Source: Anolis carolinensis
Taxonomy: Eukaryota
Reading direction: 5' to 3'
NCBI RefSeq assembly: GCF_035594765.1
Contig: NC_085846.1
Coordinates: 10,899,190-10,963,189, forward strand
DNA length: 64,000 nucleotides
The position numbers and the translations under genes were made by a program. The notes beneath the pieces are model-generated. The model saw nothing but the letters and a program-made list of their open reading frames with translations. It had not been told where the DNA came from and ran no database searches. Of this stretch, positions 1 to 64,000 are shown piece by piece (the first letter of the stretch is position 1; each line of letters begins with the position of its first letter).

Positions 1-814
1 ATGATATGTGTCATGGGAATTGTAGTTTTTACAAGGTCTTTAGCCTCCTCTACTAAATAGGGCTGGTGCTTTATCAAAATACAACTCCCAGGATTCCACA
101 GCATTGAGCCAAGGCAGCAAAAGTGATGCCAAACTGCATTACTTCTACAGTGTTGATCAGTGGTTCCCAAGCTTTTTTTTTTTTTTTTTTACCAGGGACC
201 ACTTTGACCAGGGACCACATTCCAACATTAGTACCAAAAGGGTTTCAAATCAGTTTTTGGTCAACTTTAGATTTGGTTTGGTTATTTGGGGTGCTGATTC
301 AGAAAACTGCATTGGATAGACCACAACAGCTCTAGTTTCTGACACAGAACATATGCCATCCAGGAATCACCATCTGCTCATCCACAGAAAACCATATTTA
401 ATCATCTAGAGCAGATGTGGTCTGCAATTGTCGAAATCAGCATCCCAAATAACCCCAGGAACAGGCCTNNNNNNNNNNNNNNNNNNNNNNNNNNNNNNNN
501 NNNNNNNNNNNNNNNNNNNNNNNNNNNNNNNNNNNNNNNNNNNNNNNNNNNNNNNNNNNNNNNNNNNNNNNNNNNNNNNNNNNNNNNNNNNNNNNNNNNN
601 NNNNNNNNNNNNNNNNNNNNNNNNNNNNNNNNNNNNNNNNNNNNNNNACATCATCTGGCATCCTATTCAGCAGTTTTGAGACTATAAAGAGTTACAGATC
701 TTGTAACCCTGAGGACTTATGTTTATGGATATGAACAGATGTGATACCAAAACACAAGCTTTCAAGCTGTGTTATTATCTATAGTAGTAACAGTGAGGGA
801 GGGGACTGTATTTT

Positions 815-1383
815 TTTTATTTCTGCCCCTGCCTTATGGAATGCCTTGCCGCCCTATATGAGAGCCATGCATGAGTTAGGGCCTTTTACCCTAGCACTCA
901 AGACCTGGCTCTTTACTAGAGCTTTTAATCTATGTTAATTTTATCAATACAGTAGAGTCTCACTTATCCAACACTCACTTATCCAACGTTCTGGATTATC
1001 CAACGCATTTTTGTAGTCAATGTTTTCAATACATTGTGATATTTTGGTGCTAAATTCGTAAATACAGTAATTACTACATAGAATTAATGTGTAATGAACT
1101 ACGTTTTCTGTCAAATTTGTTGTATAACATGATGTTTTGGTGCTTAATTTGTAAAATCATAACCTATTTTGATGTTTAATAGGCTTTTTCTTAATCTCTC
1201 CTTATTATCCAACATATTCGCTTATCCAACGTTTTGCTGGCCCGTTTATGTTGGATAAGTGAGACTCTACTGTATTTGTATGTATGTATTTTTATCCTTT
1301 ACAATTTTATCTTGTAAATCGCCTAGAGCATCTTGGATGGAGGGCGATTAATAAGTAATTAAATGATGATGAATGATGATGAT
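815..1383 (+). mobile_element. L2-like LINE 3' fragment, interrupted by a MITE
   Basis: Encodes FFISAPALWNALP..MR...F...LKTWLF, a typical L2 ORF2 C-terminus. 3' UTR has tgtaaatcgcctagagc and an (ATG)n tail. Confidence 0.7.
950..1272. mobile_element. Tc1/mariner (Tigger/pogo-like) MITE
   Basis: TIR CAGTAGAGTCTCACTTATCCAAC at both ends; TA flanks. Confidence 0.9.
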
Positions 1384-2723
1384 TTTAGTTCCTGCAGACC
1401 AATGGTGGTCCACGGACCAAAGGTTGGGAACCACTGGTGTAGATGCATCCTAGTCTGACTACAAGGCTGAAAGCAGGACAACAGTATGACAGAGTTACAG
1501 CAGGACAGGCTAACTGGCAGCTTGTATTTGTTGTTAATTTGAATTCCAGAAACCTTATGACTGAGTGACTTCCAGAACACCTTGTTATTATCAGCCCTAT
1601 AAAGATCGTGGAAACTCAGGTTGAGTTTTATTAGTGGAGGGAAGAGATGCGTTGAGGTCTGGACTAGATAAAGGACAAAAGGCAGGATGCAGGAGAAGAA
1701 AGCAAGCTTGCCTGCTTCTGTGTCGGTTGCCAGGGGAAAGAAGAACCTAACAACTGCAAGACCAAATAAAGAAGCATCGAAGGGGGCTGTTGGATTAGAA
1801 GGAGCCGATCCTTGGCAAGATAGAAAACATCTCTCCCTCTAACCACTAGGCTTCCGCTTCCTGAGGGACTCCAAGCAAGATCCAAATTGCAGGGATATAT
1901 GAGCCTGCTTTGAATGGCCTCTGCCATTCTTCACTGCCTGCTTTCTCCTTCCCTCCGCCTCCTTCCAGCAGCATTGCCGCATGGCTAAAGCAAAGCAGCA
2001 GAAAGGAGAGTCATTAGCTTGACTTCTCGCCTTCCCTCCCCCAACTCCAAAGGAAAGTGAGGCCTGGCTCGCTCCTACCAACACACTCCTCCACAAAGAA
2101 GTCTTTCCCTCCCAGTCCAGGCTTCTTATATTCCCCTGAAAGGCAGCCAAGGCCCTTCACAATCCTGGGTTGTGGTCTGCAATTTCCTTTCTTCATCTTG
2201 CCCTGCAGAACATTCTGACCCTTAACTGCTAAGGACTGCATTATCATCACCCGTCCGACACTGCAGCGGCACCTACCGATCTCACTCTGCCCCTATAAAT
2301 CCAAGGAAGACCCCCACCCAAAAAAAAATCATAGCAGACCCCCTTTACTTTACTCTAGTCCCAAACCACCTAAACCTGAGACCTTATTGCTTACAAACCC
2401 TATTATCTCTTGTTATCCAGTGATAAGATAAATGAAGACAAGATATACTAGGGCAGGTCCTATCCTGCTGTGAAAAAAAACCCCTGAATATTCACATAAG
2501 TGTTACAGACGCCCCTATTGTGACCTTTCCGCACAAAAAATGCCCCCATTGTGTTTCTTCAATGCCATAAAAGGGACTTTATGGACACCAGATGAGGAAG
2601 ATATTGGTACAAAAGGCTGACTGGACCCCAGCTCTGGGATTTATAGGCTTCTCTATACACTTCTGTATGCAGTTTGGTCTCTATGGGACACAGGAACACA
2701 TATGAGGCAGGATGCCTCTAAGA

Positions 2724-2911
2724 TAGACATGGGCAAACTTGGGTCCTCCAGGTGTTTTGGACTTCAACTCCCACCATTCCTGGCCTCAGGCCCCTTCCTT
2801 TTCCCCCTCAGCCGCTTAAGCGGCTGAGGGGGAAAAGGAAGGGGCCTGAGGCCAGGAATGGTGGGAGTTGAAGTCCAAAACACCTGGAAGACCCAAGTTT
2901 GTTCATGCCTC
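2724..2911. mobile_element. Near-perfect palindromic hAT-type MITE
   Basis: The whole element folds back about the centre gcttaagc (2814-2821). Same family as 15695-15888. Confidence 0.85.
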
Positions 2912-3150
2912 CTCCAAGTCCAGAAGGATCTCTGCTCCGTTGCATCTCATAGGCTTCCTCTGACCCCACATATCTCCTTCTTGCCTCTCAAGGAGACCCT
3001 AAAACGTCACTTTACCCTACACCGAAGGGAATAAAGTGTGTGTGGGTGAAGACCCCCAGGTCAAGTTCATCAGAGGCACCCCAAAAACATACCCTTCTGA
3101 CCCTTCTCCATTCCCACCTCGCTCCTCATAGGGGCATCTAAAAAGAGAAG

Positions 3151-3407
3151 CATCCAGGCAGGAATCAGCCAGGCCTTGAAGCTGCAAGGCTTTTCAGGGG
3201 TAATCAATTGCAACATTCACAGTTGCTTCCCACAGGCAAGAGTTCTTTCTCCCATCACGGACCTTCCACAAATATAGAAATCTCCATTGACTAGTTCTCA
3301 ACAGACTTCACAACCTCTGAGGATGCCTGCCATAGATGTGGAGGAAACATCAGGAGAGAATGTTTCTGGAACATAGCCATACAGCCCAGAAAACTCACAG
3401 CACCCCA
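3151..3407 (+). mobile_element. Penelope-like element terminal-repeat fragment with hammerhead motif at 3314-3354
   Basis: Shares the recurrent cctCTGAGGAtgcctgccatagatgtg..GAAACatcagg block with about 12 other copies in the window. Confidence 0.75.
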
Positions 3408-3633
3408 GCAAAGGCCTGGCAGAGGTGCTCTCCCTCCCTCCCCTGCAATTTCAAACTTGCCCCAGTTTCCCCACAGACAATCCCCCAAGTCCACTTCTCC
3501 TCTGGCAATGCCAAGCTTCCCCCTTGTCTTACAATTGAAAGAGTGACAGTTGGGGGTTGGGGGAGAGCCCCCCTCTAGTTCCTCAAAGGGGTACCAAGAC
3601 CCATCCATAAAATGCCCTTCACCCTCCTAAGAA

Positions 3634-3959
3634 GGAGCCTCGTGGCAAAGTGTGTTAAAGCACTGAGCTGCTGTACTTGCAGACCGAAAGGTCCCAGGTT
3701 CAAATCCCGGGAGTGGATTGAGCACCTGCTGTTAGCTCCAGCTTCTGCCAACCTAGCAGTTCGAAAACATGCCAATGTGAGTAGATCAATAGGTACCGCT
3801 CCGGTGGGAAGGTAACGGCACTCCATGCAGTCGTGCCGGCCACATGACCTTGGAGGTGTCTACGGACAACACCGGCTCTTCGGCTTAGAAATAGAGATGA
3901 GCACCAACCCCCAGAGTCAGACATGACTGGACTTAACGTCAGGGGAAACCTTTACCTTT
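3634..3959 (+). mobile_element. Sauria SINE
   Basis: tRNA-like head with B box GGTTCAAATCC; (ACCTTT)n tail. Confidence 0.9.
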
Positions 3960-4219
3960 CCCAGAGGGGTGCCAAACCAGCCCTAAAGACCTTTCTATAA
4001 GATACCCTCCTTTCTGCCTTTCTACAGGCACCCCAAAAGGAAAGACACCCCTCAAGCAGATGGAGGGCCAAGTGGGGTCCACCTAGACACCCCCCAGGAG
4101 CCCCTTCTCCCCTCTTGCCTTACAGCATGACACCAAAGGGAAGGGAGGAGGTGCCCAAACCCTTCCCTACAACGTCCTTCACACACTTAACCTTCCAGCA
4201 CTTCTTTCCATAGAGGCCA

Positions 4220-5640
4220 CCCTTAAAGCAAGCAGCTTCCCAGCAAACTCTTCTTACAGGCACCCCAAAAGCAAGCGCCCCCAAACCCCATCCCTCCCCA
4301 CTCCTTACAGAGGCACCCCAAAAGAAAGCTTTCCTTCTGCCTTTCTTTGCACAGAGGCACCCCAAAAGAAAGAACCCCCAGCAATCCCATTCCTCCAATC
4401 TCCCCACAGATACCCTCTAACCTATCCCTCCCCATTTATTACAGAGGCACCCCAAAACAAAGCCTTCCTCCTGCATTTCTTTTCATAGAGGCCACTGCAA
4501 AGGCAAGCAACCTCCGAGCAAACTCTTCTTACAGACACTCAAATGCAAATGCCCTGAAACCCCATCTCTCCCCACTTCTGACAGGGGTACCCCAAAAGAA
4601 AGCCCCTGGCAAAGCTTTCCTCTCTCTTTCTTTGCACAGAGGCATCCCAAAGAAAAGCCCCTAGAAAAGCTTTCAGTCTGCCTTTCTTTGCCCAGAGGCA
4701 CCCCAAAAGAAAGCACCCCCTCTTCCCCCAGATATTCCCAATCCCACCCCTCCCTACTTCTTACTGAAGCACCCCAAAAGGAGGCCCCTGGCAAAGCTTT
4801 CCTTCTGCCTTTCTTTGCACAGAGATACCCCAAAAGGAAGCATCCCCCAGCAAGCCCTTTCCTCCAATCTCCCCCAAGATCCCCTCTCACCTGTCCCTCC
4901 CCATTTCTTACAGAGGCACCCCAAAAGAAAGCCCCTGGTAAAGCTTTCTTTCCACCTTTTGCACAGAGACACCCCAAAAGAAAGCACCCCCAGCAAGGCC
5001 TTTCCTCCAATCTCCTTCCATATACCTATTACTCCCCACTTCTTCCATGGGTCTTGCCAAAATGAGGCCTTCAGCAAAGCCTCCTTTTCGCAGGGATTTT
5101 CCCAAAAGAAAGCACCTTAGGAAGTCCTTTCTTCCATATATTCCCAAACCCATCCTTCCCCACTTCTTATAGGAGCACCCCAAAAGAAAACCCCTAGCAA
5201 AGCTTTCCATCTGCCTGACTTTGCACAGAGGCACTCCAGAAGAAAGCACCCCTTTCCTCCGATCTTCCCCATGATATTCCGTAACCCATCCCTCCCCACT
5301 TCTTCCAGGGGTCCCCCCAAAAGGAGGCCTCCAGAAAAGCCTGCTTTTCGCAGAGATACCCCAAAAGAAAACACCCCAGGAAGCCCTTTCCTCCATATAT
5401 TCCCAAACCCATCCCTCCCCACTTCTTATAGGAGCACCCCAAAAGAAAACCCCTAGCAAAGCTTTCCATCTGCCTGACTTTGCACAGAGGCACTCCAGAA
5501 GAAAGCACCCCTTTCCTCCAATCTTCCCCCAGATATTCCGTAACCCATCCCTCCCCACTTCTTCCAGGGGTCCCCCCAAAAGGAGGCCTCCAGCAAAGCC
5601 TCCTTTTGGCAGAGATGCCCCAAAAGAAGCCCTGCCTTGT
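4220..5640. repeat. Complex C-rich minisatellite in LPCAT4 intron 1
   Basis: Recurrent gcaccccaaaagaaagc core. Near-identical higher-order blocks start at 5141 and 5400 (259-bp offset). Confidence 0.85.
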
Positions 5641-6240
5641 CCTCCTCCCTGAGACGCCGCAAAAGCAAGCAGCCCAGACCAATCCCCCTCCTTCTTAGCG
5701 GGGCGCCCCAAAAGCAAGGGCTCACCTTGGCCCTCTGGAAGCGGCTCATCCGCAGGTCGTGGACGAAGGGGTTGGGCTCCGTGGCGGGGTCCTCCTCCTT
5801 GGGGGGCGCCCGGCCCGGCCCCCCTCCGCCCTCGCCGCCCTCGCCTCCCTCTCCGCCGCCGCCGCCGCCTCTTCCTCCGCCGCCTCCCTCCATGGCCGGA
5901 GCCCCCTTCCAGGCTGCCCTGCGTCTTCCAGCCCGGGGCTTCGGGGAGAGAAGGGCCCGGGAGAGCGACGCAGAGGCAGAGGAAGGCGGGCGGGAAGGAA
6001 GGACGGGGATCGCGGCCGGCGGGAGGCCCTGGCACCGGAGCGGGGCAGAGGGAGCGGGGATGCTCCGGAGGGAGGGAGGGAGGGGAGGGAGGGGCGGGAC
6101 TAAGGCCCGGGCGTCGTCACGGCGACGACATCCAAGGGAGGGGGCAAGGCAGGAGGAGGAGGAGGAGGAGGGATGGACTTTCGCTTTGGGTGGAGGAGAA
6201 GGCGCCCAGCATCCTCCCTGCGCCAATGGGACAACCCAAG
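5640..6240 (-). promoter_or_regulatory. CpG island / LPCAT4 promoter
   Basis: High CpG density in an otherwise CpG-poor window. GC box GGGGCGGGA at 6091-6099; RFX X-box-like palindrome GTCGTCACGGCGAC at 6113-6126. Confidence 0.75.
5726..5893 (-). CDS. LPCAT4: LPCAT4 (lysophospholipid acyltransferase, AGPAT7) coding exon 1; remaining exons lie left of the window
   Basis: Strong Kozak GCCATGG; 56 codons ending PNPFVHDLRMSRFQRAK, versus recalled human LPCAT4 PNPFVHELHLSRLQRVK. Phase-0 donor AAG|GTGAGC; lies in a CpG island. Confidence 0.85.
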
Positions 6241-6390
6241 GAGAGATGGCCAATACCATCCAGGCTCTGCTTCAGAAGCTCCAGGGTTGCAGAGCTTTGC
6301 GCCATGGCAGTCCAAAGGCACTGGAAGGTACCCAAGGCATCCTTTCCCTCCATCCCTGGAGATGCAGGCTACCTTGGGTACCTTCCAGAG

Positions 6391-7228
6391 CAGGGGTCCT
6401 CAAACTTTTAAAGTAGAGGCCCGATTCACAGTCTCTCAGACTGTTGGGGGCCCGGACTAGGATGAAATAGTCCAAAATTAGGAGTGTGGTTGTTGTTGTG
6501 TGCCTTCAAGACGTTTCAGACTTAGGTCCACCCTCAGTCTAAAGTTTAGGACAGAGGCCAGGTCAAGGACCGTGGAGGGCCTTCATTCGGGGACCCCTGA
6601 TCTACATAGATGATCTCATAAGACCATAAGTAAGCAAAGAGACCTGCAAAGACCATCTAGATGGTTTCATAAGACCATACGTAAGGAAAGGGGGCCCCAA
6701 AGGCCATCTACATGATCTCATCAGGCTATCAGAAGACCATAGGTAAGGAAAGGGACCCTCAAAGACCATTTAAATGGCTTCATAAGACCATAGGTAAGGA
6801 AAGGGACCCTCAAAGACCATCTAGATTGTTTCATAAGACCATAGGTAAGGAAACGGATCCTCAAAGACCATCTAGATGGTTTCATAAGACCATAGGTAAG
6901 GAAAGGGACCCTCAAAGACCATCTAGATGGTTTCATAAGATCATAGGTAAGGAAAGGGATTCTCAAAGACCATCTAGATGGCTTCATAAGATCATAGGTA
7001 AGGAAAGGGACCCTTAAAGGCCATCTAGATGGTCTCATAGGACCATAGGTAAGGAAAGTGACCTCCAAAAGCCATCTAGACGATCTCATAAGACCATAAG
7101 TAAGCAAACAGACCACCAAAGACCAGGTAGACTTAGGTCAACCCTAAGTCTAAAGTTTAGGACAGGGGCGAGGAAAATGAATTTGGAGGGCCACATCCGG
7201 CCTACGGGCCTTAGTTTGGGGACCCCTG
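6391..7228. mobile_element. hAT non-autonomous element carrying a tandem array
   Basis: TIR CAGGGGTCCTCAAACT / AGTTTGGGGACCCCTG. Perfect 8-bp TSD ttccagag (6383-6390, 7229-7236). Confidence 0.85.
6600..7128. repeat. 51-bp minisatellite, about 10 units
   Basis: Unit cataagaccataggtaaggaaagggaccctcaaagaccatctagatggttt; successive units start at 6781 and 6832. Confidence 0.9.
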
Positions 7229-7528
7229 TTCCAGAGCCTTGGACTTGGCCCTTGGACTGCCATGGCACAATGCTCTGCAACCCTGGAGCTTCTGAAGCAG
7301 AGCCTGGATGGCATTGGCCATCTCTCCTTGGATTGTGCCTTCCTGCTTGGCACAAGGGTTGGCCTAGATGGCCCTTGGCGGTCTCCTCCGACTCTGTGAT
7401 TCCATTCTCCTGGGAGTTGCAGTTTTACACGGCCCACCTTCTTTAGCCAAAGTGAGCTGGTGCCTCGGCAAATTCCACATCCCAGGAATCTGTAAAATTA
7501 TTATTATCTTTATTTATATAAAGGTAAA

Positions 7529-7860
7529 GGAGCCTCCGTTGGCTCAGTGTGTTAAAGTGCTGAACTGCTGAACTTGCAGACCGAAAAGTCGCAGGTTCAA
7601 ATCCCGGGAGCGGATTGAGCACCCGCTGTTAGCTCCAGCTTCTGCCAACCTAGCAGTTCAAAAACATGCAAATGTGAGTAGATCAATAGGTAGTGCTCCG
7701 GCGGGAAGGTAACAGTGCTCCATGCAGTCATGCCGGCCATGTGACCTTGGAGGTGTCTACCGACAACACCGGCTCTTCAGCTTAATAATGAAGATGAGCA
7801 CCAACCCCCAGAGTCAGACATGACTGGACTTAACGTCAGGGGAAACCTTTACCTTTACCT
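7529..7860 (+). mobile_element. Sauria SINE inserted in the tail of an opposite-strand copy
   Basis: Full head, body and ACCTTT tail; flanked by taaagg on both sides. Confidence 0.85.
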
Positions 7861-8160
7861 AAAGGATTTCCTCTGACATTAAGCTCAGTCATGTCCAACT
7901 CTGGGATGTGGTGCTCATCTCCATTTCTAAGCCAAAGAAGCAGGCATTGTCCGTAGGACTGCAAGGAGTGGCAATGTTACCTTCCCGCCGGAGCGCTACC
8001 TATTGATCTACTCACATTTGCATGTTTTCGAACTGCTAGGTTGGCAGAAGCTGGGGCTAACAGTGGGAGCTCACCCCGCACCCCAGATTCAAACCACCAA
8101 CCTTTTGGACAGCAAGCTCAGCAGCTCAGCAGTTTAACCCGCTTTGCCACCGAGGGCTCC
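7861..8160 (-). mobile_element. Sauria SINE
   Basis: Reverse complement of the same consensus; tail remnant aaggtaaagg at 7521-7530. Confidence 0.85.
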
Positions 8161-8361
8161 ATGGCAACTATGAGATGCCTTAAAATACATACAAACAGAA
8201 ACTTAAAATCAATAAAATTAAAATTAACACGTATTCAATATTTAAAAACATTGCATTCAATATGAAAATCACATCACCCGAAAATTATAGTCCAAGTTCT
8301 TTAGCCAAAGTGAGCTGGTGCCTCAGCAAATTCCACATCCCAGGAATCATTAAGATTAATA

Positions 8362-8702
8362 CAGTAGAGTCTTGCTTATCCAACATAAATGGGCCGGCAG
8401 AATATTGGATAAGTGAAAATGTTGGATAATGAGGAATTAAGGAAAAATCTTACAAATGTCAAACTACGTTATGATTTTATAAATTAAGCACCAAAACATC
8501 ATATTTTACAATAAATCGATAGAAAAAGCAGTTCAATACATGGTAACATTATGTAGTAATTACTGTATTTACAAATTTAGCACCAAAACATTGCAATGTA
8601 TTGAAAACATTGACTACAAAAACATTGACTACTAAAAGGCAGTCTGCGTTGGATAATACAGAACGTTGGATAAGTGAAGGTTGGATCAGCGAGACTCTAT
8701 TA
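8362..8702. mobile_element. Tigger/pogo-like MITE, same family as 950-1272
   Basis: cagtagagtcttgcttatccaac ... gttggatcagcgagactcta. Confidence 0.85.
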
Positions 8703-9306
8703 TTTTTATTTATATCCCACTTTATCTCCCCTAAAGGAGACTCAAAATGGCTTGACAGAAAAGCATGAGCACAGAATTTAAAATCTGCCTATCTATATAC
8801 ATCTATCTATCTTCTATCTATACACTATAATAAAAGTGGAAATCTGTATGTGTGCATGTGGTAGGGGTGTCCATTTATACAGACAGCCTCCAGCCTCATT
8901 GGCAACTTCCCATCCAAGAACTAATCAAAGCTGTACCTGTTTAGCTTCCCTGTCTTTTATTGCTCTTTGTCTGGCATTGTCTTAGCCTTTCTTCCCACGT
9001 AGAGGGATTCCAATTCAGACACACATGATCTAGATTGAAGTTAATGCAGTTTGGCACCATTTAATGCACTTTAAACGGCCATGATTCAATGCTATGGAAT
9101 GATAGGGACTGTGGTTTTGCAAGGTCTTTAGCCTTCTCTGCCCAAGATTCCACTGCATTGAGCCATGGCAGTTAAAGTGATGTCAAATTGCATGAATTAT
9201 ATCGTGCAATACACTGTAGAATGAATGCAGTTTGACACCTCTTTAACTGCTATGGTTCATGACTATGGATTCTTGGGAGCTGTAGTCCTACAAGGTCTTT
9301 AGTCCT

Positions 9307-9549
9307 GAGTTGCTGTGAGTTTTCCAGGCTGGATGGCCATGTCCCAGAAGCATTCTCTCCGGATGTTTCACCCACATCTATGGCAGGCATCCTCAGAAGT
9401 TGTGAGATCTGTTTGAAACCTCACAACCTCTGAGGATGCCTGCCATAGATGTGGGTGAAACATCAGGAGAGAATGATTCTGGGACATGGCCATACATCTC
9501 GGAAAACACAGCAACCCAGTGATTCCGGTCATGAAAGCCTTCGAGAACA
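9307..9549. mobile_element. Inverted pair of Penelope terminal fragments with two hammerhead motifs
   Basis: Minus copy about 9307-9406; plus copy about 9419-9549 with the motif at 9427-9467. Confidence 0.8.
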
Positions 9550-10305
9550 TGTTTTTAGTCTTCTCTGTCAAATAGTACTGGTGCCTCATCAAACTAAAAC
9601 TCCCTTGATTCCATAGCGTTGAATATGTGTGTATGCACGCGCGCACACACACTTTCAAGTCACCATATGACAAACGCATGGATTTCAGAAGGTTTTCTTA
9701 GGCAAGAGATACTCAGAGGTGGTTTGGCTAGTTCCTTCCCCTGAAACATAAACTTGAATTGATTGACTCAAGGTAGCTAACAATAAATATAAAACAAGGC
9801 AACAATGCAAATGTAAAACAATGCAAATATGAAACAGTCTAAATTCATTACTCATAAATGTAAACATTAAAAAACAACTGTATCATTAAAGCCATTATAC
9901 TTTAAAATGTTAAAATGCATTCCCACCCAGAAATTCCAATTGCACCAACCTTAAAAATCTGTCTCTCCTTAGTCCATAAATGCCTGATGGATGAGGAATG
10001 TTTACACTATAGGATAAATACAGTTTAACTACTATGAAATCATGGAAGCTGTAGTTTGGTGAGACAGTAGGACTCTTTGGCAAAGAAGGCCAAAGACCCT
10101 ATAAAACTACAACTTTCAGGATGCCATAGCATTGAGACATGGCAGGTAAGTGGTGTCAAACTGCATTTGTTCTGCACTGTAGATGTCCCCCATATCAGCA
10201 AGGTCGTGGACCAGTTCTAGGTTTCAGTGCAAACGTACTTTCTTTAAGATGCTAAGCCCCATTTCCAAATATGTCCAGCATCTCCGATGGCTCTTTTAAA
10301 GGCCA

Positions 10306-10814
10306 GACCACACCTGGAATACTATGTCCAATTCTGGGCACCACAATTGAAAGGAGATGTTGACAAGCTGGAAGATGTCCAGAGGAGGGTCTGGAGAACA
10401 ATCCCTATGAGGAGTGGCTTAAAGAGCTGGGTATATTTAGTCTGCAGAAGAGAAGGCTGAGAGGAGACATGATGAGGGACATGTATCAAGATGTGAGGGG
10501 AAGTCATAAGGAGGAGGAAGCAAGCTTGTTTTCTGCTGTCCTGGAGACTAGAACGCAGAACATTGGTTTCAAATTACAGGAAAGGAGATTCCACCTGAAC
10601 ATTTGGTAGAACTTCCTCACTGTGATTGCTGTTCAGTAGTGGAACTCTCTGCCCTGGAGTGTCGTGGAGGCTCCTTCTTTGGAGGTTTTGAAGCAGAGGC
10701 TAGATGACCATCGGTTGGGAGTGCTTTGAATGTGATTTTCCTGCTTCTTGGCAGAATGGGGTTGGATTGGATGGCCCACGAGGTCTCTTCCTACTCTATA
10801 ATTCTATGATTCTA
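10306..10814 (+). mobile_element. CR1 LINE 3' fragment
   Basis: RPHLEYYVQFWAP-type ORF2 remnant; (ATTCTATG)n tail. Confidence 0.9.
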
Positions 10815-11276
10815 AGTTCAGATTAAAAGACAAAGTGAATCTTCTTCCCTGCATTGATATACATGCCAACAGCCACCAAAAGATAGTGATCTATTTTAGT
10901 GAGTCTGATCCATTTTGACGCTAGCTGACCTCTCCCCATGGCCTGTATTTTTTGCTGAGCTCTGCCATTTGTGCAATGCTAGCAGTGCTGAAACTGCAAT
11001 ATTGTGAGCACAGGGACAACAACCAGGTGTCATAGCTACACACAGTGCCAGAGCCCTAGAGCATTCTCTGAAACAGACAATCTATATTATGTGCTGGTCA
11101 CATAGACCTCAAATATGTGCATTAGATTTTCCTCGTGCACATTTTGTCACTGTCTGCATAACTCAAAGGTTCTGCTGAAGACTGATGCTTGGAATAAACT
11201 TTATTTATCCCAACTAGTAGTACTGTGAGTAGGTTGGACTGAAAGTGGTGCTGGAATTTGGTGGATGTTTTAGGCA

Positions 11277-12066
11277 TGTTGCTGTGAGTTTTCCAGGCTG
11301 TATGACCATGTTCCAAAAGCATTCTCTCCTGATGTTTCACCCACATCTATGGCAGGCATCCTCAGAGGTTGTGAGGTCTGCTGCAAACTAGGCAAGTGAA
11401 GATTATATATCTGTGGACTGTCCAGGGTGGGAGAAAGAACTCTTGCCTGTTTGAGGCAAGTGTGAATGTTGCAATTGGCTACCTTGATTAGCATTGAATA
11501 GCCTTGCCGTTTCATAGCCTGCCTGCGGGAATCCTTTGTTTGGGGGGGGGGGGGGGGGTGTTAGCCAGCCCTGATTTTTCCTGTCTGGAATTCCGATGTT
11601 TTTGAGTGTTGCTCTTTATTTGTGTTGGCCAGCTAACAAAGGATTCTCCCAGGCAGGAAGCAGCCAGGCTATGCTGCTGAAGGCTATTCAATGTTTATCA
11701 AGCTGGCCAATTCCAACATGCACACTTGTCTCAAACAAACAAGAGCTGTCGAAGGCTTTCATGGTCAGAATCACTGGGTTGCTGTGAGTTTTCTGGGCTG
11801 TATGGCCATGTTCCAGAAGCATTATTTCCTGACATTTCACCAGAGTCTATGGCAGTCCGGAAGCCTCACAGCACCCCAGACAAGAGTTCTTTCTCCCACC
11901 CTGGACATTACATAGATATATAAACTTCACTTGCCTAGTTTCCAACAGACTTCACAACCTCTGAGGATGCCTGCCATAGATATGGGCGAAACATCAGGAG
12001 AGAATGCTTCTGGAACATGGCCATACAACCTGGAATACTCACAGCAATCCAGTGATTCCAGCCATG
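11277..12066. mobile_element. Cluster of Penelope fragments in both orientations
   Basis: Hammerhead motifs at 11328-11368 (-) and 11958-11998 (+). Confidence 0.8.
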
Positions 12067-13849
12067 TTGTTTTCTTACCTTCCTGCTCCATTTCAGGGCT
12101 CACTCCAGGTTCATATTTCAATAGGGAAATACAGTAGGGCTAATATTTCATTGCAAATGGCAGCACCATGCAAAAGCCCAATAAAACCCTGTATCATTTG
12201 ATTCTGAAGGAGTTATAGAATGAATTGTAGCATTTCAAACTAGTTTTGGGGAGGCATCACATTTTTGATGCCACTGCTACTTTAAAAACTTCCCTTTAAG
12301 GAGAAATCTAGCTCAACAAGGAATTGACCTTTCCTCTGATCTGCTAGATTTTTAACTGTGGGGATGTTCATTTTTATTTTAATACAGCAGAACACTTAAA
12401 AATGTGTATCCTTCCCATTCTGGGTCCTGAACTGGTCCCAATCTATTATTTCACTTTATTTGATCTTCGTATATCCTAAAATCTATGAGAATTTCACAGC
12501 AGATGGATAAGGCCACTTATATGGCAGAAAATTGATTTTATATCATGTAACATTAAGGGACCTGCACCATTTCAGATACAATGTGGAACAAATCACATTT
12601 TTGGGATGCTCCCTCCCCTTTAAAAACACTTTCTATGCAAGTAGAAAACTAGCACTTCAGGAAACAGACACAGCCAGAAAGCTTGCCTTCTTGAGATGCT
12701 TAAAGATAACCTTTAAAGGATGTTTTCTTCCTCTCTTTCGACACAAGAGAACTGTTTAACCACAGCACTGGCCATCTGCAGTCTGAAACTGCTGCATCTC
12801 GGGCATCCGTCGCCCGGTTTTGCGGCACCCATAGATCATGTCTCCCATGATGACGACGACGTTAAAAAGGCATCGCCTCAGACAAAAGCCACAGCACAAT
12901 GCAATAATGTATTGCACAGGCAGATTGAAAGCACCACGGAATCAATAAAGCCGCAAAAAGAACTCCTCAGGGTATGCGATGCTCTTCTGGTGTGAACGCA
13001 AAGCGGATCCTTGCTTGGTAAGTGCCAGAGGCTGACTGGAAACCATTTCCGAGCTTCCTGAAGGGAGGGCTAATGAATAAAGTCTTTAGGAGGTAACACA
13101 ATCCAGTGAATAAAAATCAAGTGCTTATTCAGTCTGTGCTAATGTATTGTACACTGGCCTGAACTTATGGATGCTTGCTCGGAAAGGGGAAAGAGTGACC
13201 CATAAACTCCATGTGGCAACTCTATTCTTACAGCCTTCAGGATACCCTCCATTGAAAGCCTTAATTTTAAAAAAAAATTGTGTCAGAAGCAATTTTTTAA
13301 AAAATATTTTATTTACGCTTTTCCAAATACATAAAAAAGAAAACAGAACCCCACATACAAAACAAAAAAAAACACCCATTACCCATCCCTGACACTTCCA
13401 GTTCTCCAGCATTACATCCTCATATTTTCTTTATAATGGCATATGATCACTCAAAGCCCTTGATATTCTTATGAATATCAAAGATATCTGTTTTTTTCCT
13501 TGGCGGAATATTCTGAGGAATTCCTTGTGTGAGTAGGTCCATATTCCTTATGTCTAATATTTTCAAAGTCAATTTCTCCACCTTAGGAGCTTCCTGCATC
13601 TTCCACACTTTAGCTAGACAGATTCTCGCTGTGGTGGTCATATATGTAAACAGTCTTTCTGTATTTAAGTCCATCTGAAAGTCCGTTATTCCTAACAGAA
13701 AATACTCTGGTTTGATCTCAAACTTAATCTTTAGTAGTTTCATCATTACTTTATGAATATCACGCAAGTATTCCTTAACCTTTTTACACTTCCACCACAT
13801 ATGCAAAAAATCACCTTTATGCTTACCACACTTCCAACATTTCCCATCC

Positions 13850-13954
13850 ATACCTCACAACCTCTGAGGATGCCTGCCATAGATGTGGGCGAAACGTCAG
13901 GAGAGAATGCTTCTGGAACATGGCCACACAGCCCGAAAGACATACAACAACCCT
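13850..13954 (+). mobile_element. 105-bp Penelope-derived insert, mostly a hammerhead ribozyme
   Basis: 11-bp TSD atttcccatcc (13839-13849, 13955-13965); splits L1 ORF2 at DGK. Confidence 0.85.
13861..13901 (+). ncRNA. Minimal type I hammerhead ribozyme motif, intact core
   Basis: CCU-CUGAGGA-U-GCCUGC(cauagau)GUGGGC-GAAA-CG-UC-AGG: stem I, stem II, palindromic ACGU stem III, GUC cleavage triplet. Confidence 0.8.
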
Positions 13955-14151
13955 ATTTCCCATCCCCTTTCCCCTTACTAAATTTCGCTAACCTTTCCGG
14001 TGTCAGGTACCATCTGTAGAAGATCTTGTACCAATTCTCCTTTAATTCCGCCGCATATGTGAATTTAAGCTTCTTCCTCCATACCTTTTCCCACTCACTA
14101 AACATTATATGTGCCAGAAGCAAATTGAGGGTACAATTATAATGCTTAAAA

Positions 14152-14822
14152 CACACACACACAAAGTTAAAAACTTGACATTATACTAGATTTCTTTTGA
14201 CCAGAAGCTGGCCACTTGGAGTGTCTCTAGTGTCACTGTGAGAAGGTCCTCCATTGTACATGTGGCAGGGTTCAGGCTGCATTGTAGTAAGTGGTCTGTG
14301 GTTGCTTTTCTCCACACTCGCATGTCATGGACACCAATTTGTAGCCTCATTTCTTAGAATTGGCTCTGGACCTCGTGGTGCACCCTGTTCAGCGCCTTCC
14401 AAGTCGCATAGTCTTCTGGTGCCCAGGAGGGAGTTTGTCATCCAGTCTCAGCCACTGATTGAGATTCTGGGTTTTAGCCTGCCACTTTTGGACTCTCGCT
14501 TGCTGAGGTATTCCTGTAGATCTTAGGAAGCTATTTCTTGACTTAAGGCATTGGCATGCTGGCTGATATCCGAACACAGGATGGGCCGGAGATGTCAATG
14601 CCTTGGTCCTTTCATTACAGGCTGCTACTTCCCGATGGATGTCTGGTGGTGCAATACCAGCTAAACAGTATGATTTCTCCAGTGGTGTTGAGCAAAGACA
14701 TCCTGTGATAATGCGGCCTGTCTCAATAAGGGCCACATCCACTGTTTTAACATGATGAGATGTATTTCGCATGTGTATTCAACAGCAGAGTAGCAAAGCG
14801 TAAGGGCAGATGTTTTCACTGT
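14152..14822 (-). mobile_element. Vingi (Ingi-related) LINE 3' fragment
   Basis: RIITGCL.STPLEK.YCLAGIAPPDI.R motif; (TG)n tail. Confidence 0.75.
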
Positions 14823-14838
14823 AATTAAAAAAAACATA

Positions 14839-15314
14839 CCACATATACTCAAGTATAAGCCTAGTTTTTCAGCCCTTTTTTAGGCTTATACTTGAGTGAG
14901 GGTCTTGGCCGGTTTATATTCAGGTTGGCTTATACTCGAGTAGATAGGTAATCAGANNNNNNNNNNNNNNNNNNNNNNNNNNNNNNNNNNNNNNNNNNNN
15001 NNNNNNNNNNNNNNNNNNNNNNNNNNNNNNNNNNNNNNNNNNNNNNNNNNNNNNNNNNNNNNNNNNNNNNNNNNNNNNNNNNNNNNNNNNNNNNNNNNNN
15101 NNNNNNNTTATATAAATATTCAAAAACATTTAACCTACTGATGCCTCAATTAATGTAATTTTATTAATATCTATTTTTATTTTTGAAATTTACCAGTAGC
15201 TGCTGCATTTCCCATCCTTGTCTTATCCTCAAATGAATAAGTTTTCCTGGTTTTTGTGGTAAAATTAGGTGCCTCGGCTTGTATTTGGGTCGGTTTATAC
15301 TTTAGTATATACGG
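14839..15314. mobile_element. Tc1/mariner-type MITE spanning the second N-gap
   Basis: Degenerate TIRs ccacatatactcaagtataagcc / ggtttatactttagtatatacgg; TA flanks. Confidence 0.55.
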
Positions 15315-15694
15315 TAATTTACTTTTTTGGACAACTGATTGGAAATGCTAGCTGGGAGGCATTAGTAATCTAAAGGAGAACTTTTCCCAGTATTAAACAG
15401 GATACTGGGAAGATTCAAGAAAGCAACTCCACCATGTCCTTGGTTTAAGAACAACCACGTTGGATCAGACCAGGGCAAGTCCAAAACCTGTTAATAAGTG
15501 ACCAATTAACTCACAATTGCAGCTGTGGATTATAACTCCAAGTATCTGCCAAACAGCATGTCTAGCAGGATATGAGGATGACTGCAATTTCCATTTTAGG
15601 ATCTCCAACAACAAATAAACAGAGACATTTAGCCTCTAATAGTTATAGTCAGCTTTGAACTATAGCAATGGTATGAGTAATGGTGCATCTACAC

Positions 15695-15888
15695 CAGGCA
15701 TGGGCAAACTTTGGTTCTCCAGGTGTTTTGGACTTCAACTCCCATCATTCCTAACAACCTCAGGCCCATTTCTTTCCCCCCTCAGCCGCTTAAGCGGCTG
15801 AGGGGGGAAAGAAAAGGGCCTGAGGTTGTTAGGAATGATGGGAGTTGAAGTCCAAAACACCTGGAGGGCCAAAGTTTGCCCATGCCTG
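15695..15888. mobile_element. Palindromic hAT MITE
   Basis: TIR CAGGCATGGGCAAACTT; perfect 8-bp TSD atctacac. Confidence 0.9.
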
Positions 15889-16474
15889 ATCTACACTGTA
15901 GAATTAATGCTGGTAGGAATTGCCTTATTGCCATGGTTCAATGCTATAGAGTCTGGGAAGCCTTGAAGATTCTTTCCCTAATAGTGCTGTTGCTTCATTA
16001 AATTACAAATGGCACGACTCCATAGGACTGAGCCATCACAGTTAAAGTGGGGTCAAGCTACATTAATTCCACAGTGTAAAGCCAGCCCTTTGTCTTCTGA
16101 TTTCTTGACTAATAAGCGAGGGCATATGACACAAATAAACGCACTGGGAAGCTGTTGCATCCATTCATCTTGCATAAATAAATGTATGCACACCTGTCTC
16201 CCAAGGTATGAAGCAAACCACTTAGACAAGGGATGGGCAAATGTGGAAGGCCAGAGAGCAATATTAATCCTCCAGGAAACCATTATCGCCTGCTATTTTT
16301 GGACCTGCAAATTATTCATATGGCCACACACAGTAACACTTGCTAATAACCACGTTTGTTACGCAGCTGTATCCAAAATGGACTCGCAATTTGCAAAACA
16401 AACTTGAAACAAATGGATGTGGAATCTCTCGTGAACTTCCCCAAACTAACATTTTCCAAGTGCTCTGGAGAATG

Positions 16475-16700
16475 GGCTCGGGCTGTGGCGCAGGCTGGAG
16501 AGCAGCTGCAATGAATCACTGCAATGAATCACTCCGACCAGGAGGTCATGAGTTCGAGGCCCGCTCGGAGCCTATGTTTGTCTGTCTTTGTTCTATGTTA
16601 AAAGGCATTGAATGTTTGCCTATATGTGTAATGTGATCCGCCCTGAGTCCCCTTCGGGGTGAGAAGGGCAGAATATAAATGCTGTAAATAAATAAATAAA
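16475..16700 (+). mobile_element. SINE with L2-type tail (Anolis SINE2-like)
   Basis: B box gagttcgaggc; tail tgtgatccgccctgagtcc...(TAAA)n. Confidence 0.75.
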
Positions 16701-17636
16701 TGACTCTCATCATCCCCAACCACCAGAATATATGGTTTTCAGGATGTAGTTTTTCTTGGAATGGAGGTGGAATAGGAGGCATGTTAAGCTATTTAAAAGT
16801 GCTGCATCTCCAGAATTTCTCTCTTGATTTCTGTTCTAATGTAGCACAAATCCTATGTAAAATCATACTGCATATTGTTGACATTAATATTGAAATCTGA
16901 AATATATACAAAAAGTCTTTACTTTGCAGATGTTAAATAGCATGGGGAACAAGATAGAAACCAAAGTGACTCTACAATCCAACAGTCTGGATGGAAATCT
17001 TATAGCATCACCTTTTGCATCAAGGTGTGGTCAAAATGGGAAAAAATATTTATGAGGACAGACAGACAAGCTCAGCAGGGCTGCAAAGGTTTATTTTAGG
17101 GCAGGATTCCACTTTCTTTTCTTCCTTGCTGAGATAACTGAGTGCAAATTACATTTGCACTCTGAATTCAGTTTGAAGTAATTGATGTAAACACAGGGGG
17201 GAAACGGTGAAGCAGAAGCTGGAAGAGAGAGAAACTAGGACATTTCAATGCAGTTGAAAAAGTGGGATGACAGAGGATTAATTGGGAATGATTCAAGCAA
17301 AATGGTATAATTGGAAGGTATATAAACATGAAGCTTATACCTTCTTTGTTTGAGTCAATTTATTGTTGTACAGTCTTTGTCTTTTTCCATTGTTTTTTAC
17401 TTAACTGACTATTATTGCTTCCTAAAAAGTTGTGTCATCTCACAACATGACTAAAGTAAGATAGCCTTAGTTTTCTTGATATCTAGGATGAGTTAAGGCT
17501 TCAGTTACTGTCTGATCCATTCATTTGTCTTTGCAGTCTGTGATATACATGGATGATACCTTTTCCGAATGACGAAATGGCCATTTAGCAACATGTAAAG
17601 CCTTGGAAGCACTACTGATCATCTGCAGGCAAAACA

Positions 17637-18116
17637 TCTATATATATAAAAGGGTAATGAAATTTCGGCCTAGGACAAAACAACAAAACTACACATCCCA
17701 GAAACACTAAATTTGGTAGCACAACCCGTCATCCATGCCTCTATGTTCATACAACAAAAAGAAAAGAAAAATACAGTCCTAATTAGAGGGAGAGGAAGAA
17801 TTGTTTTTATCCAATTGCTGCCAGTTAAAAGGCTAAGCTCCGCCCACTTGGTTTCCTAGCAACCCACTCAGCCCAGGGGACAGGCCTCACTTAGGCCTCT
17901 TCCACACTGCCTATAAGGTACAAATTATTTGATTTTAACTGGATTATATGGCAGTGTAGACTCAAGGCCCTTCCACACAGCTATATAACCCATTTATAAT
18001 GGACTTAATGTAAGGTAAAACCTTTACCCTTTACCTTAACTACCACCAATTCCTCAATACTTTATTTCCCATACCACCAGACTTCGCCACAGCAACGAGT
18101 GGCCTGGCACAGGTAG
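17637..18116 (+). mobile_element. Non-autonomous Helitron
   Basis: 5' TC start, 3' hairpin gccac..gtggc followed by (C>G)TAG; sits between A and T with no TSD. Confidence 0.65.
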
Positions 18117-18120
18117 TTAT

Positions 18121-18123
<3 letters not shown>

Positions 18124-18170
<47 letters not shown>
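18124..18170. repeat. (TA)n microsatellite
   Basis: Read directly from the sequence. Confidence 0.95.
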
Positions 18171-18175
<5 letters not shown>

Positions 18176-19716
18176 TTTGACAATTAAACTTTGTGTTTGC
18201 AACTCCTTGGAGTCACAATAACAACCTTGAGGGCCATATGCATTCGTGACATATGGAATAACATCCTGTTCATGCTCAGATATTATTATTGTTATCATTC
18301 ACACAGGAACTTAAATATCCTAAAGGCACTAGAACCTGTCTGACCTTGGAAGCTAAGCAATATGTGAGTATTTTCTTAAGCAAGGAATACCTCTGAGTAT
18401 TCCTTGCGTAAGAAAACCCAATGAAATGTTTTTTAGGATGCAAAAAGTCAACAGATAATTTTGAAGGCACATGTGCACATGTTGTCCTACCAATCGGTTT
18501 GCTCTTTGGATGGGTGGATGGAGGACTGTGGTAACAAAAATGACTCAACAGTTGGACTTTGGTTACTATAACCAGCATGACTGGTTTTTCCTGTTGGGTT
18601 TTGTCCAGGGGACAGATGCATTTGTCTCTTTCCAACCATAGCACTTACCAGTATATTCATAGCTAACTGGTTTGGTCACCTTTCATCCAGCTGAACTGCA
18701 GGGAGTAAACATATATTTCCTGTACTTGTGCTGGGGAATTGGGGCAAGATTTTATGAGATCTGCATCTCCTGACCTTTGCTGTCCTGTAAAAAGGTCCTC
18801 TTGGTAGGAAATTCAATAGGAGTTATGCCTTGCAGAGCGATATAATTTATTTGTATGTTGAGATATAGTGAATTACAACTCCCATCGTGCATATTTCCTG
18901 TGTGCAATGGGATCATGTGGCTTTCACGTGTTTCATGGGCATCACTTTATGGCAGGCTAGAATATAATGTTATAGCCATCACTGCAGTTCCTGGCCTGGC
19001 CTGATTCCCAAATCTCTCTTACTCCATCCTTAACACCAAAAGCCAGCCTCTGTGTTCTGGTAAATGGTGTTGCAGAGCCCTCTCTTGAAAACCACATATT
19101 TACAGCATAAAAAATATCTCCCTACAAGAAGGAGCACATTAAAAGGGAGGATTCTCTGGCTCCCTTGTCTACTATTTATGGGTTTTTTAAATGCACATGT
19201 GAGAGAAATCAGATATCCAACCTCCTTCTTGGAGTGATACATTGAGGGAAAGACAAATATTTGCCTTTGAGATAGTTCTGAAATGTAAATACATTTTGTT
19301 TCCTTCTCTTCACAGTACATTGCCTGATCCTGTATTGCCATATAATGAAGTTTCAAGCTATTGTATATGGCAATGCAGACCTATAGATGAGGCATGGGCA
19401 AACTTCAGCCCTCCAGGTGTTTTGGACTTCAACTCCCACAATTCCCAACAGCCGGTAGCTGGGGCTAACAGCAGGAGCTCACCCTGCTCCCTGGACTCGA
19501 ACTGCTGACCTTTTGGTCAGCAAGTTCAGCAGCGCAGCAGTTTCATCCGCTGCACCACAAAGTATGATGGGTATTATAGGCCATCCAAGAAAGAGGACAC
19601 TCCATTGTGGAAGGTTATAATAAAATAGTTGGAATAGGCTTTCATACATGGGTTTTCCCAGCTGAAATTGCAGTGTTGATTAGACTTATATTTGCTGTAG
19701 AGTTCCATTTCACTAC

Positions 19717-19982
19717 GCCCCTGGTGGCGTAGTGGATTGACGCCTTGTGACTTGAAGGTTGGGTTGCTGACCTGAAGGCTGCCAGGTTCGAATCCCACCT
19801 GGGGAGAGCATGGATGATCTCCCTCTATCAGCTCCAGCTCCATGCGGGGACATGAGAGAAGCCTCCCACAAGGATGGTAAAAACATCAAAACATCCGGGT
19901 GTCCCCTGGGTAACGTCCTTGCAGACGGCCAATTCTCTCACACCAGAAGCGACTCAGGTTGCTCCTGACACAGAAAAAAAAA
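19717..19982 (+). mobile_element. tRNA-derived SINE with A tail (third SINE family)
   Basis: A box tggcgtagtgg, B box ggttcgaatcc, tail ctcctgacacag(A)n. Confidence 0.8.
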
Positions 19983-20456
19983 GCCTTGCCCATTAATATC
20001 ACCTGGACTGGGTGAAGATGTTGTCACCCTGGAGCATAACTGGCTCTAAAGCTCCAACGTCCAGAGGCACGTCTGGGGTGGATCCCATCTCCATGTTTTT
20101 ATCTCAGCTTGTCCTCCTTTGACCCACTCTGATCTATCTTAGGCCTGCTGCATTCTGCTAAACAGGGAGCAAGGGACCGTTTGGGACGGTGGAGGCGCAG
20201 GGGCTGAGGTTATAGCAAGAAGCTCAGGTTGCAGCTCAGGGAGTCACCTTGGCTGCCCTACAAGAGAAACTGGAGCCAGGGAATCCTTGAAAAATACCCA
20301 TCCCTGCTGCGTGTGGACATGAGGCCACTTCTTTCAGAATGAATCCAGTTTTGTCACTCGAATAGAAATATTTTGGGTGTCATTTCCAGATATGACTGTC
20401 CGGAATTATATTTCCGGAGATATAGATTTTACTATAGTAGGATTAACTAGATTACA

Positions 20457-20717
20457 GAGCTGCAGTTGCGCAATGCACTAAACCCTTGTGCTGGCTGTAC
20501 TGCTGACCTGAAGGTTGGCAGTTCGAATCTGCGAGACGGGGTGAGCTCCCACCTGTCAACTCTAGCTTCCCATGTAGGAACATGAGTGAAGCTCCTCACG
20601 GATGGTAACACATCCAGGCATCTCCTGGGCAACGTCTTTGAAGACGGCAGATTCTCTTACACCAGAAGTGACTTGCAGTATGTTCTCAATTTGCTTCTGA
20701 CATGATAAAAAAAAACA
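20457..20717 (+). mobile_element. tRNA-derived SINE with A tail
   Basis: Same family as 19717-19982; TSD aactaga(t/g)taca. Confidence 0.8.
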
Positions 20718-21321
20718 AACTAGAGTACAATCCCACTCTTTCTCAGCTCAAGCATGATGAAGAAAAGGGGACTGGTATTTAAAAACTTTGTTAAAAGGCA
20801 TTTCTTTGCCAGAGCTTTGTGAAGTAAGGTGTTCCACTGAATAGCAGCTATGGACACAAGCCATGCGAGCCAACACTGGTTGCCATTGTTGGAGACAAGA
20901 TGCTAGGACATGCTAGGGTCATGCTCGGAGTCAACAACGTGAATTATCAAGTTACCATTTTCAACATGTGTGGGGCAGAGGCAATTGCTTTTAGCAACTC
21001 AGCCCCTGCAAAGCCCCTCCTGTTTCTCCTAGTCATATTGCTCAAGGAGGTTCAGCTTATGGGTACCACTTAGAGGAGTTTGGCAGAACAAACGGCACCA
21101 CAGTCTTATTTACATGAATACTCAGAAATAATCCCATGGAGTTTATTGGAATCCACTTTCACATAAATTAATATAGAACACCGTATATTCTTTTCCATAA
21201 GCAAAACAAGGGATGTGGGTTAGTCCCAGCAAAGTGCCTGTTGCTGTTATGATTTGTAGCTTGCTGCCCTCTGGTGCCCACAACCTGCTATATTATCTAA
21301 TATCTATAGTAAGATGAAAAA

Positions 21322-21647
21322 GGAGCCCCGATGGCGAAGTGTGTTAAAACACTGAGCTGCTGAATTTGCAGACCGAAAGGTCCCTGGTTCAAATCCCGGG
21401 AGCAGCGTGAGAGCCCACTCTTGCTCCAACTTCTGCCAACCTAGCAGTTCGAAAACATGCCAATGTAAGTAGATCAATAGGTACTGCTCCGGCGCGAAAG
21501 TAACGGCGCTCCATGCAGTCATGCCGGCCACATGACCTTGGAGGTGTCTATGGACAACGCCAGCTCTTCGGCTTAGAAATGGAGATGAGCACCAACCCCC
21601 AGAGTCAGACATAACTGGACTTAACATCAGGGGAAACCTTTACCTTT
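21322..21647 (+). mobile_element. Sauria SINE
   Basis: 14-bp TSD tatagtaagatgaa (21305-21318, 21648-21661). Confidence 0.9.
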
Positions 21648-21660
21648 TATAGTAAGATGA

Positions 21661-21961
21661 AGGTTTTCCTGTCCGACTATGGGGGTTGGTGCTCATCTCC
21701 CTTTCTAAGCCGAAGAGCTGGCATTGTCCCTAGACACCTCCAAGGTCATGTGGCCGGCATGACCGCATGGAGCGCTGTTACTTTCCCGCTGGAGCGGTAC
21801 CTATTGATCTACTCACATTTGCATGTTTTTTAACTGCTAAATTGACAGAAGCTGGGGCTAATAGCGGGAGCTCACTCCACTCCCCAGATTCAAACCACCA
21901 ACCTTTCGATCAGCAAGTTCAGCACCTCACTAGTTTAATCTGCTGCACCACCAGGGGCTCC
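21661..21961 (-). mobile_element. Sauria SINE
   Basis: Reverse-complement consensus, tail-to-tail with the previous copy. Confidence 0.85.
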
Positions 21962-22642
21962 ATATCATCTATAGTTTTTCAAATAATCAATTGCTGTTGC
22001 GATCCAGTGTAGTTTAGTGGTTTAACTATTGAACTAAGCCTCTGGAGAAATAGATTTAAATCCCACTTATCTGTGGAAACCCACACCACTGGGAACAAAC
22101 CACAAAACACAGTTAGACTGATTTCCAAATAAATGTTTAGGATTTTTAAAATGTTTATATTTGGAGCTGAAATTATTTGGATCACAGCTCCCAGCATTAC
22201 TCCCTCTTAGCTATTTGAGTGAGGGCTGATGGAACGTACAATCTAGCATCACACTGGTGGATAGCATGATTCCCATCCTGGGTTTCTTTTATAACAATGT
22301 CCTCTTGCACATTTCTGAGTTGGGTTTTTCATTGTGCAATGAAATTAGAGACTTCATGCAAGTGAAGTTCCTTTCTCCATCTTTATTCTTGCAGATTACT
22401 TTCTGCCCCAGATTTTGTACTTTGAGGCCATCTTTGCTTTTTGTGTGCCTTCAAGTCATTCCCAAATTGTGGTGACTCTAAGGCAAACCTATCATAGCTG
22501 GGTTTGTAGGGCTAAGAGTGTGTGACTTAACCAAAGTCACCCAGTGGGTTTCCATTGCTACATGGGGAATCAACCACTGGTCTCCATAGTTGACACTAAA
22601 ACTATGCTGGCTTCCATAGAACCATGATCTGTGTGAAAATTT

Positions 22643-23683
22643 TCATTTCATAGAGAAGACCATAATGTGGAAGATGGCTACCATCTTGTTCAGTACAAAG
22701 ACCTTGAAGTGATAGAAGTAAATGCATTTGGCAGATACAAACATGATGAAGATAGTGAGGTGGGTGATGTAGGTGGAGGCAATCTTCTTGTTGGAAATCT
22801 TCTTCAAGCTTCCATTAGTTATTGTTATGTATATAATTCAGATTGCTTACTAGTGTATATGTGTGTATTGGTATGCAGTTTCCTTAACTCTGTGTTGTGG
22901 GATGGGTTGCAGACCACATGACCAGATCTGGGATTGTTCAGAACTCAGACTCTATTTTAGAAACTGTTATTTTTCCCAGACACCAGTGGGAACAGTATGC
23001 TTAGACTTCAGTAGAAACTGATGTATGCTTTCAGACACCAGTAGGAACAGAATGCTGTGCAGAAACCATGAGACTTTCAATGTAGAGACTTCAGTAGAAA
23101 CAGTACAATTTAGAAGTTCAGTAGAAACAGTACAATTTAGAAGTTAGAACAGTACAATTTAGAATTTTGAAACAGACTACAGAGACTTTATTAGACTTTC
23201 AGAGCAGATAGATGCTTCAGACTTTGGACTGTTGATTATAAGAAAGATGCCCTGTGTTACCTGCACAGAGAAACTACTTCAAATCCTATCTGTAACTGGA
23301 TTGATATGTAAAATACCTGAATGCTGAATACATGAAGTTTGTGAGTAAACCAACTGTGTTACTTTTAAAGAAGTCTTCTTATTTTTGCCTCTTGAGAGCA
23401 TGATTTAAAGGCAAATATATTTTAAGGGAGAGTAGATGTTTTTGAGCAACTAAAAGAACACTTCTGAAGCTCTGCTATATATGTGTGTTTTGTGCATTGG
23501 CATATCTTGTCAAAATGTTGTGACTTCTGACAAGGTCATGCCTTTCCAAAGATCATAACATCTCCAAAAGGTTATGGAGATTTCCATTTTCCAAAACTTC
23601 TCACTTTGCTCTTGCTGGACTTCATTTTGACCAGCAGAGGAAATGAAGCTAACCATGAAACATGTGAAAGAATCACAGATCTT
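22643..23683 (-). pseudogene. OR4N-like olfactory receptor relic (TM5-TM7) split by a solo LTR
   Basis: Hand translation. About 23600-23680: ..FTCFMVSFIS / LLVKMKSS. About 22643-22788: KIASTYITHLTIFIMFVSAKCIY...LNKMVAIFHIMVF. Both align to the C-terminal half of the 23865-24818 protein. Confidence 0.75.
22789..23596. mobile_element. Solo LTR with Copia-like termini
   Basis: TGTTGGAAA...TTTCCAAAA; 5-bp TSD cttct; internal tandem ttcagtagaaacagtacaatttagaag; homologous to 53845-54498. Confidence 0.8.
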
Positions 23684-23864
23684 ATTATAAGGAGCTTGTT
23701 CCTAATGTTGGGGTGAAATATCCTTTCCTGTAGTTTGAATCCATTGTTCTATGTCCTAGTTTGTGAAGCAGCAAAAATAAGTTGGCTCCATCTTCAATCT
23801 AACACATTTTAATATTTACCCTAGACTTACCCTAGAGGCCAACTTTCTTCTTCATAAACCTTTA

Positions 23865-24818
23865 CTACTGGCTCCCCTTCATTATATATCCGCAATGGCA
23901 GTGTTTGCCCAACATCTTCACAACAGCCCGTTTTATTTCCTTGTTACTCATTGTGTAGATCATGGGATTCATTAAAGGGAAGACCACTGTATGGAAAACA
24001 GCCACCACTTTGTCAAGGGAGAAATCCTGGAAGGGTCGGCAGTAGATGTAGATGGCAGGGCCAAACATTACAAAGACAATGATGATATGGGTAACACATG
24101 TGGAGGCAGCCTTGTTCTTCCCCTGACCAGTTCCCATCCTCACCTTAACCAAAAGGATCGCATAGGAAATGAGCAGGAGGATGAAACACATCACAATAGA
24201 GAGGCCGCTGTTGAAGAACATGATGTATGTCAGAGTGTATGTGTCAGTGCAAGCCAGATTGATGATCTGGATGATGTCACAGAAGAAGTTGTCCAGTTCA
24301 TTGGGTCCACAGAAAGGGAGAGGCATGAGAAGGGCAATCTGGATAATGGAGTGCACGAACCCTAGGAAGCAAGAAGCCAGGACCAAAAGGCTGCATGCAA
24401 CTTGGGTGATTAGGCGGGAATAACGCAAGGGATGACAAATAGCGATGTAGCGATCGATGGCCATGGCAACGAGAAGCATGATCTCAGAGCCTCCTAGCCA
24501 ATGGAGGAAGAAGATCTGGGCCAAGCATCCCTGATAAGAAATAGTCTTGTGGCTGGAGAAGAAGTCAGACAGCATCTTAGGAGGTGTGACGGAGCAGTAG
24601 CAGATATCCAAGAAAGCCAAGCTGGCCAAGAAGAAGTACATGGGTGCACTTAAATGGGGGTCATTCGAAATGGTCACAATGATCAAGATGTTTCCTGGCA
24701 GGATCAGTGAGTAGAAGAGGAGGAAGAGGAAGAAGAGGAAGATCTGGACCTCCCTGACTTGGGAGAGACCCAGCAGGACAAACTCTTGCACCATGGAATG
24801 ATTTCCTTGGAATGGCAT
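23865..24818 (-). CDS. Olfactory receptor, family 4 (OR4N-like), intact, 317 aa
   Basis: LPGN, PMYFFL, MAIDRYIAIC, STCVTH and PLMNPMIY motifs; MFFNSGL as in OR4N; splice acceptor 7 nt upstream of the ATG. Confidence 0.95.
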   Translation of the reverse strand: MPFQGNHSMVQEFVLLGLSQVREVQIFLFFLFLLFYSLILPGNILIIVTISNDPHLSAPMYFFLASLAFLDICYCSVTPPKMLSDFFSSHKTISYQGCLAQIFFLHWLGGSEIMLLVAMAIDRYIAICHPLRYSRLITQVACSLLVLASCFLGFVHSIIQIALLMPLPFCGPNELDNFFCDIIQIINLACTDTYTLTYIMFFNSGLSIVMCFILLLISYAILLVKVRMGTGQGKNKAASTCVTHIIIVFVMFGPAIYIYCRPFQDFSLDKVVAVFHTVVFPLMNPMIYTMSNKEIKRAVVKMLGKHCHCGYIMKGSQ

Positions 24819-25885
24819 CTCTTTGCTGGAAACACAAAGAGGAAAGAGGAAAGTAGATCATGGCAATGTTTTAAGTTGTCATCTTGGTTGGAGCATTCTA
24901 GTATGCCACGAGTGTGTTTGATCAGCTTAAACCCAGTTATTAGTCCCAAACGTAGTAGGATTATTGAATCAGCGGGACTAACAGTTCAGACCTAATGTTT
25001 AGGATTTTGCAGGGACTTTCCCCCATTATTTTCCTTGTGAGCAAAGGGTTTTAGACTCTCTTTTGGTCTGGGGACTGCCCTGACAAAGCACTATAGCTTT
25101 ATAATTTGTGTATTGAACCACTAAGGGCATTGCTTTAGATTGGAGAAGTAGAGTGTCCCTGTACCTATGGCCCATCCAGGAATTCATTTAATACCAAAAT
25201 TGAGAGTGTATTGCTCTTTTTCTACATAGATCTGCTCATGGTTCTTCTCTAAGCTTTCTCAGTCTCTTTCAGCACCTCCATTTAAAGACAGTTTAATTGC
25301 ACCATTCTGTTGCAGCGGTTGTGAACTATATAATCAGGAGCCATGATCCGTATATGCCAAAAACACTCAATGATCTGAATCCATTTTAGAGATAAATGGG
25401 CATATCTTTTTCCTTATTGAGCTTCTAAAGATTTGGCTTTCATAAATCTAATTTTATTTGCATTAGGTTATTGAGCAAATGTTATACTGCAGTTGGAAAA
25501 TACAAAGGATGATTGCTTATTGCATGCATTGGAAGCTGAAGGATTCTGTCAATGTATTATTTGGGGGTGGAGAGGACTCAGTGGGGCATTTGTGACACTG
25601 GGAAATCTCCCTTGATAAAAGCAAATCAACCAACATGTAGGCACAGTCACTATTTTATTACACATAAGATCTCATTTTTTAGGTACAATGAAAATAAGAC
25701 ACCGATTTGTATATTGCTGTTCACATAATGCTTTTTAAAAGTTTGTGATTCACACACCCAATAATGTTTATAATATATTCCATTTATGTTATGATACATA
25801 ATAAATTTCCTCATTCATGTGCACCTCTGCAAAATAGTAAGGTATTTCTTCATCAATATACAACATGGATTGTGAAGGTCTTTAA

Positions 25886-26127
25886 GAGTGCATCTAGACA
25901 GTCCCTAAAACACGCAAGCGCCCACATTTTTACGTGGGACATCCAAATGATGCCTCAGGTAAAAACGAATTCCTTCAGGACAAAGCAGGGAAACCCTGCT
26001 TTGTTCCAAAATAATTTGATAGCTGGAAAGACCCAGGTCTTTCAGAAAACCCGGGTCTTTCCAGCTGTGGGTGCTGTTTGGACTTAAACCCGATTGAACC
26101 CGCATTAAAGAATGTCTGGAACCACCC
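25886..26127. mobile_element. PIF/Harbinger-like MITE
   Basis: Imperfect 15-bp TIRs (11/15); TAA flanks. Confidence 0.55.
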
Positions 26128-27190
26128 TAAGTAGTTGTTCAAAAGTAAAATCCAGCAGAACATCAGCTTGGAAATTCAGGACAATAAGTGATGGTCCATT
26201 GTATTAGAAAAGCTTGGGCTGAAACCCAAGTTGGATGTTACTTATTTTTAATCCTGAAATTTAGAGATAAATAGATCTGTCTATCAGCAATACTTCATAA
26301 TCTGAAATTGCCCACATGGGTGGCTGAGATAGCGATAACTTTGTGTTCTTATGGTTCAATGGACCCAAACTTTGCTTTTTCTACAGAATGTTGTATGAAA
26401 TTACCTTCAAGCTATGTCCGTAAAATGTCCATAAAACACAAATGAATTTTATGGTTAGTCCTCGGTCCTATCTCCAAGCTATCTCATTATGTGTGTATAT
26501 GGACATACAAGTATTCCAAAATCTGAAATCCAAAACACTTCTGGTCCCAAGCATTTCAGATAAGGGATACTCAATCTGTACTTGGAACTACATTTGAGAG
26601 ACTTCAAATGCTTAGGTAGGGGAATCTGAAATTAAAATAAGTAACAAAGCAATAGGAAGACAATAGTTTAAGAATTTGAAATAACTCACCGTTCAGTGCC
26701 TTGATGGGTAAGAGGAGGCACCTACAGCTTGTCTAAGGCTGAGCTCTTTCAACACAATGCTACATAACATCTGGGTGCATGATGTGGGGATCAATGTAGT
26801 GTTACTCTGGATGCAATTCCAGTTAAGCACCCAAGAGAGCTTGTTAAAAAGTTCACAAGTGATGGCTGCATACTCTGGGGGGTGACCTAGGGAAGGATGG
26901 AAGTCTGACTTATAATGTCTTTCCCCTGTGCACTCTTGCTTGGCTTACTGGGACTGACCACCTAAAGCTTTGGAAAGACATGGATTGATTCTGTATGAGA
27001 GAGACTGGAGATAGGTCAGTTTCTGCCTTGCTGATTTGATTACCTTGCTTGAGATGTCACATTTCACGACACTCCTAAGCCCTGTGTCATTTACAGCATC
27101 ACAATGAAGATCAAAATACAGTGGGCCCTCCCAGGTTCAACCCTCCATGGCTTGAAAATATTTAAAAAGAATCCCAAAAGCTCACCTTGA

Positions 27191-27481
27191 AGTGGAGTGG
27201 GCAGATCAAAAGACAACCTGGCAAGGTGGCACTACCTGGAGGAATCCTCCACCTTGTGTGACTGTGGAGCTGAACAAACAACTCAGCATATGTATGCTTG
27301 CCCACAATGCCCTGCCTCATGCACGGAGGAGGAGTTGTTTAAAGCTACAGACAATGCGGTTGCTGTTGCCCGCTTTTGGTCCAAAACTATTTAGTTGCTT
27401 GTGATTTCTTTTCTTTTCTTTTTTTTATCTCCATTATTTGAAATGTATTTGTTGTACAATGCTTTTGACACGAAATAAATA
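27191..27481 (+). mobile_element. Vingi LINE 3' end
   Basis: CDCGAEQTTQHMYACP zinc knuckle followed by a stop; tail gacacgaaataaataa; TSD accttga. Confidence 0.75.
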
Positions 27482-27858
27482 ACCTTGATTTTGCCATTTT
27501 TATAAGGGACGCCATTTTGCTATGTTGTTGTCTTTAAGAAGACTTGAGCATCCCTGAATATTGGTATCCACAAACATCCTTAAGCCATTGCATATAATGG
27601 GACTTGAGCATCCGTAGATTTGGGTATCTGCAAGGGTGATGAAACTATTCTATATAAAGGGACTTCAGCATCCATGTGGATATTTAAGGTCTACTCGTAT
27701 ATAACCTCCTTTAAAAAGCCCTTTGTAATGGTAACAATCAATTAATAGTCAAAGGCCTGGATCAAAAGGTTCTTGCCTACTAATGGAAAGACAGAAGAAA
27801 TGGAGCAGGCTAATTTCTCATCGCCTGGGAGCAGACACCAAAAACGCCACCTCACATA

Positions 27859-28165
27859 CAGTAGTCTCGCTTATCCAACGTAAATGAGCCGGCAGAACGT
27901 TGGATAAGCGAATATGTTGGATAATAAGGAGAGATGAAGGAAAAGCCTATTAAACATCAAATTAGGTTATGATTTTACAAATTAAGAACCAAAACATCAT
28001 GTTATACAACAAATTTCACGGAAAAAGTAGTTCAATACGCAGTAATGCTATGTAGTAATTACTGTATTTACGAATTTAGCACCAAAATATCATGATGTTT
28101 TGAAAACACTTGACTACAAAAATGCGTTGGATAACCCAGAATGTTGGATAAGTGAGACTCTACTG
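27859..28165. mobile_element. Tigger/pogo-like MITE
   Basis: Same TIRs as 950-1272; TA flanks. Confidence 0.85.
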
Positions 28166-28674
28166 TATGTCCAATAAAGTGGTGGGGCAAAATCCTCCCT
28201 TGAAGATGTAAATATTTTGGCAGGCTCAGATAGGAAAATACAGTCTGGAATCCTTTTACTTAAGTACATTTTCCTTGCCCAGCAACTGCAAGCCTGAAAA
28301 GAAACATCATGCACCCATGCTCTGATCACGGGCAGATTGGACCTCATTCTCCCCAAGCAGCTGTTTGTTTGTAGGTTTAGGGGTGAGTTACAATTATGGC
28401 AATGATGTCAGAATTGTGACTAAATAGAACAACTGCTGGAACATATTATTCAATGTACAATTCATACATTATTATTTTGGAAATGTGAGGACATATTGGT
28501 CAGATGTGGATAAATGAAACTTCAGGCACTGGTCCCATGAATATGGGGGTTGTTTATTTGTAAAATCAACACATTGCACACATTCATAAATTAAATGATA
28601 CATACAGTACATTTTTATCTTTATGAAGGAGTTGCACCTCAAAATACAGGAATTTTTTTTGACATCACATTCAG

Positions 28675-29008
28675 GACCTCTTCACATTTGATGCCAGAAT
28701 CGGCACAAATCATGGCGAATCCGGCAATGCCCAGCGAAGGAAACCCATCACCCATGCCCCGTATCGCTTGATTTACCCCTAACCCCATCCCATGGGGAGA
28801 AGCATCCGCCTCCTGGCTTCCCCCCATTGTTGCTCATGCAGCACAGAAAGCTTCCCGTGTTGCTGCAGTGGTGGCATATGCCAGACAGTTCCTCTCCTTT
28901 TGCTCCATACAGCCCTACCCAAAGTAGCTCTACGTCATGGGCGGGCTCTATGGGGCAAATGGAGAGGAACCGGTGTATGCTACCGATTTTGGTCAATATG
29001 ATGAGGTC
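28675..29008. mobile_element. Probable MITE, CpG-rich with imperfect inverted ends
   Basis: gacctcttcacatt / aatatgatgaggtc, plus subterminal inverted similarity. Confidence 0.4.
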
Positions 29009-29343
29009 ATCAATCTATATCAAAGAAAATGCTTCCCAACCCACAAATGGAGACATCCTGTATAATAAAGGACATTTAGCAACATTAGAGGGCAGCCACT
29101 GAGGAGGCTCTCTTCATGTGTCCTCACCAGAGGTGTCTATTAAACTTGCAAGGCTATTACAAATCAAGCAGGAAATACAGTCTTTCCGACTAGTATAAGG
29201 ATCTTTCAGGTAACCTGGACTCAATCAACAAGAATGGCACACAAACAAACTTAGTTGAGGCAAAGAGCCTTAGCGACCATCCAGTTTCCATGTTCCTTAT
29301 TCTGAATCTTGAACTCACACTGTTTATTTATCAAACAATAGTC

Positions 29344-30447
29344 TTAGTTGTTTGTTCCCAGTCTGTCTCTTGGCTCTATAAACCCCTTCTCCACTCTTGC
29401 CACTACAGATCTTGTAAGTGACATTGGATTAAGGCTGGCCTTCAAGGGAAGAGTCTTCTTGTTAGGTTTCCAACAAAATAGCCCTCCTGGCTGAATGGTG
29501 ACAATCTGAGTAGAAAACACTCCAGAACGTTTTGTCAACAACTTCCTCATGGCAGCTTTCATCTCCTTGTTCTTCAAAGCATACACCGTAGGGTTCATGA
29601 AAGGGGTGACGGATGTATAGAAGACAGAAAGCACTTTATCAAAAAGGGAATGGATATTGGGCTGGAGGTAAATAAACATAATGGGTCCAAAATACATGGA
29701 GACCACAATGAGGTGGGAAGTGCACGTGGAGATGGCTTTGGAGGTCCCCCCAGGAGTGCCCCGGGAGCAGATTGTGTAGAGAATAAGCCCGTAGGAGAGA
29801 AGCAAGGCAGCCAAACTCACCAGGGTTAGGATGCCGTTGTTGGCTGCCATCATGACCTCCAGAAGATACGTGTCCATGCAAGCCAACTTGATGAGCAAAG
29901 GCATATCACAGAAGAAGCTGTCCACATGATTGGATCCGCAGAAAGGTATGTTCACGGCAAAGCCTAATTGGACACTGGTATGGAGGAGCCCGAAAGACCA
30001 GGCAATGAGGACAAACCCTATGCAGTGATGCCTGCTCATGCGTGAGGCATAATGGAGAGGATGGCAAATGGCTACATAGCGGTCATAAGCCATGAACATC
30101 AGCAGGATCATTTCACTGCCACCAAATAAATGGAGGAAGAAGAGCTGTGCCATGCAACCTTGGAAGGAGATGACTTGATGTTGGGTGAGGAAGTCCACAA
30201 GAGCCCTGGGCATTGCAAATGAGGATATGCCAAGGTCCAGGAAAGCCAAGTGGCCCAGCAGGAAAAACATGGGTGAATGGGAAAGCCGAGGCTCCTGAAA
30301 GATTGCCAGGAGAACAAGGATATTGCTGAAGAGAGTGGCCATGTAGAGGAGGAGAAAGATGATAAATAACACAAGTTGAACTTCCCAGAATTGAGAGAAA
30401 CCCAGCAGGATAAAGTCATTGGGTTCAGTCTTGTTTTCCCACGCCAT
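29344..30447 (-). CDS. Olfactory receptor, divergent family 4, 367 aa with long C-terminal tail
   Basis: PMFFLL, MAYDRYVAIC, KAISTCTSH and PFMNPTVY motifs; upstream splice acceptor. Confidence 0.9.
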   Translation of the reverse strand: MAWENKTEPNDFILLGFSQFWEVQLVLFIIFLLLYMATLFSNILVLLAIFQEPRLSHSPMFFLLGHLAFLDLGISSFAMPRALVDFLTQHQVISFQGCMAQLFFLHLFGGSEMILLMFMAYDRYVAICHPLHYASRMSRHHCIGFVLIAWSFGLLHTSVQLGFAVNIPFCGSNHVDSFFCDMPLLIKLACMDTYLLEVMMAANNGILTLVSLAALLLSYGLILYTICSRGTPGGTSKAISTCTSHLIVVSMYFGPIMFIYLQPNIHSLFDKVLSVFYTSVTPFMNPTVYALKNKEMKAAMRKLLTKRSGVFSTQIVTIQPGGLFCWKPNKKTLPLKASLNPMSLTRSVVARVEKGFIEPRDRLGTNN

Positions 30448-31819
30448 TCACTTCCTATCTATTAAGTGAGGCAAGAGGGAAGAGAGAAAGACAGCAATGA
30501 GATACTTCCATCACAGCGTAGAACTAATGCAGTTTGAAACTCTTTTAAATAGCACAACTCAGTGTTATGGAATAATGGGAGTGGTAGTTTTACAAGGTCT
30601 TTAGCCTTCTCTGCTCAAGAGTGCTGTTGCCTCACCAAACTACAATTTCCATTATTCTATAACATTGAGCCATATCATTAATGTGGTGCCAAACTGCATT
30701 AATTTTACAGTGTAGATATACCCCCAGCAAAGCCAGCATGGCATCATGGTTTGAGTGAATTCCAAGAGAACAGGATTTGAATCCCAACACAGTTATGCAA
30801 ACCTGCTGGCTGACCTTGGACAAATCACATTTTCTTAGCATAAGAGAAACCTTCTCTTAATAAAACTTGGCAAGAAAATCCTTAGAAAGTGTCACCATAG
30901 GTCAAACTTGACCTGAAGGCATGTCACAACAAAAGAAATTAAACCTAGCATTACTAACACGAAGCTACTAGAAGGGTGAAACAGATTTGGGATTTGGGTG
31001 GGAGAGAAAAATTCTAGAAGCCAATCTCTCTGTCCTGGATAGTTAAAATGGAACAAGAGTAGATTGCTAACTATATAATTCCCTCCTTTTATGACTGCCA
31101 AAATTTGCCAAATGAGATCATGCCTCCTTCTACCAAATACTAGGACTGATCTGAAAACTTTTTGAAGTGTCTGCAAGCTGTCTTACTTTTCACAAGACCA
31201 GTCTTTTAAAAAACAATATAAGGTTGTATCTGTGAAAAGTGAGTTTGTCTTATCTTATATCCAGTTTGGGTTTGGGTGAGGAGGGGATTACCTTCAATTG
31301 TTTCCAAATTCTCACCTACCAGGAAATTCCACCATAAGCTTCTTGAAGATTTCTGGAGGAACTTCTTCTGGCATTGCCTCTGAGAAGCAGGTCGAAGATG
31401 TATCATCCGTGTTCAGAGGAAAGCATGAGTGAGGGAATAGCAAATGGAGAAAGAGCAAAGTCAGAGCAAAATGAACTGGTCACGAAGCCTGTGTCGGGTA
31501 GACAGCTTGATGGCTCTGTGGGTGGCTTGAACTGGGGACTCTCAAGATCCTATGCAGCCTTGTAAACTCTCTCTCACATCGGCTGAAAAAAAATCTTTTC
31601 TCTTTCCCCCTCCTGCTTTCACTTATGGCTTCTAGTCCCGAAGGCATGTGCCCTTTGGAAGCATCCAGAGCAAGAAGGGAGCCTTGAGAGTTAAGACAGA
31701 GACACTTCTTCCCTGTAACTCTCAAGGGTCCCCATTAAGAGAAATAATGCCAGAGAGAGTGGGGTGGGAAAGGAGACCGAGAGATACATCTGGGTTCCAG
31801 AGTGATAACAGTTTTTCTG

Positions 31820-32031
31820 TTTGTTGTCAAAGGCTTTCATGACCGGAATCACTGGGTTGCTTTGAGTTTTCCGGGCTGTATGGCCGCCATGTTCCAGAAG
31901 CATTCTCTCCTGATGTTTTGCCTACATCTATGGCAGGCATCCTCAGAGGTTGTGAGGTCTGTTGGAAACTAGGCAAGTGGAGAGAATGCTTCTGGAACAT
32001 GGCCATACAGCCTGGAAAACTCACAGCAACC
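31820..32031. mobile_element. Penelope fragment with internal inversion
   Basis: 11-bp TSD cagtttttctg; decayed hammerhead motif at 31909-31949 (-). Confidence 0.8.
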
Positions 32032-32138
32032 CAGTTTTTCTGCTGTTAACACTACGTAATAAAATTTTTAAAATGTTATGTTTCTGGTTTGAAAGTGTTA
32101 TTTCCTATTTAATTGTGCAGTCCTTTCTTGGAAAGTAG

Positions 32139-32596
32139 TTGTGGCGCAGGCTGGTAAACAGCTGCTGCAATAAATCACTCTGACCATGAGGTCATGAGTT
32201 CAAGGCCAGCCTGTGGCGGGGTGAGCACCCATCAATTAAAAATAAAATATAGCCCCTGCTCGTTGCTGACCTAGCAACCCGAAAGATAGTTGCATCTATC
32301 AAGTAGGAAATAAGGTACCACTTATAATAGTGGGGAGGCAAGTTTAACTAATTTACAACGTTGGAATGAGGAAGTGCCATCAGAGCGGATGATGAAGCAC
32401 CTGCTCCCCCCTGTGGCCAGAATTGAACATCTCCTCAGGAGAAGGTTAAATTGCCTCTGCGTCTGTCTGTCGTCTCTGTCTCAGTTCGATGTGTTTATGG
32501 GCATTGAATGTTTGCCCTATACGTACATAATGTGATCCGTCCTGAATCCCCTTCGGGGTGAGAAGGGCGGAATATAAATACAGTAAATAAATAAAT
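32139..32596 (+). mobile_element. SINE with L2-type tail, long form
   Basis: Same head and (TAAA)n tail as 16475-16700. Confidence 0.75.
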
Positions 32597-32836
32597 ACTC
32601 CAGAAACTTTGTTTTTGTGGCTTCCACAAACTATGTTGAAATGGTTGAGACTCTAGGAGATATTCAATGAAAAACTATAGCAAAATGTGCTGCAGGATGT
32701 CCAGCAAAAACAAAGTTTTTGCAGATTAATAAACTTTCCCCATGTTTTTATGATAGAATCAATTATGAAATGACATTTATAACTCAGGAACAAAAATAGT
32801 GTTACATAGTGTAATGTGTGTGTGTAGAGGTTAGAG

Positions 32837-32971
32837 CATTGATTCTCAACCTGTGGGTTCCCAGGTGTTTTGGCCTACAACTCCCAGAAACCCCAGCCAG
32901 TTTACCAGCTCTTAGGATTTCTGGGAGTTGAAGGCCAAAACAACTGGGGATCCAGCGGTTGAGAACCACTG
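32837..32971. mobile_element. URR1-like hAT MITE
   Basis: Palindromic; TSD (g/a)gttagag. Confidence 0.8.
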
Positions 32972-33669
32972 AGTTAGAGTGTTCGATTGGGATTCAAGTT
33001 CAACCTCTCATTAAAGAAGGAGGATCCACCGCCCTCTGAGGCAGTCCACTCAACCTGAGGCCTTAATTGTAAAAAAATACCTGACAGAAGAACTGCAGGA
33101 CTGTAGATTCAGCATAGAATCATAGAATTACAGAGTTGGAAAGAACTTCATGGGCCATTGAGTCCATCCCCTGCTCAATGCAGCATTGCAGATAGTGGGC
33201 TAGGCTCATTTTATTCAAGAAAGACACACCACTCACTGATGGTTCACTCTTACTCTCAAGATATTCCTTCTAATGCTTTATTGAAATCCTCCTTCCTGTA
33301 ACTTAAAACCATTTGACCTGCTTCCATTCTCTGAAATAGCGGAGAACAGGCTTGCAGTTATGGCAGCCGTCAGTCTCGTCTCTGCTGAGCTCAGCAAGCC
33401 AACTCCTCCAATATAGTTACAGTATATGTTTTTGTTCAGATTTTATGTTTTGGTTTTATATGTATGTTAGGCATTGAATTTTGCCATTATTGTGTTGTAA
33501 ACTGCTTTGGGTCCCCTCTGGGGTGAGAAAAGCAGTATATATATACAGTAAATAATAAATAAATAAACACTGTAAATAAATAAATAAATATCTTACCTAT
33601 TTTGTTTTCCATATCTCTCATCATCCTTGTTGTGTTTCTCTGAACTTGCTTCAATTTGTCCATCTAATA

Positions 33670-33803
33670 CAGGCATGGGCAAACTTAGGCCCTCCGGGTG
33701 TTTTGGACTTCAACTGCCACAATTCCTAATAGCCAGTAGGTTGTTAGGAATTGTGGGAGTTCAAGTCCAAAACACCTTGAGAGCCTAAGTTTGCCCATGC
33801 CTG
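33670..33803. mobile_element. Palindromic hAT MITE
   Basis: TIR CAGGCATGGGCAAACTTAGG. Confidence 0.8.
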
Positions 33804-36278
33804 AGCTAGTAGCTAATGAACAGTTTCAAAAAAACTAGTTATGGAGGATATCTAGCCCTGGTCAACATCTTAATTGTAGCATTTTTAGACCTGTTGCTTT
33901 TTTCAAACAATTTCCAAAGGCATTCCACACTTTTTTAAAGTGTCTATTATTTGCAAATCAGGTCCCTCCCCAGAAAGTGGTGTAACTGAATGTCTTCAAG
34001 GACTTGGGAAGGTGGAAAGAATGCAGTCAATGCACCTTGTCTTGAAATAATGTAACATAATGAACCCTTTGCTCTGCTCTGAATAGTATGAATTATCCCA
34101 AGAATATAAGAGACTGGCAATTAATCAGCATTACTGTCCTGCCATGCGTGTTCATTACTAACTATTGGGAGCTTAAGTGATGTACTCCATACTTCTTCTA
34201 GTTAGTGAACTGGATGGACACTTGGTTTGTGTCAGTCTATAGGCCTCAGTCTCTGATTTTTCCACATTTACAGGAATACTAGAACTATAAAGAAAGGTCT
34301 GTAGCTTAATGCTGAATGTGATGTCAACTTGTGTGTGTCCTGAGCCCTTTCAGATGGCTTATGGATGGCAGCCCGGAGTAAAACTGAAAGCTACCAGAGT
34401 CTTAATTCCATGAGGTTGATCCAGAGAAGTTCCCAACATATACTGTACCTTAATTTTATGCTGTCATATTTCTAGAGTGATCAGGGTGTACTGTTTTAAG
34501 GCATTAAAGCTTGTCAAATGGATGTTGATAGTTCAGGATGACCCAATGATTGCCTCCATAAGATGTTGTTGTTTGTCTTCAAGTGAGGACCTATGGTGAA
34601 CTTATCATGGGTTTTCTTGGAAAGTTTTGTTCAGAGAGGGATTGCTTTTGCAAAGGTGTAGCTAGTGGTGACATCTTTTTGGTTTTTACATAAGATCAGG
34701 CAAACACTCAAGGCTGGTTTTGTGTCCATTGACCCCTTCAGATACCTTAGATTTCTGGTTTCCTTGCCATTCTCCAAATTGCTTCTCTTGAAAGCCTTTA
34801 ACAATTTACCTTACGAGTAAGCTCCACTGTTAATATATTTTATAATACTAGAAGTAAACTTCCAGTTATGTTTTATTTCCATTTCTGATAATTTTTTATC
34901 ATTTGTGTAGTCCCAGAAGGAACCCAGGACATAACTTTTCTGTCTCCAACTTGCTACAGTTACCCACTCCTTGTGTGGAGAGTGCTCCAAAACCCAGTAT
35001 CAATGGGAGCTGAAGCATCTAATAGTTACAGAGACCTGAATTCTTGCTGTGGTCCTGTTACAAATCATTTTCAACTCATGGTTTCCCAAGAACGTTCTGC
35101 TAATACAAAATAGCAGCCATGTAAGCTTACGTGCAGGAATTATTTTTCCAGGAAGAGACCTATGCATGCAATGCAAACAAAAATGCATGCAATGGTTGTG
35201 TGTTGCTACAACACACCTATGCTTTTCACTTGGCGTGAGAATGTACACACAAGCTGTGATCCTTAATATCACAGTGACATTTAGAGGCTTCCAAACAGGA
35301 GGAAAATTTCAGCATTTGCTATTTGTCAGCATTAATACAAAACCCAAGAGTCATCATGATCTTTATGTACTCTGGAAAGTTTTATTTTCTTTTGGAAACA
35401 CTGGGGAAAACTGCATAGGTGGGGTGGAATCTGTATGATCTCCAGATAAGGAAAGACCTAGTATTAATATTATGTTTATTATTATTTTTATTTTTATTCT
35501 GCTTTTTCTCTTCGCTAGGAGACTCAGCTATATCACAATAGCGAGGGAAGGTTTCAAATGTTCTAAGGATATGTAATCTGAAGTATTGTGTGGCTTCTGG
35601 GCTGTATGGACGTGTTCTAACAGCATTTTCTCCTGAATTTCACCTGTATCTGTGACTGACAACTTCAGAAGAAAATATGACATCTGATTATTTACTTACA
35701 TGCATGCAGTTTAATGTGATGAGCAATTTTGCATTTGTTATATTCTAGTACTGAAGATAGTTCAACATTTTTTGAAAGAAATATTTTAGTCCTTTATGGA
35801 AAGGATGGGAACCATTTACTACCTTTGGATTCCAAGGTTTTATAGGAGTATAGTCCCTAATAGCTCCAGTCACCAGCCAGGGCTCAATTTGGAAAACAGA
35901 ACAGTAGAACATATAGAAAGGTTATATGACCAGTTTTAATGTGAGAATATCATCTTTGATATTTGCATCTTCTCATGACTGAAGACATTAACTTAGAAAC
36001 AATTAAAAGCAATGTAAACCTGGCATCCTCTGAAGATGCCAGCCACAGATGCAGGCAAAACATCGAGAGAAAATGATGCTAAAACGTGGCCATACAGCCC
36101 TGAAACCACACAGCACCCCAATTTAAACCTTGAAATACATATACTGTTATACTGTTATTATTGTTATTGTGTTTGCTTTATATTTTAACTTGTTTATACC
36201 TTGGGGTTTTTTTGGGCTTGGACCCATGTTAGCCGCCCCCAGTCCCTTCGAGGATATGGTGGCGGGTTAAAAAAATAA

Positions 36279-36317
<39 letters not shown>

Positions 36318-36320
36318 GAT

Positions 36321-36652
36321 AAAGGTAAAGATTTTCCCCTGACGTTAAGTCCAGTTGTTACCGACTCTGGGGGTTGGTGCTCATCTCCATTTCTAGGCCG
36401 AAGAGCCGGCGTTGTCCATAGACATCTCCAAGGTCATGTGGCCGGCATGACTGCATGGAGCACCGTTACTTTCCCGCCAGAGCGGTACCTATTGATCTAC
36501 TCACATTTGCATGTTTTCAAACTGCTAGGTTGGCAGGAGCTGGGGCTAACAACGGGTGCTCATTCTGTTCCCGGGATTTAAACCTGGGACCTTTCGGTCT
36601 GCAAGTTCAGCAGCTCAGCACTTTAACACACTGCGCCATCACCAGGGGCCCC
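36321..36652 (-). mobile_element. Sauria SINE inserted in a (TTA)n tract
   Basis: Reverse-complement consensus; TTA repeats on both sides. Confidence 0.9.
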
Positions 36653-36925
36653 ATCATTATTATTATATTATATCTCATCATAAAAACAGAACACATAGAT
36701 GCATATCCCATACCCTGGTCAGTTCACAGGACCTGGACCATAGTTTTCATCATGCTTAAAAGGCATTTCCAAACTCAGAACCTTAGGCAATTTCAGTGAC
36801 AATTTTCTGTGATCGCATCTCAACAGCTATGTGGAAGAAAATGTGGAGGCATTAAAATTATGAGGTTCAAATCAATAAGTAAGAAAAAAGGAATCAATAA
36901 AAGATTATAAATAAGTCAAAAGAAA

Positions 36926-37927
36926 TCATTTGCAATATTTCTTGCAAAAGAGGTGTTGAGTAACTACCCTCTTCATGGCTGTTGTGATCTCCTTGTTCCT
37001 GAGGGTATAAATGATGGGATTCAGGAGGGGGAAAATGATGGTGTGGAAGACAGAGACCACCTTGTCAGGTGCATATTCATCAAAGGGCCGGGCATAGATG
37101 TAGATAGCAGGACCAAACATGAAAATGACAATGGTGATGTGGGAATAACAAGTGGAGAGTGCTTTGCTCGCTGAGTCACTGGCATTCTTCTTCAACATGG
37201 TGACCAAAAAGGCATAGGAGACCAAGAGGGCTATGAAGCAGACCACAGAGATGAGGCCGCTGCTAAAGATCATCACCATCTCCTCGGCAAAGGTGTTGGC
37301 ACAGGCGATCCTCAGCACTTGAGTGATATCACAGAAGTAGTTGTCCAGTTTGTTGGGTCCACAGAAAGGGAGGCGGAGAATCAGCACAACTTGGATGAAG
37401 GAGTGGACAAAGCCCCCAACCCAAGCTGCTATCACTAGTACAATGCAGAGGCGACGGCTCATCAAGTTGGTGTAATGTAGGGGCCGGCATATGGCAACGT
37501 AGCGGTCATAGGCCATGATGGTGAGCAGGAACATCTCAGAAGCCCCCACAAAATGGAGAAAAAAGAGCTGGGTGATGCATCCACCAAAAGAAATGACCTT
37601 ACGTTCTGCAAAGAAGTCAACCAACATCTTGGGAGCAGTGATGGAAGAATACCAGATGTCCAAGAAAGCCAAGTTGGCCAGTAAAAAATACATGGGTGAA
37701 CTAAGGTGAGGATCACCCCGGATGGCAACGATGATCAAAATGTTGCTTGGAAGGACAATGAGGTAGAAAGTGAGGAAGAGAGCAAAGAGGAAAAGCTGGG
37801 TTCCACGTCCATGGGACAACCCTGTCAAGATAAACTCAGTCACTCCAGTGATGTTCCTCACCCCTTCAGAATGGTTCGGTGGTGAGTCTACTAATGTAAC
37901 TTCAGCCGCTCCAGTGACACTATCCAT
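36926..37927 (-). CDS. Olfactory receptor OR4M1-like, intact, 333 aa
   Basis: LDIWYSSITAPKML, YFCDITQV.RIACANTF, STCYSHITIV and IYIYARPFD match recalled mammalian OR4M1. Acceptor AG at 37957-37958. Confidence 0.95.
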   Translation of the reverse strand: MDSVTGAAEVTLVDSPPNHSEGVRNITGVTEFILTGLSHGRGTQLFLFALFLTFYLIVLPSNILIIVAIRGDPHLSSPMYFLLANLAFLDIWYSSITAPKMLVDFFAERKVISFGGCITQLFFLHFVGASEMFLLTIMAYDRYVAICRPLHYTNLMSRRLCIVLVIAAWVGGFVHSFIQVVLILRLPFCGPNKLDNYFCDITQVLRIACANTFAEEMVMIFSSGLISVVCFIALLVSYAFLVTMLKKNASDSASKALSTCYSHITIVIFMFGPAIYIYARPFDEYAPDKVVSVFHTIIFPLLNPIIYTLRNKEITTAMKRVVTQHLFCKKYCK

Positions 37928-38442
37928 CTTTTGGATGAGATTTAAGGGAGTTCGACCTAAATATTAAAAGGGGAAAAGGAGAGAGAGAGAAGGAATAGCA
38001 TGGGGAAGAAGAAAGAAGAGTCACCACTGTCACTTGATTTATAGTGGAGTCAGGGATGAACACAAATTGGACTAAGCTGATGTATTCATTTGTTCATATA
38101 TTTTCATATATTCCAGACAAGCAAAAGAACAAATAGTACCAGGAGGAAGCAGAGGATGGAGATAATGCAAAACAAAATAAGAGGACAAACCTTCAACCTG
38201 AATTTGCTTTCTAGTATAATTCTTTACATCTAAACAATCTTCAGTCATCGTGTTTTTGGACACTATTGCCCAAAATCACATGAAATCTTATTCATTCAAT
38301 GAGCCTACTGTAGATAGGGCTACCTACAGGTTTAGCCCTATGTTTAGTTTAGATAAAGCTGCTATTCTGACTTGCTCCCAAGATGGATCTACACTGCTAA
38401 ATAATGCAGTTTGAACTGACCATATAATACAATTCAAACTTT

Positions 38443-39082
38443 GTTGTCAAAGGCTTTCATGGCTGGAATCACTGGGCTGCTGTGAGTTTTCCGGGCTGTT
38501 TAGTCATGTTCCAAAAGCATTCTCTCCTGATGTTTTGCCCACAGCTATGGCAGACATACTCAGAGGTTGTGAGGTATGTTGGAAACTAGTCAAGTGGGAG
38601 AAAGAACTCTTGTCTGTTTCAGGCAAGTATGAATGTTGCAATTAGCCACCTTGATTAGCATTGATTAACAGAAAGGAGGAAACCATGAAAATGAACAGAA
38701 TCTGGATAACAGTATTTTAAAAAATCAAGAATCAGGACAGTAAATAAAGAACAACACTAAGAAACAGGGGAGCCAGACAGCCAATAACTAAATGTCAGCT
38801 AACACCTCCCAAATAAAGGATGCCCCCAGGCACAACAGCCAGGCTTTGAGCTGCAAGGCTATTCAATGCTAATCAAGGTGATCAATTGCAACATTCACAC
38901 TTGCCTCAAACAAACAAGAGTTCTTTCACCCTGAACATTCCACAGACATATAAACCCCACTTGCCTAGTTTCCAATATACCTCACAATCTCTGAGGATGC
39001 CTGCCATAGATGTAGGTGAAACGTCAGGAGAGAATGCTTCTGGAACATGGCCATACAGCCCAGAAAACTCATAACAATCTGG
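38443..39082. mobile_element. Penelope fragment with inverted halves
   Basis: 10-bp TSD ttcaaacttt. Hammerhead motifs at 38526-38566 (-, decayed) and 38988-39028 (+, intact core GAAACGUC). Confidence 0.8.
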
Positions 39083-39763
39083 TTCAAACTTTATTGTTTG
39101 GTTATGTAGATGCAGCCTCTTATCCAAAATTTAATTTCTTGTTCTTGCCTGTCTTCCTTTATTGGGTGCAGTCAATTCCCATGTAAATAAATTTAGGAGC
39201 ACAACAAACAAACAAACAAACATACCAAAACCCAACTAGGTTTCAGATGCAATTGTATGTTATTCCCCTAAGCCTTGCCACAGTATTAGGAAAGTAAGAT
39301 GGTGGTAGCAGTATTGTAAAGGCACATCTAGAGATGGCAAAGAGGCCACCACTTTCATTTCTGCCTTTCATTGAGCCACTGAAGCCATGTCAGCTTTACA
39401 AAAGAGTAACAAAACCTACCCTAACACCTACCAGGAGGGGAAGTCACGTCTTTCCAGCACCACAGAAGTTGTCCTCTCTGGTAGATCAACATCTTCTCAG
39501 CAACATATGGTTTCCTCTACAGTAGCTAAATGGGCTTACAAGTTCCTGAATCAAGCGAGTTCCCAAGAGAGCAACAGAGGCAACCAAGTACTGAGCGTGT
39601 TTCAAGGGGCATCATTAAAAGTAAAACTACAGTTTTTCCCAATGGAGGATGCAAAGGAAAATCTCCCAGCTGAAATGAACATTACAGTGGGAGATGGAGA
39701 AGGCAGGAGGCCTACAACAAGGATGAGCCTAGTGATGTGTATTACCAGTGTGTATATCCAATT

Positions 39764-39924
39764 TAACGGCGCTCCATGCAGTCATGCCAGCCACATGACC
39801 TTGGACAATGGACAATGGTCTATGGACAATGCCGGCTCTTCGGCTTAGAAATGGAGATGAGTACCAACCCCCAGAGTCGGTCACGACTGGACTTAATGTC
39901 AGGGGAAACGTTTACCTTTACCTT
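39764..39924 (+). mobile_element. 5'-truncated Sauria SINE
   Basis: 3' half of the consensus with ACCTTT tail. Confidence 0.75.
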
Positions 39925-40383
39925 ATATCCAATTTACTATATGGCTTGTTCGACAGGTTGGTCATTATAATTGGAATGCCAACAGAGACGTATGAATGAA
40001 AGCCAGCATGGTGTAGTGGTTTGAATGTTGGACACGGAAGCTGGGATATCAGAGTTTGAATCCCTACTCAGACACATATACCATCTTGGACAAGTCACAA
40101 TATATCTGCACAGATCACACCAAGGAAACCCCTTGATAGTTTCACCTTTGTAAGGAATAGCTTGAAGGTCATAAGTCAGGAATGGCTTGAAGGTTCTCAG
40201 TGAGTGAATGCTGTTCAAATACATGTATCTGTTCACCAAAGAACACAAGAGTGTGTCTGCTTAAACCACAATGAGAAGTCCTGAGCAGACTGAGAAGATG
40301 GAAATCTACTTGCTGGTCCTATCAGTGGATGAGCAGAAGTGACCTTTTGAGGAGAATCTTAGACCCACAAAGGAATTATTTCA

Positions 40384-40384
40384 T

Positions 40385-40435
<51 letters not shown>

Positions 40436-40645
40436 CAGCATTTATATTCCACCCTTCTCACCCTGAAGGGGACTCATGGCGGATCACATTGCACACATAA
40501 AGGCAAACATTCAATGCCATGACATAGAACAGAGACAGAGACAAGACGCAGGCACCGGGCTGGCCTCGAACTCATGACCTCTTGGTCAGAGTGATTTGTT
40601 GATTTGTTGCAGCTGGCTTGCTTTCCAGCCTGCGCCACAGCCCGG
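40384..40645 (-). mobile_element. SINE with L2-type tail
   Basis: Reverse complement of the 16475 family; (TTTA)n at 40384-40433. Confidence 0.75.
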
Positions 40646-41731
40646 TCCTGTATTGTTATATAGTGGCCTGCCACAAAGGAGCACCATTTTATCATGAACT
40701 TTGGGGAGGCTATGGGTGGGATTTTTGGTGTGTGTATTTAAAAGACATTTTGATTGTATTTATTATGTTTTAACTGTATATCTATTATCTAACAGACACA
40801 CAGTACTCTTTATTTTTAATGTTTGTATTTGCCATGTTTTAAATTGATCAAACTGTGTGTTTGCTGCCTTGAGTTCCCCCAGGGAGAAAAGCGGGAGAGT
40901 GATGTCAACAATTTTCTGCTAGTTGCAGATTTGCAGGTGGATACTACCTGGAAACCACTTGCCTTCTTCTGATCATGGAATTGTCACAGCAGCATTCCCC
41001 CCATTCTTGGAAACTGCATGTTGTCGTTGTCATCTTCATCATCAAATAGCATGACCATGTTTGAAGGCAGTAACAAGTTTTATTTATCTGGCCAGATGGA
41101 TGTCAGAACAGCGTAACTGCTTCAAAGAATCGACATAACATACAATATAGTGCAAAGCATTTAATCCCCTTTGACAGCCATTCAGAAGACCCTATTCTCC
41201 TCCCCACCGCCCCAAATTAGCTCAGGAATGGTTGAGCCAGGGTCCAAGCTATTATCCCAGGAGAAAAAGGGCAAGGCTTGGGAAATGGTCTGAAATAGTC
41301 CAGGATGGGATTATGGGGGTTACAATAGATGTCATCCCAGAGACTAAAGACAACACTTGTGCAAATATACACAAATGAACAAGAAACATATGACACAATA
41401 CAGATTTCATTGAGGCACAGACTGGCTTCCTGGATATTCAACCCCACCCTGCAACATTTTCACAAGATCATATGTTATATCAAGTTTCCCTGGGTGCTCG
41501 GGAATATGTCTATGGTTGCACCCCGGTTTTTGTGATACATATGTGAGTCTTCTTCCCCTTTGAGTCAGCATAAACCTGACTCAAGACATAGGAGAAGCTC
41601 TAAAATGTTTTGTCAAGGCAAGCCTCAATATGGGGTGTGGGGTCAATGTCTTCTTTGGATGGACATTGGCTCTGGCCAGAGGGAAGTTTCCTGCCAAACC
41701 AGTTTTGGGCTTGGTAAATGATTAGATTAGA

Positions 41732-42062
41732 GGGGGCCCTGGTGGCACAGTGTGTTAAAGTGCTGAGCTGCTGAACTTGTGGACCAAAAGGTCCCAGGTT
41801 CAAATCCTGGGAGCGGAATGAGCACCCGCTGTTAGCCCCAGCTCCTGCCAACCTAGCAGTTCGACAACATGTAAATGTGAGTAGATCAATAGGTACAGCT
41901 CCGGCGGGAAGGTAACGGCGCTCCATGCAGTCATGCCGGCCACATGACCTTGGAGGTGTCTACAGACAACGCCGGCTCTTCGGCCTAGAAATGGAGATGA
42001 GCACCAACCCCCAGAGTCGGTTACGAATGGACTTAACATCAGGGGATACCTTTACCTTTATC
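41732..42062 (+). mobile_element. Sauria SINE
   Basis: 15-bp TSD taaatgattagatta. Confidence 0.9.
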
Positions 42063-42738
42063 TAAATGATTAGATTAATCCTCCCAGGAATGTTTGGAGC
42101 TGGGCAGGGGCTTGTAACCCAGCGAAGATCTGTAAAAATATATCACAAATTTATAGTTATTATTTGCAGAGGGGAGATTGGGTTTTTTTTTATAACACTC
42201 AAGGTAGATGATACCAAGGAGGAATATCCAGGTAGGCCTCCAGGCAGCAATAGGAAGGATCCCTACCTGAGATACTGCAGAATCAGCAGTATTGAGCTAG
42301 GCAGTCCAACGTACCTCACTATAAAGCAACATCTTGCTATCTTAGCTTCCTAATAAAAACAATGCAGACAAAAAGCAGTGAAAGACACATAAAAATCCTA
42401 TTGGCAGTCTTCATTATATTAGATATATGGAACCAATTTATTTTATGTAGGTGTTGACACACCATTCAATACTTGAATCCATGGATTTACTATATTTGGC
42501 ACTAAGCAAGGCAATTCAGGCTATAATAAACACTTGCTCATCCTTCCAAAACATGTACAAATGTATACATTTCTAATAGTGCCTGAAAGATAAAGGTATG
42601 AGGTACAATTGAAAGGAAGGAAAGAGGGGAGGAAGAAGAAAAGAAGTTGACCATCATTTCCTCTATTTATTATGGGCACATCTAGTGTATTCTTGAAGAA
42701 GAAATCAGAATCACAATAACCAGAAATCTTGTCCATTG

Positions 42739-43596
42739 TTAGAGTGGTTTCCTTTGCATGAACTTAGACAAGGCTATTGTGAAATCTTTGTTCCTCAGAG
42801 TGTAAATGAAAGGGTTGAGGACAGGAGAGATGACCGTGTAGAGAACGGACACAGCTTTGTCTGTGGGAAAGGTGTGCAAAGGATGGAGGTAAATATAGAT
42901 GCAAGGTCCAAAAATTAAACACAGAAATGTGAAACACACAAGTTGAAATAGCTTTGTTCTGCTTTTGTGCAGACTCTGCTCTGAATTTGGCCAAGAGGAT
43001 GGAGTAGGATGCAAGCAGCACAACAAAGCACATCAAGGTCACTAGGCCATTGATAGACACCATGAGCAGCTCCACTACAAAAGTGTTAGTGCAAGCAAGT
43101 TGGGCCACTTGGGGAACATCACAATAAAAATTATCCATTTGGTTGGGTCCACAGAAGGGCAACTGAACAATGATACCCAACTGCACAATAGAGTGGACAA
43201 AGCCACCGATCCAAGAAGAACACAACAGCCCAACACATACAGTTCTGTTCATTATGATCATATGGCACAACGGATAGAAGATGGCAACTTAGCAATCATA
43301 AGCCATAATGATGAGAAGAAAAATCCTGATGCTACCAATGAAGTGGAAGAAGAAAATCTGAGAAAGGCAGCCTCCATACGTGATAGTGTTGGTTCTCATA
43401 AGGAAGCCAACTAACATACATGGGAGTGTGGAGGAGACGGTCATGAGCCACAACGCCCACAATCAGGAGGTTGCCAAGTACGGTTACACCATAGACTCCA
43501 AAAATGATTTCAAAAAAGAAGAACTTCAGTTCTTGATTAATGGCCAACCCCCCAAAAGAAGAACACATTCACTGTAGAGTTGGTTTTCTCTTCCAT
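42739..43596 (-). pseudogene. Olfactory receptor family 4 pseudogene
   Basis: Starts MEEKTNSTV. OR motifs (LHTPMY, LPFCGPNQMDNFYCDVPQV, KAISTC, PVLNPFIYTLRN) are spread over several frames, and TM2 is deleted after PMY. Confidence 0.9.
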
Positions 43597-43741
43597 ATGG
43601 ACAATTCAGGCCGCACTGGAAGATGCTGCAAGAATACAAATCAAATAAAAGACATGGTAGACATTGAAGACAAAGACCTGAATCCTAATGGTCAGCCTAA
43701 ATAAACACCTACTTAATGAATAGGATTTATCTTAAAGCAGT

Positions 43742-44000
43742 GAGCCACGGTGGCGCAATGGGTTAAACCCTTGTGACCTGCTGACCTGAAGGTTGGGTTG
43801 CTGACCTGAAGATTGATTATTCAAATTTGCAAGACAGGGTGAGCTTCCGTCTGTCAGCTCTAGCTTTCAGGGACACAAGAGAAGCCTCCCAGTAACATAT
43901 CCGGGCATCCCCTGGGCAATGTTTTGGTAGATGGCCAATTCTCTCATACCAGAAGTGGCTTGTAGTATGTTCTCCAGTCGCTTCTGACATGATAAAAAAA
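43742..44000 (+). mobile_element. tRNA-derived SINE with A tail, inserted at the left end of a hAT MITE
   Basis: TSD tcttaaagcag on both sides. Confidence 0.8.
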
Positions 44001-44008
44001 TCTTAAAG

Positions 44009-44143
44009 CAGCAGTTCCCAACCTTTGCTCCTCCAGGTGTTTTGGACTTCAGCTCCCACAATTCCTAACAGCTGGTAAGCTGGCTGGGATTTCTGGGAGT
44101 TGAAGTCCAAAACACCTGGAGAACCAAAGGTTGGGAACCACTG
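44009..44143. mobile_element. URR1-like hAT MITE
   Basis: Palindromic; TSD t(c/t)ttaaag. Confidence 0.8.
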
Positions 44144-45300
44144 TTTTAAAGGCACCATATGCCATCTTATCTTGAAAACTAAGAAGGGTCATCCCCAGTG
44201 AGTACTTGGATGGGAAATCACCATCAAAAACCAGATTCTGTAGGTTATATTTCAGAATAAGGTACTGGCAAAACCATCTCAAATTATTCCTTCCCTAAGA
44301 AAAACCTGTGAGATTCATGATGTTGCTATAAGTTGATAGGCACACATAAGTGCTACTATGTGTTCACTCCCCATTCAATGATGAATTCCATGGACCTATT
44401 CTAGTTGGGATTGACCAACAGAATTCAGGCCAAAGGCATTTCCATACCCAGTCTGTTTACCCTCCCTTGATTATAACTTTGTAGAATAGATGAAGGTCAC
44501 CTAAATTCACTTTGTGGATTGGGTGCTCTTTTCAAATAAGTATTAGAACTAGGATCTGGAAATAAGTTAGCAAATAAAACTGCACGTTAATATTGTCTTA
44601 CTACCTGTTCCATCAATTATCTATTGTATTGCCTGTTGCTTCTTGGTGTTTTTTTAAAATTCTGTGGGTTTTTGAATAAAAGAAAAATATATCTCAAGAT
44701 CACCGATGCCTCAAAGTTTTCCTGTTCTTTTCTCGTTCATGCCTCTGTCTCTGGTTTTAATTCAGCACCTTGGACAGTTCCCTTTGATGAAAACCTGGAG
44801 GAGATTTACAGCTCCATTAATCTGAGAGCCACCCATCACAAGTGTTTAGGATTCATCAGGGAACAGCATTGGACTTTTAAATCTCAGTGAGCCTAAAAAT
44901 GCCCTTTCAAAGTAAGTTTTAACAGTAACTAGAAAACATTACTCACAGCACCCAGTGGGCTGACTTTGCTCCCACTCATTCCATTAGTTCTGACATATGA
45001 TTTAATTACACCCTTCGGACTAACAAAGGCAGCTTGTTACATTTTCCTTGCCTTAGAAGTGATGCCATAGCCACTTTGTTTGCCACAGATTGGTGATGAC
45101 TTGATAGAACTGGGGGTGTTTTCATATAAAATACTTTATAACATCATGGGTTGTGTGAAGCTTATGGGATTCTCAGTTACCCATCAGTATTTGAGAAAGT
45201 TTGGAAAATTCTAGACTTAAATAGTTGTAAAAAAAAATTCCACATTACTTGTTGAAAAAAGGGGTTTTTTTGTTGTGCTCGCTGCGGTGATTTAAAAGTA

Positions 45301-45606
45301 CAGTAGAGTCTCACTTATCCAAGCTAAACGGGCCGGCAGAAGCTTGGATAAGTGAATATCTTGAATAATAAGGAGGGATTAAGGAAAAGCCTATTAAACA
45401 TCAAATTAGGTTATGATTTTACAAATTAAGCACCAAAACATCATGTTTTACAACAAATTTGACAGAAAAAGCAGTTCAATACACAGTAATGTTATGTTGT
45501 AATTACTGAATTTACGAATTTAGCACCAAAATATCACGATATATTGAAAACATTGACTACAAAAATGGCTTGGATAAGTGAGGCTTGGATAAGTGAGACT
45601 CTACTG
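45301..45606. mobile_element. Tigger/pogo-like MITE
   Basis: TIR CAGTAGAGTCTCACTTATCCAAGC; TA flanks. Confidence 0.9.
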
Positions 45607-45712
45607 TACTTGTAGTTACATGTTTTGTACTTCTCATTACTACTTGTTCTTGTTTTTTGCCTTTTTAAATTAAAATTTTTAATAGAAGAAAACATAAATA
45701 AAGAAAAGAACA

Positions 45713-45835
45713 ATGGGTTGCTGTGAGTTTTCTGGGCTGTGTGGCCATGTTCCAGCAGCATTCCCTCCTGATGTTTTGCCCACATCTATGGCAGGCATCC
45801 TCAGAGGTAGGTCTGTTAGAAACTAGGCAAGTGGG
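45713..45835 (-). mobile_element. Penelope fragment
   Basis: Decayed hammerhead motif at 45767-45807. Confidence 0.75.
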
Positions 45836-46524
45836 AAGGAAGGGGCCTGAGGCTTTATAGGAATGGTGGGAGTTGAAGTCCAAAACACCCAGAGGGAAGC
45901 TCCAAGTTCGCCCATGCCTGATCTAGATGGACATTTTTTGTTGCTCAGGAGTGAGAACAGACCCAACCCCATCTCTTGGGGACACCTCATGAGCCAAACA
46001 ACCTGCTCCTAAACTGCCAAACTTTAATGTCACACCATACTGCATTAAACCTAGGAGGGAATACATCTTTCAGTGAATCTCTGAAGGGCTCTGTTGTATA
46101 AAACAGACTTCAAAATCCCATTAGATGTTAATTGCCCCTTTGGGAGTAAGCAACAAGCAGTACACTCCAGAGTGCTGTCTCCATCCTTTATCAACCTTAT
46201 GATCCTAAACTTTAAAAGGCACAATCTGATCCAGGAGGATTATATACAAGAGGCTCTTTTCAATTTACTTCTACATGATCTGGAAAGAAATATGAAGGAA
46301 TGGACACACTATCATATTCTCAGTGTTCATGCTTGTTAGGATGAACCCTTCCCTAACAAGTAGCCTCACTGTTTTCCATTTTTCACCAAGGAACATTTGA
46401 CTACAATCTTTTTCTCTCTACCTCATCGTATTTCGTTGGATGTGTAGCCCATCCAAGTAGGTTACTTCTGAAAGAGCAGGCTTTTAGTAAGTAGGTTTAT
46501 CTCATGCTACTTTGAGAGCTAGTG

Positions 46525-46712
46525 TTTAAGACATGCTTGAGATTTCTTTCAATTGTTATGACAGCACCTCTGGTAGTTAGTTATGTCAATGGATATTGAT
46601 GATTTTGTGTCCTATGCTTATTTAAGATATGCTTGAGTTGTCTTTCAGTTGTTATGACAGCAGCTCTGGTAGTTTAGTCAATGGATATCGATGATTTCTG
46701 TGTCCTACGCCT
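46525..46712. repeat. Two-copy tandem duplication, about 95-bp unit
   Basis: tttaaga(c/t)atgcttgag...tgtgtccta(t/c)gc at 46525 and 46621. Confidence 0.85.
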
Positions 46713-46992
46713 GCCTGGAAAGAAGGAAGCCCCAAGCACATTGTTTGGTCTTCCTTTGATTTAAGCTGACATATTTCTTCACACAAAACCAAGTTAATGT
46801 GTGGAATTCACTATCATAAGAGGTAGTTATGGCTTACATGGGCATAAAAGTAAACTGGATACGTTCATGGAAAATAGAGCTACAAATGACTTTGAATCAG
46901 GATGGTGATGCATTGCTTCTGGTATGAGCTTGAAATTTGAATGTAGCCACAGGAGGTTATGGTGACTTATTTTGCCATTTTTACGACTCTAG

Positions 46993-47126
46993 CAGTGGTT
47001 CTCAACCTGTGGGTCCCCAGATGTTTGGGCTTCAACTCACAGAAATCCTAACAGCTGGTAAACTGGCTGGGATTTCTGAGAGTTGTAGGCCAAAACACCT
47101 GGGGACCCACAGGTTGAGAACCACTG
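46993..47126. mobile_element. URR1-like hAT MITE
   Basis: TIR CAGTGGTTCTCAACCTGTGGGTCCCCAG. Confidence 0.85.
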
Positions 47127-47359
47127 GGCTACAGGATTTTATCAGTCATTTGAGGGAAAAGCTCAGTAGTCCAACGAAAATATCACAGGCACATATTGCA
47201 TGTATTGTTGTTTCTATTGTATGAGCAATACACATGCCTATTTACATGATTTCTGAAAAGTAGCTGCTGTAAGGTTGTAATAGAGGCTTGCCCCTTCTAC
47301 ACTGCCAGATAATCCAGGTTATCAAAGCAGAAAATCCACAATATCTGATTTGATCTGGA

Positions 47360-47640
47360 TTTTTTTATCATGTCAGAAGCAACTTGAGAACATACTGCAA
47401 GTCGCTTCTGGTGTGAGAAAATTGGCCGTCTACAGAGATGTTGCCCAGGGACACTCGGATGTTTGATGTTTTGCCATCCCTGTGGGAGGCTTCTCTCATG
47501 TCCCTGCAAGCTAGAGCTGACAGATGGAAGCTCACCCCATCTCGCGGATTCAAACCAGCAACCTTCAGGTCAGCAACCCAACCTTCAGGTCAGCAGTCCA
47601 GCCGGCACAAGGGCTTAACCCATTGTGCCACAGCAGCTCA
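47360..47640 (-). mobile_element. tRNA-derived SINE with A tail, nested in a palindromic MITE (about 47288-47730)
   Basis: TSD atttga(t/a)ctgga. Confidence 0.8.
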
Positions 47641-48078
47641 TATTTGAACTGGATTATTTTTGTCTATACTGCTGTGTAATCTAGTTCGAACTAGATAATG
47701 TGGAATTTATACAGCTGTGTAGATGGGACCTAAGTGGTCTGATCTGAACCTATACCTCCTTGTTCCAGGGATAATACTTCCATCATTACACCAGAATGGC
47801 TCTTTCAGATCAGTACTACTGCTTACTATATAAATGGTACTAGAATGTCAACATGATGGTTGGAATACAACACAGAAAGTAAGATGCTTAATGGGCAGAA
47901 CATGCAAACTGGGCTACCTGGATTGGATTATAGCAATCCTACTTAGCTGCATGCCAATACCTGCATTTCCTGCTTGTATTCTCATGTAATTTTTACATTA
48001 CATATTGTTTATCTTAATATTGAGACAGAGAAATGATAACTGTTAACTTCATGTCTTCCCTTAGCATCAGTTCTGACC

Positions 48079-49017
48079 ATGAATGGAAGCACAGTTTCTG
48101 AGTTTATTTTGCTGGGCTTCCACTTCCCCTGCTCTGTTCAGACCTACCTCTCCACTCTAGTCCTGGCTTGCTATGCCGTCACTCTTCTGGGCAACTGCTT
48201 GATTTTGGCAACTGTTCTGTCTGAGCCTCATCTCCGAAACTCTCCCATGTATTTCTTCCTCGCCAATCTGAGCCTTACTGACATGACCTTTGCTTCGGTA
48301 GCAGCCCCCAAATTTGCAGCAGATCTGTTGAAGTGTGGCCATTCCATCTCCTATGCAGGCTGCATGGGGCAGTTGTTCTACCTCCACCTTTTTGGAGGAG
48401 CCGAGATGCTTCTCCTCTCCGTTATGGCCTACGACCGTTATGTGGCCATCTGCCACCCGCTGAGATACGGGGCCATCATGGACCGGCAGTATTGCTTCAA
48501 AATGCTTGCTGTCTGTTGGACAGGAGGCTTCCTTCACTCCACCATCCACGCAGCAGTGCTTGCCCACTTGCCCTTTTGTGGACCCAATGTCCTCGATAAC
48601 TTCTACTGTGAACTTCCAGAGGTGCTTAAGCTTGCTTGCATGGATATCTATGCTTCTGAGGTCATCACAATAGTGAACAGTGGCTTGATAACTCTACCGT
48701 GTTTTTTGACCCTGCTGATCTCTTATTCCATGATCCTGACCACTGTGTGTAGCCGTTTTGGGAAAGGTGGAGCGAAGGCTTTGTCCACTTGCGGTTCCCA
48801 CTTAATGGTGGTCAGCCTCTTCTATGTGCCCTGCATTATTGTGTATTTGAAACCTTTCTCCAACTCCCAGAAGAACAAAGTGGTTTCCACATTTTACATG
48901 CTTGCTACACCAGCCCTCAATCCTTTCATCTACACGCTGAGGAACCAAGAAATCAAAGAAGCCATGAGGAAGCTGAAACATAAATGTAAGCTCCTTTTGG
49001 TACCTCAAAGGGAATAG
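48079..49017 (+). CDS. Olfactory receptor family 4 (OR4Q3-like), intact, 312 aa
   Basis: SPMYFFLANLS, MAYDRYVAICHPLRY, KALSTCGSH and PALNPFIYTLRN motifs; acceptor cccttag 14 nt upstream. Confidence 0.95.
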   Translation: MNGSTVSEFILLGFHFPCSVQTYLSTLVLACYAVTLLGNCLILATVLSEPHLRNSPMYFFLANLSLTDMTFASVAAPKFAADLLKCGHSISYAGCMGQLFYLHLFGGAEMLLLSVMAYDRYVAICHPLRYGAIMDRQYCFKMLAVCWTGGFLHSTIHAAVLAHLPFCGPNVLDNFYCELPEVLKLACMDIYASEVITIVNSGLITLPCFLTLLISYSMILTTVCSRFGKGGAKALSTCGSHLMVVSLFYVPCIIVYLKPFSNSQKNKVVSTFYMLATPALNPFIYTLRNQEIKEAMRKLKHKCKLLLVPQRE

Positions 49018-49620
49018 CTTTGTGGGGATTAAAAGACATGTTCATCATAAAGATTGTTTTGAACTGATTTAGTACAAAGATTTATTACTTGAGCTGTCAG
49101 TGATATGCATTTTGAATATGCTTGGTGGTATAAGAGTGTATGGTTTTTAAAGATCCACCTTTTTCTTTCTACTTGGTTGGTAGACAAAACAATGGACAAT
49201 AGTGTTAGAGATCCCAATCATGTACTAGCTGTAAGTACTATCCAAAGAGGGAAAATTGACTCCAGGTGCAATTTCAGGTGCTGTGGAAACATCTTCACAT
49301 TCTTTGTCCTCACATCCAAGGATGAATATTCTCTGTAATATTCTCCTTGCCAAAGTAGATTTATGCACTATTCTTGAGTAATATTCTCATCTTACAGTTT
49401 TACAATATTTATTCGATTTTCTGTGAGAAACAGTCAGCTAATATTCAGCAACAACTAATTCGTTAAGCATACAAAACAGTTGCTTAGATTTATTGATTTA
49501 TCGCTGTTCCATGTTCATGATCGCTATCTTAATAACTACTCATGACCTATTTTACCATCCAACAGCTCTGTGATGAAAAGGATGCCCATCCGGCTGGCAT
49601 TTGGAGCATGGATGATTATG

Positions 49621-49825
49621 TGTTGTCGAAGGCTTTCATGGCTGTCACTGGCTTGCTCTAAGTTTTCTGGGCTATATGGCCATGCTCCAGAAGCATTCTC
49701 TCCTGACGTTTTGCCCACATCTATGGCAGGCAACCTCTGAGGATGCCTGCCATAGATGGGGATGAAATGTCAGGAGAGAATGCTTCTGAAGTGTGACCAC
49801 ACAGCCCTGAAAACTCGCAACAACC
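49621..49825. mobile_element. Fold-back Penelope fragment
   Basis: Two opposed halves join near 49731; TSD catggatga(a)ttatg. Confidence 0.8.
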
Positions 49826-49887
49826 CATGGATGAATTATGTTTTTGTTATATAGGGAAGAGGGACAAGACCAGGAAAGATTACTCAA

Positions 49888-50168
49888 TGTGTTGTTGAAG
49901 GCTTTCATGGCTGGAATCACTGGGTTGCTGTTGGTTTTTGGGGCTGTGTGGCTATGTTTCCAAAAATATTATCTCCTGACGTTTCACCCACATCTGTGGC
50001 AGGCATCCTCAGTGGGGTTTATATAGGCAAGTGGGGCAAGTGGGGGGCAAGTATACTAGGCAAGTGGGGTTTATATATCTGTGGAATGTCCAGGGTGGGA
50101 AAAAGAACTCTTGTCTGTTTGAGGCAAGCGTGAATGTTGCAATTGATCACCTTGATTAGCATTTAATG
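49888..50168 (-). mobile_element. Penelope fragment with hammerhead motif at 49975-50015 (intact core)
   Basis: Reverse complement reads CUGAGGAU GCCUGC cacagau GUGGGU GAAAC GUC AGG. Confidence 0.75.
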
Positions 50169-50461
50169 GGGGGGGGGGGGGGCTGAGGCCAGAAATTATG
50201 GGATTTGAAGTCCAAAGTTTGCCCATGCCTGACCTATAGTAACCTTTCTATGAAATTCCTTGGAAATTCTCCAGTATTGTACCTCACCTAGCCCTCACCC
50301 AGAGGAAATTATAATCCTCACACAATGAATTTGCATCAGAGCCTTTAGTCCCCTTTGTCTGTTTTACTTGATACAATCTGGACTAGCCTTGGAATGCTCT
50401 CTTTCCCAAGTCTCTGTATCAGACCCCAATGGAGAGACATAGTGCCTCAACACACTCGAGA

Positions 50462-50620
50462 GTTTTTCCACTTTAACTGCTGTGACTGCCTCCTGCAGAA
50501 TTCTGGGGCTTGTAGGTTAGGGAGGCCCAGGACTTCTCTGGATGAGCTCCTCCCTAAACTGCAAACTCCAGAATTCTGCAGGAGGCAGTCATAATATTTA
50601 AAGTAGACTGGAGTGGAAAA
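50462..50620. repeat. Inverted repeat (MITE-like)
   Basis: gactgcctcctgcagaattctgg / ccagaattctgcaggaggcagtc. Confidence 0.7.
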
Positions 50621-52558
50621 TGCGCAAGTGTGATTTGACTTGGTCAAAACCTTGAAGCACCCTCTTGTTAATCAAGCCAAACACAATTGCCCATTGTCAC
50701 CAGAGACACTGCATCACCAGACACTTAAAAGGTTTCAGTTACAATTTATGCCACTACAAAGGACCAACCAGTGATAATGTCGGATGAAGTCCAGAGCCAG
50801 TCAGGACATGAATCCTAGCTAGACTGCTTCTAAACCAATCAGGAGCTTGCATAGGTTTTTTGAATAGCTATCAGAATGAAATCAAAATGCTCTATTTTTC
50901 AGTTGGCATATTTCAGTTCTTTGGAGTGCTTTCTCCGCTGACATCCTCTCTGGCCATTGAGAATAAACCTCTGATTTTTCCTTCAACCTGTCTATGTTTC
51001 ATTTGCCCTTCTGGGAAGCTAAACATTCCAGGTCCTGAACCTTACTTGCTTTTGAGGGAAGGAAGGAAGCCCTGTTAGCAGGCTGGATTGCAAGGAGGAG
51101 GAGACAGCAAAGCCAGAAGGTCAGTCAAGGCAGGGGCTGAGTGAAGCTCCATCACTGGCTCCTCCTGATACGGGAAAGGAAGGGAAGGGAAGCACATTGC
51201 GGCTCTCTCCCTTTGGCTGGGTCAGCAGAAGAGGAGTTCTTGGAGCCCTTTCTCCCAGACTAGTTCTTGAAACCTGAGTACTAACAGGAGCCTGAGCTCA
51301 GTTCAGGAGGAAAGAAGAGGGGAGGAGGCTGCCCAGTGCCCAGTGAAAGAAATACAAGCTCAACAATCACATAAGTCTCATTATGGTGTTTTGTCTTTAT
51401 ATCACAAAATAAAAATGTATATGTAAATATTAATATGATGATTAATAAATTCTTTATTTAAAATTGATTTTATTTCTTTGTGTGTAAGTGATAGGGAGAG
51501 GGGTTGACTGATCCCAATGGTCCATGGTGTATCCAATTTCTGCTTCAGTGGTATGCAATCTCTTAAAGACTGGGAATCACTGAACTAGAGCTTCTGGGAT
51601 TATGTTTCATCAGCATCTGGAGAGCTACATTTTGAAGTATAGAGATGATGTTACACATGAACTTTAAGAAAATGAATCTGGAATTTGGGTCTTATTCACA
51701 TCTAGATAGGGCAAATATGTATTGCAACAGTCGATGGTAGATTGGCTCTCCTCTACTGGTTTACATGTGCAATTATAATGTGCTGTTGAATTGATCTGAT
51801 AACTTTTGGCACATTACATTCACATGCCTCTTCCAGAATGCTGACATTTGTTTGTTTGTGTGTCCTTGTACACAAACCTATTCTATCTGATTTGTCGTCG
51901 ATCCACTCCTTTGGACTTCACGCAAATCTACCATTTGCCAATATATACAATCCTGTGCTTTTTTCCCCTCCATTTCTGGCCAAATGGCTTAACCATTGGT
52001 TCATCCCATTGAATATGAGGTCTGCTCAAGGACCATTTGTGGTCTCTTGGTATCCAGTTCATTAATCAACATGTCCATCGGTTGTCTTTTGTTCATGCTT
52101 GTGTACAATATGTGATTGAGAACGCATACCTTTTTGAGTTAGTACTCTGCACACATATTTTATTATTAATTAAAATATCACTTAAGCATGCATCAAAAAT
52201 TGAGATATCATCAGAATTTCATGTCAGATGAAAAATAGACCACGATGCAGACCCTACTTGGGATGATTTTCAAGAAGGATGCTGTAGATACCTTTATGTT
52301 CATGCCCCACTACTGCCTATACATCCCAGTGAATCAGAAACATTACACAGCCCTTCTGTTAAATTTATGTGGCATTTATAGCATCTAGCATTGTGTTTGA
52401 AAACTAGATCCTATTGCTCAACTTTAAAAGAAAAATATTTGCTTTTAACTAGATTGACTAATATGCCTTTGGCTAGATTCCATGATTTGCCTTCAGCTGG
52501 ATTCATTGAGCATCTTATTTTTGTATACCTCTCTTAAAAATTTTTGTAAACCTCTATA

Positions 52559-52891
52559 CAGTGTTCCCTCACTTATCACGGGGGTTAGATTCCAGGACCA
52601 CTCGCAATATGTGAAAATCCGCAAAGTAGGGACTCTATATATTTATACATTATTTTAGTAGTTATACACTATTTTAAGTCTTTATCAACCAATCGTGTGT
52701 TGATAAATTGCCTCCTTCTCCTCCCGTTGCCACTTGGGCTCTTTTTCTCTCCCTTTGGCTTCTCCTTCCTCCCTTCCTTAGGCTGTAAATTGTAATTTTT
52801 TATTATTTATAATATTATTTTAGAGTTTATTGAAAAACCACGAAACAGCTAATCCACAAAAAGCGAACCGTGAAGTAGTGAGGGAACACTG
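52559..52891. mobile_element. Tigger-like MITE
   Basis: TIR CAGTGTTCCCTCACT / AGTGAGGGAACACTG; TA at the left end. Confidence 0.8.
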
Positions 52892-53844
52892 TTTTCCTCT
52901 TTTGCATACCTCTATTAAAATCTCTTTAATCCATTTTAGAAATATTGTTTGGAATCATTCATAAACAGGTTTATTCAGTAATAAACCTACCTCGTTGAAT
53001 GTAGGGTTGACCATCTGACACAATGGTGATGTTAACATCAGTTAGTTCAGGCATGGGCAAACTTGGGCCCTCCAGGTGTCAGATTCACAACTTGTGCCTT
53101 CTCTTTTTAAAAAGTAATTCATTCTAATTACACTGCCCAAATTCTGTGAATAAACATAATTCTATATGTTCTTGAAAGCTAAGCAGCAGCACACCTTGTG
53201 ATGCTGCTTCGTCATGCTGCTGGGAAGAGAAACCACCAAAGAATAACACCTGCTATAGGTTATGTTCAGAGGACGACAATGGCAAACCTCTTCTGAATCA
53301 GCTTTACCAATGCCATGGATTCCTGAGAATTGTAGTTTTACAATGCCTTTACCCTTCTCTGCCAAAGAATGCTGGTGTCTCCTCATAATACAACTCCCAG
53401 GATTCCATAGCATTGAGCTATGCAGTGAAAGTGGTGTCAAACTGCATTAATTCTACAGTCTAGATTCATCCTGAGACAGACAAATCTGTGTTGAAGCATG
53501 CAGGGCCATGAAATAATGGGACTGACAAAACACGAATCAAGTACTTCCACAATATGCAAGTACTTCCACAATAAAATTCCTTGGGAATTGCCCAGAATGT
53601 GAACTCACCTTGCCCATGCCTCACCCTCACCCAGACAAATTCCCATAATCCAATTCCCCTATCTATCTGATCTATAACACCTATCTGGATTCTTTCTGTG
53701 AATTCTCCATTGTATGTAAATGTGCCTTAAACACCTTTTGTCCATTGGCCGGCATCTCCTTTTTCTAGTTAGCATTGGACCATCAGAGCATGTCAACCAC
53801 CCACCACATCATGTTCCACCCAGATGCACCCAGTTTTTGCAAAG

Positions 53845-54498
53845 TGTTGGAAATTACAACCTCTTCAAGCCTTTCTAGTAATGTGTTAATCTATGATTCT
53901 GTTTACTCACTGTTATATGTATGTTCTGGTAGGTAGCTTCTTTGGCTTTATGTTTCCTGCAAGGTTGTGGGAGGGGCTGCAGTGTAGACCACATGATCTG
54001 ATTTGAGGCTGCTCAGACCACAGACTCCATTTTAGATCCTTCTTAGACTTTGGACTGCTAAGATGTCCTGTACCATGTGCACAGAGAAACTATCACACAC
54101 ATATCTGAAACTGGACTGATAAGCTATGTACCTGTGTTATGCTAAACACATAAAGTTGTGAATAAACCAAATATGTTATTTTACCAAAGTCTACTTCCTT
54201 TTTGTCTCTTGAGTGCATGATATAAAACTAGTTGTTTTATGGGAGAGTAGATATATATATATTGGGCACTGAAAAACACTTCTGAAACTGTTATTTTATG
54301 CATTGGCATATTTTTTTTCCTAACAGATCAGAGACAATAGGTTCTGTCTAACAACTGAAGACATTGCCTTACATTTTACATTTGTTTGTATACCATATGA
54401 AAAGATTCTACTCAAATTAATTTTTGGCTCTTCTCTAAAAAATCAAACTTTCCAAAAGGTTATGATCTCCAAATAGTTATGAATGGTATTTTCCAAAA
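53845..54498. mobile_element. Solo LTR, same family as 22789-23596
   Basis: TGTTGGAAA...TTTCCAAAA; collinear shared blocks (gcacagagaaacta, gggagagtagat, gcattggcatat); TSD decayed. Confidence 0.7.
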
Positions 54499-54995
54499 GG
54501 AAGGACTCACAAACAGACACAAGAATTCAAATCCATAAATGATAGTTTGTTAAATTTCCTGCCTCGTCTCGGATTGGACCAGAGGCAAAAGCGGACTCAC
54601 ACGTCCTCCAATCGGGCTGCCGTTCTATCTTGCACCTTTTATGACCAATGAAGAACTGTTGTGGCAATTTCCAATTGTTCTGTATTGCTCTGCCTTTCTG
54701 TCAAATGTACCATAAATAAACCTATGCATTCACAGTTGAGGGCATGTCCGTTCTTTGGAGTGCCTTCTCTGCTGACATCCTCTCTGGCCATTGAAAATAA
54801 ACCTTTGATTTTGCCTTCAACCTATCTGTGTCTCATTTGACCTTCTGGGAAGCTAGACACGCTGGGCTCCCGAACCTGCAGTTCTTGTATATTCTGACAT
54901 CACATAACAAACCAATGGCAGTTAAAATGGTATTAAATAGCAATAATTGTTTAATATGAAAGAGAGCCAGGAGGGATCAGTAATAGATACAGGAT

Positions 54996-55943
54996 TCAAA
55001 CATTTTCTCTTTGCACACTAGAAGGTGAAAAAAGGCACCTATTCTTCAATCGTCCCATGGCCTCTTTCATTTCCCGATTCCTTAGGGTGTATACAATAGG
55101 ATTGAGGGCAGGAGTGACAACTGTGTAGAATGTGGAAGCTATTTTTTCCACACTGGAACTGGGCATGGGCACAAGGTAAACTAAGAGACAAGGCACAAAA
55201 ATGAGGCTGACCACAGTCAGGTGAGAACTGCAAGTGGACAGGGCTTTCCTTCCGCTCTCCTTAAAATGATCTTTTAAGGTGGCTAGGATGATGCCGTAGG
55301 AGACCAACAAGACAACGAAGCAGACCAAGGAGAGCAGCCCGCTGTTGGCCACCATTAGTATTTCAGTGACGTAAGTATCAACACAAGCAAGTTGGACTAC
55401 CTGTTGCACATCACAGAAGAAGTTGTCCAACTTGTTCGGCCCACAAAAAGGAAGTCGTACAATCAGGACCAGCTGGGTGGCTGAGTGGACCAGGCCTCCT
55501 ACCCAACAGGAGATGAGGAGCCTGACACAACGCGAACGGTTCATGGTGGTAGTATAAGTAAGCGGGTGGCAGATGGCTATGTAGCGATCATAAGCCATGA
55601 GGGTGAGGAGGAGCATCTCTGAACCCCCCAGGAAGTGGATGAAGAAGAGTTGAGTCATGCATCCTGCAAAAGGGATGGTCCTACCATGATGTATGAGGTC
55701 TGCCACCATCTTGGGAGTAGCCACAGAGGCCAAGACGGTATCAATGAAGGATAAGTTGGCCAGGAAAAAGTACATGGGAGACTGCTGGAGCCGTGTATCT
55801 GCACACACCGTTATCACAATAAGCAAGTTGCCCAGCAGGCTTGCGATGTAGCAACCTGAAGCCAGGATAAAGAGAAGGATCTGGATGGGGCGGGAGCCAG
55901 GTAGACCCAATAAGGTAAATTCTGTAACACCTGAGACATTCAT
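54996..55943 (-). CDS. Olfactory receptor OR4Q3-like, intact, 315 aa from MNVSGVTEF
   Basis: QSPMYFFL, ANSGLLSLVCF and SHLTVVSLIFVPC as in recalled OR4Q3. An acceptor at 55958-55959 argues against the longer start in the ORF track. Confidence 0.93.
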   Translation of the reverse strand: MNVSGVTEFTLLGLPGSRPIQILLFILASGCYIASLLGNLLIVITVCADTRLQQSPMYFFLANLSFIDTVLASVATPKMVADLIHHGRTIPFAGCMTQLFFIHFLGGSEMLLLTLMAYDRYIAICHPLTYTTTMNRSRCVRLLISCWVGGLVHSATQLVLIVRLPFCGPNKLDNFFCDVQQVVQLACVDTYVTEILMVANSGLLSLVCFVVLLVSYGIILATLKDHFKESGRKALSTCSSHLTVVSLIFVPCLLVYLVPMPSSSVEKIASTFYTVVTPALNPIVYTLRNREMKEAMGRLKNRCLFSPSSVQRENV

Positions 55944-56250
55944 GAAGGTGGCTGGACCTTGAAAGGAAAGAGGCCGAATCATTAAGGTTGAGCACTTTGG
56001 AGCAGTCCAGTCCAATGGCAGCATGGAACAACTGGGCATATAGATGTTTAAGAATGAATTAAAATAACCTCAGATTATAAGAGATGTAAAGGTAACTCAT
56101 TTGATCACACAATACAAACAGTATTAAATCAATGTTATTGTAATTAATTTGTTTACATTGATGGAGCAGAACTTACTATACTCACTTGACTGATAATACA
56201 TAGGTTAGTTGATGGAATATAATAATTCACTGAGCGAATCAGAATTACTC

Positions 56251-56470
56251 GGGGTGTATCCACACTGCAGAATTGTAGCAGTTCGACACTGCATTAACTG
56301 CCATAGGTCAATACTATGGGATTCTGTGATGTGTAGTTTTGTGAGATATTTACCTTTCTCTGTCAGAGAGCTCTGATGCCACGATAAACTACAAATACTA
56401 AGATTCTATAGGATGTATCATTGGCAGTTAAAGTGGTGTTGAACTGCTATAATTCTGTAGTGTGGATGGT
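56251..56470. mobile_element. Palindromic MITE-like dispersed repeat, probably Harbinger; other copies near 1-157, 9030-9300, 10000-10190, 15680-16080, 30510-30725, 53310-53470
   Basis: Arms ccacactgcagaattgtagcagttcgacac / gtgttgaactgctataattctgtagtgtgg. Confidence 0.6.
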
Positions 56471-58577
56471 CTCTCTTCTTGTCTATTAAACCAGCCATAA
56501 ATAAATAGTTTTTAAGCACTCATCTTCCAAACAGGACTCCCTAATTTAATTCATATTTGGTCAAACTAGTTTATTCAGCAAAAATATATCTATAGATGTT
56601 TTCTTAATCATAACCAACATGGATCTCCAGTGTATTTTAAATTGGCAAAGCAAAGATCAATCACATATGAAGGGTGTTAGCTATCAGTTAAATTAGTTTT
56701 TTCTAATCTGATATACTCCAGATATTATGGGGATGATGGGAATTACAGTAAAACACATCTAGAATGTTCACACTTAGGGAAAGCTGTGTAAAAGTACAAC
56801 ATTGTTTATGATACGCCATCGAGATCTGTTTGTGTTCTTACACTTTAAGAAATCCATAAGGCTAATAAGAGAATAATACAACTTCATGCCAGATCCATAC
56901 CTATTTGCTCTCTTTCTCTTGTAATAATACCTCAATATAATGCACATAAATATTTTTAAAATTATTTTCAATTTTCTAACTATGCTGCTTTTAAAGAATA
57001 GCACTTGCCTTTCATCCCTCTAGTCAGAGCAGTGGATGGTTCCTTAAAAAAAAAAAGAATTAAGATGCAGTACACACTACATACATTGACCCATGGATAA
57101 ATCAAATCATGTTTTCTGCATTGATTTTAGCAACTAATTTTTTTTAGCTTATACATGAGTATATATAGTTAATGCTGACTTACCATTTAATGATGGATTC
57201 ACCAACTCTACTTCAGACAGGAGCAACAGTGTTGGGCTGCTGTCTCCAACACTAAATATCCAGGATGCCTTCAATAATTGTCAAGCAGATGAAAATAGTC
57301 CTCCTTTATTTATTTCACTCCTATGATTGTACCTCTAATCTCATCAAAAACAGTGGCAATGTTGGCTTGCATGCCACTTAGCAAATTAAAAGCGATCCAA
57401 GGTGCTGAAACCTAGCTCCTAAATACAGTTATTAATTCAGCACCTTGGATAATATCTTTAAAACCCAGACATTTCACAAACATGAGAACTACTGGTGTCA
57501 TTGTTTTTATCTCTTTCTAGGACCAACTGTTGAAGATCAGAGGCACCTAGAGTCTCATACCTGTAGTTTAGGCTTTTTGTCATCCAGGAATATGATTTGA
57601 AAGTCATAGGCAATTCTTCAGTGGAAGGAGATATTCAGTAGGAATCACTGCTCAACCGTGTTTCCAGAAGTAAAAGAAAAAAACCTAGTTTCCTTGATAA
57701 CAAAATGTCTATTATTCTCTTTTGATGGTGAGCCAAAAATGAGGGCTGGAATATTTCAGTGGCCTATGTTTATACCTTTGAGGGAAAGCAAGCCACAGAG
57801 ACAACTCCCATATTCCCAATCAGATGTTTTTTTGCAAGAATAGATAATTGCTATAAGAATAGTACCAAGAGTAATAGAGTAATAATACCAAGAGCTAGAA
57901 TGCAGGAATGACTTTGGTATGTTGCTCTACATGGAAAATATGAGTCACAATCCAGTAATACCACAGGATACAATTGCAATGAAAGGAAGACCAGACCACA
58001 TGTTTAATACGGTGCTCTTCTACCTGAAGTCACATTCATGAGTATCCTGTCCACATCATCCCATTAATCTGGGTTTCTTAGATTTTGTGTCTGATACTAT
58101 GACCCCCGGGAATGTATTTACATGTTCTAGTTCTAGCACAGCATTCCTTGAGCTGCAATCCATGGCAGCCAATGTCTCCCTTATCAATGGGTCACCAAAT
58201 TTACTCAGCCTTTTAGTCTTAATTTTAAAATAGTTATCCTAGATCAATGAAGGGCAAGCTTTTGCGCTTGGTGTGTCAAAATTCACCAAAAAAAAAACCT
58301 AGCATGACTTGGGTGGTGTGTCACTTCGAGAAAAAAACCATAATTTCGCAATATGTATAGTTTAAATAACAAAAATATATAATTGTAATATATAACTGTA
58401 TTTAATAAATCAAAAACTATTTACTACCATTATTTCCATGTACAACAATCTATGGTACCTCTTGCAGTTTCCACGCTGATTTCTCTCTATTCTAGTTTCA
58501 ATGTAGTCATGAATAATGAATAATAATATAATAGTAATAATATGATAAAATATTACAGTAATAATAGAATGATATTT

Positions 58578-58614
<37 letters not shown>

Positions 58615-58836
58615 AATGTGCATAATTCCCATGGACTAAACAACAAAACCACTGGACCAAATCATATCAAATTTGGCCACAAAAGACATAGTCATCCAAT
58701 CAATCTGCATGCGGCAGCGTGTCAGCAAAAATTGCTAGGTTGGCCATCACTGTCCTAGATGCTGAATGTATTTTGGTTTCTACATCTTTAAAATATGGAT
58801 TAAAATCTGGAATACTTTTAGTGCCCCCTTGACATG

Positions 58837-59104
58837 GTCGGTGGTTTGAATCGGGGAGTGGAGTTTGCTCCTGCTTTTAGCCCCAGCTTCTACCAACCTA
58901 GCAGTTCGAAAACATGCAAATGTTAGCAGATCAATAGGTAGTGCTCCAGTAGGAAGGTAATGACACTCCATGCAGTGATGCCGGCCACATGGCCTTGGAG
59001 GTGTCTATGGACAAAGGCGGCTCTTCGGCTTAGAAATAGAGATGAGCACCAACCCCCAGAGTCAGAAATGACGAGACAATGTCGGGAAAACCTTTACCTT
59101 ACCT
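58837..59104 (+). mobile_element. Sauria SINE, 5'-truncated
   Basis: Consensus body with ACCTTT tail. Confidence 0.8.
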
Positions 59105-59945
59105 GACATGGAAGCCACCAGTTCCAACTGAATGCAATGGAGGACACAGTTGGTAAACCACTTTCTCATATAATGTCCAGTTGTTTTTCAATTATTTTTC
59201 TCATACTTTGGCAAAAAGATGGTGAAATTATTTAAAAGGCCATTCAGATGACTAAGAGAACTGGACCAGCACTCTTAGCTTAAGCCTATTCTGTACAGTT
59301 GTCCAGTTGGTACTGAATGTGGCTTGGAGTCTGTATATATTTGTGTATTCATCTGAGTGTGAATGGAAACTATGTTTCTGAGCTTTCCTAACATAAATGT
59401 TACCTATGCATTGCTCTCAATGCAATCTCCATGACCTAAATAGAGAGTGTCATTCCATTGGTTAGAACATCAGGGGTCCATTACATTTTCCATCCCCATC
59501 AAGGCAATGGGAGGGTTTGTTTTATTTTGCTTCCATCAAAATCTGTATGTAAATATAGTATAACAGTTTATCAACATAGGCTGAAATCCTACATCATAGC
59601 CTACATTTTATATCTTTGCAAATCTTTAGTTAAGTTGCTGGAATGAAATTAAATCCTTTTAGTGAATTGTGAAGATGTCAGTCAGTGGACCAGTAATAAA
59701 AGTGTTTCAAAGTACATTAAGTCCCTGAGCATATCTGGTATACATTTGATACACATTGGACATTTCCTGTGCTCATGAAGCACTTTTGATGCACAACAGA
59801 CTCTTTTGAATCGCATCTGAAGTTCTCGTTGTGATCTGGATGCATATTGGGAAGCTCCCGAATAAGCATTGGTGTCCATTGCACACTGGTTGACAGTGTG
59901 TCAGTCATTCTACTGGGTACCATTGTGCAATGGATACCTCTATAC

Positions 59946-60080
59946 CAGTGGTTCTCAACCTATGGGTCCCCAGGTTTTTTGGTCTACAACTCCCAGAAAT
60001 CCCAGCCAGTTTACCAACCATTAGGATTTCTGGGAGTTGAAGGCCCAAACATTTGGGGATCCATAGGTTGAGAACCACTG
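59946..60080. mobile_element. URR1-like hAT MITE
   Basis: TIR CAGTGGTTCTCAACCTATGG. Confidence 0.85.
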
Positions 60081-61729
60081 CTCTGTGTTGTAACATCATG
60101 GCATTAACTGCCCCAGGGAAATACAGATGTTGCAAAACTTTTTAATTCAATTGTGTTCACATGTAAGGCAATTTACAAAGATATGAATCCTGAACAACAG
60201 TAGCATTACTCATCGCCATCTGAAATGACATAATTGAATCAATTTCTCATATATCTCTCTGTTTCATAGCACAAATCTTTCCACTTGTCTCTTGCTATTG
60301 AAAATTTAGGCAGCGTCGACATTAAGGAAGAGCAATGAGACAAAATAATATGAACTTTTCCATGTTTCTTCTTAAGAGTATATAAATCCAAATATGATGC
60401 TCATGAAATGTGTTGTTGTTTTGTACCTTCAAGTCACTTCTGACTTCGGGTGACCCTAATAGGGGTTTCATTGGCAAGGTATGTTCAGAGGGGATTAAGT
60501 GTGACTTAAGCAATGGGTTTCCATTGGGATTGTACTCTGGTCCAGAGCCCAAAATCCCTATACCACACTGGATCTCCATTCGCAAACTAGACCAGCACTA
60601 TATTTGGGGATTTTGGCTGGACAACATTGCATATTCACTCTGTAATTTATGTCCATCACCATTTTTGCCCTTTAATCCCAACATAAAACTAGACATTACT
60701 ACAAAGAAATGATTAGACTGAACTTCAGTGTTTTACCTTCATCTATCTTAATGCATTTTAGGCCAAAAAATTTTTTAAAATACAAACCACTTGTTTTTGT
60801 ATTGTTTCCTATTAAATGTTGCATCTGATTGTGTCATGTCTGCTCCCAGCCTCTCTGCACAAAAAATATAATCTAGAGCAACACTGAAAGATTGTATTAC
60901 CTTTTGGTTTAAAAAAACCCTCAGAAGAATTAAAAATTTATATTGATATTAATTTTATTTACAAATATACAAACACATCAAACAGACCACCGTAAGATGA
61001 TGGCTAACAATACTGATTTTTATTGAATCCCTTCATATTACTAAACACTATATTCAAATTTCAAATTGCAGTATCACACACACACACACATGATATCTAT
61101 GGATTTGATATCCATGGTGTCACAATGTGGAAGAGGTTAATTTTTTTTTAATCAAGCAAAAAAGGAGTGGGGAGAAAGAGCATTTTTACTGCTTGGTGCA
61201 AGAAGCATGTGCACTTTAAGGAAAATACATGCATTTTTAATAAGAAACTATTCTTGGAATGAAACAGCAAGGCAGGATCATGCTGTGGTGCAAAGCAAAG
61301 CCATCTCCTTGTCCATACGTACACTGGATACATGAATAAAAAGGTGCTTATCATTTATTAAATGAAAACGACTGACCAAACCCAGATATATACAGATATG
61401 TAGGCTTCCAGCGCATACAATTTACATCTAATTGTTTATTTTTCTTCATACTCTCCCACACATGCAATTTTATACAAACATTACAAATGAGAGATTGCTG
61501 TGTTACATAATCATCTGCATCCTTACTTTACCTCCCTTTTGGTGTGTCAGCAACAGTTTCTTCCCATTTAGTTGTAGTATGTTGTTTCACACACTTTGGT
61601 TACTCTCTTTACATATATTATGTAAACATTTTTGTTTTTTCAGTGTTGTGGCCATCTAGGATTTGTCTGGACTTGGCATTTGTGGTTTTGTAATTGCACA
61701 GGTCAGTCCATTTTTGAAGTCCATTTTTG

Positions 61730-61989
61730 AAGCCCGGTGGTGCAGTGGGTTAAATCTTCTGTTGGCAGGACTGCTGACCAATAGGTCGGCGGTTCGAATC
61801 AGGGAAGAGCAGGTGAGCTCCCTCTGTCAGCTCCAGCTCTCCATGCGGGAACACCAGAGAAGCCTCCCACAAGGATGGTAAAACATCAAACATCCGGGCG
61901 TCCCCTGGGCAACGTCCTTGCAGACGGATGATTCTCTCACACCAGAAGTGACTTGCAGTTTCTCAAGTCACTCCTGACACAGACAAAAA
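61730..61989 (+). mobile_element. tRNA-derived SINE with A tail
   Basis: A and B boxes; tail ctcctgacacagacaaaa. Confidence 0.8.
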
Positions 61990-62248
61990 GCATATTCTTT
62001 GTCGTTAAGAAAACTGAGTACTCTATTTTATTTTATTTGGGATATTTAATCAATCTAAATCACAACTAATAAGCTTGTGTCTTGTGTTCTCTATATTTTA
62101 ATCTTTGAATATTTTAATATATGTCTTCTACAGTTTTAATATGCATATTTTATGTTTAATGTTTTTGATGATTATGTTTTTTATCCATGTTGTAACCTCC
62201 TTTGAGCCACAAGTAGAGGCAGGTAAGAAATACAATTATTATTATTAT

Positions 62249-62548
62249 TTGATACACAACAAGATTAGTGCACAGCAAACAAGATCACCATGCTGGCTGT
62301 TGCATTGGATCATATATCGGATACTTCCGAAGTGTCTAGAATTGTGTGATGTATCGGCAAATAATGCATGCAGATCCAAGTAGGGTGGCCTTTTGCAGAT
62401 GACAGAAGGTAATTTTGTCAGCATCGATTGTTTTCAAGTGCTGACCAAGGTCTTTAGGCACTGCACCCAGTACGGGACCACCTTTATGGGCTTGTGCCAG
62501 AGTCTTTGCAGTTCGATCTTTAAATCCTCATATCACATAAGCTTTTCC
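62249..62548 (-). mobile_element. R4/Dong LINE 3' fragment
   Basis: Hand translation YEDLKIELQRLWHKPIKVVP..LGAVPKDL..LQKATLLGSA.II.RYI (end of an REL endonuclease domain); (TTA)n on both flanks. Confidence 0.8.
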
Positions 62549-62822
62549 TATTATTATTATTATTATTATTATTATTATGCTAAATAGTATTTACTGAGAT
62601 GTGTAATGAGAGAACTGAATTTTCTTGATGTAGCACCTGGTTAATGAACACAAACTGAGATCTTCAATTTGGGTAAGTGAACCACACGAAACAAAGGAAA
62701 TCCTGTACCCCAGTCCCAGATTCAAAATAAAGTGATGACAACTGTACAAGTGGGCTGTTTGAGTTGGATTTATTTAATTGTTGTACAGAGTTGGACCATT
62801 GTTTTTTCTTCTGTTGCATTGT

Positions 62823-63782
62823 TTACACTGTGCCTTTCAAAAGCATTGATCTCATAATTCTCCTTAGCAATCTGCCCATTGCCTCTTTGACCTGGTCATT
62901 CCTCAGACAATAGATTAATGGGTTCACAAAGGGTGTGATGGTAGCATAGAAGACGGTTATGGCCTTAGTGATCACAGTTGGTCCTTCTCCACCTGGAATT
63001 AGGTACATCCCTCCGACCGAGCCGTAGAAAAGTGTCACCACCAAAAGGTGCATAGATATGGTGGAGAAGGCCTTCTTGCGGCTGCCTTGGTTGGAAGATT
63101 TAATCAAAGTGAAAATCACCTTGCCGTATGAAAATACAACAAACAGGACATTGCTTACAAAGATAGCATGCATGATAATTCGACAGACCAGAGGAACATT
63201 TCCGACTGGAGGACAGGCCAAGGACAAGACTGGTCCAGGATCACACAAGAAATGGTTGATGATGTTGGGTCTACAAAAGGACAACCTAGAGATCAGAGTC
63301 ACTGGGACAATGTACCCCAGGAAGCCAAGGATCCAACAAGTGGACACTAAAGCATAGCAGAATTTAGGGGACATGATTTGCAAGTAATGCAGTGGGTGGC
63401 AGACAGCCAGGTACCGATCCAAAGCCATGGCCGAGAGGAAGAAGAATTCAGTGCTGCCAAGAGAGAATAAACTGTAGAACTGGAGCAAGCAGGCCTGGAA
63501 GGAGATGGTCCTATGGGAGGCAGTCAGGTCGAAAAGCATTCGGGGCACGGTGGTGGTCACGTAGCATATCTCCAGCCAGGAGAAGTTGCTCAGAAGAGTG
63601 TACATGGGGAGCTGGGACAAGTGGGCATCCAGGAACACCAGGAGGATCACGATGATGTTCTCCACCAAAGTCAGTATGTAGAGAATGGCAAAGAAGATGA
63701 GGAGCAGGAATCACTTCTGTGCTGTGACTCCAAATCCCAGCAGGACAAACCCCTCAGTGGTGCTGCTATTATCCATCGCCAT
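62823..63782 (-). pseudogene. OR11 (OR11G/H-like) olfactory receptor with one in-frame TGA at codon 24
   Basis: Reads MAMDNSSTTEGFVLLGFGVTAQK*FLLLIFFAILYILTLVEN..., then stays open to 62823. Motifs NFSWLEICY, FSLGSTE and HFLCDPGP. Confidence 0.85.
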
Positions 63783-63919
63783 CTGGAATCAACAGGTCCA
63801 ATAACTCTCACACAGCATAACAAGTTATAATATTCTTAAAGGATCTTTATCCATCTATTTCCATCAAAAGACCAAGGGTACATCTACATCATAAAATTAA
63901 TGCAATTTACCACCACTTT

Positions 63920-64000
63920 GCAGGGACATGAGAGAAGCCTCCTACAAGGATGGTAAAAACATCAAAACATCCAGGCGTCTCCTGGGCAACGTCCTTGCAG
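63920..64000 (+). mobile_element. Partial tRNA-derived SINE at the window edge
   Basis: Matches the middle part of the 19717 family. Confidence 0.7.

What the first reader, a model, noticed from the sequence alone, without database searches (positions are those of the whole stretch)
13850..13954. 105-bp retrotransposed unit that is essentially a hammerhead ribozyme
Seen: an intact minimal type I hammerhead (13861-13901) plus about 50 nt of tail, bounded by an exact 11-bp TSD and splitting an L1 ORF2 (DGK duplicated). Stem I can extend past a bulge (CUC/GAG). Known: Penelope-like elements carry minimal hammerheads in their terminal repeats. Inference: either an extremely 5'-truncated Penelope insertion or a member of a tiny non-autonomous, retrozyme-like family.
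Basis: partly seen in the sequence, partly recalled or inferred. Interest (0 to 1): 0.7.

Follow-up and report, generated by a model that had tools for sequence, protein, structure and literature searches.

The report
Short stub of anole Poseidon retrotransposon
The 105-base insert is a letter-perfect piece of a very common, already studied lizard jumping gene (Poseidon, a Penelope-type element) and carries that element's published hammerhead ribozyme; it is not a new element, though many copies begin near the same spot, which likely marks where the element's RNA starts.

Summary
Observation confirmed; the new-family reading is not supported. The insert (13850-13954) has a true 11-bp target duplication (three related LINE copies hold the site once) and a minimal type I hammerhead. 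It is 105/105 identical to positions -20..+85 (A of ATG = +1) of an intact 846-codon Penelope-like element in this genome and, by eye, to the published anole Poseidon (PAc) template (PMC11167929). The 46-nt core has 10,875 exact genomic matches. The 3' end is the tail-less of two end classes (+84, +118) that the paper ties to internal reverse-transcription starts. The paper found this ribozyme needs the element's protein and is dispensable for insertion in vitro. The unit keeps its cut site, is predicted to misfold alone, and such short units come from two subfamilies, so it is no separate retrozyme. But 5' ends are not random: 31 of 89 young copies start at -16..-35, next to the element's only TATA box and an initiator-like site. 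Likely these are complete copies of the RNA's 5' tip (about 55%; untested). Earlier scan notes saw similar pile-ups in other genomes.

The parts
13839..13849 (+). left copy of the 11-bp target-site duplication; its last 3 bases (TCC) also match element positions -23..-21, so the true 5' junction lies between -23 and -20
13850..13954 (+). insert: positions -20..+85 of the Poseidon (PAc) Penelope-like element, identical to an intact copy
   Evidence: 0 mismatches to both copies in L181; PMC11167929 Methods compared by eye
13850..13850 (+). A at -20: initiator-like base (YYANWYY) 31 nt downstream of the only TATAWA of the 2,664-bp element; predicted transcription start of the parent element
   Evidence: motif scan on L181; start site itself untested
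13853..13869 (+). 5-bp hairpin (CCUCA/UGAGG) predicted to sequester the ribozyme core in the free 105-nt RNA
   Evidence: pair probability 0.98
13861..13901 (+). minimal type I hammerhead motif of the pLTR; cut site after 13898 (+29), uncut in the template of this copy
   Evidence: PMC11167929; PMC4209133
13870..13954 (+). first 28 codons of the 846-codon element ORF; the 3' end (+85) is the tail-less end class
13955..13965 (+). right copy of the target-site duplication; begins with ATT, the cleavage motif reported for PAc
   Evidence: PMC11167929
13447..14109 (-). interrupted host: C-terminal fragment of an L1-like LINE ORF2 (zinc-knuckle region), already frameshifted

Best explanation
The insert is a young, dead-end copy of positions -20..+85 of the Poseidon (PAc) Penelope-like retrotransposon, likely made when the element's enzyme cut the target, started copying at its internal +84/85 site and likely ran off the 5' end of the element's RNA about 105 bases later. 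Steps: (1) shown here: identity to the intact element, true 11-bp duplication, 3' end in the tail-less class; (2) published in vitro for PAc: cleavage of both strands at ATT-type sites, internal priming at two sites that bound the tail, ribozyme cleavage only with protein and not needed for insertion; (3) inferred: the pLTR promoter (TATA at -51, initiator-like A at -20 and -30) starts transcripts at about -20..-30, so priming at the first, cap-near copy of the start site gives a complete cDNA of only about 105 nt (or 138 nt with tail); (4) inferred: the cDNA end annealed to the target overhang through the 3-base TCC match. The hammerhead is a passenger: it lies between priming site and RNA start. 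Odds: identity as a PAc piece above 0.97; transcript-start origin of the 5' end about 0.55.
For: 105/105 identity to L181, an 846-aa ORF in tandem with period 2,664, Pfam RVT_1 E 1.6e-13 and a visible GVY..YIG motif. 10,875 exact matches of the 46-nt core; 16 other homologous segments in the window, most longer. 3' ends of 268 of 269 young non-ORF copies fall at +80..+92 (129) or +110..+127 (139), modes +84 and +118. 5' ends in 89 young copies not selected for reaching -10: 20 of 72 at risk end at -16..-24 and 11 of 52 at -25..-35 (0.031 and 0.019 per nt) against 3 of 85 at +1..+27, 10 of 41 at -36..-100 and 9 of 31 at -101..-399 (0.001-0.004 per nt) (bins chosen after seeing data). In the separate exact-core sample 31 of 101 rows end at -18..-21. 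9 of 13 simple TSD-bounded inserts start at -16..-24 and none downstream of -16. Single TATAWA of the unit at -51, initiator-like A at -20 and -30. Long ORF-bearing copies also lose 10 of 40 between -6 and -35 and 0 of 30 between -36 and -100. A pLTR start site is published for D. virilis Penelope and Chlamys-3, and a TATA + Inr for rotifer Pen2a.
Against: No RNA 5'-end data: only assembled contigs were on offer. The pile-up is broad (-5..-35), not a single base. No consistent extra G (cap signature) at the junctions read. Most ends in the pile-up are fold-back joints whose mode at -19 coincides with a self-complementary TA, so joining chemistry shapes the peak. 41 of 89 short-class copies and 30 of 40 long copies run on past -35, so many templates extend upstream of the proposed start. 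The peak is weaker in long copies (4 of 37 at -16..-24, against 20 of 72), and those were picked partly by open-frame length. 7 of the 9 TSD-bounded units come from loci brought in by a pattern that requires reaching -10. Initiator-like words occur at 0.009 per nt in the element. In 78 hits of all ages from 684 kb of mostly evenly spaced sequence the peak was less clear.
Confidence: 0.6

Rival explanations
1. Same PAc piece, but the 5' pile-up comes from an intrinsic stop or joining hot spot: the enzyme stalls after the structured hammerhead/5' hairpin region, or two cDNAs and target ends join preferentially at local self-complementary bases, on RNAs that extend further upstream.
For: The most stable 40-nt RNA windows of -400..+118 lie at -20..+65; CCUCA/UGAGG hairpin at -17..-1; the modal fold-back joint uses a palindromic TA at -19/-18; almost all TSD junctions show 1-4 bases of microhomology; breadth of the pile-up.
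Against: A stall at an RNA hairpin should leave ends at its 3' side (about -1), not beyond its 5' arm; simple TSD inserts that need no palindrome also start at -16..-24 (9 of 13); a stronger cDNA hairpin at about -345 shows no pile-up; end rate falls sharply upstream of -35 in short and long copies.
Confidence: 0.27
2. Ordinary random 5' truncation: this copy merely happened to break near -20.
For: Copies of every length exist, from +45 to beyond -700; heavy 5' truncation is the textbook state of PLEs (PMC8557442).
Against: End rate at -16..-24 is roughly 8-20 times that of flanking zones; 31 of 48 ends within +45..-100 fall in the 20 nt at -16..-35 (p about 2e-14 against uniform, post hoc bins, arms of pairs not fully independent).
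Confidence: 0.09
3. A separate tiny non-autonomous family (retrozyme- or SINE-like) that is transcribed and re-mobilised as a 105-nt unit.
For: The same unit recurs: 36 of 269 copies span -16..-24 to +80..+90, 8 of them simple TSD-bounded inserts. Animal retrozymes are proposed to derive from pLTRs (bioRxiv 10.64898/2026.07.22.740005); non-autonomous PLE derivatives exist in Chlamydomonas.
Against: No private substitution: identical to the autonomous element. The 9 short TSD-bounded units carry both states of a subfamily marker at +40 (5 G, 4 A), each also found in long copies. The unit lacks the upstream TATA and the +85..+172 stretch that PAc needs in vitro. It is a monomer whose ends do not match the cut site. 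Stem II probability in the 105-mer is 0.01.
Confidence: 0.03
4. Ribozyme cleavage defined this insert's ends.
For: A small cluster of other copies starts at +28..+30, the cut site (4 of the 7 ends between +1 and +45).
Against: This copy starts 49 nt upstream of the cut and ends 56 nt downstream of it; the paper found cleavage dispensable and no RNA reads ending at the cut; several +28..+30 joints have 1-4 bases of microhomology.
Confidence: 0.01

Closest known systems
Poseidon_Ac (PAc) of Anolis carolinensis, Penelope/Poseidon clade (PMC11167929; main text parts 1-3 of 4 read; supplementary figures are pictures and gave no usable text; the .gbk file is unreadable here)
   Same: Sequence identical over all 105 bases to the printed template (by eye); ATG at the start of stem II; cut 26 nt after the start codon; tail bounded by two end classes; ATT at the target; parent ORF with RT and GIY-YIG.
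   Different: Nothing in kind. The paper's text does not describe genomic 5' ends or a start site; its Fig. S2 (genome and RNA coverage), which I could not see, may already show the step near -20.
Minimal hammerheads of metazoan Penelope-like elements (PMC4209133; parts 1-2 of 4 read)
   Same: Short helix I, long helix II, unpaired base before stem II, G10.1-C11.1, palindromic 15.2-16.2, no loop III; mostly dispersed single motifs from truncated PLEs; monomers inactive in vitro.
   Different: Helix I here is 3 bp (4-5 in schistosome motifs); lizards are not named in the parts read.
Animal non-LTR retrozymes (PMC7229834, passages; bioRxiv 10.64898/2026.07.22.740005, abstract and passages)
   Same: Short, non-coding, type I hammerhead, related to pLTRs.
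   Different: Retrozymes are 150-450-bp tandem repeats expressed as circular RNAs with canonical ribozymes; this is a 105-bp monomer with an 11-bp TSD, ends unrelated to the cut site, identical to an autonomous element.
Complex PLE insertions with inverted pLTR and one-sided tail (PMC8557442, PMC3846280; passages)
   Same: The family forms head-to-head pairs and tandems; tail at one end only; TSDs of about 8-15 bp; 5' microhomology joins.
   Different: This copy is the rarer simple one-armed form.

Membership tests
Penelope/Poseidon PLE (PAc) | parent element with one ORF: RT plus C-terminal GIY-YIG endonuclease | tested here: met
   846-aa ORF in L181; Pfam RVT_1 E 1.6e-13; GVY..YIG motif seen in the translation though Pfam gave no GIY-YIG hit
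Penelope/Poseidon PLE (PAc) | pLTR formed by tandem arrangement, holding a hammerhead and the ORF start | tested here: met
   tandem period 2,664 with the 105-mer at both ATGs
Penelope/Poseidon PLE (PAc) | optional 30-40-bp tail, two 3' end classes | tested here: met
   129 ends at +80..+92 and 139 at +110..+127 of 269; this copy is tail-less
Penelope/Poseidon PLE (PAc) | frequent 5' truncation and head-to-head inversions, short TSD | tested here: met
Penelope/Poseidon PLE (PAc) | sequence identity to the named family consensus | tested here: met
   105 of 105 against the template printed in PMC11167929 Methods, compared by eye; Repbase itself not available
Minimal type I hammerhead | conserved core, stems I and II, NUH triplet | tested here: met
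   no Rfam model reaches E 10
Minimal type I hammerhead | self-cleavage | not testable with these tools
   published for the same sequence in a 361-nt RNA: cleaves only with PAc protein; the free 105-mer is predicted to misfold
Non-LTR retrozyme | tandem repeats of 150-450-bp monomers | tested here: not met
   single 105-bp unit with TSD
Non-LTR retrozyme | own lineage distinct from the autonomous element | tested here: not met
   0 differences to the intact element; two subfamily states among short units; no full tree was built
Non-LTR retrozyme | expression as small circular RNA | not testable with these tools
   no raw RNA reads offered
L1-clade LINE (host sequence) | long ORF2 with C-terminal zinc knuckle | tested here: inconclusive
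   relatives lie in frames of up to 1,262 codons; weak match of a relative to human LINE-1 ORF2p, E 9e-4; no Pfam hit; full ORF2 not fetched

The most novel reading that the evidence does not exclude
PAc's internal priming makes a discrete class of complete mini-cDNAs: from +84 or +118 to the capped start of a TATA-driven pLTR transcript at about -20..-30, which explains why the hammerhead-bearing tip outnumbers the rest of the ORF start by orders of magnitude; the enzyme dimer primes one target strand at +84 and the other at +118 (54 of 57 head-to-head pairs), and a minority of copies record ribozyme-cut RNA (ends at +28..+30).
Probability: 0.4. Interest if true: 0.45.

Novelty: already known. 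Interest (0 to 1): 0.2.

Why it matters
As an element it is ordinary: one of tens of thousands of pieces of a family whose protein and ribozyme have already been assayed. What could matter is the junction statistics. PAc is the Penelope-like element with a reported in vitro system, and its later integration steps are stated to be unvalidated. The 5' pile-up and the near-strict +84/+118 pairing of head-to-head arms give two sharp predictions that this system can test directly, and they explain why genome scans keep finding tiny 'hammerhead elements' that look like new families.

Tried and rejected
Rfam scans of the window unit and of the intact element: no hammerhead hit at E up to 10; the library misses this minimal form. 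DNA search of the own genome with the 105-mer returned 0 because very common words are skipped; not evidence of rarity. Sequencing runs: no RNA holder listed on record, contigs only; the depth step near -23..+4 in laid contigs is confounded by subfamily divergence and copy number and was not used. Cap-derived G: looked for at junctions, G's were mostly explained by the inverted arm or the target. Spliced-RNA origin (a TAG with a pyrimidine run ends at -29): no copies seen with a constant upstream exon at that point. Ends at -27, -57 and -71 were largely artefacts of a single reference against another subfamily; redone with 8 references (which in turn sees only 400 nt upstream, so longer TSD copies drop out: 13 TSD inserts against 18). 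One search used one reference that held an inversion, which misplaced 8 rows, and 12 of its 78 hits are one tandem array. An early count of 0 long copies ending at -18..-21 did not hold with more copies (2 of 37). The bacterial promoter scan does not apply. The energy printed for a hand-drawn active fold contained one wrong pair and was not used. Sequence look-up in earlier findings: nothing. Literature searches for a described 5' pile-up or start site of PAc gave none in the texts read; subscription papers, Repbase notes and figure-only supplements were not visible.

Full report
Numbering: positions are given relative to the A of the element's ATG (+1 = window 13870), so the insert is -20..+85.

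1. Observation. The 105 bases at 13850-13954 are flanked by identical 11-mers at 13839-13849 and 13955-13965. The duplication is real: three related LINE copies elsewhere in the genome hold the site once and lack the insert, and 0 of 8,903 control pairs matched by chance. The minus-strand frame of the host reads DGK on both sides of the insert, and 9 of 9 relatives read it once before a CWKC knuckle. The host is L1-like on weak evidence (frames up to 1,262 codons among relatives; E 9e-4 to human ORF2p for a relative; no Pfam hit). The hammerhead anatomy is as described, with the cut expected after C13898; a descriptor finds 5 sites in the window against 0.01 per shuffle. Rfam does not detect it.

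2. Identity. The window holds 16 other homologous segments, most extending further upstream and many with a further 30-odd bases downstream. The 46-nt core has 10,875 exact matches in the genome. Walking upstream led to an intact tandem element (L181, period 2,664) with an 846-codon ORF, Pfam RVT_1 and a visible GIY-YIG motif; the insert matches it at 105 of 105 bases. 28 of 150 listed hits for the ORF's 5' part lie in the full 867-codon open frame, so the family is young. The same 105 bases stand, by eye, in the RNA template printed for Poseidon_Ac (PAc) of the green anole in PMC11167929 (main text parts 1-3 of 4 read). The host is therefore likely that lizard (inference). First-look candidates, which are not copy numbers, were 69,433 and 85,802 for the stretch up to +84 and +117 but 271 for +121..+240: the hammerhead-bearing tip vastly outnumbers the ORF behind it.

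3. What is published about this sequence. PAc protein cuts both strands, prefers ATT, starts reverse transcription inside the RNA at two sites that bound the genomic 'tail', and needs the RNA up to +172. The ribozyme cleaves 26 nt after the start codon, only when protein is added, and mutants that kill it insert normally; no RNA reads ended at the cut. Here 268 of 269 young non-ORF copies end at +80..+92 or +110..+127, modes +84 and +118. The text gives the second site as 111-118; that +84/85 is the first follows from its statement that the tail lies between the two sites (the figure was not visible). The insert's 3' end is thus the tail-less class, and its TSD begins with ATT.

4. Partly. In the 100 places listed (101 rows, two of them edge duplicates; pattern requires reaching -10), 31 rows start at -18..-21. 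In 89 young copies not so conditioned (84 centres of short-protein hits plus young copies from evenly spaced stretches and the window, this copy included; 100 of the 300 listed hits were fetched), 20 of 72 at risk end at -16..-24 and 11 of 52 at -25..-35, against 3 of 85 at +1..+27, 10 of 82 at -1..-15, 10 of 41 at -36..-100, 9 of 31 at -101..-399; 22 run beyond -400. Bins were set after seeing data and arms of one insertion are not independent. 9 of 13 simple TSD-bounded inserts start at -16..-24 (7 loci). Among 60 distinct ORF-bearing copies, chosen partly by frame length, 10 of 40 end at -6..-35, 0 of 30 at -36..-100 and 24 pass -400. In 78 hits of all ages the peak was blurred.

5. Not a separate family. 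The insert has no private change; the 9 short TSD-bounded units carry both states of a subfamily marker at +40 (5 G, 4 A), each shared with long copies, so they arise repeatedly from different parents. The unit lacks the promoter-like region and the sequence to +172. It is a monomer with the cut site in its middle. As a free RNA it is predicted to misfold: stem II probability 0.01, against 0.87 with the tail and 0.98 in the -126..+235 context. Retrozymes are 150-450-bp tandem units expressed as circles (PMC7229834, passages).

6. Mechanism. Shown: identity, TSD, end classes. Published: two-strand cutting, internal priming, passenger ribozyme. Inferred: the element's only TATAWA lies at -51 and initiator-like A's at -20 and -30, the usual spacing for RNA polymerase II (own knowledge); pLTR start sites are reported for D. 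virilis Penelope and Chlamys-3 and TATA + Inr for rotifer Pen2a (passages). A transcript starting there carries its first priming site about 105 or 138 nt from the cap, so priming there yields a complete mini-cDNA, joined to the target by the TCC match at -23..-21. Against this: no RNA end data, no clear cap G, a broad peak shaped by fold-back joints at a palindromic TA, and many copies passing the zone, which needs read-through or tandem templates. An intrinsic stop or joining hot spot is the main rival (0.27), random breakage next (0.09), a separate family unlikely (0.03).

7. Side result. In 54 of 57 head-to-head pairs one arm is tail-less and the other longer; two exceptions have an arm running on into the ORF, one is a complex tandem, and one of the 54 also has an ORF-continuing arm. 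A one-sided tail is described qualitatively (PMC8557442, PMC3846280); the near-strict rule fits one priming site per cut strand. Four of the 7 ends between +1 and +45 lie at the ribozyme cut (+28..+30), but several have microhomology, so this is a hint only.

8. Novelty. Already known family, already assayed ribozyme. Seven paper searches showed no description of the 5' pile-up for PAc in the texts read, but Fig. S2 of PMC11167929 is a picture I could not see and may show it. A 2017 paper on PLE hammerheads cleaving as dimers is recalled, not seen. Earlier AI notes of this scan report similar pile-ups and arm pairing in other genomes; my start-site idea was noted before that call, and those notes are not independent support. 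Verdict: ordinary stub, interest 0.2; the junction statistics are a modest, testable lead.

Noticed in passing
57 head-to-head pairs among L013-L311: 54 of 57 pairs combine a tail-less arm (about +84) with a longer arm (about +118); fits one priming site per cut strand.
   Followed up: partly
L036, G000:C1 about 3014590-3014619: The joint between two head-to-head arms holds two to three TTAGGG telomeric repeats, suggesting telomerase or template-jump addition to a cDNA end.
   Followed up: no
L009-L012 (G000:C1 1063395-1063880) and L027-L030 (G000:C1 2664493-2664884): Three-copy direct tandems of pLTR pieces with periods 220 bp (-137..+82) and 173 bp (-91..+86), each unit with TATA and hammerhead; these, not the window copy, are the retrozyme-sized candidates able to form a dimeric ribozyme.
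   Followed up: no
L131:5211-6016 (G000:C4 about 3005211-3006016): 12-copy, 67-bp minisatellite made of element positions -6..+61; lacks the natural 5' strand of stem I and most units have a changed core base.
   Followed up: partly
L201, L205, L218, L225, L244, L280, L129: Small cluster of 5' ends at +28..+31, the hammerhead cut site; several explained equally by microhomology.
   Followed up: partly
window 9306-9518, 11275-12051, 31853-32033, 35579-36120, 38473-39081, 49649-50026, 3303-3407, 45714-45818: Sixteen older segments of the same repeat (73-90% identical), several as inverted pairs.
   Followed up: partly
G000, 28 of 150 hits: Many copies with the full 867-codon open frame, often in tandems of period about 2,664; the family looks recently active.
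   Followed up: partly
L183/L208, L191, L190, L196: ORF-bearing copies show a loose cluster of 5' ends at +32..+43 (6 of 50), two with a short duplicated element stretch at the joint.
   Followed up: no
window 4194-5628 and 6607-7131: Two tandem-repeat arrays (the second with a period near 51 bp) seen in the self-comparison.
   Followed up: no
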